From: Ginglymostoma cirratum
Taxonomy: Eukaryota
Length of the DNA stretch: 64,000 bases
Assembly: GCA_024137785.1 (NCBI GenBank)
Contig: JAHRHZ010000020.1
Coordinates: forward strand, 51,476,839-51,540,838
Reading direction: 5' to 3'
The notes beneath the pieces were generated by a model that made no database searches, was not told the DNA's origin, and saw only the letters and a program-made list of their open reading frames with translations. This document shows positions 1 to 64,000 of the stretch, piece after piece; within the stretch, counting starts at the first letter, position 1, and each line of letters begins with the position of its first letter. The position numbers and the translations under genes are program-made.

Positions 1-112
1 TCAGAAATTGTCCCCTTAAATGGCCCAAGCAAGCTCAGTGCAAGGACAATTAGGGATGGACAACAAATAGCGGCCTGACGCTGTCCACTTCCAGTGAAAT
101 AATAAAGAAAAG
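1..112 (+). mobile_element. 3' tail of tRNA-derived SINE family B (degenerate)
   Basis: CAATTAGGGATGGACAACAAAT...AATAAAG matches the 3' end of the fuller copies at 23033-23362 and 52908-53262 (GGGCAATTAGRGAT...CAATAA). Confidence 0.6.
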
Positions 113-554
113 GAAGTGAAAATGTGGCCTGAATCCAGAGTTGGCATGTCTCCGAACAGCAGATGGAGGCCAGTCTCACTTTAAAATCAGGTAACATGAA
201 TTCAGGCTCAACAGAGAGCCATTCGGGCCAAACAATGAAGTTTCACAACCTAATTGACACCAATGATTGGAATGCAGCTTCTTTGCCTACCTGTTGTAGC
301 TCTACAACTAGGAATCCCAGGCTCTTGGGTCCTGCTCGTCATGAGATTACCTGGGCCCTTTTACTCCAGTTTAACAATTAAATTCTTGCTGTTGCAACTG
401 GTGTCTGGGAGAAGACCACCTTTTCTGAAATTTTAGCTTTTATAAAGTAGAATAGGTTATCTTTCAAACTCATCCCATCTTTTGTACATTATCCCAGTTT
501 CTTTCCAAACCAGAGTGGATTCAATGAATATTACTCGGACAAACTGCCAAATGA

Positions 555-630
555 TTTTTATCTTCCAATCATCAGGACAAATGCAAGAATGACAAATTTC
601 AAATGATCACAACAAATTATACGACAGTGT
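555..630 (-). mobile_element. Penelope-like pLTR remnant, family P3, with decayed hammerhead motif
   Basis: TCATCAGGACAAATGCAAGAATG is the reverse complement of CATTCTTGCATTTGTCCTGATGA at ~54811-54833; contains the CTGATGA core. Confidence 0.5.
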
Positions 631-744
631 AGAAAGCAACAGAGAAATCTGGGCTGTTCCTGCTTCCAATGAATTTGGGAAAGGCAGAAAGTTTGAACGT
701 ATTCCTTTTGGTTTGCAGATAACGTGACCATGTGTATAAATGCT

Positions 745-853
745 GGTCGCTTTGAGCGAGCATAAATGAGTTGGAGTCAGGCCACAGATCAGCCATGACC
801 TCATCGAATGGTGGAACAGGCTTGAGGGGCTGAATGGCCTTCTGCTTTTCCTA
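745..853 (+). mobile_element. CR1-type LINE 3' UTR fragment
   Basis: AGATCAGCCATGACCTCATCGAATGGTGGAACAGGCTTGAGGGGCTGAATGGCCT is the same 3'-end motif as other CR1 copies in the window (2858-2925, 49100-49165). Confidence 0.75.
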
Positions 854-1094
854 CAAATTTGACATATCATCTGAAGTTGGTTGTGTGTTGAATGCCTCCT
901 TGCATCCATTTTGTACGTGCAAGCCAGCAATTTATGAATATTATAACACGTGGGGAATAGGTGACTCCAAGGGATTGCTACTTATGACTACCACAAAATA
1001 TTAATTACACTCAATGTCATGAGCAGCAAGGGTACAAGGTTTTCAATGAGTTGCTCAGAACAGTTCAAGGGTTACTGAACACCTAATTTTAGGT

Positions 1095-1855
1095 TGTTAG
1101 GTGAAGGTAATCAGAGAAAATTTTGACTTTTCGGTTCATTGTCAGACAGATACTGAGGAGCAGGGAGAAGAAGCTTCATCCTGGAAAGGTGCTGCTGCAG
1201 TAGGCTCCAAATTGCTAGACTTTGGGAAAAGTCTGGGAAGCTAAGTGTGGGGGTGAGTGCTCAGAAAAAGCCCCGGGAGCTGTGGAAGAAACCATGCGAA
1301 ATTAATAGTTCAGTGCAGCTTAAAAACGAGCACAAAGGAAGCAGAGTGGGTCTAGGCCCGAAACGTCAGCCTTCCTGCTCCTCTGATGCTGCTTGGCCTG
1401 CCGTGTTCATTCAGCTCCACACCTTGTCATCTCTGAGTAGCGGTTCTTGCTTTGTGTAGCTGAGCAAGACTACAGCTTGGAAGAACACAGGAAGAGAGTA
1501 GTTGCTTGGTAAAGCCAGCTATCTGTGAAAAGCTAAAAATCTTTTTCTGAGTAGTCCTCATGGGATAAGCTTTTGAGGAGGCTGTGAGGCTAGGTCTTCA
1601 AAGAAAAAAGATAGGAATTTGAATCTCTACTTTTCATCAGATTGTGTGCCACTGATGTCTGGGGAGTCGGGAGGGGGAAATCGCTGAGAAATCCATGGGA
1701 TCGGCCTTGACTATCGCTGCTCTGACTTAGTATTGCAAAGTTTATTGCTTGTTCAAAACTTTTAAATCTTGCAGCTTTATTTGTACTTGGCAAAAAAAAT
1801 TACCCATCCCTAGCCAGATGGTAACTTAACTTTGGTGGTCTGGTCCAGGATAATA
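1095..1855 (+). mobile_element. possible solo LTR (degenerate), interrupted by a PLE fragment
   Basis: Its 3' end GGTCTGGTCCAGGATAATA resembles the reverse complement of the TG-starting end TGTTCTGGACCAGATCA at 13099; left boundary uncertain. Confidence 0.3.
1348..1433 (+). mobile_element. Penelope-like pLTR remnant, family P1, 5'-truncated inside the hammerhead
   Basis: GGGTCTAGGCCC-GAAACGTC (stem II, GAAA, GUC) followed by AGCCTTCCTGCTCCTCTGATGCTGCTTGGCCTG; near-identical to 16779-16902. Confidence 0.75.
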
Positions 1856-1874
1856 TCGGTTGTTACGAGTACTT

Positions 1875-1942
1875 GTTTGAAATTTGGCAAATTCTTGCAT
1901 TTGCACTGTTGAATACAAGACAAAAAGATCTGGCAACATGTA
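1875..1942 (+). mobile_element. Penelope-like pLTR remnant, family P3 (degenerate)
   Basis: TTTGAAATTTGGCAAATTCTTGCATTTG...CAAGACAAAAAG aligns with 54799-54855. Confidence 0.4.
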
Positions 1943-2291
1943 CCGGCAAGAGACTGATTCAGTGAGCAGAAATAGATTCCACAATCACCTTCTAGATTTC
2001 AAAATATGTCTGTTCACAACAATTAGTCTTGAAAGGGACAGACCAATCGCAGCACCAGTCCTGTATAAAGACAGCAATGTTTTCTGACCCACTCCAGAAA
2101 CGTTGGTAGACAGGAAACATATTAAAACTGATTCCAGCTAGACACCTCAATGTCTGTCTAATGGTAGTATGTGTGGCAGCGAGGGTTACTGTGCCTCGAG
2201 AGGTTTGTTTCCAAGATTCAGTTTTTGCTTTCAGCTTACAAATTACACTGTCTGTTCTTTGAATATCACTGGTGTGCAAAGTGCATCCATC

Positions 2292-3072
2292 TTGCTAATG
2301 GTAGCTGGCAGAGGTAGGACTCTTGCCTCCAAGTCAGAAGCTTATGGTACCACATCCCACTCCAGAGACCAGAGCATCAATAGTAGTCACCACTCCACTT
2401 CAGTACTGAGTGTGCGCTGCACCAGCAGAGATGCTATCTTTTTAATAAAGCACAAAACCAAATCTCATCTGTCTGAAGTGACCAGAGATTATCCCAAAAA
2501 CTAAACTGTGGAACTGGGGTTTTCTTTTCAGACAGCGTTCCTGGTCTCTGTGAAACACCACTATTTGATGTCAGGTCAGGTAATGGCCTAATGGTACTCT
2601 CACTAGACTCTTACTCCAGAGACCGAGTTAATGTTCAAAACTAGAACTAGGAGGCATATCCTCAAAATAAGGGGGAGCAGATTTAGGACTGAATTGAGGA
2701 TGAACCTGTACACCCAAACGGTTGTGAATCTGTGGAGTGAAGCAGTTGAGGCTACCTCGTTGAATGTTTTTAAGGCAAAGACAGATAGATTTTTGAACAG
2801 TAAAGGAATTAAAGGTCACAGTGAGTGGGTGGGTAAGTGGAGCTGAGTCCATGAAAAGATCAGCCATGGTCTCATTGAATGGCGGAGCAGGGTCAACGGG
2901 CCAGATGGCCCACTCCTGCTCCTATTTCTTATGCTGCAAGCAGCTTGCAAATACAGATGTTGGCTGACATTTTGTGTGTCAGCGACTATACTTCAAAAGT
3001 ATATAATTGGCTGTGAAATGCTTTGGGAAGTCCTTAAGCCGTGAACAGTGTTAGATACATGCAGGTCATTCT
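2292..3072 (+). mobile_element. DeuSINE (SacSINE1-like), interrupted by a SINE-B head (~2575-2625) and a CR1 3' end
   Basis: tRNA-like head ACTCTTGCCTCCAAGTCAGAAG, Deu-domain-like CAGTACTGAGTGTGCGCTGCAC, L2-type tail CTTCAAAAGTA...TTGGCTGTGAAATGCTTTGGG. Confidence 0.6.
2628..2933 (+). mobile_element. CR1 LINE 3' end (ORF2 C-terminus plus 3' UTR)
   Basis: ORF 2631-2846 TRRHILKIRGSRFRTELRMNLYTQTVVNLWS...SLNVFKAKTDRFL is a CR1 ORF2 C-terminal motif; ends CTCCTGCTCCTATTTCTTATG. Confidence 0.9.
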
Positions 3073-5736
3073 CTCCAATGATGCACGCTGCACTTGTAAA
3101 TCGGAAGTCGCCTCTCTCCCCAATGAAAACCGTTTGTGTTTCTGCACAACAAGATGTCAGTATCGAGCCACTCGGATTTTACTGCTGGTGAAAGGGACTC
3201 TGAAGTCAAGCCACTGACCTCCTGCTATGTTATCGAGCGAGTGGTAATGTCAAGTGCTGCTGCACCTGCTTTCAAACAGACTGTCAGGTAAAAAAAAAAC
3301 CATAATGCGCCCCGACTGGCCCTGTCTTTGGTTACCTTACCTTCTGTGCAGCATTAAGAATCGTGTTATTGGATCTGACTCTTCCTTGCGACTAACTGCT
3401 ATCACATTGCTGAGCCAGCTGTCTGAGGGACACACAGGTCTGGCTGATGCTGACCCTACCCATTGTTCTGGGAAAGACCAAGTCCCAACATACTGCACTG
3501 TCAGGGAGAGAGGAGTCAGCACCAGCTGCTACACCATTGTACAGGTACTTTAAAGATTACGGCACAATACTGCATTAGGTTGGCATTGAGAATTCTGCTC
3601 TCTAAATGCTGTCTCATAACAATATTCACACAGGCCTATTGTAAACCACAGGAGACAGCTGTTTGATTCTGCAGTCTAAATGAAATTAATCTTATGTCAC
3701 TGATGAAACTGTCATTAACTAGACTTTTGATTGAAATGAACTGTGATATTGTTCAGACCTACTGCGAGAAACAGCCTGGTGGGTCCAACTCCATTTCATT
3801 TACTTCCTGCTCTATTGATTCTTATTTTGTTCTTTTTTTTCAAGACTTCAAAATGAAAAAAAAAGGCAGAACTGGTGAGCCTGTTTCTCAGAGAAGGGCA
3901 TATTGGTGTCCTCTCCATTTCTTTCTGCACTGGTCATGTTTGCTTTCGCACTGACAGCTGGGATGACTTCCCTCTCGGCTGCTGAGCAAGACTCCACTCT
4001 GTGACAAGATGGCACGGCTGGTCAATTCTAGCTCATAAAGCCCATCACATTCGGAGTCAAGCCTCTCGCACTTTTCTTCTTCACTGCCATCAGCCATTTA
4101 CACAGTGGTCAGGTGATACATACATGGTTGTGCCAACTCAGAAGTGTCAACAAAGGAAATGAAACAGAGGAACATTATTCTGTTAGGATGGTCACAGCAC
4201 GTTAACTCGATGACTACCAAATCTGTGAGGTGATTCCCGTTTAAAGCAGTAGCATTGGCTCACCACTGAATCTTGAGATACGGCACTGCTTTCGTTCTTT
4301 CAGAGCTGACAGGATTTGAAGGACTAAACTGGCCTCCTTTTATGCTGGATCATTCTAGTCTACGGTTCTGTCACTGTCACAACATATTGCTGCAGACATT
4401 ACAGTCAGCGATGCCAATCTCTGAATCTGGTTTTGGTCAGCCAATTATCTGACATTCACCGCATTTGTGAGAATCCTAATAGACCTACAATTTTGTTTTG
4501 CTCGATGGACTACTTAAATCCAGAGACAATGGGTCTAGGTTCTTGGTAGTGCCAAGACTAAGAATACTTCAAGTGAGTAAAGGATATATGCAGCTTAAGT
4601 GTCTAAAACAATGCAGCCTGCCAGCTAGGTAATTGTTCCATTGCTACTTTGTTCCATTTGTGAAGAATCTTAGCACAAGTTCCACCTTCCTCAGTGGCAT
4701 CTCAGCCTCTGTCCCATTCCATGACTAAATGTGACTGGCGAATGCTGCCTGGGTTTACCGTTGAGGTACTGTACTTGATGGCTGTTGTCTCTTGCTCCCA
4801 TTGTCACTGTAGCTGAGAGTTGTCTGAATATCAAAGACAACTCAGCCAGCATTCCTGCTTTCAGTGACCCTAATTAGTTGCATCAGCCTAGCTGTCGTGA
4901 TGATCTTCACAACAACAGCAGCCATACTTGCCAGGATTATGAATGAGAAAATGAAGGTTACGATGAATGGCACGTTGGGTGAAATGTCACAGCTAATGGT
5001 CCTGGTAGGAGCCGGCCCCTTTCAGAAGATGCCTAAGGGGACATCAACTCTGTTCTTGGTTCACTGACCCTTACAGTTGTTATGTTGGGTTGTATAAAAA
5101 CTTAATTGATACTCAGCGACTCCTCATCAAGTGAAGACAAGAGCAGCTTTAGTAATTGGCTTTTTTATTATAAATCAACAGTTGTATCATTCAGGAGTGA
5201 TGGAGGTGTCAGTTTGCGCAGGACAGAGAACAAGAAATAGAAGATGGCTACAGAACCGAGCACCCTTTGGGAAATGCAAATCAAACGTAAAGCACCATTT
5301 TAAAAATAGGAAAATTAGAAATAAAAACTGGAAATATTCGGGGATACAGAAGAGACCAGCTAGTAAAGACAAAAAATAAAGCCAAATATTTGGCTCTTAG
5401 ATGTTCTTGCTCCCATAAGGTATTTACCCCCAAATGCTCATGTCCTTCAGCTTCTGAAGGGCAGTTGTGCTTCACTGCAAACCTAATTCAATGAGAGATG
5501 TGCAGGACTTGCAACTTCCAATCCAGTTCTCGTCTGAAGCAAAGCAGGCTTCTTTTTGTAAGCTCAAGGCAGGCCAGCAATGTATGCAAAAGGTAAAGGC
5601 TTTCCACACAAACTAACTCAACGGGCGCACGCCACAAAATGGAAACAACAACTGCTTTGTAACATATTCAATTTATCAGATAGGAAAACGTCTTGTTTAC
5701 TCTTGCACGAAAGCAAAGTCAATCTCTATTAATGTG

Positions 5737-5863
5737 AACCGAAAGAACTGCGGATGCTGCAAATCGGAAACAAAAATAGAAGTTGCAGGAAAGGCTCAGC
5801 AGGTCTGGCAGCATCTCTGAAGAGAAATCAGAGTTAACGTTTCAGGTCCGGTGACCCTTCCTC
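5737..5863 (-). mobile_element. Penelope-like pLTR remnant, family P2, truncated in the hammerhead core
   Basis: Minus strand reads GAGGA-A-GGGTC-accg-GACCT-GAAACGTT, then ...GATGCTGCCAGACCTGCTGAGCC. Confidence 0.7.
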
Positions 5864-7436
5864 TATGTGATATCACTACGACATTTTTTTATGTCCTTGG
5901 TTCTACTTTTGACAGAATTTGTCAACAAAATACAGTAATGAATATACTTTGCAACATAGTTATATTAGGAATAGCAGCAGACCATTTGACTGCAGCTGCC
6001 CTGTGACTCTTGTTTTCTTTGCCTTGCTCCAAGTGGAGGAACTGCACTGTAAAATGACAATTCCTGATTTTTCAACTTGGAATGAGAAGCCCTGGTGTTT
6101 GTAATTAGACATTAGTAAGGCAATGCCTCCTGACCCGAGGAACTGAGTTCAGTGCCCCAGGCCTCGTACTAAAACGTGGTCGGTTTCACATAGCAGCCTC
6201 ACAGAATACCTGCCACATCATTCCAATAGCTATTTGTTTCTGAGAGAAGTCTTGTCCTGGTCTCTGCCAATCCCCCTTGGCAACATGTTCAGGCTGATGA
6301 TTATCCTTGAGGAGTTAAGTAAGGATGCACTTGCAGACCGAGAATATCAGTTATATGTTTAATTGTTTCATATTTCCACCTGCGCTAAAGAAAGCTTAAA
6401 AGTCTTATGAATTTCTGGGCTAACCCAGACATATTTAATGTCTTTTCTACCTGGAACTTGCTAATCGTCTTCCTGTTTTAAGTTTTTGAGCTACATTGGG
6501 ATGAAATACTTTCATCTTAAGCTTCAGTGAAACACAGCCCAGTGCCTATTCAAAGTCTGTATGGGTGGAGGTGGTGTGTTTGAAGAATTCCCTTACAGAG
6601 GATCCATTGCACCATGACTGAGTTACGATCACGTTGTGCCTGAATGCAAGTGTGTTACTGATGTGCTATCAGTCGTGTGATATTGCATTTATTCCATGAC
6701 CAGTCATTTTTCATGTTTTAAACATAATCTGGAATCAGCTCAGTGTGTGATTATCACTCCTTTTCTTGATGTTTATAATCATATTGCCTTGACTTGTCAT
6801 TCGGACAACATACAGATTTTGAAAGCTGCTTCTTTCTGTTCACAAATGTTATTTTGTAACAGGCATTTTATCACCTACAGTTTGGACATTAAGCAGATAT
6901 ACACAGAAATCTGTTGTGGGAGAGACAGACTTTGCAAATCTGCATGCAATTGTATGCCTGGAATTATAGGGACTCAAAAAGAGGTGCAATTCTCATAAAT
7001 GGTTATTTTATGGTGCCATTCTGATGTATAGTTGGGAGAAAATGGTCAGGGATGGGGTCAGTGAACAGAGGTCACATCTAGTCCTAACGCAAAGACCAGT
7101 TTTCAACCTTCTGCACCTCCCCAAGCACAACCTTTGACCTACTGCACTGCCCTCTTGTTGCCGCCATCTCTCTTCCTTGGTTCAGTCTGGAGTTCCCACT
7201 CGGACAAAATCCAACCCGATTGTCCCCATGGTAATTCCAATAACAATCTCTCACCAACACAGAGGATTGACAGACTAGTATTTAAAACAGCAGTGTGAAA
7301 CTTGTCAATTTTTCCCAGCATAATATTCTGTCCTGTCCTACAACAATGCACAGCTACAAACCAGACAACATCCTAACATGTGATCATGCCTTCAATATCC
7401 AAACACACATCCCAGACATGTCAGGGAAACGGAAGA

Positions 7437-7875
7437 TGAGACGGGGGGCGGTGGTGAGGGAGGAAAGAAAGAGAGAGAGAGAAGAGAGGGGCGCAGCCGG
7501 GGGAGATGGGGTTGGTGGATCTTGGAAAAACAGAGAGAAGGTAAGGGAAGTAGGGGGAGAGAGACAGGGGCGAAGAGAGTTGAGCGAGACGGATGGAAAG
7601 AGAGATAGGGTGGAAGAGAAAGGGGTGGAAAAGGGATGGAGAGAGTGAGGTGAGGGGGGAAGGAAGAGAGATGGAGAGAGAAAGAAGGAAAGAGGTGGAG
7701 AGAAAGAGAAAGGGGTGGAGAGAGAGAAAGAGAAAGAAGGAAAGAAAGAAAGGAGGGAGAGAGACAGTGGGGGAGAGAGATGGGGTGTGGGGGATGGTGG
7801 GGGTGCGTGGAAGAGAGAGACAGAGAGAGAGAGAAGGCAGAAAGTAAAAAGCTTGGCAAAGAGAGGTAGAAAAAT
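7437..7875. repeat. polypurine (GA/GGA-rich) low-complexity tract
   Basis: About 440 bp almost entirely A/G on the + strand; explains the low-complexity ORFs at 7295-8086. Confidence 0.9.
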
Positions 7876-9656
7876 AGCTGGAGAAGTGATCTGTGCAGTA
7901 GAGTTCCAGAAATTAGGACCGAAAATGTCACCAGAAATAAAGGGGCAAAAGAGATGCAAGAATGGTGTGGAAGCTGACGAGCTCTCAGAGGAACCAAATG
8001 CTCAAATGAGTCACAGGATCACAGAATGTTTAATGTGCATGGTAGGTCAAGAGTGTGGAGGATTGAGAGACATTTTAAATTGGTGAAGGTAGGGGTGACG
8101 AACTGTAATTTGGAGAGGTTTGCTTTTCTTGACATGAGCATTACATGCTTTGGAGACAAAGCACCTTAGATTTTGCAAGTAGAGCTGATGATGCTGATCT
8201 TTTGTTTAGTTAGAAGTACAACACAGCCACAGGTAGATCCCAAACAAATGGTAAAACATCCATTTTTTTCTTTATCTTATAGTAGTGTAGAAAAGATACT
8301 GTACAACAACATATCCATATTTAAATCTTTATCAAAATCCCTCTCTTCATAGAATAAGATGATTAACTCATCCTGACATCCAGAAATGAATTCCCTTCAT
8401 CAACCAAAAACAGCAGACAATGTCCTTTTCATGTTGAATGCTTTGCACGTTAACACGATAATTATGCAGGGTAATTTTCAGGCTCGGGAGAACTGCATTA
8501 ATCCACACAGTATACAACACAGCAGACAAAAGATTAAGACAACCATCTTAAAAACAAAGGCAGCAACTCTTCTATCATTCAATTATTAATTGGGTCTTAC
8601 AGTTATTACTGTTCAAATGGGAGCCCCACTGACTTGCATTCGCAGGACTCTTGTCTTTCTATCAGATTCTACTCCAAGAACTATCTGTTGAATGCATTTT
8701 GTTTTTGTGCACTTGTGGTGAAAAGATAGCTACTGGCCTGAAATAACAAGCGAATCCTTTTAATGAAGTAATCCCCCTCCCTCCATCTGGGACAAATCAG
8801 TCAATTTTCAGAATTGTCAAAATGAATGAAATTGTGAGCAGTACCTGACATGTGCAGCCTATTTTTTTTGCATGGTAAATCAGCATGTCACTAAATTGAT
8901 AGACATACTGGGACAAGCCGTTGCCGTTGCCATGGTATGCAATTTCTTAAATGTGGCTCTGTACAAAATCCATGTCTTAAAAAACAATTCAGCTTATTGC
9001 CAACACAATGAAATTTCTGATGTATCAGGATACTCAATGTAACATCCAAAGACCCCCTGATACAGACTTGTTTTTTAACTTAATTAGTTATTAGTGGTAG
9101 TGATGCCGTTCAACAGCATGCTGTCACTCAGCAGACAATCCTCGATTGCCGAGACTTGGATGCAAGACTCCTGGGGTGACACTTGTACAAATTTTGAGTT
9201 GAAACAGGAAAGCACATGCTTGACTCGAAGGGCATCTTTTAACTTTGCAACTCCACGATACAATTTTAGATGATTTGGACACAAACCCTGCTGCGAGTAG
9301 TGGATGCGATCAGGCAAAAACGGCCTCGGAAAACGGGCCCGAGAGTAACGCTTCTACCCACAAACAAAGCAGTTTCTGTAAGCCCAGGAACATGAGGCCT
9401 GTGTACCATTGAAATAGTTAAATCAGTGCAGAATTTAGGATTCATGTCAACTTGAATTGGAATAGACAGCAACTGAAACATACAAAAACTATGGCAACTT
9501 CCGAAGTGAGATTTTGATATTGCTTTGTGCTCCTCTCCAAGACAGAGGATGATATTCCCACAGAATGGAATGCTTTTTTCACTTTGACCATCAGATGTGG
9601 GAGTTGTGGGTAGGTGGGGGAGTGCAGCGAACCAAATTTGAGCCCTTTCTTCAGAT

Positions 9657-9810
9657 ACTTTAGAGATTTTTAAGCGACTCTTGGATAGGCACATGGAGGA
9701 TAGTGCAATGTAGGGTATGCCGGGTAGATTGATCTTAGTAGGATAATAGGTCGGCACAACATGGTGGGCCGAAGGCCCTATAGTGTGCTGTACTGTACTG
9801 TTCTATGTTC
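9657..9810 (+). mobile_element. CR1 LINE 3' end
   Basis: TTTAAGCGACTCTTGGATAGGCACATGG...GGTCGGCACAACATGGTGGGCCGAAGG...TGTTCTATGTTC; same subfamily as 39846-39941. Confidence 0.85.
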
Positions 9811-11928
9811 CCTTCAGGTTGGTGCAATTGGATCAACATTGGTCCGAGATTGAAGCAAGCTGTATGGAATCGTCGTCTGCTCAAGAGCAGCGAGGAGCTC
9901 CATCGGCATCACTGATGAGGCACAGTCATACCCAAAACAGGAACCAAACTTCCACAGGCAACAGTGAGAACTGCTGACATTCCTCTTACCAATAGCATCA
10001 CCTCACAAAGCAACAGTCAGTGCACTCAATCTCGATACTTTTAAATGAATATTATTACACATCTCTGGAGCAGGTGGGGCTTGAATCTGGGTCTCCTGAC
10101 TCAGAGACAGTGTCAATACCACTGCACCTTAAGAGCAGTCAAGTGTGCTCAATCTCAAGTATTCTGTTAAATGAGCATTTAATTAATGGGTCCAGGTTAA
10201 AATGGACTCATTTAAAGCCCTTTGGAAAGAGCAAAGCTAAAATGTTGAGGTAGGTTTATGATAATTTACATTTAGGGATTTCTGGCTTTTGCGTAGTTCT
10301 TTTGAACATGAAAAAAACTTTGACAGCCAAGCCCCTTACAAGCAAGTTTGTGCTCATCACAGCATGGCTTGTCCAAACAGATCGTATTGACTGAAATGTC
10401 CAGTCTGTGATTGCTTGCGGGATGTACTGTTAATACAACTTCTGTTGTGTTACAAGCCTGTTCTATACAAGCCTGTCGTGCCTCTGCCTGTTGCACTGGT
10501 CAATTCAGTCGGCAGCACGCTCCGCTGAGACAGAGGCTGACAGTGAATTGTGGGACTGCTGAGCAGTATATTGGCAGAGGCGCTGTCCTCTGACCTTTCT
10601 GGTGAACAGAGGCCGTTTACTGCCTGGTACTTCCCCACATGGGCACAGGACTGGAGAAGACGAGCAAGCCCCATCTGTTTGACCTCAGTCTCCAAAATGT
10701 CTGTTATCAAAGCCCCTCTTCACTGACTTGAATGCGCTGATACAGTAAGCCCTGACTTTTTCTCTAGCCCCTTCGTTCCGTACATTCGGAATCAAGGAAG
10801 GGTCACAGCACATAAGGAAGCCATTCAGCCCACGATGCATGTACTGGCTCAATAAATGAGCATTGTTACCTTTGTATCATGTAATTAAACCTGAAATAGT
10901 TTCTTATCTTCCCTTACATCTTTGAGACTATGCTCTGTGGCTGTACAATCTGTAACTGCTAAATACAAGAATACTTGTCACTTTCTGATGTGTTCAGTAA
11001 ACATGTTCCTATACAGCTTCTGTTCCTAATTCAAACAGTGAACATTTCCAATTTCTTAAGTATCTCCTGGTACCTCAGGCACCTCATTCCATCCAGAAAT
11101 TTAATTAGTCCATGCTGCCCACTCTCCAGTACTTGTATATTATTCACATTGTAATTATTTTAATCAGTATGCTCTGACATGTTATGAAATACATCCAGGA
11201 CAGGGGAGGACTTGTACCCAAGCTTCCTCATCCAGAGAGAGGGATACTACCACTGTGCCACAAGACTCACTCACATAACGTGGGATTGGAACTCAATTGC
11301 TTCCTAACACTATTATTCTCGTTGCCTCATGTTAATTGCAAAGTGGGTAATCATTGGAAATTCACTTGTGCTGCTGTAATTAAGAACACAGTGAAACTGT
11401 GGTCATTGGGTTCGAAGGTGCATGTTTGCAATGTGTAATGTTGTAAATAAGTTTATAAAACTGTGCAGGGATGGGTTCTGGTGGTATCCTTCATCATCTG
11501 GCTACGTAGAGCAAAACCTTTACCTTGTACTGACGAGGGGAGAGGCTTGATCAGAACTGTTGGCAGGAATCAGTCAATCCCAAATGAATGCTTGGATCAT
11601 TTGCATCATTCAAAAACGGGAATTCAGATCATCTTCCCCTCTAGTCTCTGGCTCCTGCCTAACATGTATCAACGCTTGGGGAAGGAGGTAGAATGCAAAT
11701 TTGGGACCTTTCGATATCCCAGAGTCAGTTGGACAAAATAAAAGGCACATGATATACGTTTAGCATTTTTATTTACTGTTGTTGGTCCAATCCAGTCATC
11801 AGAATCCACAGCACACTGCAGCACATGACAGGAATGTGTTTTTGAAACTATTCAGCTAGCCAAAGAGAAGTAGTTGGAGCCTTGGAAACTGGGATGTGAA
11901 ATGTTCAACTGAAAGGAGATGAGTGAGT

Positions 11929-12283
11929 GAATCATAGAATCCCTACAGTGTGGAAGCACGCCCTTCGGCCCATCGGGTCCACACCAACCCTCCCAGGAGC
12001 ATCCTGCCCAGACCCACCCCCTCCATCCTATCGCTGTAATTCTTTATTTCCCATGTCTCACCACCCAGCTTGGACATCCCTGGACACTATGGGGCAATTT
12101 AGCATGGCCAATCCAGTTAACGTGGACATCTTTGGACTGTGGGAGGAAACCAGAGCACCCAGATGAAACCCACACAAACACGGGGAGAATGTGCAAACTC
12201 CACACAGACAGTCAGCTGAGGCTGGAATTGAACCCGGGTCCCTGTCACTGTGAGGCTGCCGTGCTAACCACTGAGTCACTGTG
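11929..12283 (-). mobile_element. HE1-type V-SINE, near full length
   Basis: Minus strand: tRNA head GTGACTCAGTGGTTAGCAC...GGTTCAATTCC, V-domain GTCTGTGTGGAGTTTGCACATTCTCCCCGTG, CR1-like tail ending GGGATTCTATGAT; degenerate TSD TGAAAGG(A/T)GA(T)GAGT. Confidence 0.92.
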
Positions 12284-12999
12284 AAAGGTGAGAGTTAAAG
12301 GTCAGAACGTACAATAAATTGACAGCATTAACACACATGAAGCAAAGCAAGCTACTGTGCCATCCAAAATTATTTTCTTCACTAATGATTCCTCCTCTTC
12401 TCCAACTGCCACCATTAACCTAAATTTCCAATCTTACTCAAGAATACTAAGTTCTACACCTGCGAGTAACTGTGCAGAAAATGTCACTCCTAGTCATGTC
12501 TTTAATAACTTGACATATATTGCAATAGCAGGCAGCTAATTGACATGGCATGTTGGAAATAAAATCACCTCATTTATCCGAATGTTGTCAATAAGTAAAT
12601 TCCATAAATATTGATTCAAGTTGAGTTTGACCAACAATCTTCTTCATTAAGATCGTGATTGGACGCTGAAAGTAGCTGCTTTGAACATTAATCGCCACTT
12701 GAGTGAGTAAAGTGAACATTTCCAAAAGCTCATTTGCAATAACACAGGGTTTTGCTCTCCCTTCCTCCTCAGAACTTGAAGTTCCAGAAGCTTCAGAATT
12801 CAATCAGTGCTGCTGAAATCACTCAGTCACGTCTCCTGTCAGACTGTAGCCTGTTGCGAACTGCATAGCCAACACAAAGAGGGAGATAAACTGAGCAGCA
12901 CAATAGAAGTGCACCAAAAAAAAACAGCTTTCGAAATCTCTTCTATCTCGCAAAGTTTGTTTTTTTTTGTTTTCCCTCCTCTGTGTGTTAGCTGTGAGT

Positions 13000-13095
13000 C
13001 GAGGGTAGCACACTCACTTGAGCCAGAGTTTGTATGCTCAAGTTACCTGCCAAAGGCTTTTGTCTGAGAATCCAGGCTGACATTTCACTGCAATA
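13000..13095 (+). mobile_element. DeuSINE 5' head fragment
   Basis: GGTAGCACACTCACTTGAGCCAGAG...AATCCAGGCTGACATTTCACTGCA resembles the heads at 2292 and 26590. Confidence 0.45.
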
Positions 13096-13098
13096 TTT

Positions 13099-13459
13099 TG
13101 TTCTGGACCAGATCAACCCCCTCAAAATATATTCATAACATAGTCTAGACCACTTTTATTCTTATTTTAAAGGTAAATGTAAGGTTCCGTATTCCAGATG
13201 CAATTTGATTGGTCAAATTACTTAACGTTTTGTGAAACACACTTTATTCATACACTACAGTTAAAATACAAGAGAAAGAAGAATTTTGAATGACTTAATC
13301 TACTGGAATGCTTAATCAAATATTAGATGTATTGACTAGTACTAATTAACTGTTCCAATCTTGTAACATCCCATAAACCCACCCGTGACAAAGGCAAATT
13401 CAGTAAAATAGATGGCCTCACAGGCATTTCTCCAGTCCAGGAGGAAAAACATGAAGAGC
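13099..13459 (-). mobile_element. partial LTR-like repeat
   Basis: Sharp start at TGTTCTGGACCAGA (CA end on the minus strand) and minus-strand AATAAA motifs; end similar to 1836-1855. Confidence 0.4.
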
Positions 13460-13521
13460 AAACATTAACTCTAATTTCTCTTTCCAGCAATTTCTGTTTT
13501 TGCTTCTAAAATCTGCGGTTC
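13460..13521 (+). mobile_element. Penelope-like pLTR remnant, family P2 (internally deleted)
   Basis: AAACATTAACTCT...TTCCAGCAATTTCTGTTTTTG...ATCTGCGGTTC matches 39813-40120 and the reverse complement of 5737-5863. Confidence 0.55.
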
Positions 13522-14234
13522 CCTCCCTGAACCTTTCCATCACTCTATCTTGCTTCCCTCCTTTAAAATCTCCTTAAAGCTAAACTTTCTGATCATATCT
13601 TTCATTTACTGCTCTATTATCTCCCAAAGTAGTTGGTGCTATAACTCTGGTGATGAGTCCTTGGATGCTTTACAAATAAACACCAGTTGTTGGGCATCCC
13701 CTGTAAGGAACGTTGAGTTCCCACTGACCTGTGCTGGATGATCCTCTGCCCTGTATGAGAAGCGAATAGAAACATGGGTCCTCAATGTCAACAAGTAGAG
13801 ACATAAGCAAAGAAAGATGTTGGGGTGGGTACTGGTTGCTAATTTTACCACTCATCATCCTGGTGAATGGCAGAGAAAACTGTCACTTCACAAAGTATTG
13901 GAGAATGCCAGGGGTCAAGTTCACGAGCCTTCCTCCGTCCAACATCGCTGCCACCACCCAATTCGCCTCACTGTCTGTGCCACTGGATCTCAATTAGTTT
14001 TATACAACACATGCCATTGAGTGAAGGAGATTTGCTCCTGAATTATCAACTGAATCAAACCTGAAATTGCAGGCTGTCTCTCAAAAGCTGGCTCAGAGCT
14101 CCTCAACTTAACCGGCTGTTCAGCCTCTCCAAAGGGTGCATGGGAACAAAGAGGGGAAGGAACAAGGCTCTCTCAGGAAATCGGCATAGTCAGGCCATAA
14201 AGTCAATAGCCAGAAATGTCAAGCACAGAACCTA

Positions 14235-14533
14235 AGCTGACAAAGTGTAGCACAGTGCTGCATTGTAAGAGATGGTGTTAGATGTTAAGCAAAGGCTCCG
14301 TCTACCCAATCTGATGGTTGTGAAATGTTCTACTGTACGACTTCAAGAGCAGAGAATTTTCCCCCCAATATCCTGGCCAATATCAATTCATCAGGTTTCA
14401 TATCCAATCAATGTAGTTTGTGGAATCTTGCTCTGCAAAAATTGGCTACCACATTTCCTAGAGTGCAGTGAATGCATCAACAAACTTTAAGAGGTATTTT
14501 GGTAGTTGTGAAAGGTGCTAAACAAACATAAGG
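14235..14533 (+). mobile_element. DeuSINE (SacSINE1-like) body and L2-type tail
   Basis: GTGCTGCATTGTAAGAGATGGTGTTAGATGTTAAGCAAAGGC, TCCTGGCCAATAT, TTTGTGGAATCTTGCT, GTGAAAGGTGCTA. Confidence 0.6.
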
Positions 14534-16611
14534 CTTAACACAAGGTCAGAGTCCCTGATCTTCTGAAGTTGGAATCATCAGCGGTCTTGTTAATGGCAGA
14601 GGCCTATCAATCTGAGGGCTCACATATCTTGTCGATTTTTGTGCTCTGTGAGCTGAGGCAGCAGTAGGTGATCCAATAGAACCTCTCAGCTTTGAAAGGG
14701 TGGGAGACAGCCAAGTCAAGCCAGGCTTGACTCGAATGGCAATATATTGACTTTTGGTGAAATGAGCCTGAGCTCCACCATGATGCCCCCTCTCTCTACT
14801 AGTCACAGTCACTATCAAAGCCCACACACGAAGAATGGGCAAAGTCCTTAGCGAAAGTAAAAGCTCGAGAGTTAGCAGTTTCAGGAGAGGAGGGGAGAAA
14901 AAGAACAGTTGGCAAAACAAGATAAACCAGACGTGAAGGTATGGGCTATGAAAGGAACATGGCATTTAACAATCGGGTAACAAAAGTATTGAGGGAAATA
15001 TAAATTACATTTCTCAAGACACTGCTAGCTAATGTTGGTGAGACCAGAAATTGTGCACGAGGAGAAAGGAGCTCCATGCTTTAGCGTGAGCCATTGAAAC
15101 AATGTTACTCGCTGGCGAATGAGCATGAAGGCCGTGATCCCTGAAGAACTTCAGTTTGACCTGAGGTTTAAGGGCAGCAAAGGTCAAATGGCCATCTCAT
15201 TTCATATGCTAATCTTCCCTGTCCTCGCAATACTCACAACTAAACACACAAGGAAAACGTCAGTTTCCCATTCGGGGAAAAAATAAAGATCCAGTTTACG
15301 TCGGAAGCAATGAGCGGTAACAGAAACTTGATTTAATGTGTCATTTCATTTAGCGTTCAAGGAGACAGTTGCTGTGAACGGAGGCTATAGACAAACAGCG
15401 CTGGATGGTGACTGCGAAGCAGGAAGAGAAGATGCATGTCAGGCAAAGGAGGGAAACCCGAAAAAGAAACTACATTGACTGCACTCCATCAGGGCAGCTC
15501 GTCCTTGTTCCTGACATTCCCATGTATGAGGAACACTTTTTGCTTTTCGCATCAAGCACCCAACTGAACGGGCACTGCAATCCATCAAAACCTCATTCAA
15601 TGCTGCAACCGTGCCGCATTATATAACCTAGGATTTGTTTTTTACGGACTCAAGGCATAATTGTATTGGAATACCAATGTCTCCTCATTTATCGAGGTCT
15701 GCTTCATGCCACAAAGTGTTTGGTTCCTGCACAGAAGTACAAAAAAAAGTGAAGAGTTTATTCAGTCGTGGCAGCAGTTTTCCTGACTTCTCGACAAGCT
15801 GTCTCCAAGGAAATATATTGATTTCCCAGTTATTATGAACACAAAATTATTGAATGACAGATGATAGTGTGTTAGGTTCTACAAGTATTTTCCCAAATGG
15901 GCTCACTAGCCCCTCTGTGGTTGCCATAGCAATTTGACAGAGCCCATGACAAATAACTCTTTCCACGGTTTCGAGCATGGTAAAGAGAACACCTCCTTGT
16001 CAGTACCTAATTTAACACGAGGTTTAGTGCAGTGCTGTGCCCGGTTCAAATGGTTTGGCGCAAAATGCACTTAGGCAGCCCCACAGCAGTCAAACAACAG
16101 GGTCACCACCAGAGTCTCCACTTTGTAATTAAAAAGCAAATGTGTTTCTGCTCCTCTCTGGACACTGCGTTGTTAAGTGAGGCTGTGTTAATCTATGGTA
16201 GATACATTAATAGACTCGACAGTGCATGGCCCACTGGGAACGAGAGGCTCTGCATCACAACACACAACTGATTGAACGACCAAGGACATTGTGCGCAGCT
16301 ATCAGGCCGAACATTACATCGCGTAAAAGGTTACTTTCAGCAGCACACACTCACCGGGACCATCAACACACACTGGATCACTCCAGCAGACTTCAGCCCA
16401 CTTCATCATGTGTCAGCCACGACTCAAGGCCCCGGCCGCCCCACCTCAGATTCAATTAATTCTCCCCTCAGAGGACAAAACACAAGCAGAGGCTCCACCA
16501 CAGTACTGAGGGAGTGCGACATGACCGGAGGTGCCCTTGTCCGATGAAGACGTTCAACTAACTCACTGTCAACCCCCTCAGCTGTCAGATCTCTGGTGGT
16601 ATTTCAAACGG

Positions 16612-16778
16612 ACAGGCAGTTCTCCTATAACCCGACTGTTGTGTTCTTATGTGACCTCGCGCTATAGAAAATCGCGACACCCGTACAGCAGAAAGTTTGC
16701 GTTATCCAAACAGCGTCGACTATTCATCAGGCGCGTTTACAGCCAATTCGCGTTCACGAAACAAACACTTCGCACAAC
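16612..16778. mobile_element. CpG-rich MITE-like element (tentatively Tc1/pogo-type)
   Basis: Begins ACAGGCAGTTCTCCTATAAC; about 15 CpG in 150 bp with repeated TCGCG motifs; interrupts a DeuSINE; right terminus disrupted by the PLE fragment. Confidence 0.45.
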
Positions 16779-16902
16779 TGAAGGGTCTAGGCCCGAAACG
16801 TCAGCTTTCCCGCTCCTCTGATGCTGCTCGGCCTGCTGTGTTCATCCAGCTGTACACCTTGTTATCTCAGATTCTCCAGCATCTGCAGTTCCTACTATCT
16901 CT
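16779..16902 (+). mobile_element. Penelope-like pLTR remnant, family P1, 5'-truncated in the hammerhead core
   Basis: TGA-A-GGGTCTAGGCCC-GAAACGTC-AGCTTTCC...CTCTGATGCTGC...CAGCATCTGCAGTTCCTACTATCTCT. Confidence 0.8.
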
Positions 16903-18751
16903 ACCGATAAAGGCATGCTCCTGGAGTCTTGGCCAAAAGTCAAACTCCACGAACATCTTCAAAACAGACCCTGATCTTTCACTCGTTTCTGCTGGTGGAA
17001 GCTTGCTGCGTGCAAATGGGCTGGCAATTTGTACATACTACATTTCTGAAATACTTAACTGGCTGTAATGTGCTTTAAAACATCTTGCATTCGTGAAAGT
17101 TGCACTATAAAATTGCATATTTTAAAGTTTTCTTCCCATATTGGCAAATTCGCTCTTAGACAAGCCTCTTACCCTGGAGATTTTATTTTAAAAAACAAAA
17201 ACTTATTCCATTTTTCCCCATGGTCTCCTCCCACCCTGTTTGTGACACTACTCTAGAGATGGCAGGCAGAAAAAAACTGAGACTGAATCCATCTCTCCTT
17301 GACAGTAAATCTCTGCACAAACTGAATGCTCAGGCTGCTCCACAACATGTGCACTGAAAGAATGATTATCATTTTAAATCTGCATTCAGTACCTTGCCAA
17401 ACTCCGGCCCTAATCTGGAAATGTCAAAACAAAACGTGCAGGGCACACAAAAGTCAACTTAATAAACAGAGCCACTCTCCTGGAGCTGAAGTGAGACACT
17501 GTTTACAAAGTCATCTGGGATCATGTGCCCTGGTTGAACAATAGACTAATTTCTCAACCCTACACTACATACAAGATTCCCACTTCCAATCCGCATCACC
17601 ATAGATTAATTCAGCCATGTCAAATTCTTAAGTAACAGATTCAAATATCAAACGAACCTTTTTACATTTAATTTTAAAAAGCCTGAGAATAGAACAGTCC
17701 TGAATCAGTTTGTGAAAGGGTTAAACATGCAAACTGATCAGGCAAGTTTGATTGATTGCCTTTCTTAATAAAAACAATCTTTCTAAAAATGACGAATGCA
17801 TGTTTTTTGTCGCTACTGTTTGTTCTGCATCTGTTGCATGGAGGTCAGTGGTATAACTAATTGTTATATTAAGAGAGAAGTACACAGGTTAGTCTGTGTT
17901 GCAGCGATGTGACTCTAACAATGCGTATAAGCCTTCACAATCAAGTCACAAAAACATACCAATGGCTACCTTGTATTTGACAAGCACACGCTGTGTTCAG
18001 GTGACGTTGATCAGATTAGGCCATTGATCCAAAGCCCAGAGAAGTATGTTAATGGCTTTTAATTGAAGTTAGCTGTACTTGGTGACAGCTTATCCAGACG
18101 TCTATCCATATTCAATAATAACTATACAGCGAACATTTAAGAATAGAGGCCCTTTCTTCATATAATTGAAGGTGAGAAAAGCAGAACTGACAGAAAACAT
18201 AAAACTAGGTAAATCATGGATTAGAATTCCTGATTGGCAAAGTGGCCATTTTAACTTGGGCCTGATGTGTTCTGGGAGTTTCTCCTGCTTCCTTTCTACA
18301 GCTTTGCTGTGTGCACTTCTTTACATGTGCATAAACAATTAAGATTTCCCATTTTTAAATAGTTTACTAATGGTAAACAAAGGAATATTGCATTAAGTAT
18401 TGGCACAGAAACTCTCCAAATTGAAGCACCATTCTAGAATCTGTAATGAAATGAAACATGATTGATTTCTTCCCCAGGGAGATTAAAAAGACCCTGGATA
18501 ATAAGCTCTTCATTTTCGATACTTCTGTGGAGGTTTTCCCTGACCTTACTTCCCTATGACACTGACTTTAGTTGGGCTGGACAGTTCAATTGATTTTCCA
18601 CCTCACCCAAGTGCTAACTTATAAATCCAATGAAAAATCTAAGGTAGAGGATTGATAGCCAAGGTTGGTCCAAGGTTGACAAAAAAAAACTTACACGGGC
18701 TTCTAATTTACTTGGTTTTGTAGCAAACTGAAAAATTAACATCTGTCCTGA

Positions 18752-18860
18752 TGAAACATAAACTTTGTTTCTCTCTCCACAGATGCTGTCAGACCTGGGT
18801 TTTGCCAGTACTGTCTTTTTTTTTTGTACAGATTTCCATCATCTACAGTTCTTTGTTTTA
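18752..18860 (+). mobile_element. Penelope-like pLTR remnant, family P2
   Basis: GAAACATAAACTTTGTTTCTCTCTCCACAGATGCTGTCAGACCTG...CATCTACAGTTCTTTG. Confidence 0.6.
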
Positions 18861-18964
18861 TGTTGCCAACAATTAACTTCATTATTTAGCTGCTCAGATA
18901 GCTTTGATAATCATAATTCCACGTAAAATGGAACTAAGCATGAGTTTGGTGTAGGTGAGGGAGA

Positions 18965-20265
18965 ATTAGACAGCGATGAGATTCTAAGCATGAAATTAGA
19001 AGCAGGAGATTCTTCTCTCTGGAATATTCAACAGGTAATGTACTCAGGGTAAATAGAATATGACAGCAAACTAGTGAGAAACACAAAAATAGACGGTAAA
19101 AGCTTCTATACGTATCTGTAAAGGAAAGACAAACATATGCATATTAAAGACAGAGACAAAGGAATTTTTGTTGGGGTATATGGCCATGGCAAAGAAACTA
19201 AACAAATACTTTGTGTCTGTTTCCATGGAAGATAAGAAAAACATCTCTCAGAAGTAGGAGAGAACCAACAAACTCGCAGAAAATAATGCCAGAGAAATTA
19301 ATAGGATGAGATGGTCCCATTAATAATCTCAAACTCAGGGATATAGTTACAGAATAAGAGAGCACGCATTCACAACTGAGATGCAAAAGGATTTGTTCTC
19401 CTAGTGGGTAGTAAATGTCTGGAATTCTCTAGCCCAGAGAGCTATAGAGGCTAAATTGCTGAAAGTATTTAAAGACAATGTAGATAGATATCTTTGAAAT
19501 ATCAGTGAGTTGATGGCTATGCTGTGTTGGAATGAAAGAGGATTCGAACCCTGCGGTAGATCAGCCATTATAGTGAGGCAGGCTTGAGGGGCTTGAAAGG
19601 CCTACTCCTGCTCCTATTTCTTAAGTCCTAAAGACATAGAAAATGCGTACAGGAGTACAGAAAGCGCATGCACAATTAGAAAGGCAAATTGGTCGATATT
19701 GCAAGAGAATTTGAGTACAGGAGTAAGTAACTAAGTAATTATGTAAGAGACCGCACCAAGAGTATTGTGGACAGTTTTTGTCTCCTTAGCCTAGGAAGGA
19801 TATATTTTCCATAGAGGGGCTGAAGGTTTATTGGACTGACATTGCAATGTCCGACTGGATCGGTATTCTCTAGCATTTACAAAAATCAGAGGTGACCTCA
19901 TAGAGGTACACAAAATATTGACGATGTTGATCAGCGTAGATTCAGGATGGTGGTTTCCCCTGGCTGGAATCCAGCTTGTCGAACCAGAGGATTACCAACA
20001 GGCCATTTCGGACTGAGATGAGGAGGAATTTCTTCACTCAGAGGACAGTGAATCTTAGTAACTCTCCTCTGGATGGTTGTGAAAGCTCAGTCACTGAGTA
20101 TGTTCAAGATGGATGGATAGATTTCTAGATTTTGAAGATATCAAGGAATATAGAGGCAGTGCGAGAAAATGGCAAAGGTCGAAGATTAGCTATAACCTAG
20201 TGTAACAGGGCAGCAGGCTCAGTTGTCAAAAAGGTCCACTCTTGTTCTTATTTCTTATGTTCCAA
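18965..20265 (+). mobile_element. two adjacent decayed CR1 LINE fragments (3' ends near 19625 and 20260)
   Basis: ACTGAGATGAGGAGGAATTTCTTCACTCAGAGG, two CR1 tails (GGCCTACTCCTGCTCCTATTTCTTA; CACTCTTGTTCTTATTTCTTATG), RPHLEYC-like GACCGCACCAAGAGTATTGTG. Confidence 0.8.
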
Positions 20266-20467
20266 TGTTCAACGATAAGGCGGACACAGCAAATGACATT
20301 GGTGGGAAGTTACAGTTTAACTGTTGGTTAAAATAGGCTTTTGAATGGAACGGGTCAGCTGAAAAATTGACATGGATTTAAAAAAAACTGCAGAAGTATT
20401 TCTTTCCAGATAACAGGTCTGCGGTCATCACTCGTATAACCGAGGCAACCATCTCAGCCATGGTAGA

Positions 20468-20655
20468 GAGATTGAAACATAGGAACAAGAGTAGGTCATT
20501 CCACCCATTGAGACTGTTCCACCATTCAAGATGATGGCCACTCATTTCCTCAATACCACCTTCCCACATTGTTTTCATAGTCATAATGTCATTGGTCTCC
20601 AGAAATGTATTGATTTTGATATCAAACCTGTTCAATGATTGAGCCTCCACAGCCT
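20468..20655 (-). mobile_element. CR1 LINE 3' end
   Basis: Minus-strand ORF EAQSLNRFDIKINTFL; + strand begins with the reverse-complemented tail ACATAGGAACAAGAGTAGGTCATTC. Confidence 0.75.
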
Positions 20656-22159
20656 ATGAGCTGGGTCTGCAGAAGACGGCGAAAGTAAACAAAAAACGGG
20701 TCCAAATGTCGGACTGTGGTGTCACTTCTATAAGAACGAATAAGAATTACAAAAACAATTTACTAATTAGGGAACTGATGTTGCAATGCAAAGACAAAAT
20801 GAATAGGCATATCTGCACTGGGCAGGTGGCCCCATTTGTGGCAGTTGCAATGCGACCCTGACTACGGTCCCGATGGGTATCCAACACTTACAGTACGGTA
20901 AGGCTTCACTGTGAGCCTAATTATCCAGGTTCATCAGGATAAACAGTGAACCTAATGTTCAGTCTGAAAGTCTCCACACACAGAGACATCAATGATCTGT
21001 ACCTTGTGTTTTTTCCTTTAAATCAGCCAAGTAAGGGAATTCGTTGCAAAATATTTCACACTAGTTCTACTATCCAGACGCTTTTGCAATTATACAGCTT
21101 ATAACACATTCAGGTCTAAACTACACAAGCGTACCACTGATCTTAATAAGCCAGTCTTCACTCCAGCTGTGCTGTGCACTTGATAGATCCTCACACTCAA
21201 ATTGCACCATTAAAAAAAATCCCAATTATATTTTAATGAGGGTGCACACAGTCACTTGTATATTTGTGAACAGGAGGAAGCGATAGTAGGAGTACCTAAA
21301 GGTTAAGTGTCATTTCCACCTGGTATTCTCCGAACTTAAATAAAATAAATGCAGACATTATCCAGGCTCTTATCCCCATGTTGACCGAAGCCCATACGGT
21401 AAAACAAAACCAAATTTTAAAGGAAAGTAACAGCTTTGTCAGCAGATTAAAGCTTCTATTATTCCTTCTCATTGTGTCACGGAATTGATTGCTTCCAGAG
21501 CTCAGAATGGGAGGAGCTGCAGAACAGAATTATGTAGTTGTGTACCGTAGCTGGATTTGTCCCATATTTCTGACGCCTAAAATAACAACAGATTTCATTC
21601 ATACAGCACCTTCAATGTCACAAACAGTCCCAATGGAGTCCTGTCTTGCGAGCTCACCAACGTCTGTGGAACTGAATACTGATTGCATACGGATCCAAAA
21701 TTGATTAAGCTCATTACAAAAAGATCCAAGTAACCCCGTTATCTGTCTGGACATGGTTACGGTATTTATCTCCCTATCCTTAAGCGTCCCACATAAAAAT
21801 TAACCAGAATAAGACAAGGTTGGCAGTATTCTACTTTAATTCTCCTTGGTAAGATGCTCTCAGAATGACTTGTCATGTTCTAACAGTAATGTAGCACATG
21901 CGGACTTGGATGAAGGGAAATGTTTCCCCTATCCTTTCTCCTGAAGACACTGATTCTCTCCTGGGGAGTGTTTCCATTGATATGTAGTGGCCATTAGAGT
22001 GTGGCTGAATTAAGCCTGTGCTTGTCAGCAGGCTATTCTACCATTACAGCCTGGCCTCATCCTGTAATCAAGTATCATCGACTTACAATTCCAGCAGAGA
22101 ATGCTGGACAGCAACCAGTATGCCCCCCAATGACTTTCGCAGCATGGTTAAGTGCATAG

Positions 22160-22780
22160 ATCACAAAATGATAGCATCCAAGTTCAACAGGCAACAAGGA
22201 AGACAAATGGAATTGTTTCAAATGCAATGGAGTATAAAATGAGGGAAGTCGTACTAAAACTATACAGGCATTAGTGAGACCACACTTCAAATATAGTGAG
22301 ACCACACTTCAAAACACTGTGAACACTTTTGGTCCTCTTGACTAAGGAGATGTACTAGCATCGAGCTCGTTCAGAGACGGTTCACTCGGTTGATCCTGGG
22401 CAGAGAGGGATAATTATTTCTCACTCAGCATCACTGCAATCAGATGATAAAGTCATGATCAAATTGGTATTTGTTGGACCGAGTTGTGAGCAAATGTGCT
22501 GTTGGCTTTCCAGCATTGATTGGTACAGTAATTCAGTGGCTGTCAAGCACATGAGACAAAGGTTATGAAATGCATTTCGAAATGCAAGTTTACTCAAAAT
22601 GGGATCATCTCAGCGCCAATGACATTCGGACGTACAGGAATGTTGTTGAAATGTGGGAACCTGTGTCAAGAAACAGAGGCAGTCTCAATTTCGATGCATT
22701 CAAGGAAATTCTAGATAAACATGAGGGAGTAAGGAACGAATGTACGACTGAGGTCAAACGACCTATTCTTGTTCCTGTGC
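22160..22780 (+). mobile_element. decayed CR1 fragments with an intervening DeuSINE 3' part (~22430-22595)
   Basis: ACTATACAGGCATTAGTGAGACCACACTTCAAA (LY.ALVRPHL), TTCAGAGACGGTTCACTCGG, and tail ACCTATTCTTGTTCCT. Confidence 0.6.
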
Positions 22781-23032
22781 CATGCATTCAAAACATCAAA
22801 ATGGATCACAATAACCAGACACGGTTTTACAATTCATCATGACTTAAATAAGGGGGGAAAGGCAGTGATAGCTGAATTCGCAGACAACACAAAGGAATTT
22901 GCAAATGGATCGATAAGTTGAGTAAAAATCTGGCAAATGGAGGACCACATGGAAAAATATGAAATTGTTCACTTTGCCAGAAAGGATTAAAAAGAGAATA
23001 TCATTTAAACAGAGAGAATTTTGTTTTAATTC

Positions 23033-23362
23033 GATGGCATAGTGGTATTATTGCTGGACTGTTACTCCAAGGACTTAGATTCGAATCCTGCCACAGCAAG
23101 TGAAATTTGAATTCAATAAAAGTCTGCAATTAAAAAGAGTCTAATGGTGACTGTGAATCATTTGTTGGGGAAAAAACCATCTGGCTCACGAATGCCTGTT
23201 AAGGAAGGGAACTGCCATCCCTATCTGGTCTGGCTTACATCTGAGACCAGACCAATAGCAACGTGGTTGACTCTTAACTGCTCACTGGGCAATTAGGGAT
23301 TCACAATAATTGATTGCCTCGGCAGCAATACTCTCATCCTGTGAATGAATGAATTAAAAAAA
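23033..23362 (+). mobile_element. tRNA-derived SINE family B
   Basis: A-box-like TGGCATAGTGG, B-box-like ATTCGAATCC, body CCATCTGGCTCAC...TGGTTGACTCTTAACTG, tail TGAATGAAT; aligns with 52908-53262. Confidence 0.85.
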
Positions 23363-23381
23363 CCCCACAAACCTTCCCTAT

Positions 23382-23673
23382 GGGGTGGCACGGTGGTTCA
23401 GTAGTTAGCACTGTTGCCTCACACCACCAGGGACTCAGGTTCAATTCCACCATTGGGCAACTGTATGTGTGGAGTTTGCACATTCTCCTCGTGTCTGTGA
23501 TGGTTTCCTCCAGGTGTTCCAGTTTCCTCCCACAGTCGAAAGATGTGCAGGCTAAGTGGTTTGGCCATGCTAAATTGTCTGTAGCATTCAGGGATGTGTA
23601 GATTATGAGGGATGGGTCTGGGTGGGATGCTTTGTGGGGCGGTGTGGACTTGTGGGGATTCTATGATGCTATG
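23382..23673 (+). mobile_element. HE1-type V-SINE
   Basis: GGCACGGTGGTTCAGTAGTTAGCACTG head, V-domain TGTGTGGAGTTTGCACATTCTCC...TTTCCTCCCACAGTC, tail GGGATTCTATGAT. Confidence 0.92.
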
Positions 23674-25481
23674 AAGTGCTGTCTTCCAAGCTGCAGAGGA
23701 ATTTAGGTGTTCTGGTGTATGAGTTGCAACATGTTAGGAGACAGATATGGCGAATCATCAAGGACGTTAATGGGATGCTTTCCTTTATTATGAGTGGAAT
23801 TGCAGGGAATAAATGTTATGCTCCAGTTAAACAAGGCATTGGGTACAGCACATTTCAAATACTATGTACGGTTTCGGCCTCGTTATTTTAGCAAGTATGC
23901 AGCTATAACAGGGTAGGTTTACGAGATTGATACCTGGAATGCATGAGCTGACTTAAGAGGCTAAGTTAGAGAGGCTGGACTTTTGAACCACTGAAGTTTG
24001 GAAAAGTTAGAGGTGACTTAATGTAAATGTATAAGATCCAGCATGGTCTTGACAAGGTAGATGTGGAAAGGATGCTTTCTCTCGAGCGTCAGTCCAGAAC
24101 TTGGGTGTGTGGTTTAAAAATTAGGGGCCACCCTTCAGGGTAGAGATGAAAAGACTTATTTTTTTCTATGAGGATTTGGGAACTCAGGAATGGAGGCAGG
24201 ATCATTGAATGTTTTGAAGGTAGAGGTGGATGGATTCTCCGTTGGCAGAGGAATCAAGGGATTATCAGGGACAGAAAGGAAAATGCAATTAAAAACAAAA
24301 CAGTTTAGCTGTGATCTCATTGAATCGTGGAGCGGGTTCATTGATCCAAAGTTCCACTTGTGTTCGTATTCATAAATCACGTGTGTAATCTTAGGCTGGT
24401 TTGAAGGATCCACCTGTTGTATTAGATTTCGAAGGGGTTAATGTCAGTGATGTGTTGGCTCCAACCATTCTATTGGTGTGACACAGTGTGTGGAAACAAG
24501 GCATTTCTGCTCTAGCTTTTAGGAAATGCATTTGTATCAACTCCCTAAAGCCCAAGTAATTATGCCTGACAAAATAGTTGTATCTTTTGTTATTATGCAA
24601 TGAACCTTCTTTTTATCTTAGAACAGTGCCTCTACAATAGGTACTCCATAACAATTTATCCTCTACCACTAAAAAGGCCCAAAACCAAAGGACGAATGAT
24701 GGTGGCAAAAGTCCTCAAGCTCCTTATATACTATCACCTAGTGTTCATGATAGAACAGCACAAGGTGTCAGGAGCAGTCATCTGGGAAGGGCTCACCAGT
24801 GTTGAATTGTGCGTGATTAGTCAGCCAGCATGGGGAGTGGACGTCAGATTATGACCCAGCAAGGGTCAGAGGATTTAAAAAAATGGCTACTGTTCTTGCT
24901 GACGGTGAGCTGCGAAAAATTCTGCTGGCTCGCGATTTCATATCGGCCAGACAGTCTGACGACGGCACAGGGACAGCAAGTCATTTAAAAAAAAACCTAC
25001 AGCTCCATAATGACGATGGCTGACCTCTACTGCGAGACGCCAGGTCTCTCAGGCCACGGCCTATTGTTCTCCAAACTGGCGGGCTGTGCGGGGCTCCACT
25101 GGAGTGCTGTTCCCTCATGAAAGGACAGTAAATCACTGCCGTGTGGGATTCAGCTACTGCTGTAAAATTGCTCCATTCAATGAAAAAGTCATTAGCTGAA
25201 GTTCAAAAAGCAAGTACAGCACGTAGCAGAATTTTAACCTGGGTAGTTCTATTTAATTTGGCACTGCCCGCTCGGCTTTGATTAAAATCACTGTCGGCAA
25301 GAGGAACAGTGAGAGCTAGGTTCATCAGATTTAAAACACTGTTAAGACCTCACATTTAACTACAACCACGGTGTGAATAACTACATTAAACTGCTCGTGG
25401 CCAAAAGAAAAATGGCTCTTGGGTTTTCTAAAGCCAAACAAACAGTGTGGCTATTTAGTCTTGGTGGGGGGGGGGGAATAA

Positions 25482-25738
25482 AAGACCTAATACCCTGCTA
25501 GAGACAGTCTCACAGTTGTACCATCGTACTTTCTTGATAATAGCCAACAGAATCGCTCTCTCACTCACTCCCAGTTTGATGGAGAATGGCTTCAGGTGGA
25601 AATTTACAGAACCAAATCGTATCTTGCATTTTGGAAAGTCTGAGCGAAGCAGAAAGCCAGATAGCTAGGTTTGCTATTGACAAGACGTTTAATGACACTA
25701 TAAGCAACGTAAATAAGAACTCAAAATTTCAAAGAGAC
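25482..25738 (+). repeat. direct duplicate of 31684-31936 (ancient CR1 RT segment)
   Basis: Hand alignment gives 17 substitutions plus one 4-nt indel over ~255 bp (~93% identity). Confidence 0.95.
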
Positions 25739-26039
25739 TAAGTCAACTGTATGTTTACTCGCAAGCAAGGAAATAAAATTTTGTTTACCTTGTAATTGAG
25801 GTATATTCTTAATGATCTACTCTACGAGCACTTTTTTGTGACAGAACATAAAATCTCCCTTCTCCTCAGAATTCAGCAGTCCCTCTCAATTCCAGTCATA
25901 CTCTGGTGACTGGATGTTATGATGTGTGGTCATGAACAATTCCTGAATCACCTCTGAGGCTGTCACTATTGCCTTTAAAAACAGATCCATGCCTCTGTCA
26001 GAAACTTGCCATTGCTGTAGTTCTCACCAACATCCAACC

Positions 26040-26440
26040 TCCTGCTCACTGGCTTGAGGAACCCAGCTTAAATTAATCCCAACTCATTCAGAACTCTTGA
26101 GTACTCGATCTTGTTTACTACCAAACCTCCCCCCCTCCCAAGTTTGACTATCATTTCAATGCTTGCTGGCTTCCGGTGAGCCGATTGCAAAACGGGAACC
26201 GTAACCTTCAATCTCCCCTAAGGTCTTGCTCCTGCCTCACTTGGCTGCTGCCTTGCATGTGTTCTGCTATTAAACATCATTCACACCTCCAGCGCTGGTA
26301 TACTCTGAAGTGCACACTGCTTTCTTCTGTCTTCTTGTGCAAGAGTCTTCGCTATTTTGCTCATGCGTCTCAACCCCAAGCTCGTCCTTAAAACCTACAC
26401 CTTTGAATTGTGCCCCTGCTCACCTCCCCTGGACAAAGAA
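26040..26440 (+). mobile_element. decayed L2 LINE fragment
   Basis: C-rich; CCAAGTTTGACTATCATTTCAATGCTTGCTGGC (SRLDYCN-like) and CCTTAAAACCTACACCTTTG, as in 29750-30322. Confidence 0.45.
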
Positions 26441-26589
26441 AAATCATAAAGCAAAGTTGTTGGTTATACTCCGCAGACATCATTTATTTCAACTCTCCAA
26501 ACCTGAGGCTAAGGGAACTTGGCTTTCAGAAACGACTTTCCTATTTTGTCACCTTGGAGAGTACCTCCTTAGGCTGTAATTTCGTGGAA

Positions 26590-26975
26590 GCACTCTTGTC
26601 TCGGGAGTTAAAAGTTCACGTGTTGAAGTCCAACCAGAGAGATTTCAGCGTGTAATCGAAAGTACATTAACCGCAGTCTTGTGTGAGGGCAACTCTGTCA
26701 AAGGTGCCACCTTTTTGGATGAGATATTAAGCCAAGACCCTGAGAGCACACTTGGTTCACAAAGGGTACTGGACCTGCACTAAATAAGAACAGCAGTGTT
26801 CTGGTTTTTGTTTTATCCCTTAACAAACATCGTGAAAACAAAACAGATAATCTGATTGTTGCTCAAGAAGGTGCTTCCTACACCACAACAGTGAATACAC
26901 ATCACTAGTTGTAAAGCATTTTGGGGTAAGTTAAAACTGTGAACGCCTCCTTAAAATTGCTAACTTCCTCTTTTT
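26590..26975 (+). mobile_element. DeuSINE (SacSINE1-like)
   Basis: GCACTCTTGTCTCGGGAGTTAAAAG head, CTGTCAAAGGTGCCACCTTTTTGGATGAGATATTAAGCCAAGAC Deu domain, TGTAAAGCATTTTGGG tail. Confidence 0.65.
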
Positions 26976-27113
26976 CGCTGAAGTGCAGGGTTATATAATA
27001 GCTGCCACGTCTTCATGTGCCAGGAGAGAATAAGTTCTATTGCTATAGAAAAGTTAGTAGTGGAGAGAAATGATTCCAAAATTCTTGGGTAGATGATTTG
27101 TCTCAGGGAGGAC

Positions 27114-27160
27114 TGGGGTGTGGTTAGGGGCGGGGGGGGGGGGGGGTTGCGGGGGCGGGT
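27114..27160 (+). repeat. G-run cluster (G-quadruplex-capable)
   Basis: GGGGTGTGGTTAGGGGC(G)15TTGCGGGGGCGGG. Confidence 0.7.
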
Positions 27161-28284
27161 TAAAAGTTATCATTTCTGGGACAGTGCTGAAACTCGACTT
27201 GCACATTGCGGTGAAATCTCTTGATGTTTCTTAAATGGCCCCTTCCATAAGTATTCGCCATTTGTCAATTCAGCAGGGGCACCATCGCGAGAAGAGAGGG
27301 AGAGAATTTCAATGTTTGCCCGACTGAAATGAAACAGTTCCCCTTTGGCTTGAGAAAATTGTGTTCTCTGCGCAGATCATGCGGCTACATTATTCTGAGA
27401 CTGGCCACAATGTAAAACAAGCCAGAGAATTCTGCAGTACTCCCCAGCACACCAGGCATTGCAAGGCCCCTGGAACCAATACGTGTCCTGCAATCTAACT
27501 CTGTAAAGATATCAACATGAGAACTTCAATGGGATTTCAATGTCTGAGATGTGAGAGTATGTTACAGACCGACCCTCATAATGCTTGCACCTCCTCTGGG
27601 CTGAGGGTGGGTTGGCAGTGAGAACCCCAGATGGCTCCAGGTTGTGCTATCTCCCTGTATCCTTAGCCACTGCCCTGTAACACTGAACAGGCATTGTGTC
27701 AAACATAAATCTTTGCAACAGTCTGGGTCTAAACATCAAAATACGCATCTTAAGGTGAGCCGACTCAGAACAAGTTCATTTTTGATTGGAGAGTTACCAT
27801 ATGCAACTCAGATACACTGATCTAGACCAGCTTTAATCTCTGGTGTGCACTAACCTCTGGCCTTTGGTCTTGACAGGCAGGGAGTATCAGGTTTAAACCT
27901 GACACTTGCTCTGGTGCCCCAGGCAGGGCAGAAGAGAGATTACTGTAATCCAGTTCAAAGCCAGCGGCTTTGGAGTTTGATTTGGGGAAACGCATTGAGA
28001 ATTGGGAGCATCCACTTCAGTCTGACCAGGGATGCTTCACTTAAGAAGTGACCAGCTGTCAACCCAACAGATCTAAAGTGACAGCTGTGGCGTAAATGTG
28101 GCTGGATGTGTCATACTGAGGACTAAGTGATTCACCGAAAGAGAGCAGTTGTGTCGTGCAGACCAGACCAGGCCCTTTGCAAAGCGAACAGCAGCTCCGC
28201 AATCCTGACCACTGTCTGTTTTTGCTGGTGTGTATCATATAGCCGTTATATACGCAATGCTGTATAAGGGGTAGGCACATCCCT

Positions 28285-28920
28285 GTTTGTGTGTACATAT
28301 ACATTCTGGTGTGTGGAAGTGTGCTCATGCATGTAAATGCAGACACCAGAAAGCAGTGTGTGCAGATTATACATATGCATGCACGTTTGAAAAGACCACA
28401 CGCACACGTGTGTGCAGGCACTGGCACGTGGCATTATCTAAATCTCTGCATTCCAGTGTGCATGTGCATACCAGGATGTTGGTGTGCTCTAGCGTATGCA
28501 TGTGCAGACACTTGGGTGTGTTTATATCTGCTCTGGTATGTCTGTGTATGTGCACGGTGAGGCGGCAATGTCACCAGACTGGAAATCCAGACCAGCAAAC
28601 CAACTTTGAAGGCACAGGTTCAAATGGCAGACGGTGAAATTTGAGTCTTAGAAAAATTTAAAATGAAGAAATGACATTGCAGTGACCATGTAACCTCTTA
28701 ATTGTCACAAAAAGATCCACGTATGTGTGTGCACACATGTGTGTTGTATTCATTCATGCTCACTGATTCATCTGTGTGTGAGTGCATGTTCTAGTTGGTA
28801 CGTGTCTTTGGTGTGCGTTTCTGTGCATGTATCTCTCCGTGGCAGTCTGATAACAGCAGGATAAAGGGAATGTTTTGTTGTGTGTGTGCGTTGAGTGGGC
28901 AGTGAAGTATGTGTAGGCCA
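28285..28920. repeat. degenerate (TG)n/(TGCA)n alternating purine-pyrimidine tracts with a SINE-B remnant (~28560-28720) between them
   Basis: Recurrent TGTGTG, GCATGC and CACACG; explains the His/Cys/Val-rich chance ORFs. Confidence 0.6.
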
Positions 28921-29749
28921 ATGGCCTATTAACTCTCACTGCTACGCTCACCCACTAATACAGGGCACTGGAGCAAAGTACAGAAGGATGACCGATGGCT
29001 TTACACTTGGAACCAGCAGGGGTTCGAAAGCTTCGAGAGAGGATGGATAGAGATAACGAACACTCCTGCATATGGCCAATCTATATGCAGCAGCTCGAGC
29101 TAAAAGTCCAGATTACAGATATAAACTTCCTCTTAATCACTGAGGAACAGAACGCATTAACAGCCATTACAAAGACCCTTGCGAGAATGCTACTGCTGAT
29201 CACTTTTACGTGCTATTTGAGTAAAATACCACTGTAGTCTGCACTGCTCAATTGGATTGACTTTTATTTTTTGACAAAGAAAATACTCCACTCTATTTCA
29301 TGGAACAGAAAGCAATTGTCTTTTGCGTTAGAACAATTTGCCTCAGTGATGGAATAAGCAGTCAGAACTGCTTGCGATATTAATGGCTAAGGAGAGTAGC
29401 TGGCTGTGGTACTGAACTGTCTACAGTGTCGCTGCTTCACTCCCTGGCCTGTGCTGAATTAGTTAGAATTGGTCAAGTTCTTCTTGCTTAGAAATGTGAA
29501 GGAAGTGTAAAATGTGACAACATTTTCGCTGCTACTTACCACCTGATCACCCCTCGGAGGACAGCATTCCTAAATATTGGACAGTACTGGACTCAGCTTT
29601 AACACCTTCCTGTGTGAATATCTGGGCCATGTTTGAAGAGTTAAATGAGAAAGGGCAGGGGAACTAGCCCCTGGCAAGAATCAGCATGTTGAAAGAGAAG
29701 GAGAGAAAATTGTTGGAGGAAGAAAAATGGAAACAAGCTCCCAAAACCA

Positions 29750-30322
29750 TTTCAGTTGTTTAAAACACATCTACAATATAATCGGCATCTGTGCCTCTCG
29801 ATTTGGCTATTCTAACACTGACTCCTCCACTCTACTTCAGTCTAGTCAAAATCATCCAAGACTCTGCTGCCCATATATTAGTTTGGACCAATCCCCATTC
29901 CCCCATCAATCCTGTGCTCACTGGGCCAGCGACTCATGGTCAAGCATTTTCTTGATCTTACAATTCTCAACCACATTTTCAAATTCCTCCATCGCCTCGT
30001 CCCGCCTCGGTCTCCGAGATTACTGTGATCCACAAGATATCTGCACTCTTCCAGTTCTGGCCTCTTGTACACCCCTGATTTGGATCCCTCTACTATCTTC
30101 AGTCACCAAGGCTCTAAGCTCTGAAATTCTTTTCCCATACTTCTCTGGCCCACATTCCTCCTTTCAGCGGTCCTTAAAACCTCTGTATTTGATCAAGCTA
30201 CCGGTTGCCTGACCTAACATATTCTTGCGTGGTTCGTTGCCATACTTTGTTTTATCATGCTCTTGTGAAGTGCCTTGGGGCATTTTATTATGTTAAAGGT
30301 GCTATATAAACACACATAGCTG
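29750..30322 (+). mobile_element. L2 LINE 3' end
   Basis: ORF motif SRFGYSN, CATCCAAGACTCTGCTGCCC, CCTTAAAACCTCTGTATTTGATCAAGCT, tail TGTGAAGTGCCTTGGGGCATTTTATTATGTTAAAGGTGCTATATAAA. Confidence 0.8.
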
Positions 30323-30909
30323 TTTGCTGACACAAATGCTATTAACATCTGTAACACAGTTGAAATGGCTTGTGACAGAGTGGCCAACAAAGAGGACTGG
30401 ACGTATATATTTGCCATCAGCAATGAATAATCATATCTTCAAACACATCAAAAACACACAGTTTCAGTTAAATGCCAAGATATTCAGCGATAAAAAAAAT
30501 CTCATGACACTTTCTGTTTTCACTCTAATACATTCAGCAAATGTGCAGCGTGTGTTCCTCTTTACAAACCCTACGGTGGGAAGGAGGAATGTCGCAGTCA
30601 TGACAAAAGGTATTTCAGCATCTGTCAGAACTGGGACTGGTCGTTAGGCACTTGAAATAACTTGGTAATTTACAACATTGGCTACGGTTTCCAGTAGCAG
30701 TCCTACAAGTAAAATTGGTGTCCTTACTTGGAGTGAATTGCACACTGGCTTTTCCATTTTGTGTGCAAGTGTGTATGCGTGTTGATGTGGGAATGTGAGA
30801 GTATGTGAACGTGAAAGTGTGTGAAAGTGAGACTGCATGTGTTGACGAGACCTTGACAATGCATTAATCTCTTTCTACATCGTAACAGGCAACTCTAGAT
30901 TTCAGTGCA

Positions 30910-31010
30910 AGCAAAATACTGCAGATGCTGGAGATCTGAAACACAAACAGTAAGTGCTGGAGAAACTCAGGTCTGGCAGCATCCATGGATGGAGAAACAG
31001 AATTAACTCT
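30910..31010 (-). mobile_element. Penelope-like pLTR remnant, family P2
   Basis: GCAAAATACTGCAGATGCTGGAGATCTGAAAC...GGTCTGGCAGCATC...GAGAAACAGAATTAAC; same orientation and family as 5737-5863. Confidence 0.7.
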
Positions 31011-31683
31011 GCATTTCAACAAGTTTGTGAGGTGCATCACTGCGCTGTTTTTACCGGGCCTCATACTTAATTGTTTAAAAATTGCCTGTTCTGACAAACT
31101 CAACGTTTCAGCCAATTGTATTCAATAGTGTCGCAAGGCACAGGGATATAGAACATCAGTCACATTCATAAGCTATCTATTTTCTCCACTCACACGCTGG
31201 CTGAAAAACAATAAAGGAATCCTCCACTGTTGCTGCTGCAAGACATACATTTATGTAGGCCAATGAAGAACAAAGGAACATGATTTCCCTGCTCAGCTTT
31301 TGTCTGCATTCACCTCATCTATTCAAGCTTATAACTTTTAAGATCTGCCTGCAGCAGACACAGAGGGTGTTCAAACACAAGGTGACTTTGCTCACTAAAT
31401 GGAGAGGCAGTTTTAGTTAACAGCTTGGCTTCAGGATTGAGCTGATAGTTTCTTGAGGTATGCACAGTTGAGGAAGTGAGTCAGAATTATGCCAAAAGAC
31501 ACAACCTCATCCACGAGTGGTTAATGCAAGGCCATGTCCAGCTGGACAAATAGAAAAATGATCAGTCCAGTATAATGACACTGACCGAGCCAATGCTCAC
31601 TGTCCCCCACAGTGCCACCCAGAGCTGCAGTAGGACGTGTTTGTTTACTTCCTGCTTCTGGTGGCATGAAGTGGTGATGAGGC

Positions 31684-32030
31684 AAGACCTAATGCCCTGT
31701 TCGTGACAGTCTCACAGTTGTACCATCGTGCTTTCTTGATAATAGCCAGCAGGATCTCACTCTCACTCCCAGTTTGATGGAGAATGGCTTCAGGTGGAAA
31801 TTTACAAAACCAAGTTGTATCTTGCATTTTGGAAAGTCTTAGCGAAGCAGAGAGCCAGATAGCTAGGTTTGCTATTGACAAGAAGTTTAGTGACACTATG
31901 AGCAACGTAAATAAGAACTCAAAATTTCAAAGAGACACGACGACATTAAGTGAGTAGAAAAATTGTGAAAGATAGTTGGCAACTGAGTTAGTGGCGGGAC
32001 CCTCCATTTTGCAATGACAAAAGGTAGATC
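31684..32030 (+). mobile_element. ancient CR1 RT fragment (probable donor of the 25482-25738 duplicate)
   Basis: 31862-31957 translates ARFAIDKKFSDTMSNVNKNSKFQRDTTTLSE*, matching the CR1 pattern SKFADDTKLGG...LQRDIDRLSEW. Confidence 0.6.
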
Positions 32031-32059
32031 CAATCATCTTTAAGCAGCATTATTGGAAA

Positions 32060-33905
32060 TAGTTTTGGGATTGAGGTGGGCTACATGAATCAGTTGTCAG
32101 TAGGGGAACATTTAGGGCACAGTGATCATATTATCAGAAGGTTCAGGTTGGCTATGAAATCGGACAAGGAACAGTCCACATTGAGGACAATCAACTGGAG
32201 GAAAGCCAACGGAGATAGCAATGGATCTGGCTGGGTAAACCGGAGTCCAAGGCGAGCACACAGAACATCAACTGAAGAGTGGGCTGTCTTTAGGGAAGGG
32301 AGGATTCAAGTACGAAGAATACACATTCCCATGCAGGGGAAATGGATGGCAAATAAACCCAGAACTCCCTGGATGATGAAACAGAATGAAATGAAGATGA
32401 AGACGAAAAAGTGGGTTTATGACAGATGGCAGGTTGAAAATTCCGTTGAGAATCAGCTGGATAAAGAAGATTCAGAGAAGAATTAAAATAAAACAAATAC
32501 GAAAGCAAACGGAAAGCACAAAGAGAAATGGGCAGCTAACGTAAAAGAGATTCGAAATGTCTTCAACAGGCAAATAAACAATACAAGGGTGGGAGCCCGA
32601 GAAACAGTTCAACTGGGGCTGATTAGGGGCCAAAAACCGTGATTTACGCATGGGGAAGGACACAAAGCTAAGGTAGTAAAATAATTCTTTGCTTCTGTCT
32701 TTACTATAAGGACAGGCCATCTGTACTGAAAGATGATAAGGCATTAAGGGCTGCATGAGATCTATTCAAGGACACAGGAGGAAGCAATGAGGGAACACTG
32801 AAGAGGTACTGGCCATAATTTTCATTCTTCTTTAGACTGTGGTGCTGACAGGTGATGAACAAGAGCGAAACATTTGCGATGCTCCAAAAATGGTGTAAAG
32901 ATAAGCCCAGAAACTGCATTACAGTCAGTGTCACCAGGGAAGCTTCGATACAATAATTTTAATACTCACTTGGGTAAATGCAGATTAACGAAGGAATGCA
33001 TCTGGATTTGTTACGGGAAAACCAAGTTTAACTAATTTGCTGCAGGTTTTTGATGTCGTAGCAACGAGAGGTTGAAAAAGTTGAAGCTGTTAATGTGGTG
33101 TGCAGGGAATTCCAAAAGGCATTTGACACAATGCTGCACAAAAGATGTGAGACCAAAGTTATAGTTTATGGAATCAAAAGACCATTAACAACATGAATAT
33201 GGATTTAACTGAGTGACAAATTGCTCTGAGTTGTCATGAGGAGTTTGTTTTGAAGGCATGTTTAAGGATCGGTGTGAAGAACCCTGCACTACCTTTCAAA
33301 ACTAACAACTTGGTGTACAGGGCAAAATTTACAGTTCATACAAAAATTGGAATGCAGTGCGAACTGAGGAAGATAGTACAGAATTTCGACAGAACGCAGA
33401 CAACGCACGTGGAATACAGCATACAATTTTCGTTCCCTTAAGGAGGGATATAGTTACACTGGAGGCAGTTCAGAGAAGGTCCATTAGATTGATTCCAGAG
33501 AAGAGGGGTTGGTCTTGTAAAGAGAGATTGAGCAGTTCAGGTCTATCCTCTCCAGAGTTTAGAAGAATGAGGGGTGATCTAATTGAGGTGTTTAAGATGT
33601 TAAAGGTGACTGCCAAAGTAGTTGGAGAAAGGATGCTTCCTCATGTGGGGCCATCTGGAATGAGAATTTACAGTTTCAGGATCAGGGGTAGCAGATTTAA
33701 AACAGAGATGAGGAGAAATTACTTTTATCAGAGGTGGTGAATCTAGAATTCACTGCCCCCCTGGGAGATTGTGTAAACCCGAGGAGATAGAAAGACTTGT
33801 AGTGAGTAATGGGTTAAGGGGTTGTGGATTGCAGGAAAGTGAAACTGGGCCTGAGGAGAGATCAACCTTGAGGGGCTGAATAGCCTACTCTTGGTCCCAG
33901 TTCTT
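32060..33905 (+). mobile_element. long decayed CR1 LINE (endonuclease end to RT to 3' UTR, internally deleted)
   Basis: ORF 32076 GEHLGHSDH...INWRKAN; CCCAGAAACTGC (PRN.), TTCCAAAAGGCATTTGAC (FQKAFD); ORF 33357 LEAVQRR...RRMRGDLIEVFKML...RGSRFKTEMRRNYF. Confidence 0.88.
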
Positions 33906-33929
33906 CTCCAAGCTGGTGGAACAAACAAG

Positions 33930-35135
33930 TAGCAAGTAAAATTCAATCGACGGCAGCACGAAGATTAATTTTGGTGGGTGAACATGGAGAGTCAATAAAA
34001 AACAAAGAGTACATTTCCGAAGACGATACAGGAACAGAGAGACCTGGGTGGATATGTGCATAAACTGAAATTTATAAGTCAAGTTGAGGAAACACTAATC
34101 AAGCATTAAGTATCCTTTACAAGTAGAGAGCATAGAATACAAACTCATGTGATGTTACATCTGTCAGAACAGTGGTTCAGTTTAAACTGGAGGACTGCAA
34201 CTAATTCTGGACACCACACTTTAGGAAAGACATGAGAGCATTCAGAAAGGATTTACGAGAATGGTCTAGACTTGAGAAACTTGAGATACGTACTTCGAAC
34301 AGAGAAGTTGGGATTGTTTTTCTTTGATAAGTAAAGGCTGAAAGGAGATTTGATAGAGGAGCTCAAAACCACAAGTGGTCTGGACAGAATGGAGAAGAGA
34401 AACACCGTTCCTTTTGGAGGAGAGGCAAAGGACCAGATCGCACAGAATTACGAGAATTCACAGAACTATTATGGCACAGGAGGAAGCCATTCAGCCCATA
34501 TTTGCACCCATTCTCCAATTGAGTATCATGACTCAGTGCTAATCTCCTGCCTTTTCCCTTTATGCTTCATATGAATTATCCTTTGTCTCCGTCAATGCCT
34601 CAATTGAGTCTGCCACCACCACACTTCCTGCATTGCATTTCAGACCCGAACCACCCATTCTAAGAAAAAAATCATGTTCGCATCTTGTATTTGCTTATTT
34701 GCAAATCCCTATCATGGTCCTTCTATGAGCAGGAACAGTCCTCCCTATCCAATCTACCCAGCACCTGGCCCCCGAGTGATTTTGTAAACCTCAATCAGAT
34801 CTCCTCTCAAACCTCTTCTCTCCAAGGAGAACAGTTCTGGCCTCTCCAATCTCCAGCCTCAGAGCTGAAGTAATAATTGGAAGAGGCAGCAATGGCGGCA
34901 TGAGGAAATGCTTCTTCACACAGCAAGTGGTTAGACTCACAAATGCTCAGCCTGAGATTGTCGTGGAGGCAGGTTCAAATGAGACTTTCAGGAAGGAGTT
35001 GGATTCTCTCAAAAACAGAAGGTGGAATGCGTAGGGCTGCTGGGAAAAGACTGGAGAGTAGCAATAAATAAATTACTCCTTCCGAGTAATGGGCTGAATG
35101 GCCTCCTTCTGGGCTGGAGCTGTTCTATGATTCTG
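33930..35135 (+). mobile_element. second decayed CR1 3' portion with a minus-strand CR1 3' end nested at ~34460-34870
   Basis: GAACAGAGAGACCTGGGTG, GGCTGAAAGGAGATTTGATAGAGG; resumes ATGAGGAAATGCTTCTTCACACAGC and ends GGGCTGAATGGCCTCCTTCTG...TTCTATGATTCT. Confidence 0.75.
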
Positions 35136-35544
35136 TGGTGACCAGCTACCACTGTTAGAGAGCTAAGGGATTTTGGGATCCTCATTTACATAGGATATAC
35201 AGCACAGAAACAGGCCACTTAATCAAAGCAGTCTAGGTCAGAGCTCACGATCCACTCGAGTCTTCTCATAGATTTCTCATTCAAAATCTTCACCCTGGTA
35301 TTCCAGAAATGTGGAACTCTTTCCCACATAAAGCAGTGAATGTTAACCCAGCTGATAATCTGAGTTTGACATAGTTCTGTAGACAGCAGTTTACAGGGAT
35401 CTGGAACCAAGGCTGATGGATGGAGTTAAAATATGGATCTTGTTGAATCACAAAAGAGGATCACTGGGCTGTGAATGGCCTATTCCTGTCCCTTTGTTCC
35501 TATCACAGTCCCGTTCCTCTTCCTATACCGTCTTTCACAGCCAC

Positions 35545-35925
35545 AGGATGTGCCAAAGTGCTTTACAGTGACGTGCTCTTGAAGTGCAGTCACTGCTGCA
35601 ATGTAGGAAATAAGGCAGACAACCTGTGCACAGCAAGACCCCACAAACAACCATGCGATAACGAGCAGAAAACGTGTTCTGGTTGAGCGCTAAATTCAGT
35701 CCAGTGCAGGAGGAAGACTTCCTTGTTGTCCTTTGAATAGGGCTGCGGGATCTGTTCCATGTTTGTTTGCATAGCTTCACTCTGACTTGCTTGAAAAGTT
35801 GGCACCTCTCACAATGCACCACTACCTCAATGCAGCACAGGGCCTGTAACCCTTCATCTAGGGCGTGGGGATCAAACCAGCAACTGACTGTCTCAAGGTG
35901 ACATTGCTAGCACTGGGCCACTGCA
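35545..35925 (-). mobile_element. DeuSINE (SacSINE1-like)
   Basis: + strand CCAAAGTGCTTTACAG...TTGAAGTGCAGTCACTG...TGTGCACAGCAAGACCCCACAAAC is the reverse complement of the DeuSINE tail and body. Confidence 0.65.
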
Positions 35926-36642
35926 AACAACAAACAGGGAACAAGACCTCTCAGGGAATCTCTGTACTTCAAAGCAATTGTCTAAAATGAAAGGTGGGTG
36001 GGGTCTGAGATTAATCTAACCAGATGCTCCCGTTCTCAACTGACTCCAGCTCTTTTGAACTGAGCTTCAATTTAATTACAACCAGTTTACCAGCCCCATT
36101 AAATACCTGCAGGCAGTGGGGAGGGTGACAGGCAGTATTGTGGGGGTAGGGATGTGTGTGTGCACTGATAAAAACAAGTCACTCTATCAAGCAATGTTGC
36201 AAAGTAGGTACAATTTCTCACCTGGGGTTTCCCAGAATGGCTGGGCGAGTTTCAAAAATGTCATGGGAAAGCAAAGCACATCAAAGCGCGATTGTAGACA
36301 ATGTGCAAATCCCAACACGAGTTGATGCATGTCACAAGAGGAAGCAATTTGAGCAAAGAAATTTCATTTTTATCCATTAAACTGGAGATAATAGGTTTAA
36401 TATCAAAATCAATGGGGGAGGAATAGGAAAAGAATATTAAACTGGGTAGGCAAAAATAACTACAGCATTGTCAATTTATTTAATCCAATTAGAGGGGCCT
36501 GCAATTACTCACAAATATCCCAGCTGCAACGAGAAAGAGTGCTGACTGTGCCTTCACACCAGCGCTTTAGAGTGCAGACGTAGGAAGACACAGAATCTAT
36601 TCGAACTGTGTTTGAGGAGAAGGAAACTTGTCAGGACTGTCG

Positions 36643-36830
36643 AGTAAAAAAGCCACAGTCCCGCAGGACTAAAAGGTGGCTCTCTCATGACAGACAGAGA
36701 TGACCGGTGGTGGTTTAATCTGACTGTCACCACGTCTCGGGCAAGGGGTGAGGCTGAGATGATGGCAGGCCTCAGCTTGGGAGGGAATTGAACATGTGGC
36801 TGTTGGGGTCACCATGCATCACAACCACTG
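36643..36830 (-). mobile_element. tRNA-derived SINE family C
   Basis: Reverse complement aligns with 38508-38727 (GGTTCAA(T/A)TCCC...CCCCT...TGAGAC...GTGAC...ACCACCRGTC...TCTCT). Confidence 0.6.
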
Positions 36831-37044
36831 TTGAGGGACACCATATTCTTGGCTGCGATTCAGATCTTTCACAGGCAAGTATCTCCATTTAAATGACTGT
36901 CACAGGTTCCAAACTCAAAGTTGGATGTGTAATCTATGATGACACTTGACTGCACTGCTGAGGGGGTGCTGTACTGTCAAAGGAACCAGCTTTCAGAAGA
37001 CTAATTCAACCTCAGCCCAATTTACTCATTGAGTTGGGTGTAAA

Positions 37045-38472
37045 GGAGAAAGCCTGTGAAGAAAAGCCAAGGAACTATAGAGCAGTGAGCCTTCTGTCGG
37101 TGGCAGTGAAGTTCTTGGAGGGGATTCTGCAGCACGGGACTTATATGCATTTGGAATGGCAAGGACTGATTCGGGATAGTCAACATGGCTTTGTGTGTGG
37201 GAAATTGTGTTTCACTAACTTGGTTGAGTTTTTTTGAAGAGGTGACACAGAAGATTGATGAAGGCAGAGTGGTAAACATTTTCTATGTGGACTTCAGCAA
37301 AGTGTTCGACAAGGCTCTGCAAGGTAGACTGGTGACTAGGGTTGGATCACTCCAGACGGCGCTAGCCAAATGGATGCAAAATTGGTTACTAGACAGAGGG
37401 TTGTTTTTCAGGTTGGAGGCCTGTGACCAGCGGTGTGCCGCAAGGATCAGTTCTGGGTCCTCTGCTTTTCATCATTCATATAAATGGTCTGGATGTAAAT
37501 AAAGGAGGTGTGGTTAATCAGTTTGCAGGTGACACCAAAATAGATGGTGCAGTGCACAGTGAAGAAATTTACCTCAGAATTCAACAGGACCTTGATCAGA
37601 TGGGCTGATGGGCCGAGGAGCGGAAGATGGAGTTTAATTTAGATAAACATGAGATGCTGCATTTTGCTAAGGCAAACCAGGGCAGGACTTATACAGTTAA
37701 GGTGGGGCCCTGGGGAGCATTGCTGAACAAAGAGACTGAAGGGTGCAGGTACACAGTTCCTTGAAAGTGGAGACGCAAGTAGACAGGGTGGTGAAGGCAG
37801 CAGTTGGCATGCTTGCTTTCACTGAAAGAACATTGAGTATACAAGTTGGAATGCCATGTTGTGGGTATACAGGACATTGGTGAAACCACTTTTGGACTAG
37901 TGCGTAGAATTCTCGTCGCCCTTCTATAAGGATGTTGTTAAACTTGGCACAGTGTGGAAAGGAGTTACAAGGATGTTGCCAAGATGGTTGGGTGGGGGTG
38001 GGGTGTTGACTTGCAGAGACAGGCTGAATAGGCTGGGGCTTTTTACCCAGTAGCTTCAGAGGCTGTGGGGTGACCTTATAGAGGTTTATAAAATCATGAG
38101 GGGATGGATAGGGTGAATAGCCAAGGTTTTTTTTTGTTACGGTCGGGGAGTCCAAAACTAAACGGCATGGGTGTGAGGTGGGGAGTCCAAAACTAAACGG
38201 CATGGGTGTGAGGTGAGAGGGAAAAGATTTAAAAGGGACCCAAGGGGCAACTTTTTCACGCAGAGGGTGGTGCGTATATGGAGCAAGCTGCCGTAAGAAG
38301 TGGTGGAGGCTGGTACAATTACAACATTTAAAAGGCATCTGGACGGGTACATGAATAGGAAGGGTTTAGAGGGATCTGGGCCAAATGCAACCAGAACGGC
38401 TTAGGATATCTGGTCAGCATGGACGAGTTGGACTGAGGGGCCCGTTTCCGTGCTGTGCGACCCTATAACTCT
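37045..38472 (+). mobile_element. CR1 (HER1-like) LINE, 5'-truncated, RT domain to 3' UTR, frameshifted
   Basis: ORF pieces KPRNYRAVSLLS, LIRDSQHGF, FYVDFSKVFDK, SGVPQGSVLGPLLFII and FAGDTK (catalytic FADD mutated); 3' tail GGGCCCGTTTCCGTGCTGT...ACTCTA. Confidence 0.95.
38145..38214 (+). repeat. perfect 35-bp tandem duplication inside CR1
   Basis: (GGGGAGTCCAAAACTAAACGGCATGGGTGTGAGGT)x2. Confidence 0.95.
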
Positions 38473-38507
38473 AAAAAGATCCTGAGAGACATGAATAACA
38501 TGATGTC

Positions 38508-38727
38508 ATGGGATCAGTTAGCTCAGTTGACTGGATGGCTGGTTTGCAATGCGGAGTGATGCCAACAGCATGGGTTCAAATCCCACACTGGTTGAGGTTA
38601 CTGCGCAGGATTCTCCTCAACCCCTCCCCTCACCTAAGACACAGTGACCCTCACCTTAGACAACCACCAGTCTCTCTCTTATGAGACAGCAGCATATATG
38701 GCCTGGTAACACTATGGCTACTTTACC
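38508..38727 (+). mobile_element. tRNA-derived SINE family C
   Basis: A box TAGCTCAGTTG, B box GGTTCAAATCC, tail CTATGGCTACTTTAC; second copy at 36643-36830. Confidence 0.7.
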
Positions 38728-39845
38728 TATACCAATTTAAGCCACTGTTTATCAACTGGTCATTTACTTGACAGCTGTCTCTTGCACCGTCTGTACAAAT
38801 TTGTCGCTGTTTGCCGACATGACAATAAGTAGCCTGACTCTAAATTATCTTGTTCGTTTTGTTTCGAATGCCTAGGCTTGAGAAGGATGTACATCAACGT
38901 AAATTCCTGCTTTCTTTCAGATAGTTGCTCTCCTGCCTGAAGGGCATATTTTTTCTCAAAAAACTCATTCACAAGTGACAAATAGGTATCTTTCCTACAG
39001 TCATGCTGTCATCCATTGTCCTGATGCGCCTTCTGTGAAAAAGAAAACAGCTAGTGAATTGTATCCTTATGGTTGGGTTGGAAATATATCTTCCACCCAC
39101 TTAAAGCTCTGTTAGAAGCTCAATTAACTAGATATTAGACATTTACCTCAGGCACCAGGTGGAGTTTGACACCAGGGATAGTATTTGAAACATAATAAGC
39201 TTTTTTTTTATTATTACATTTTAAATCTTCCATCAGAAAGGAGTCAATGCTGCAGATTCATTTTATCTCAGTGCTGTGTGTGTGCAGTGAGACGAATCCA
39301 TATCATTCAGGATTATTAGAAAATTCCAGTCCACGCAGACCCGCAGAATAGATAAGAGCCTAGGGAAACCAACGCGTTTTCTGCTTTTAGATATTAAAAA
39401 ATGCAGGCAGCAAGTGAAAGGACAAGCAACTTATATCAGTTCAAGACTCCAGTGATATATGGTCATTAAATTTCATTGTTATTTTGAGGGATTTGACTTC
39501 TAATGTCATCGCAGCATTAATTTAAGACCTTCCAATTTCCTCAGTCAATATTTATGGAAGGGGTATTGAAATTCCAAGTGGATTCACTGGAATCTGAAAG
39601 GCTCAAGCTGGGTATATGTACGGCGGCAATATAAAAGGGTGATCCACGAGTCCTGATTCATTGATACTTCTTAACATGAGTTTTAATATCTGCACACACA
39701 ATTTGACACAAATTTACTTGCAAATATATCTGCGTCACCCTTCCCACCCAGCGATTTTGACTGCCCTCGAGCACAGAGTTTGAGCACCGTGCGGGAATAT
39801 CTGACACGGAATCGAAACGTGAAGTCTGTTTTTCTCTCCAGAGAA

Positions 39846-39941
39846 CGTAGGGTAGATTGATCTTAGCAGGGTAATAGGTCGGCACGACATCGTGGGCCGA
39901 AGGGCCTGTACTGTGCTGTACTGTTCTATGTTCTATGTTCT
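39846..39941 (+). mobile_element. CR1 LINE extreme 3' end
   Basis: GGTCGGCACGACATCGTGGGCCGAAGGGCCTGTACTGTGCTGTAC followed by a (TGTTCTA)3 tail. Confidence 0.88.
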
Positions 39942-39975
39942 AGATGCTGCCAGACCTGTTAAGTTTCTCCAGCAA

Positions 39976-40071
39976 CAGCGATAAAAGGTACTGCAGATGG
40001 TCTAAGCTTTCCTGCTCCTATGATGCTGCTTGGCCTGCTGTGTTCATCCAACCCCACACCTTGTTATCTCG
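39976..40071 (+). mobile_element. PLE family P1 insertion with a short inverted piece and 14-bp TSD
   Basis: TSD AGTTTCTCCAGCAA (39962-39975) / AGTTTCGCCAGCAA (40072-40085); body AGCTTTCCTGCTCC...TTGTTATCTC matches 16803-16868. Confidence 0.75.
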
Positions 40072-40895
40072 AGTTTCGCCAGCAATTTCTGTTTGTTTGT
40101 TTCAGATCTGCGGTTCTTGACTCAGGGGTTACTCGATGGGATTTCTGGCTGAAGGTTCCTCTGGATGTTGACTGCACTGTTTACCAGTGACTTGACAAGC
40201 GCTAACTTTGCAACAGTGATATGGCAACATTGAGGAATGGGAGGGAATGATCCAAGACTACTTTAAAGCCACCTTTCGTGTCAACAGCCGACCTGAAGTG
40301 ACCAATATATTAATCCATTTCTTCTCATTTGTTGAACCTAAATTAACACAGAGTAATTCTGATTTCCAGACTTAGTGAGCTGAATTTCTCCTCGTCATCG
40401 TGGGATTTGAATTCTTATCCTTTCGAAGATACGTGCAGGCTCCCACAATCATTTCACTTCCGCAACTGGAACAGGAAGCCCATCCAGTCTGTTCCGCCCA
40501 TCAATTCACTCCCATTGTCTGACGTGGGTCCAGATCCTTTGGTAACCTGATAGAACAAAGTCTACCAATCACATTCTGAAATGTTTAACTCACACCCATC
40601 AGCCTCAGCAGCTTTCTGGGGCAAGCGTGTTTCAGGTTTATTTTACAGTGAATTGCTTCCTGGCACTACCTCTGAATGACCCATTTGTAGTGCAATGCCC
40701 CCTTGCTCTGGAGGAAGGAGTTCCTCTTGAGCTAAAATTTCTGACTCGCAGGAATGTAGCAACGTAGAAAATAGGAGTAGGCCATTCTGCCCTTAGATCC
40801 TGCTTTGCCATTCAATATGATCATGGTTGATCATAACTCCCTTAATCATCTTTAGGGTACCAGTTAGATCATCCCTTTGATCATTCACACTGATG

Positions 40896-41212
40896 GGGGT
40901 GCTGTGGCATAATGGTGATGTCACTAGACAAGCAATCCACAGTCCCAGGCTAACATGCTGGGGACATGGGTTTGAATCTTACCTTGGCAGAGAGTGAAAT
41001 TTATTCCAGATTTTTTTGGATTTCAAAGAATTGGTTTAACAACTGTTGGCTGCTGTAAAAGTCCATCTGGTTAGCTGCTTCTTATCCAGTCTGGCCCTAA
41101 ACAATTAGATTGATTGCTGACTACTGTCTGAAATGACACTAGAAAGCCACTTAGCTCAAGGACAGTAATGGAAGGGTAATTCCCAGCAACACACACACAA
41201 ACACATCCCAAC
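40896..41212 (+). mobile_element. tRNA-derived SINE family B (older, degenerate)
   Basis: TGGCATAATGGTGATGTCACTAGAC...GGGTTTGAATC...CCATCTGGTT...AAGCCACTTAG. Confidence 0.65.
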
Positions 41213-41881
41213 TCCAAACTTACAACCCTACCTATGTCAACTCTTCTCGAAATGCGAGTTAGCATCATTCTGATAAATCTGCACCGTCATTCTGATGCGG
41301 ATAACTTAAAGCAACGAGTTTAGGATTGTTATAATCACTTGTGTGCGTACGATAGAATAGAATTATATAGAATTCTTTGAGGAAAAGAAAAACAGGATAC
41401 ATTCTGGTTTCTACAACTATTTAAGGTTCCAGCAACTTTTATCACTCAAAACTGCTGGGATTAATTAATGCTCGATATAAAGTGATATTGTGTGTGTGAA
41501 GAACTCGACAAGTTAGGTTACAATCTTGTGAAATGAAGTAGCAGGAAGTTAATCAGCAGCATCAGAGAGCAACAGCCGGCAATTAATTCGAATGAGTCTC
41601 ACCCTCTAACTATGTTTAGAATGAGAAAGTTGGGTTGCTGCTTATTGTAGAGTGGCAGCTGTGAAACACTCTGTAGCTCACTCTGTGACAGCATGCATTC
41701 AGCTGTTAAACTTAGAACCTCTCCTGTGACTTGACTGTACCCACCACCCACAGCTCGCACCCCAATGCCTTAACTCCCGACTCTCTCTCTCTCTGACTCT
41801 TTGTCTTTTCTTTCAGTCTCCCGTTTACATTCCGACTCGTCACCAAGGTATCTCCCTCTGGTTTGACCCCCGTCTTCCTTG

Positions 41882-42276
41882 TCATAGAGTCTTACAGCAC
41901 AGAAACAGGCCGTCCGGTCCAACTTGTCCATGCTGACCAGGTTTCCCAAACTGAACTGGACTCATTTGCCTGTGCTTGGCCCATAACTCTCTAAAACCTT
42001 TCCTATTCATGCACCTGTCCAAATGTCTTTTAAGTGTTATAACTGTCCCTGCGTCTACCACTTCCTCTGGTAGTTCATTCCATACATGAACAATCCTCTG
42101 TGTGAAAACGTTGCCCCTCAGGTCCCTTTTAAATGCTTCACCTCTCACCTTAAACCTATGTGCTCTAGTTTTGGACTCCCCTACCCTGAGGCAAAGATCT
42201 TTGCCATTCACCTTATCCATGCCCCTCATGATTTTAAATGCCTCTAGAAGGTCACCCCTCAACCTCCTACGCTCTA
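41882..42276 (-). mobile_element. CR1 (HER1-like) LINE 3' end
   Basis: Minus-strand ORF LERRRLRGDLLEAFKIMRGMDKV...KTRAHRFKVRG...FTQRIVHVWNELPEEVV. Confidence 0.95.
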
Positions 42277-42279
42277 AGA

Positions 42280-42498
42280 TACATTGCTGTGGGTCTGGAG
42301 TCAAGTGTAGGCAAGACAGCAGTTTCCTTCCTTAGTTAGTGAACGAGACGGGTTTTTTTCCCTGACAAAAAGGCTCCTGTCGTTCCAGGTTTTTACTCAA
42401 TTCAAATTCTACCATCTGAGATTTGAACCCGGGTCCCCAGAATATTACCTGGACGTCTGGATTAAGAGGCAGTAATAACACCACTAGGCCATTGCCTC
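42280..42498 (-). mobile_element. tRNA-derived SINE family B (3'-truncated)
   Basis: Reverse complement GAGGCAATGGCCTAGTGG...GGGTTCAAATC...GACTCCAGACCCACAGCAATG matches 52908-53175. Confidence 0.8.
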
Positions 42499-44607
42499 AC
42501 CATCTGGATAATAAGTTTTGTTCGGCTTTTTCTTGAACTGGAACACGGGAATAGTAGATGAACTTTAACACAAATGCAGAGAAAACTTTGTGGCGTAATC
42601 CAATTCATTTACCTAGTGCCTAATGTATCTCCTGAAGGAACAGATGTTTGCAGTGGTGGAGAAGCAAACCGTACTTTGGACAGCCAATGTTCGTGTCAAG
42701 TGCTCCAAGGTGAAGTTTGATAGGCAGATGGAGTAAAGGTTCAGTTGTTATGTCTCAACCACGGGTATCTGCTCGAAGAGTATTGAAAAAACATAGCCTG
42801 CCAGAGACCCCAGGCTCCAAACCTCAACTTTCCAATTTTCACCTCTTGACAATGCTCCACTACCATTCATTGCAGTGCCTTGCATTAACATCAGTGATTA
42901 ACCCTCTTAAAATAGTTGGAATACAATTTCCTCCGCATGGTTACGGCAGTTAAGAGAAAACCAGAGGGTTGCAGTGGGAGAACTTTCTTAAGAGAAAGTA
43001 AAAGTTCGGCCAAACCACCCTGCTTGATGAACAGAGAGCTGGTGTATAAAACCGCAGCCCTCAGATGGGCATCGACATGGTAAAGAGGAATGCACACAAA
43101 TTCAGTTGAGATCGTGTGGTTTTGCTTAATGGTACAAAGAGGCTAACGACCTGGACAGCATTTGGGATCTGAGGATGGACAACACATTGCAGTAAGATCC
43201 CTTGGCAATAAATCTGAAACCCCAGTAAACTTTATAGGTCTGTGACTTTTCTTCATCGTGCTCTATTTGCGCGCATCTATGCTTTATGTATATTAAAAGG
43301 TGAATAAACTGCTGATTACATAGCCTTTAAATGGATGAATGCGTGCGTTTAAACATCAACTAGTTATTGCATTCTTTGACATGCTATGCTTACTGTTTTA
43401 TAGACATTAATTGCAGCAGATTAGGTAAACCCAAAGACTTCTCATAAATGAACAATAAGATGCTATTTCAGCAAGGAACTAACATTATACATTTCCAATG
43501 TTTTAATAAATGTAATTACATTTTCTTTTGCAGTTCACTTGCTCGCAATAATAAAAGTCAAATGTACTTATTGAAATGATGCAGTATCTTTTAGTCAAAA
43601 GAAAATGATGAGATGAGACATATCCTGCTGTCCAGGCAAGTCAGCCACAAATGTCGGAATGGCTGCAAAGTTTCAGCCAAATTAGTCACTGGAAGACTGA
43701 CCTGACACGAGAACTGACCACGAAGCTCTGAGACGGGGAAAGGGGAACGATTGGTTCTTCCAGCTCCCAGTTACTGTTTAGTGGTCCTTGCCGTAATCGG
43801 AACCATCCTCAAAAAAAATGAGGCAAGGCTGACAGCAGCAATTACAGAGGGGTATTCCTGCTGTCCATCGCAGTGAAAGTCATTGCAAGAGCCTCTCCTC
43901 AAATGTCTCACCCAAGTGGCTGCTCCCAGAGTGGATTGGGCCTATTAAGTGTGCGTGATTTTCATAGCAAGCCAAGTCCGTGGAAAGGGCCGGGAGCAAT
44001 AGCAACACATGTGCACAGCCTTCTTTGATCCCATGAAGCTTTCTGATCCTCAATGAGACAGAATAGGGAGCATCCTCCTCCAATGAGGTCGCCTGCAGAA
44101 ATTCATCACCATCCTCTGCCTTCAGCTACACAGCAACACGCAAAGCAATGATTCCATGACACAGCCCATGTGTCGTTGGGCAATGTGGGTCAAATCTTAA
44201 AATTAGGGAGCTTCCTTTCAGCGAGGACAAACACTGCCAATCAAACTCAACATTCCAACTCTTCACGGTCATATAATCCACAAATATGGGACTCACATTG
44301 AGTGCAGCCATTTAGGTGAAAGGCTGCCCACACCCTCGGAACCATGGATACAGTGAGAAACAATGGCAATGTTTTGGAAGACAGTCACTCAGGTGGGATG
44401 GTTCCTGGTGATCGCTAGGGTTTGTTCAAGTACCTTGTAACAACTAACTGCAAGTGTAACGTTGAACAGACTACACACTCGCCGCTCACCTATTTCTTCC
44501 TTCACACACCCTGATGACAGCTGGTTCTACCTCACCTTCGCTCCTCTCAGATTTTTATGACCTCTGTGTTGTCTGACTGCTCATCCTACATCCAGGCCTG
44601 GGTACAC

Positions 44608-44850
44608 TACAATTTAGGACGAACATCAGGAGAAATTTCTTCACCCAGAGAACAGCAAGCCTGTGGAATTCTCTGCCAAAGAAAGCGGTCGAGGCCGTAA
44701 TTCGAGGAGGAGTTAGGTATCACTTGTTGGGTAAAAGAGGTCAGAGTATGGAGCAAAAAAGTGACAACAGGGTACTGAGTTGGACGATCAGGCATGATCG
44801 CACTGAATTTCGGACCAGGTTCTAAGGGCTGAATGGCCAACTCCTTGTAC
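44608..44850 (+). mobile_element. CR1 LINE 3' end
   Basis: AGGAGAAATTTCTTCACCCAGAGA...CTGTGGAATTCTCTGCC...AAGGGCTGAATGGCCAACTCCT. Confidence 0.8.
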
Positions 44851-44897
44851 TTTTTTTTTTATTTCCATGTAACCTCCTCCATGATCTCTGCTTTCTG

Positions 44898-45434
44898 GGT
44901 TGGCACTGCTGCCTCACAGTGCCAGGGACCCCGATTCAATTCCACCCTCTGACGACTGTCTGTGTGGAGTTTGCACATTCTCCTCGCGTCTGCGTGGGTT
45001 TCCTCCCACAGTCCAAAGATGTGCAGGTTAGGTGGATTGGCCATGCTAAATTGCCCCCTAGCGACCAGGGGCATGCAGGCTAGGTGGGTGAGCCATGGGA
45101 AATGCAGGGTTACAGGGATAGGGTGGGGGGTGGGTGGGACTGGGTGGAAGATAGCAAGAACGGCAGACGTTGGAGCCAGAGTCACCACAGTGTGGAGCTG
45201 GAGGTACACAGCAGGTCAGGCATCAGAGGAGCAGGAAAATCAACGTTCCGGGTTTACACCCTTCATCAGGACTGACGAAGGGTCCCGACCCGAAATGGTG
45301 ACTTTCCTGCGGCTCTGATGCTGCCTGACCTGCTGTGTTCCTCCAGCTCCACACTGTATTGACTGGGACACTCTTCAGAGGGTCGGTGTGGACACGACGG
45401 GCCGAATGGCCTGCTTGCATGCTGTAGGCATTCT
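44898..45434 (+). mobile_element. HE1-type V-SINE interrupted by a palindromic PLE remnant
   Basis: Head GCACTGCTGCCTCACAGTGCCAGGGACCC and V-domain; tail resumes at 45365 CTCTTCAGAGGGTCGGTGTGGAC...GGGCCGAATGGCCTGCTT. Confidence 0.9.
45148..45364. mobile_element. palindromic PLE (family P1-like) remnant with two head-to-head decayed hammerheads
   Basis: Inverted arms 45180-45269 and 45272-45364; centre CCCTTCATCAG-GA-CTGACGAAGGG. Confidence 0.8.
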
Positions 45435-47989
45435 TACTTTGTGTTCATTCCTTCACCTTGGCACTGATGACTCTGCCGTTCGTGACCTATGCCCTCAACT
45501 CAGGAAATCCACTCTTAAAATTATTTATCCTCATCTCTCTCCTCCTTTGGGATCTACGAATAGCTGTTCACTTGCCTCTTATTTTAATCAGTCTATCTTT
45601 TGTCCGATGATTCTCCAGTTTCGCATCTGAGTTTTTTTTGTTTTTAAAGGCCACTACAAAACTGTTGAGCCAGTTAAACATAATATTAAAGAAAAGTAGT
45701 TTTCAGATTCCAGACTGACTGCACCCATTCAGTGAAAGATTAATCAAATATGTGACAATGTCAGATTTTTCCCAAAGTTCAATTTCGAGCAAACTCTAAC
45801 GAAGATTATTCTGACAACAATTAAGAGACATTAATTATGATCGATTTGAACATTTCCACAGCACCTCAGAAACTCCTGAATTGCTCGCATGCAAATTTCC
45901 CCTCGACACATGGCCTTTGAATATAATTAATGGGGACAAAAAAAAGGGAAAAACAGGCAACGCGTCTTAAATATCATTGCGTATGCTACTGAAAAAAAAC
46001 CCTGTATTTTCATTGATTCTCCACATTGATTCCTTTCCGTTCTGAAGTGCAAATCATTTGTTTGCCATTCAGTTCATCCTTCTTGCAATTTATTAACTCT
46101 GCTGGTCCCTTCTAATCCTGCTGACAATCACTAGGGTCTTATAAAATAGGATCAATTAAGCAGAAAAGTAACATTACATTAAACAGTAATAAAATTGTGG
46201 AAATCTGATGTAAAAATGATTTTGCTTATTACATGCACAAAATATAATTTGTTCACTGCCCAGCACAGATTTGATTACCTCCAAAATGCACAAAAATTAG
46301 TCTTCTGTGTCCACCCAGTGCTTAATATTTATATTCGATCATATATTACTACTGATAATGTGATGCCTGTGAATAGATTGGAATTTTTCAGCGTCCTTTA
46401 TCAAGACGAATTGATGTGTCGATAGCAAAAGGCTCACAAGCATTAATACGCTCCTTCTGTATTGGAGTCAAGGATTTTCTTTTGAGTCTTCAATTGAAAT
46501 AAAAGTTGTGCTCACTGGTAATAACAGAAGACTGCAGGGTGGCTATTCCAGTTGCCCATTAGCAGGCTCTTAAAAGGATGCTTTACTTCCAGAAATTAGT
46601 CAGCATGCTACAATAGCTGCATGGATCATAAACTTTCAGTCAATACAAGTCAGGAGACTCGCAGCTAAAAGGGAGAGAGAAAAAAATACCCTAATGTCAT
46701 CTCTCAGTTGTCCAATGGCGGTATCTGATAACCTCGGGAGCAGCTGTTTGAAGCAGAACTTTATCTTGGCCTCTTTCCATCTACAGTCGCACAGTGTCCC
46801 ACAGTAGCAATTTGCTCATTGGCCTATTACTTTCAATAGCTATTCCAGTAATTGGCTATTTCACACTTGTAAGGGTTGAACTGGCAGAGAGCAAAGGCCA
46901 TGCAACCAGCCTGTCAGAGCCCGACAATCCGATCGTTCATCAAATTATCAACTTTCAGCGAGACTCAGTGAATCCCGAGCACGGCTCGTTTGTCAAGCTT
47001 TATTACATTTCGCGTGTGCTTTATCAAAATTCATCCAAAAAAGCAACAACCACCAAAAAAAAACAGTATCTTGAGATACATCTCAGAATTCCGCCCGCAA
47101 CATCCAACCGGCCTGGCATAGGAGATACATCCAAGCTCAGCTTCTCTGGGGCTTCCTTTTGAGCTGCTGTTAATATTATGCTGGCACCAGCTGTCCTTTC
47201 GTCATCTTTGCCAACAATACCCAGCCCTCCGCTTAGAAAGGTATCCCATGGAACGGATTTGTTCACTTTTTACCTTTCAGGACAAACAGGTTGTTAATGA
47301 AACTCTGCCTTTGACAATTATTAACAAGGAAATGTTCTTTTTTTGTTTCTGACATGCTTGTGGACTACCAAGCCAATATAAGTCAACACCTCATTGTGTA
47401 CCTTATGGCATTTCTGATACCCAAAATGTTGCCTTGGAGACTGATGTGCCCACATAACACTGAATCAGGCTTTACTAAGGTCTGAAATGGAACCTTTGTT
47501 TTGATTCTGACTCAATCTTCTTAAAAATAATGTATCTTCAAACCAAGTTTAACTGCCTCTTGTTTGCAGAACAAAGTGCTTTTGACTGCGCAGCCGTGAG
47601 AAGGTGTAAATATAACTTAAGTCTACATTAACGTCGAGCAGTGCGAGCTGATTAATATTGTCCGATTTGTTCAACACCTTTGGCCATTTGTAATGCTGGT
47701 TCTTTAAATGACACAAGGAAATGGACGGTCCTGCTGCTCCGGGCTCTGTGCACGTGATGAAGTAATCTTTGAAAGAATAACGGACAAGGTGTGTGGTCTG
47801 GCCTGCAAAGAAACTTAGACATTGCAGGGGGTCCTTCAGCCTTATTGTGTTATCTGGAAGCATTTTTTTTTCTGGTGCCCATCACATTGAAAAACGAAAG
47901 GACTTGCCATTTCGGTTATCCAATGTCTGCTCGCAGATCAAGTCAAACAAGGCTCCCGTAGAATGGTGTCAGGCACGAACCATGCATCC

Positions 47990-48070
47990 CTCACTCCACA
48001 GATGCTGAGTTTCTCCAGCGCCTTCTGCTTTTATTACAGATCTCCAGCATGCACAGTACTCTGCTTCTAT
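47990..48070 (+). mobile_element. Penelope-like pLTR remnant, family P2
   Basis: CTCCACAGATGCTGAGTTTCTCCAGC...CAGATCTCCAGCAT...CAGTA. Confidence 0.55.
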
Positions 48071-48394
48071 CTGAGGGTGAAGTCACTCTCAAAGTGAGCC
48101 TCACCCAGCCCCCACCGGCCCCGCAAAACTTTTACAACAGTAGCACGACAGCCATGAGGCACTAATGTAACATACTTCCCAGAGCAACCATATCTGCAGT
48201 GTTAGAGACAAGGGTGAGGCGCAGGTTTGAAGTAGTTTCAGGAGCTCAGAAAACTGCCACCAATCATTTTCAGATTGATATTCAATTTGTTCCGCGATAG
48301 CTCAATCCTTCTTCTTCAGTCTGCAGATTTAGCCTGCAAATGGACGAAGTCTCAAGGTCAGAGGGTAGACAGACTTGGAAGTCGAGGAGAGTCT

Positions 48395-49175
48395 CCGATG
48401 AAGTACAACGTGGCAAAATGTGAGATTTTGCACTTTGGGAGGAAGAATAGAGCCATAGACTATTTTCTAAACGGGGAAAGCCTTCAGAAATCTACAGCAC
48501 AAGTTCAGCGTTCTCTTCAGGTTAACATGCAGGTTCATTTGGCAGTTAGCATTCATTTCAAGAGGGCTGGAATACAAGAGCACAGATGTACTGCTGAGGC
48601 TGTATGAGGCTCTGATCAGATCACATCTGGAATATTATGAGCAGTTTTGAGCCCGATATCTAAGTAAGCATGTGCTGACATTGGAGGTGCTGAGAGAAGG
48701 TTTACAAGAATGATCCTGGGGCTGAAGAGCTTGTCATATGAGGAGCGGTTGAGGACTCTGGGTCTGTACTCGATGGAGTTTAGAAGGATGAATGGGGGAT
48801 CTTTCTGAAACTTACAGAATACTGAAGGGCCTGGATAGACTGAAAGTGGAGCAGATGTTTCCATTAGTGGGAGAGACTAGGACCAGCGGGCACAGCCTCA
48901 GAGTGAAGGGACGACACTTTTCAACCGAAAAAGTGAGGAGGAATTTCTTCAGCCAGAGGGTGGTTCATCTGTGGAACTCATTGCTGCAGAAAGACTGTGG
49001 AGGCTAAGTATCTCGAAGTCTGAGATAGATAGGTTTTTGATCAGGAAGGGGATCAAGGGTTATGGGGAGAATGCAGGAGAATGAGAATGAGAATGAGAAA
49101 GATATCAGCCATGATAGAATGGCAGAGCAGACTTGATGGGCTGAATGGCCCAATTCTGATCCTACATCTAACTTC
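48395..49175 (+). mobile_element. CR1 LINE 3' portion
   Basis: ORF pieces MKYNVAKCEILHFGRKN and GDLSETYRILKGLDRL...TRTSGHSLRVKG...RRNFFSQRVVHLWNSL; tail TGGGCTGAATGGCCCAATTCTG. Confidence 0.93.
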
Positions 49176-49209
49176 ATGCCATTTACAAACACATAATTCT
49201 GAGTTACAA

Positions 49210-49630
49210 TCAGGAGTAGGCCCTTCAGCCCTTTGAGCCTGCCCTGCCACTCAAAGGTCATGAGTGATTTGATTTCAACCTCATCTCCATATTCCTGCCT
49301 CCCTCCAATAACCTTTCGCCCCTTTGCTTCCCAAAAAAAAATCTATCTCCTCTGCCTGCATTATGCCTCCACTACCTTTTGAGGAAGGTTGTTCCAAAGA
49401 CTCGCAACCCTCCAAAGTAATAATTGCCTTATCTCTGCCTTAAACGTACGGCCCCTCGTTTTTAACCGTGAAGCCTACTTCTAGATTCTCCCACCAGAGT
49501 AAACGTCGTTTCCATATCTACCCTGCCAAATCCCCTCAGGATCTTTCATGTTTGAATTAACCCGCCTCTCACTGACTCCTCACTAACTGCGGTGGTCTAT
49601 ATTGTCAGCTTTTCCTTATCAGGCAACTGC
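49210..49630 (-). mobile_element. CR1 LINE 3' portion (tail-to-tail with 48395-49175)
   Basis: + strand CAGGAGTAGGCCCTTCAGCCCTTTGAGCCTGCCCTGCCA is a reverse-complemented CR1 tail. Confidence 0.75.
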
Positions 49631-51814
49631 CCATTTCATGGCCTGCAATGCATTCGGTAATACCCTAGGTCTGCCTCTTCATCCTTGGGTCAGTCTGAAT
49701 GCCATTTGACCATTAGTGCCACTTTGTTCGGGAAACATCTACGCCTCGGAGAAATATCTCAAAGCACGCCGCAGACTTGAAATTAATGTGCATTGACTGC
49801 GCTGATGTGGATCACCACAGGAGCTATCTTACAAGATCTCACTACTCAGAGCAGCAGTTCCTTTGTGTTTGAGAGCACCAATGGAAAAAGAAGCATCAGC
49901 TGAGCTGACACGAGAACACCCAGCTATTTGTTTAAACGTACGGGGGGATCCCCAATTAACTACAGACAGTAGGAAACAACTGGAGAGCCTCTCATCCAAA
50001 AGAGGTGATGCATGTATTTCGCATGCAGCCTTGGCCAATCATGAGCGGACAGGACTTGGATTATCTTCAATCCCTTCTCCTGGTGCCTCATGTGGTTTTT
50101 GTCTGAACATTTAGTTGTATATTTCAAACCACATATTTTGTGCTTCCTTTCAAAGCCGTTTTGGATCTGGCATGAGCAGCAGCTGGGTGCAGCTCGGTTT
50201 GGGAACTCAGCTCCTTGAAGGAGAGCTCAAGGTGGAGGCTTCTGTCTGAAGTTTTTGCCAAAACTCAAAAAAAAACTCCACTATTTTCCCGCATTCTCCC
50301 ATTGCCACCAATGAGGCCAAAATTCACTTGTTTCCTTCTGTCGGCCTGTTTGGCTTCGCTGACAAGTTAAGCAAAGCGGTAATTTATCACTTAGTAACCG
50401 GCCTCAGGGCAAGGGAGCACCGTGCCAGCTGTTTTACCTCAAAAAACCGGGGAACTAGCCACGCTTGGCTGTTGGGAGGGCAGGGGGAGAAAGGGAGAAC
50501 GTTAACAGTGTCTGACAGGGCACGGTCCCAGGAGAACAACTTTCAGGAGGAGACACAAAACAAATGGAGCAACAATGGACCCTGCACGAAACCACCCCAC
50601 TTGTAAGAAACTCAAGAGAAATTCATTCACCGGTTGAATAAATTAAGTGCTACTGAACATATCAAATTGTAATACATCACCGAGTAATCCGTCAAGCCCA
50701 GAGTGTTAAAGCCCTGTCTGCTGCCTTCATCCATTATTTATAGGCTGCCCCTCACTGGCAATAGATTGTAATTAAGTTGGAGTAAGTGAGTAAATTGAGG
50801 AACCTCAGTCAGTCTTGCCATGACACGCTTGGCCATGTTTACCAACGAAAACGTGACACCCCTTTCAAAGCAGCAACCACTGCCTAGAACACCACAGACA
50901 AGAAACAACACTTCCCGTTTCCTTCCCAGCAATGCTGGACAGAAATAATTGGCAGGGGGGGCTACGGTCCCTGGGCAGAGTCACTAGATTAACAAGCAAA
51001 CGGACTATTGGACCCAACTCAACATATCTATTCTGAAACTGTCAGAAGAGTGTGAAGGGCAATCAGACGTTTGACTTTAATATTGCAAGCTTTAATGATG
51101 CAGCAAGTCGTGGCTCAGCTTCTGCTAGAAAGAAGCCAACTTCTTTCCATTAATGCTTTATTGTATTGCTTTACACGGCCTTTTGAATGCGACTTTTTTT
51201 TAGAAAAAAAGCAGGAGACAGAGAATAGGAGCCATTAAGCTTGAAGTTCCATTTCCTCCAGAAAATATCAACAGGGCTCTATTAACAAGTTGAAACATAC
51301 AACATTGCAATGAAATATTCATGGTAATACTCTGTGAATGAAGACTTAATTGTAATTATGGAGTATAAATTAGAACAATACAAAATTGCATATAAACATA
51401 AGCTTAATTTTAAGTATAGTTCAGTACCGAGTTAGGTATCAGCACTTGATATGTGCAGTAAGTGGTACTTGAGTACCACGACATGACCTTTCTTCAGGAT
51501 TATGACTGGGATTTTTCCGGCTTGCTTCCTAAGGCAAATAGACTGCCCATTTGGCACTCTGTAACATCGAGGCAGGCAGTGCCTGTGCAATAAAGCTGTC
51601 GATTAAAGAGTTCAGCCAGTTGTCTCCTCAGCCGCGAGTGTCTGTGTGAACAAAGGCTGTGTCGCTGAAGTCCTTTGTGAGCAATGCGACAGAAAGACAG
51701 GGATGGTGGAATAGAACAAGTGAACATCAAACACCTGCATTTATATAGCGCCTCTCAATCTCAGAATGCTCAAGAGCAGTCACTACTCCAGTTATCAAAT
51801 CCTCCTGTAATAAA

Positions 51815-52370
51815 AGCCGATAGCTGTAGAATGAAGGACCACGGTGAGGCCACACCTGGAGTACTGCGTGCAGTTTTGGTCTCTTTACCTGTGGAAAGGT
51901 AGTGCATCGTTGACCCATCAAGTCAGTGTTTGGATGGAGTTTTTCTCCTACAAGGACAGATTAAATAGACCAGGGCCTATGTTCTCTGGAGTGAGTGAGC
52001 GAGAGATCTCATTCAAACACCAAATTCTAACAGGGCCCAACAAGAAATGTGTTTCCCCTGTCTGAAAGGGTGTAGAACAAAGGAACAGGATCTCAAGGTA
52101 AGGGGCAAGTCATTTAGCACTGAGATCGGAAGAAATTTCTTCACTTGTAGGATGGTGATTCTCTGGAAAGTCTGCCCAGAGGGGTGTGGATGCTCATTCA
52201 CTAAGTTCAAGGCTGAGATTAATAGGTTTCTACACATTAAAAACATGAAGGGAAATGGAAGGCAGTGCAAGAAAATGATGGTGAAGCACAAGATCAGCCA
52301 TGAAATCACTAAATGATGTAGCAGATTCAAAAGGCTGAAGGGTCCCATTCTTGCATCTCTTTCTGTTCTT
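51815..52370 (+). mobile_element. CR1 LINE 3' portion
   Basis: ORF pieces RPHLEYCVQFWS and LKVRGKSFSTEIGRNFFT...FKAEINRFL; tail AGATCAGCCATGA...AGGCTGAAGGG. Confidence 0.88.
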
Positions 52371-52374
52371 AAAT

Positions 52375-52710
52375 ACAGCAGCCATGGAAACGGCGCAGAT
52401 ACAGCACAGAGATAATAACCAGAAGAAGCTTTTTTTTGTTTAAATGATTTGTTTAGGGATTAATATTGGCCAGGAAAGTGGAAGAATTGCCTTATTGTTC
52501 TTTAAAACATTTCGATGTGATATTACACACCCACCCGAGGGGGCAGCAAGGACTTCAGTTTGCCTCCTCATCTGAAGGCGCCACCTTTGATTGTGATGCG
52601 CTCACTCAGTACAGCGTTGGCTCAATTTTACGGTCAGGTCCGGAGTGAGTCATGCATCCACAATGTTGTGACTCAGAGGAACAGTGCTATCACTGAGCCA
52701 CATCTGACAG
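52375..52710 (-). mobile_element. DeuSINE (SacSINE1-like)
   Basis: + strand CTCATCTGAAGGCGCCACCTTTGA...GCGCTCACTCAGTAC...TGACTCAGAGG...TGCTATCACTGAGCCAC is the reverse complement of the head and Deu domain. Confidence 0.7.
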
Positions 52711-52907
52711 CAAAAAGTGGTCATCCGCTTCCATTTGGTGACAGATCGCCATCTCGTGCAGTGAAATCACGGTCACGGTCTTCTCAGGACAATGCCAGCA
52801 ATCCCTGGAATTTCTCTTGATGTGACAAGCTGCAAGGGGAAAAAGATTGACACAAATATTTGCAACAGTGAAACCAGTCTGCTTTTTCCATTTGCACATT
52901 GGCAATA

Positions 52908-53262
52908 GGGAAGGTGATGGCCTAGTGGTATCATCGCTGGACTGTGAATCCAGAGACCAAGATAATGTTCTTGGCATGGGAGTTCAAATCCTGCCATGGC
53001 AGATGGGGGAATTTGAATTCAATAAATATCTGGAATTATGAATCTAATGATGACCATAAACCCGTTGCCGATTGTTGGAAAAATCCATCTAGTTCACTAA
53101 ATGTCCGATAGGGAAGGAAACTACCACCTTTACCTGGTCTGGCCTACATGTGACTCCAGACCCACAGCAATGTGGTTGACTCTTAACTGCCCTCTGGGCA
53201 ATTAGAGATGGACAATAAATGCTGACCTAGTCAGTGACGCCCTCGTCCCATTAATGAATAAA
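52908..53262 (+). mobile_element. tRNA-derived SINE family B, best-preserved copy
   Basis: A box TGGCCTAGTGG, B box AGTTCAAATCC, body CCATCTAGTTCACTAA...TGTGACTCCAGACCCACAGCAATGTGGTTGACTC, tail AATGAATAAA. Confidence 0.9.
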
Positions 53263-54769
53263 GGACACCCTTTGCTGCAAGATCACTGGAGCCATCAGAA
53301 AATTAAGGCAGTGTATCCATCCAATCGCCCAATGCAGTCATGGTTGGGAAACTGGGAGAATCCCCAAGCAATTTCAGAGTCATAATGTCTGCAGGTTAAA
53401 TACACAGTTTACATAAGCACTGTGGGACAATCGGACATGCTAAGAAAGAGAAATGTCGACATTTCCCACAGTACATTTTGACCAGCCCTGAAGAAGCAAC
53501 AGGATATGTAAAGACAGCGGAAGGGAAATCCATGTGAATGATGGGACGAAAGAACAAATGGCTTACAGGCAGGTGAAGAATATTCATGCCGATTGGGGAT
53601 TATCTTCAGCTAACAGGACAGGCACAGCTTGCCTCTTAACTACGATTTTTTTTGGCACGAGGCAGAAGGTTTCCCAAATTAAATAGAAAACACCTCTGAT
53701 TGATACAATGTCAACATCTCTGGTCATCACCACTGGTAACAGTCCAGGCTGCTCTGAACGGTTATCACAATCACTCCCACCCCAAGATAATCTCAAACCA
53801 TTTCAGCACTGCGCTTCAAAAAATCTGCTCTATTTCCATGTGTTGTAATTTGTGCCAAGGACAGGTTGCCCAATTTACTATGGTTCCAGACAGGATACCT
53901 CAAACAGCTCTGTTTGCACACGAGGAAGGGTGAATTAGCTCCCTTTGGTTATTCATTCAGTCCTTGGTTGGCTTGAGAAGAAATCTGCACCCACGTTCTC
54001 TCTTTCTGTTACATTTCTCTCTCTATTTCAACTTTGCCTGACACGCTACAGGTAGGACATTCCACGTGTCCCACACAGGACTTTGTCAGGTCGTGACTAC
54101 ATTTACATCTGTAGTTATTTCTTGGCTGGAGCAGACCGCTTATTCAAAATGAATTTTGGGGTTAAAAGTGAACAAAAAGTTAACAAAAGTTCACTTCAGG
54201 TTTCTGATCCATCATCATATCACAGGCCAGAGATAATTGTTAAGAATCCAAACAAGAATTCCAACGCTGATGCAGAAATACCAAAAGTTAGGAAATGATT
54301 CATTGGTTGAAAGGTCCCCGAACTTTCTCAGAAAAATAGCTGCAGTCACAGTAAGTGCATTAAACTTAAGTTAGACATCAACAACCAAACTTATCAGATG
54401 TTCAGGAGAATACCTGAATTTGTGGTTTGTTGGTTTGAGGTATTAGCTGTTATTTATGTACACTGTCATGCCGAATAACAAGGTATAAAGGTTCACTCCC
54501 TGAGCATTTCGAGCAACACACAAGAATGTCTAAATTGGTCGGGACAAGGGGGAAGTAAGATTATATCAGACTGGCAGTTATATTTCCAGTCATGTCTGCT
54601 CACGAGATGTGGCATAATTTAATACAAATGAAAATGTTCTCTGCAAACAAGAGGAATTCATTCAAGCCTTGCACCTTAACTGAATTTCCAGTAGCTTGGG
54701 CAGCCAATAGTTCAATGTTACAGTCTCCATGGCGACGCCACAGCCAGTCAGAATTGATTTGCAAAACTT

Positions 54770-54872
54770 TAATCCTATCATTTCACTTGCTGCAATCATT
54801 TGAATTTTGGCATTCTTGCATTTGTCCTGATGAAAGCAAGATATGCCTTGACATGCTCCTCTTTTGAGCAAT
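54770..54872 (+). mobile_element. Penelope-like pLTR remnant, family P3, decayed hammerhead
   Basis: TGTC-CTGATGA-AAGCAAGATATGCCTT-GACA (stem I TGTC/GACA retained, GAAA lost); related copies at 555-630 and 1875-1942. Confidence 0.5.
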
Positions 54873-55297
54873 TATATCCTTTTATATCCTTTCGGCAGGA
54901 GTCTTCATATGATTAGTTATTTATAAAAACATAATACAATCTAAATCATTTACTTTCTAAGTAATTAATAAATTCTTTCTGCAAATGGTTTGGAAAGGAT
55001 TGTTTCGCCAGAGGTGTCTCCCAACCCAAGAGGGGAAATTCAAGTGATGTCAGCGTGCAGAAGGAGCTTGTGTTTTCCCCTTTAGCCAAATCCTGAGACC
55101 ACACGGCATGCAATGTTCATCCTTTGCAGACATTGTTAATTACATATTGTAGAGTCATCTTTCTGTGCAAAGTATTTCTTCCACATCCCTCCATTCACAC
55201 AATTCCATCATTTCATCTTGCAGAGACGGCAATTGGAAGAATTTGGGAGGTAGCCCCAAATCCGAACCCCACACACTCGGCTCGATAGGTGCATAAA

Positions 55298-55685
55298 ATA
55301 GAATCATACAGTTATACAGCACAGAAACGGACCCTTTAGTCCAACCAGTCCATGACAACCATAATCCCAAACTAAACTAGTCCCACCTGCCTGTGCTTGG
55401 CCCGTATCCTTCCAAACCTCTCTTATTCATGCACTTATGTCCTTTAAATATCGTAACTGTACCTGCATCCACTACTTTCTCTAGCAGTTAATTCCACACA
55501 CAAACCATACACTGCTTAAAAATACTGCACCCATGCCTCCGCGTCTTTTTTACATCTTTCTCCTCTCATCTCAAAAGTATGTCCCCAGTCTTGAAATTCC
55601 TAATGCTAGGGAGAAGGCACCTGCCATTCGCGTTATCTGTATGTCTTCTATGGGCTTCTATAAGGTCACACCTTACCCTCCTCCT
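55298..55685 (-). mobile_element. CR1 (HER1-like) LINE 3' end
   Basis: + strand TAGAATCATACAGTTATACAGCACAGAAACGGACCC...TCCCACCTGCCTGTGCTTGGCCC; same family as 41882-42276. Confidence 0.85.
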
Positions 55686-55731
55686 AATGATAGACTTGAA
55701 CCTTATTTCTTTTCAGCTCTGAGAACATGAA

Positions 55732-55980
55732 TGTTGAGGTTAGTTCGAACTGACTTTGAAAACGCACCAGTACTTCTGAAGTAAACGCGTAGGCTCGAGG
55801 AGCAACCTGGACTACTGTTGCGGAGAGGGCTGGGGAGCAAAAACCAGACCATATAAATTCAAACCGGCACAAGACAACAGGGCTTCACAGGAGGCTCCAC
55901 AGCACTGAGGAAGTCACCTAGTAAGGGGATGAAAGGTCTGCTATCAAACCTCCCAGCTCGGTGAACACACCAACATCTAC
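55732..55980 (+). mobile_element. older Penelope/Poseidon-type remnant related to the 59788-60415 element
   Basis: CTTCACAGGAGGCTCCACAGCACTGAGGA...CCAGCTCGGTGAAC parallels 60273-60350; short inverted end TGTTGAGGTTAGTT at 55732. Confidence 0.65.
55901..55942 (+). ncRNA. degenerate minimal hammerhead ribozyme motif (PLE type)
   Basis: AGCA-CTGAGGA-A-GTCACC-tagtaa-GGGGAT-GAAA-GGTC-TGCT; stem I intact, one stem II mismatch, C after GAAA mutated to G. Confidence 0.6.
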
Positions 55981-58089
55981 TGGGAAGCAGTGTCCAAGGC
56001 TTTTTTCTGTCAAATTCTCTTGATTCTTATGTGGTTCTTAGTCTCCTTCAGGAGATCACATGGTTGGGGCGGGGGTGTTGCAGTCCATCTTTGGCATTGT
56101 ACGAGTCATTTGGGCAGTTACAATTCTGTGGGACAAGCTAAATGGACTGGACAGTATTTGCATGTCTGTCAGCCGATATTATTCCATATCTTCACATCTG
56201 GAACTTTCACCAAGAACGCCATTTGTTTAAATCGTTAAAATTCCATTTACTGCGGATGTACTATAATGTATTAAAAAAAAAGAATCGGTGGCATTTGTGT
56301 AGCATCTTAACCAATTCTAGTACCATGTTATATAGTGCTGTGGCCGGTAGCTTTATTTTAAATCTGTTTTTGGTGCCCATTTTAACCAAAACACAATTTT
56401 GCGTGCACATACTTGGGGTTTATCGCCGTCTTTGGATTGTTTGATTGGGTTGAGTGTGTTGTGCAGGCCTGTGAGTTTTATCAGTTAAAACTTCAGACCA
56501 GAAGCCCCTGATTATCTGTATGAAAGGAAAATAATTTAAACAGTTTCACAGGCACTCCACAAGCCTTTTCAAAATCTTAAGTGGATGTCAACGACCCATC
56601 TTCTGGGCTTTATTTTCAAGGGTTTCAACATTCAAAAGCCTGTTTTATGATAAAATTATTTGCCATGTGGGTCAGCTGTCTGTGATCCTTTCACAATTAG
56701 AGGATTAAGCCAGAGATATAATGCCGACTGGAGCTGCAGCCGGGCTCACAGCTGGTCAGGACACTGCCAACAAATGGCTTCATCTATCTTGTGTCATGCC
56801 AGGTAGCTGGTGCGATGAGAGTCGGCTCTCAGTACAATTAAAATCTACATCATCTGTGATCAAGGTGATAAAAGGTTCCGACACTCGCGCTGTGCTGGTC
56901 TCACCTACTTTCTCAGGCAACAGGAAAAACATGCCATCCCTTTAACCTCATCACACTGCTAATGTCCTTTCCAAAAGCTCTACCATTTACATTAAAGGCT
57001 GTAAATCAGAGGCAACTGCTCAATAAAGACTACATCTTTCCCTTCATCTGATGCCTTTTCCACGTAAGCACAATTTCAGATGTTCTGGATTTCTCTCAAG
57101 TATGAACTATTTTTGATCTTCTTTTTCAAACAGTCTTATCTAACTAATCTTAGCAATCAGAGCAAGAAATAGGCTTTTACCTGAGTTGTAAAGGAGAGGA
57201 GGCACTTTCTATTTTTAAGCAGCTCCATTAACCTCAATTCGTACCACCAGCTCTGCTCTGTTGCTACCAAACACTCCGAGTGATCCTGGATCCCGAGGAC
57301 ATATTATGTCTTATCTTCAGTTTTAGATCTCATTTCTTAGTTTGAGTTCTCTACGCAAACTCACATTTTCCATCTGATTTAGAAGGTGGGGCTGCACATT
57401 TGGAAATTGTGGCTGCTGTCCAACATGTTAATTGATACATGCCTGCAGTGCTGCGACCCACAGGGCTACAGACCACAACCTGGAAAGTGGGATGAGGCTG
57501 GGTAACTCTTCTGCAATCAGTACAGACAAAATGGTCTAAACAGCCTCCAATTGCACCACAGATTTTCCATGCAGCTATAATGCCATGAGCTAGGTGTATA
57601 CTAAGCTCAAGTCTAAAGCAATCCCCACTCCACGAAAGACTGAGCCAGGAAAAGATCACTTGGGGATATTCTCCGCAAAACAGTTGCATTGCAGCTTTCT
57701 GGTCTGAAATTGATTTCGTTCCAACTTAAGTTTACTGGGAATAAGACAGACACTCTTTCAGCAACATGCACTACTCTGCTCTCTCAATGTGACGCAGTTA
57801 TTCATCAGCCCGAAGTCTATAATGTCCACACCACAAATCACCAGTAACTACAGATGCCCATTAAATATTCCATTCTCAGAACTAACACAAGATTAAGTTC
57901 TTTTTTTTTCCCTTTCAAAGCTAGTCAAAATGTTTTAGCTCTAAATTCATTAACATCAGTAAAAATGCTGCCTTTGTAGACCTTTCTCCTCAGGTAATCT
58001 AAGATTGACGGTGTTTCACTTCCACTTCAGTTTGATGGTTTCTCACGTGGCTGATAAGTCAAATAAATGATCAGCAGACTCTGCTACAC

Positions 58090-59040
58090 ATGGGGTAGGA
58101 TGATGCTTGAAAGGCTATGAAGATGGAGATTTGTGCACTATCCCCAGTGCCTCAACATTGCCACTGCACACTCCAGTGAAGCCTCTCCATGTGTTCGGTG
58201 CCTTCCTGAATAGACCTATTCCACTTTGATCGGTCGCAAGCCATAGCTCCCAGAGATTAGCAGTGATGTTTACTTTCTTCGGGGAGGCTAGGAGGTCGGC
58301 CCTCAAACGTTGGCCTTCTAAGAAGCTCCTGGCACGAATGATTTTTGGGTGGAACAGGTGCTTGCGGAATCTGCAATCAGGCCAGGTCTTGCCCGGTGGA
58401 GCTGGCTTTGAGTGACTAGAGAGGATCAGGATCTCAAGTGGAAGGCTAAGCTCATGGTTTACCATGCTGCAGTGTGCCCCTTGCTCCATTGTACTCAGGA
58501 GATCGGGATAACCTACAGTGGGTACCTCAAAGCTCTGGAGAAGTTATCAGTGGTACCTTCTCAAGATCCAGTGAAAGCAAGGTAGTTAAATAGAAGTATT
58601 TTCTCTCAAGCCAGCATGCATATTTATGACAGTGATACTGACAGCCTCATCAATTCCAATCACTTTTCTGACCCAAGTCATGACTAATGGCATTTGGTTC
58701 AACTGGTAACAGCCATTTTGACATATTTCATGGTGTCCCTCAATAGGAAGGATCAACGAGACAGTAGGCAGCATGGAAACTGGCCAGGCCACTCCATGGT
58801 TCAGACGGTCCAACGCAGCCCTGATGTAGAAAGGCCAGGAAGGATACTGGGACTCGACTGCAGACTCTCGGATGACCAGCCAGCAGCAACGTTGCCACCC
58901 TGTCTGAACGTGGCCAAAATCACAACAAAGGTGGAGGGAACTTCCCATGCCATGCACGCCCGATCTCCCGTTTACCACAGTCAGCTAGCAAGAGCAGGAA
59001 TTGGGATCAGCCAACGAGCAAAGATGCCATTGAACTGACA
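58090..59040 (+). mobile_element. possible highly decayed LINE
   Basis: Faint resemblance only (ILGLDCRLS versus the ILGVTIDxKLxW LINE motif); weak support. Confidence 0.25.
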
Positions 59041-59084
59041 AAGGTCATAAACATCAACACTGGTGAGGTTTTCACAAGTGAATA

Positions 59085-59430
59085 TGCCTTCCCTCTTCTT
59101 CCCTATTTTCTGAAAGCTGCTCTAGTCCCTATAGGCCTCCAGTACAATGGCGCTTCTCTAATTCTGCCCCCTCTATCTCGGGATATTAATCTCATCACGT
59201 TTGGCAGCCTTGTTTTCAGTTGCCGAGGCCTCAAGATCTGAAATTCTCTCCTGCATCTCTCCACTTCATTCCCTCTCGCGCCATGGAGCTTGCCAGTTGG
59301 AGGAAACTTTTCGTTACCTGTCCTAATACCTCATATGGTTTGGTCCAAATGTTGTTCTTGTTTCATCTAATCCCCAACGAGAAGCACATAGAATGCTTTA
59401 CTGTTGAAAGGGTGCTGCAGAAACACAATG
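59085..59430 (+). mobile_element. decayed L2 LINE 3' end
   Basis: GCCTTGTTTTCAGTTGCCGAGGCCTCAAGATCTGAAATTCTCTC and tail TTTACTGTTGAAAGGGTGCT, parallel to 30095-30310. Confidence 0.55.
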
Positions 59431-59835
59431 CAATATTTTTGTCATGTACTGAGATACCTTTTGTATCTAATGCCCATTAAAAATAGGGTTTGATGAAGTG
59501 GTCACATGCCTACAAAATGAATCCTGATGCTCATAAAATAAAAAGTGTGTTCATGAGTTAATAGCAAAACTCCTGAATGAAGCCGCCCATCCATTTCAAA
59601 CAGATTAAGTTCACAGATGTTGATTCCGCACCATGTCTTACTTGCACGCAGTGTGACTTCAGCTTACAAAGATCCAAAGATTTCCTCGTCTACGACAGGT
59701 TGTCACTTGTCATCAAGGTCGCAAAGACGTGCTTTTTTTTTTAGGAACAAAAATCAAGTGCAACCCAATCCAAAGGACTTATACCACAGTCACACTTTGT
59801 TGAAGTTGGTTGGCTCGCCGAACTGGTTTGTTGTT

Positions 59836-59879
59836 CTGCAGACGTTTCGTTACCGTGCTTGGTAACATCCTCAGTGCAG
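59836..59879 (-). ncRNA. minimal type I hammerhead ribozyme (PLE-associated), apparently intact
   Basis: Minus strand CUGCA-CUGAGGA-U-GUUACC-aagcac-GGUAAC-GAAAC-GUC-UGCAG: perfect 5-bp stem I, perfect 6-bp stem II, full core, GUC cleavage triplet. Confidence 0.85.
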
Positions 59880-60038
59880 CCTCTGATGAAGCGTCGGTGT
59901 GGTTTCCCGCCTGGTTTTTTAAACTCTGGGGTCCATTGCAATGGATTGCCTCACTTCCGGGTTTCCTTCGAAGTGGAATGTATATGGGGTCGAGTTCAAT
60001 GTGTTCATTAATAGCAAGCTTCGTGGATTGCCATGCTC

Positions 60039-60293
60039 CATGTTGATAAGGAGAACCACAACTTCGACTGGAACAACCCCCAGATCCTGGGACAGGCTAG
60101 GCAGAGACAAGCACGAGAATTCCTGGAAGCATGGCACTCCACGAAGCATGCTATTAATAAACACATTGAACTCGACCCCATATACATTCCACTACGGAGG
60201 AAACCCGAAAGTGAGGCAATCCATCGCAATGGACCCCAGAGTTTAAAAACCAGGCAGGAAAACACACCGACACTTCATCAGAGGCTGCACTGA
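60039..60293 (+). pseudogene. C-terminal fragment of a PLE GIY-YIG endonuclease
   Basis: HVDKENHNFDWNNPQILGQARQRQAREFLEAWHSTKHAINKHIELDPIY matches the PLE endonuclease tail pattern H...H.FDW....IL.......R..LEAW......IN....L..IY. Confidence 0.85.
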
Positions 60294-60328
60294 GGATGTT
60301 ACCAAGCACGGTAATGAAACGTCTGCGG
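60285..60328 (+). ncRNA. minimal type I hammerhead ribozyme (PLE-associated), core intact
   Basis: CUGCA-CUGAGGA-U-GUUACC-aagcac-GGUAAU-GAAAC-GUC-UGCGG; both changes relative to the left copy give G-U wobbles. Confidence 0.8.
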
Positions 60329-61189
60329 AACAACAAACCAGCTCGACAAGCCAACCAACCTCAACACCCACAACTCGAGCTACAAATCTACTCCAAAACC
60401 TTAGTCACACTTTGTGGTGTGTCCTTGGCCTTTCTCACTGACTTGAACTCTTGACACGGGAGCAAACAGACAGATGCACTGTTCAAGGTCCTCCTGTTTT
60501 CCTGAAGATGCGGAAACGTGGCCCTACAGAGCCTTAATTAACAGGTACCTGTTTTGTTAGAGATCCGTGTCTGAATTTAATGAGCAGAAACTATGGCCTG
60601 ACTGTATAAATTTTGTATTAATCTATAATAGTATTAATTTTCGATGTTTTGTGCCACCAATTATTTTGAAGCATCAGTTTGTGTAATAAAATTAATTGGC
60701 TTCGGCTGCCCTCAGATAAGCCGCACCACAAGTTTTATTTATTTTGAGCATGCTAAAACTTGGCAGTTAAATGGAAACCATCCAAGAACAGAAATTATAT
60801 GAGAGGGATTTTAATTACAGCTTAGCATCTGCTTGAATGAGAAAATTGCAGGATATTAAGGACTGCAATATCCCCTAACCTCCTCCACCCCCTCTCTCCC
60901 CTCCCCCTGTCATTTGTGGAAAGAGATTTAAACTCAATTTGTCAGACCAAAATTAAATATGAATTAGATCGATCCCAATTACAACAGAAATAAAGTCACA
61001 CCCAGACGAAGGCCAACGGACTGCTGAAAGCCAAGAGTATAGTTCCCGACTGAGAAAACATCATAAACTTGACGTGTACTGCCGCAAACTCTTCAAAACC
61101 CAGATGAATGTAATTATTACTCCCACCTAGCAGAACTGGGACAGTTAGTTAACATAACTGCCACTGCTAAATATCTTCAGGCTACTTTC

Positions 61190-61227
61190 ATTTGCATCGG
61201 TAGCGCACGCTTGTAGCATATTTGCAT
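61190..61227 (+). promoter_or_regulatory. pair of perfect POU octamer motifs
   Basis: ATTTGCAT at 61190-61197 and 61220-61227 in repeat-free sequence; function unproven. Confidence 0.35.
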
Positions 61228-62436
61228 TTCCTTTTCTTTTCAGGTTAATTCTTCAGGGTGCAAAATATATATATATATAAAAAAGAAGTGCTATCAATAT
61301 TAAAAGACGATATCATCACTTCTGTGAGCTGAACTCAGCCGAACGTGTAAAATCATCCTTGAAATAGAAAAAAAAAATCACTGGTTCTTTCAGGCGGGGG
61401 TGGAGGATGGAAATCTCCTGCAATAACCAAAGCCTTCAGAAATCCATCTGTCTCACAGTTATTAGGGCCCAACAGGCGTGAATTTGGCATTAGGAACATA
61501 TCCCTTCAGGCTCAAATGTACTTTTTAAAAATAATTTATTTATTATGGAAGGGAGGGTGGGAAAGTTATTCGAGAAAACCGATACAAGATCATAGGTGCA
61601 AGGTAGCGAGGAGGGGGAAATACGGTTGGGTTGGCCATAGAGATAAATATACCCGCTTTTCGCTAAATGCTGGGCAAGAGGGTACTTTCTCAACTCGCCA
61701 ACAATTAATATCCTTAAGTAGTCAATTAAAGGCCACTTAAGGGCCTCAACTCACCACCTCCTGGATCACTGGTCTCACTCAGTGGGAAAAGGAGCTAAGT
61801 ACCCACTTTAAAAAGAACCATGACGACCTGCTCAGCCAAACTGAGGCAATGGAAGGCACAGAGAGTGGGCCAGGGCACACCCTTTCAAAACCAGCCCTGC
61901 GCCTTTGCTCGCTGACCCCTCTCCTTCCACAACTCTCCCCTTGCAGGGTCAGGGAAACAACTCAGCTGCTTGCGACTACATCCCTCAAGCACTGTGCCTT
62001 CCCTGGGGGACGTGAGAACCCAGAAAACACCAGCTTCTGAACAGCGAGTGGGTTCCAGCAGCCCAAGTATCCAGTGCTGAGGTCTGTGATTGGGTGAGGT
62101 ACTCACCCTTACCCATCTAGCAGTTCTCAGTGAGCTCACTAGCATACGATCCAGTGAGTGGTCTCACTGGTCAGGGTGATGCATTAATTTGCAACCTAAA
62201 ACACTGGCCCCACACTGAGAAAAATAAATATACAGACACGTTCCACCCAATGTCCTCAAAGACATGCCAAAGTATTTTCCTGTCATTCACAGCTTTTGAC
62301 TTCTTTTTTCTGAAAATCTTCCCAAATGACCTGGTCGATCTTCTCTCTGAACTGGGCTACGACTCCATTGTGTTTGGCCACGCAGCGCCCAAGCCCTTAC
62401 CAAGCCAGACAGTGAGCTAATTCTGAAAACATCAGA

Positions 62437-62442
62437 GTGAGT

Positions 62443-62494
<52 letters not shown>

Positions 62495-62660
62495 GAGAGA
62501 CAGAGTGAGAGTGAAAGAGACAGAGTGAGTGAGAGAGAGAGACAGAATGAGTGAGTTAGAGAGAGAAAGAGAGAGAGAGTAAGTATGAGATACAGTGCAA
62601 GTGCAAGAAAAAGATAGAGTATGAGGTGGACAGGGAATGCAAGAGAGAGTATGAGATGGA
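62437..62660. repeat. compound microsatellite (GA)n/(GACA)n/(GAGT)n
   Basis: Directly visible. Confidence 0.95.
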
Positions 62661-64000
62661 AAACATCAGGAAGAGAAAGGGCTCAGACAACTAAAGACAT
62701 GGCTGCCAGTAGAGAGATGTGTGAACAGGTCCTCAGTTATGCTTGTACAGGGCACTTTTTCACCAGTGGAGTCTAGATAAATGCATCTCCTCTTCCCATT
62801 TTCCCATTGGGAACAGATCAATCTGCAGGCGAACCAATATCCAAGCATAATGGCCTCAGAAATTTGCTGCTGTGCACCAGGTCTGGTGCTGGAATCCAGT
62901 GCCAGAAGTGAAAACTAAATGGTGATTGTGGGGTTGTTGGGGCGGGTTGGTGGGATGTGTGCAGGGCCATGGGAGACAGGTATATCAAAACTGAAAAGGT
63001 GTATGAAAGGAGCTGAAAGCACTTTCTTTCATTAAGGGCTCCATTCTGTGAACGTGGCCCCTCAGTTGCCGGCTGACACCAGTGTTACTTGGTACTCACA
63101 CCAGCTCCAGCTATGGTGCTGTAAATCAAGCAACAATCAGTGTTGCAGGATTGAAGAGATACTGGTCTCAGATTTGACCTCATTCTACGAGTACGTACAA
63201 AGGTTGCGTGTGATAAACCCACAGGCAGTGAACATTTCTGATTCAGTGCCTTTTCTCTCCACACCCTTCATGTGAATTGCATCACGGTACAAGTAAATGA
63301 TGCACCTTTCACCTCTGTGATTTACTCCAGCTATTTGAGAGGCCAGTGTCAGCTGTTAAACAACTGGCCTCAAATCAATTTACAGTCACTTTCAAGGGGA
63401 ATGTGGGCAAAACAGCACACATTTAACCTTCCAGCTGTCAATTAATTCCATACATTCTCACTCACTGAACACTTTCCACCGTTCCCAGGGTATCTATCGT
63501 ACTGAGAACTGTGAAGAAAGCCATCTTGAAATTATGAACAAAATCTTACGTGCTGATGCTAAAGTGCATTGAAGGTTTGAAGCCAATTTCTTCCACATTC
63601 TGGTTTAATATGTTTGGAGTGAGGATCTGTGGACACACAAGTGAAAAATGCCTCACAGAATTACAATAGCCAAAAGGCAGGGAATTTTGCAGTGGGAATT
63701 TCTGAATGCCAGTCAGTCTCACTGCAATGACGGTGTTGAGATCTTCATTATGTGAGAGAACTCAATGCAGCTTTGGCCAACATGCACAGCAGTATCTGCT
63801 TTCGAGTAATTTCATGATGGATTTCAGCAAAATGACACATTGGGATAAATTATCAACAGTTTGCCTCCAAATAGTAGTCGCAGATCCAACGGGCAGATTC
63901 ATTAGCAGCTTGGGCTCAGGGTCCAATACATTTGCTTGGTGACTTCAATGGCTGCAAAATGATGCAGAAAGCCAGTTTCTGTCCCCAGATGTTTGAAAGA

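What the first reader, a model, noticed from the sequence alone, without database searches (positions are those of the whole stretch)
59788..60415. Foldback Penelope element carrying two intact-looking hammerhead ribozymes, one per strand
Seen: a perfect 13-bp TSD, ~243-bp inverted arms (16 substitutions and 2 indels by hand), an 83-bp spacer, a GIY-YIG tail, and in each arm a complete CUGANGA/stem II/GAAAC-GUC motif with a 5-bp stem I. The only two arm differences inside the motif keep pairing as G-U wobbles. Known: PLE pLTRs encode minimal hammerheads with a vestigial stem III that are thought to cleave as dimers, and inverted pLTRs are typical of PLE insertions. Inference: a transcript from either strand carries one sense ribozyme but can also fold into a ~240-bp hairpin that buries it. 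Self-cleavage would then compete with dsRNA formation (ADAR/Dicer substrate) inside a probable intron.
Basis: partly seen in the sequence, partly recalled or inferred. Interest (0 to 1): 0.7.

Follow-up and report, generated by a model that had tools for sequence, protein, structure and literature searches.

The report
Penelope foldback fossil with local twin
This 600-base hairpin is an old, broken insertion of a common Penelope-type jumping gene in a known mirror-image layout, its two ribozyme motifs predicted to be locked inside the hairpin, but it shares its exact central joint with a second copy 1.85 million bases away, which likely records local swapping or re-copying between neighbouring copies.

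Summary
In detail: 13-bp TSD, inverted arms, a minimal hammerhead in each arm, a PLE endonuclease tail. The interpretation mostly is not. The layout is the family's normal insertion product (72 foldbacks in 144 loci; 68 of 72 with one tailed and one tail-less end) and is described in print. Both "wobble" differences are CpG transitions common in other copies. The motif decays as fast as its flanks (3.1% vs 2.8%), and the active fold costs 70-75 kcal/mol inside the hairpin. The insertion appears shared with related organisms, so it is old. Transcription and intron status are not established. The family's ends point to two primings on a staggered cut (inferred). Unexpected: a twin 1.85 Mb away has the same seam but its own TSD (0 of 4 control seams have a twin), and copies within 3 Mb share rare alleles about threefold more than chance (p<0.001). 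That indicates local conversion or local re-copying. The scan has found such foldbacks many times before on other DNA, and once a seam-sharing pair.

The parts
59788..59800 (+). Left target-site duplication (13 bp); its last 3 nt (TGT) also match the element's tail-less end
   Evidence: family TSD mode 13
59801..60036 (-). Inverted, 5'-truncated, tail-less copy of the element's 3' end (left arm)
   Evidence: 11 of 239 nt differ from the family majority
59836..59879 (-). Minimal type I hammerhead, all stems Watson-Crick; predicted cut 3' of 59841
60037..60040 (.). Central seam (TCCA microhomology) joining the two 5' ends; identical in the twin at G000:C20:53389298-53389321
60041..60123 (+). 83-nt unpaired spacer: the part of the right arm that reaches further 5' than the left arm
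60039..60293 (+). C-terminal end of the PLE ORF (GIY-YIG endonuclease region); stop codon TGA at 60291-60293 is U4-G5-A6 of the hammerhead core
   Evidence: 83% identity to the L075 ORF; Pfam alone finds nothing for this piece
60124..60366 (+). Right arm (pLTR region) that pairs with the left arm
   Evidence: 7 of 243 nt differ from the family majority
60285..60328 (+). Minimal type I hammerhead with G10.1-U11.1 from a CpG transition; predicted cut 3' of 60323; ATG at 60296-60298 is the inferred start of the next tandem ORF
60367..60402 (+). 36-nt one-sided PLE tail
   Evidence: end positions cluster about 36-41 nt apart in the family
60403..60415 (+). Right target-site duplication (13 bp); its first 2 nt (AG) also match the element's continuation seen in tandem copies

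Best explanation
It is an old, non-coding insertion of two 5'-truncated ends of an abundant Penelope-like retrotransposon, set head to head, most likely made when both strands of a 13-nt staggered cut each primed reverse transcription, and its two hammerheads are predicted to be inactive passengers locked in the hairpin. Shown: the anatomy, the family, the one-tail rule, the neutral decay of the motif, the twin with the same seam. Inferred: the endonuclease nicks both strands 13 nt apart; one 3' end primes at the distal start site (about +108 from the ATG, giving the tail) and the other at the proximal site (about +70, no tail), each with 1-3 nt of pairing; the two cDNAs are joined at a short microhomology. 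Also inferred: the centre of this copy was later, or at the birth of the twin, exchanged with a neighbouring copy by homology-directed repair or template switching, rather than the whole unit being copied.
For: Family: 4,803 first-look candidates, 442 exact and 1,234 core-intact motifs. RT PF00078 E 1.4e-12 plus a weak GIY-YIG match in the same ORF. Layout: 72 foldbacks in 144 loci, 68 of 72 with one tailed and one tail-less end (binomial p 2.5e-17); TSD mode 13. End microhomology 1.4 and 2.0 nt against 0.7 in shuffles (27 clean TSDs, p<=0.001). Either arm can be the longer (17 vs 23). Arms of one locus share more non-CpG variants than shuffled partners (72 vs 12.6). Anolis Poseidon protein cuts and extends both strands and starts at two internal sites that bound the tail (PMC11167929). 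Dead motif. Old: contigs of organisms B and C, with flanks 4-7% diverged, run into the element at both junctions. Centre exchange: the twin's arms share six alleles that ours lack, while the alleles shared with ours sit mainly at the seam; the twin's tailed arm shares six rare alleles with a third copy 47 kb from it.
Against: The double-priming step has not been observed. End microhomology could reflect an endonuclease preference for cutting after T. The 17:23 split could be blurred by later inversions between arms. Shared arm variants could come from later arm-to-arm conversion, and this locus itself has 0 shared derived variants. [quoted passage not shown] Only one of the five junction contigs meets the tool's 31-nt bridging rule. 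One rare allele shared with the twin (60360T, 0 of 224 other arms) lies at the far end of the left arm, which fits whole-arm copying better than a centre-only exchange. GIY-YIG scores below Pfam's cut-off (11.4 vs 22.6 bits).
Confidence: 0.75

Rival explanations
1. One reading: a host-used switch in which self-cleavage competes with dsRNA formation in an intron.
For: Both cores are complete. A hairpin would form if the locus is read through. The insertion has been kept across related organisms. PMC11167929 shows that the element's protein can assist cleavage.
Against: No excess conservation. Active fold 70-75 kcal/mol above the hairpin and stem II pairing probability below 1e-17. The sense motif always comes after its antisense copy. 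Monomers are inactive in PMC4209133. Double-intact copies are common (11 of 68).
Confidence: 0.04
2. The foldback was transcribed and served as a template for a new nearby insertion: one cDNA copied this copy's left arm and seam, the other copied a neighbour's tailed arm, and they annealed to give the twin with a new TSD.
For: Same seam, length and ends with a different 12-bp TSD and unrelated flanks. 60360T is shared at the far end. The twin's tailed arm matches the copy 47 kb away. The twin looks younger (arms 10/239 apart, CpG o/e 0.95 vs 0.70). Rare-allele sharing falls with distance family-wide. PLEs are known to copy unspliced RNA (PMC3846280, PMC8557442 passages).
Against: Retrotransposons have no established preference for nearby targets (general knowledge). 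Only 1 of this left arm's 7 rare alleles is in the twin's matching arm. Ectopic gene conversion explains locality without a new mechanism. Many shared alleles are A/T-to-G/C, as expected from biased conversion.
Confidence: 0.25
3. The inverted arm arose by self-priming: one cDNA folded back and copied itself (related to the proposal in PMC3846280).
For: It gives the same head-to-head geometry and shared arm variants. 9 of 68 pairs start within 15 nt of each other (two or more of these flank assembly gaps).
Against: It predicts that the tailed arm is always the longer, but the tail-less arm is longer in 23 of 40 simple junctions. The tail-less end is sharply fixed and has its own microhomology to the target. 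There is no palindrome at this seam.
Confidence: 0.12
4. The identical seam of the twin is a chance recurrence at a microhomology hot spot.
For: The seam has a 4-nt microhomology. Two other pairs among 46 seams fall within a few bases of each other.
Against: 0 of 4 control seams have any genome-wide twin. The only twin lies 1.85 Mb away in a 4.36-Gb genome and shares rare alleles.
Confidence: 0.07

Closest known systems
EN+ PLE insertions with inverted 5'-truncated pLTR, one-sided 30-40-bp tail and TSD (Pen2a_Av, PMC3846280; Fig. 2 legend of PMC8557442; passages read)
   Same: Head-to-head inverted arms, tail on one end only, TSD, pLTR that includes the first codons of the ORF.
   Different: Here the insertion has no full ORF, TSDs are longer (mode 13 vs 8-10 bp in the passages seen), and the seam is not palindromic.
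Minimal type I hammerheads of metazoan PLE pLTRs (PMC4209133; parts 1-2 of 4 read)
   Same: No loop III, palindromic 15.2-16.2, bulged base before stem II, 5-bp stem I. That paper already reports dual motifs 100-700 bp apart on opposite strands.
   Different: The + motif here has lost G10.1-C11.1. Stem II is 6 bp. Sharks are not named in the parts read.
Poseidon of Anolis carolinensis (PAc; PMC11167929; parts 1-2 of 4 read)
   Same: ORF start at the base of stem II, cut site about 26-28 nt downstream, two internal RT start sites that bound the tail, both DNA strands cut and extended.
   Different: This family's genomic ends show 1-3 nt of microhomology and a strict one-site-per-end pairing, neither stated in the parts read. 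No sequence comparison with PAc was run.
L1 twin priming (search listing only, e.g. PMC2837659; mechanism recalled)
   Same: Both strands of the target prime cDNA; inversion plus TSD.
   Different: L1's second priming copies an upstream, non-overlapping part of the RNA. Here both primings copy the same 3' region, which gives a foldback.
Non-LTR retrozymes (bioRxiv 10.64898/2026.07.22.740005; part 1 of 5 and passages)
   Same: PLE-derived, type I hammerhead.
   Different: Retrozymes are same-strand tandem repeats. This is an inverted pair and cannot form their dimer.

Membership tests
EN+ Penelope-like element | Single ORF with RT followed by C-terminal GIY-YIG endonuclease | tested here: met
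   Family copy L075: RVT_1 E 1.4e-12; GIY-YIG E 0.41, below cut-off but at the expected place with NVIY..YIG. Window peptide 83% identical to its end.
EN+ Penelope-like element | Partial tandems that form pLTRs | tested here: met
   Six fetched copies have a pLTR running into the ORF start.
EN+ Penelope-like element | Inverted 5'-truncated copy and one-sided 30-40-bp tail | tested here: met
   This locus, and 68 of 72 foldbacks.
Penelope/Poseidon clade | [quoted passage not shown] | tested here: inconclusive
   None seen by eye in L075; no profile test.
Penelope/Poseidon clade | RT phylogeny groups with Penelope/Poseidon references | not tested
   No named reference proteins were at hand; nearest hits are unnamed shark and flatworm proteins.
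Minimal type I hammerhead (PMC4209133) | Core CUGANGA...GAAA-UH with palindromic 15.2-16.2 and no loop III | tested here: met
   Both arms.
Minimal type I hammerhead (PMC4209133) | G10.1-C11.1 pair | tested here: inconclusive
   Met on the - motif; G-U on the + motif. No measured effect of G-U found.
Minimal type I hammerhead (PMC4209133) | Self-cleavage as dimer or with protein help | not testable with these tools
   Needs an in vitro assay; folding predicts burial in the full transcript.
Rfam hammerhead families | Covariance-model hit | tested here: not met
   No hammerhead hit at E<=5 in 59000-61200.
Non-LTR retrozyme | At least two same-strand tandem units with complete hammerheads | tested here: not met
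   The two motifs are on opposite strands.
Non-autonomous foldback element that spreads as a unit | Many dispersed copies with the same internal structure and own TSDs | tested here: not met
   One twin only, with arms of mixed lineage.

The most novel reading that the evidence does not exclude
Penelope-like elements integrate by a two-ended reaction with one fixed RT start site per DNA strand, and they copy RNA from nearby loci into nearby targets. This foldback was transcribed in the germ line and donated its arm and seam to a chimeric new insertion 1.85 Mb away. Local hopping by a retrotransposon would explain why neighbouring copies are each other's closest relatives.
Probability: 0.25. 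Interest if true: 0.65.

Novelty: new member of a known kind. Interest (0 to 1): 0.36.

Why it matters
As a ribozyme switch it does not matter: the layout and the opposed motifs are in print and abundant in this genome. Its value is as a record of an unsolved transposition cycle; PMC8557442 names the origin of tandem and inverted PLE structures as open. The one-tail-per-insertion rule, end microhomologies and free arm lengths give predictions that the existing in vitro Poseidon system can test directly. The seam twin and the kinship of neighbouring copies show either unusually active local conversion between foldbacks or local retrotransposition. Either would affect how PLE ages and subfamilies are inferred.

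Tried and rejected
Rfam scan: no hammerhead hit. Pfam on the window peptide alone: nothing. PDB sequence search with the family ORF: 0 hits. Host gene: an ORF listing and a rough splice-site scan with recalled frequencies over the window and 30 kb downstream gave no convincing exon, so intron status is open. Expression: no RNA holder listed; one run guessed to be RNA covers the flanks patchily at depth 5-7, which shows nothing about transcription. Age of the twin in relatives: inconclusive because its flanks are themselves repeats. The 400-nt gaps in five foldbacks are runs of N, not a sub-family; they were dropped. A third seam-like match (L160) is not a PLE. A-to-I editing as the source of the twin's A>G changes was considered and judged too weak: 3 of its 8 rare tailed-arm changes not shared with the third copy, and all three create CpG. 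A direct whole-unit copy between this locus and the twin was rejected because six alleles in both twin arms are absent from both arms here. Papers on the effect of G10.1-U11.1: no data found; that it lowers activity is recalled, not shown.

Full report
1. Observation. The TSD (59788-59800, 60403-60415), the arms (59798-60040 vs 60124-60366; 16 substitutions, 2 gaps), the 83-nt spacer and both motifs are as described. The right arm carries a 36-nt tail. One gap belongs to the central TCCA seam. Rfam finds no hammerhead; PMC4209133 needed its own descriptor for these minimal motifs.

2. Identity. The right arm has 4,803 first-look candidates in the genome; the 40 scored are 93-95% identical, apart from the window itself. 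Longer copies encode an RT followed by a GIY-YIG-like domain, and the window peptide is 83% identical to that ORF's end. Six copies show a pLTR running into the ORF start. They place the likely ATG at A9-U-G10.1 of the hammerhead (60296), as in Anolis Poseidon (PMC11167929), and show the sequence that follows the tail. Nearest proteins are from sharks (59-66%) and flatworms. The clade is probably Penelope/Poseidon; no tree was built.

3. How ordinary. The 34-nt motif has 442 exact matches and the looser core 1,234, with 0 for reversed controls. Counted by eye, 5 and 8 close opposite-strand pairs lie among the first 100 places listed. Of 155 loci fetched, 7 were dropped as duplicates or neighbouring DNA and 144 had usable ends. 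Of these, 72 are foldbacks and 68 of the 72 have one tailed and one tail-less end; 55 of the 68 have a TSD of at least 8 nt, mode 13. The loci were picked by similarity, by the exact motif or by RT, so they are not a random sample. The layout is described in PMC3846280 and PMC8557442 (passages), and opposed dual motifs in PMC4209133.

4. The ribozymes. Six of the 16 arm differences lie in CpG columns (12% of columns), including both differences in the motif. In arms not picked by the motif, 25 of 85 and 18 of 87 carry the same changes. Non-CpG divergence is 93/3037 inside and 368/13092 outside the motif (p=0.47). The motif is intact in 30 of 83 such arms. Both are intact in 11 of 68 foldbacks, and in 3 of 20 not picked by the motif, this locus included; 13% is expected from independent survival. 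Alone, each motif forms stems I and II, but in the full transcript the active fold costs 74.5 (+) and 70.5 (-) kcal/mol. Because the arms face outward, the antisense copy is always made first. PMC4209133 saw no cleavage by a monomer and low cleavage by dimers. PMC11167929 saw cleavage only with protein and found it dispensable for insertion. A competition between cleavage and dsRNA is therefore unlikely. A hairpin RNA is possible if the locus is transcribed, which is not shown.

5. Age. Contigs from organisms B and C, with 4-7% flank divergence, enter the element at both junctions and none spans an empty site (one of five meets the 31-nt rule, and the joint table was cut). Arm-to-arm divergence (6.7%) fits neutral decay over that time.

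6. How it was made (inferred). Ends cluster at two positions about 36-41 nt apart. In 27 clean TSDs the overlap with the template is 1.4 nt at tailed and 2.0 nt at tail-less ends, against 0.7 in shuffles; here 2 and 3 nt. TSDs mostly begin with A (18 of 27) and end with T (15 of 27), so cut preference is an alternative reading. Among 45 simple junctions the tailed arm is longer in 17, the tail-less in 23 and equal in 5, against simple cDNA fold-back. Arms of one locus share 72 non-CpG variants against 12.6 in shuffles (52 pairs, five N-gapped loci dropped), although this locus shares none. With the in vitro finding that Poseidon cuts and extends both strands from two start sites, two primings on a staggered cut is the best model.

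7. The twin. L124/L157, 1.85 Mb away on the same contig, aligns over 607 nt at 92% with the same seam and ends, a different 12-bp TSD and unrelated flanks. The seam occurs only at these two places, and 0 of 4 control seams have a twin at up to 2 mismatches (that setting would miss some diverged twins). The twin is not a plain copy: six alleles are in both of its arms and in neither arm here. It shares 60041T, 60042G, 60137A (in the opposite arm) and 60360T with this locus. Its best genome-wide match among 40 scored is a third foldback 47 kb from it, whose tailed arm shares six rare alleles. With these three loci removed, 45 pairs of loci within 3 Mb share 21 rare alleles against 6.5 expected (0 of 1000 permutations reach it; 147 loci). 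The mean falls from about 0.7 below 1 Mb to 0.30, 0.18 and 0.15 at larger distances, and 0.14 for unlinked pairs. Regional mutation bias could add to this signal but cannot make the seam. Local ectopic conversion is the simpler cause; two-template local retro-copying is the bolder one. Direction is unresolved.

8. Literature. Read: PMC4209133 and PMC11167929 (parts 1-2 of 4 each); bioRxiv 2026.07.22.740005 (part 1 of 5 and passages); passages of PMC8557442, PMC3846280, PMC2377424, PMC2837043 and PMC544870. No supplements were opened; the supplementary figures of PMC11167929 on start sites may bear on section 6. The listings showed no title or abstract start on seam-sharing, local kinship of PLE copies or one-start-site-per-strand integration; the library lacks most subscription papers. 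Earlier notes of this scan (unchecked) describe many such foldbacks, the two-sided copying idea and one seam-sharing pair.

9. Verdict. A real feature and an ordinary member of a known class; the ribozyme-switch reading is not supported. The seam twin and the kinship of neighbours lift it modestly. Interest 0.36.

Noticed in passing
window 60291-60298: The hammerhead core holds both the stop codon of the upstream ORF (U4-G5-A6) and, 2 nt later, the inferred start codon of the next tandem ORF (UGA-GG-AUG), which suggests coupled termination and restart and constrains the motif independently of catalysis.
   Followed up: partly
L075 ORF: After shark proteins, the nearest named relatives in the best 120 hits are trematode and cestode PLEs (about 41-54% identity), with no named bony-fish hit; possible host-parasite transfer or simply database make-up.
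   Followed up: no
L128/L129 (C21, 0.5 Mb apart) and L145/L095 (C24, 0.2 Mb apart): Neighbouring foldbacks share rare alleles crosswise: the tailed arm of one matches the tail-less arm of the other. Unexplained; may reflect inversion between arms.
   Followed up: partly
L124/L157 twin, G000:C20:53388947-53389551: CpG o/e 0.95 against 0.22-0.25 in its flanks, and six CpG-creating changes; little CpG decay for its divergence.
   Followed up: partly
L033, L044, L116, L125, L145: Five of 72 foldbacks have a 400-N run at the centre, so some seams are unresolved in this assembly and near-identical arms there may be artefacts.
   Followed up: yes
C12:32055220/32055350, C14:62524192/62524388: Both arms carry the same stem II-breaking change, which fits templates with imperfect hammerheads still being copied, or arm-to-arm conversion.
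   Followed up: no
L030:829-984, L056, L111: Short internal segments that begin in the pLTR, run into the ORF start and then jump to another part of the element; possible template jumps.
   Followed up: no
window 3341-3497 (-) and 58981-59062 (+): High-scoring candidates of a rough splice-site scan; no evidence that either is a real exon.
   Followed up: no
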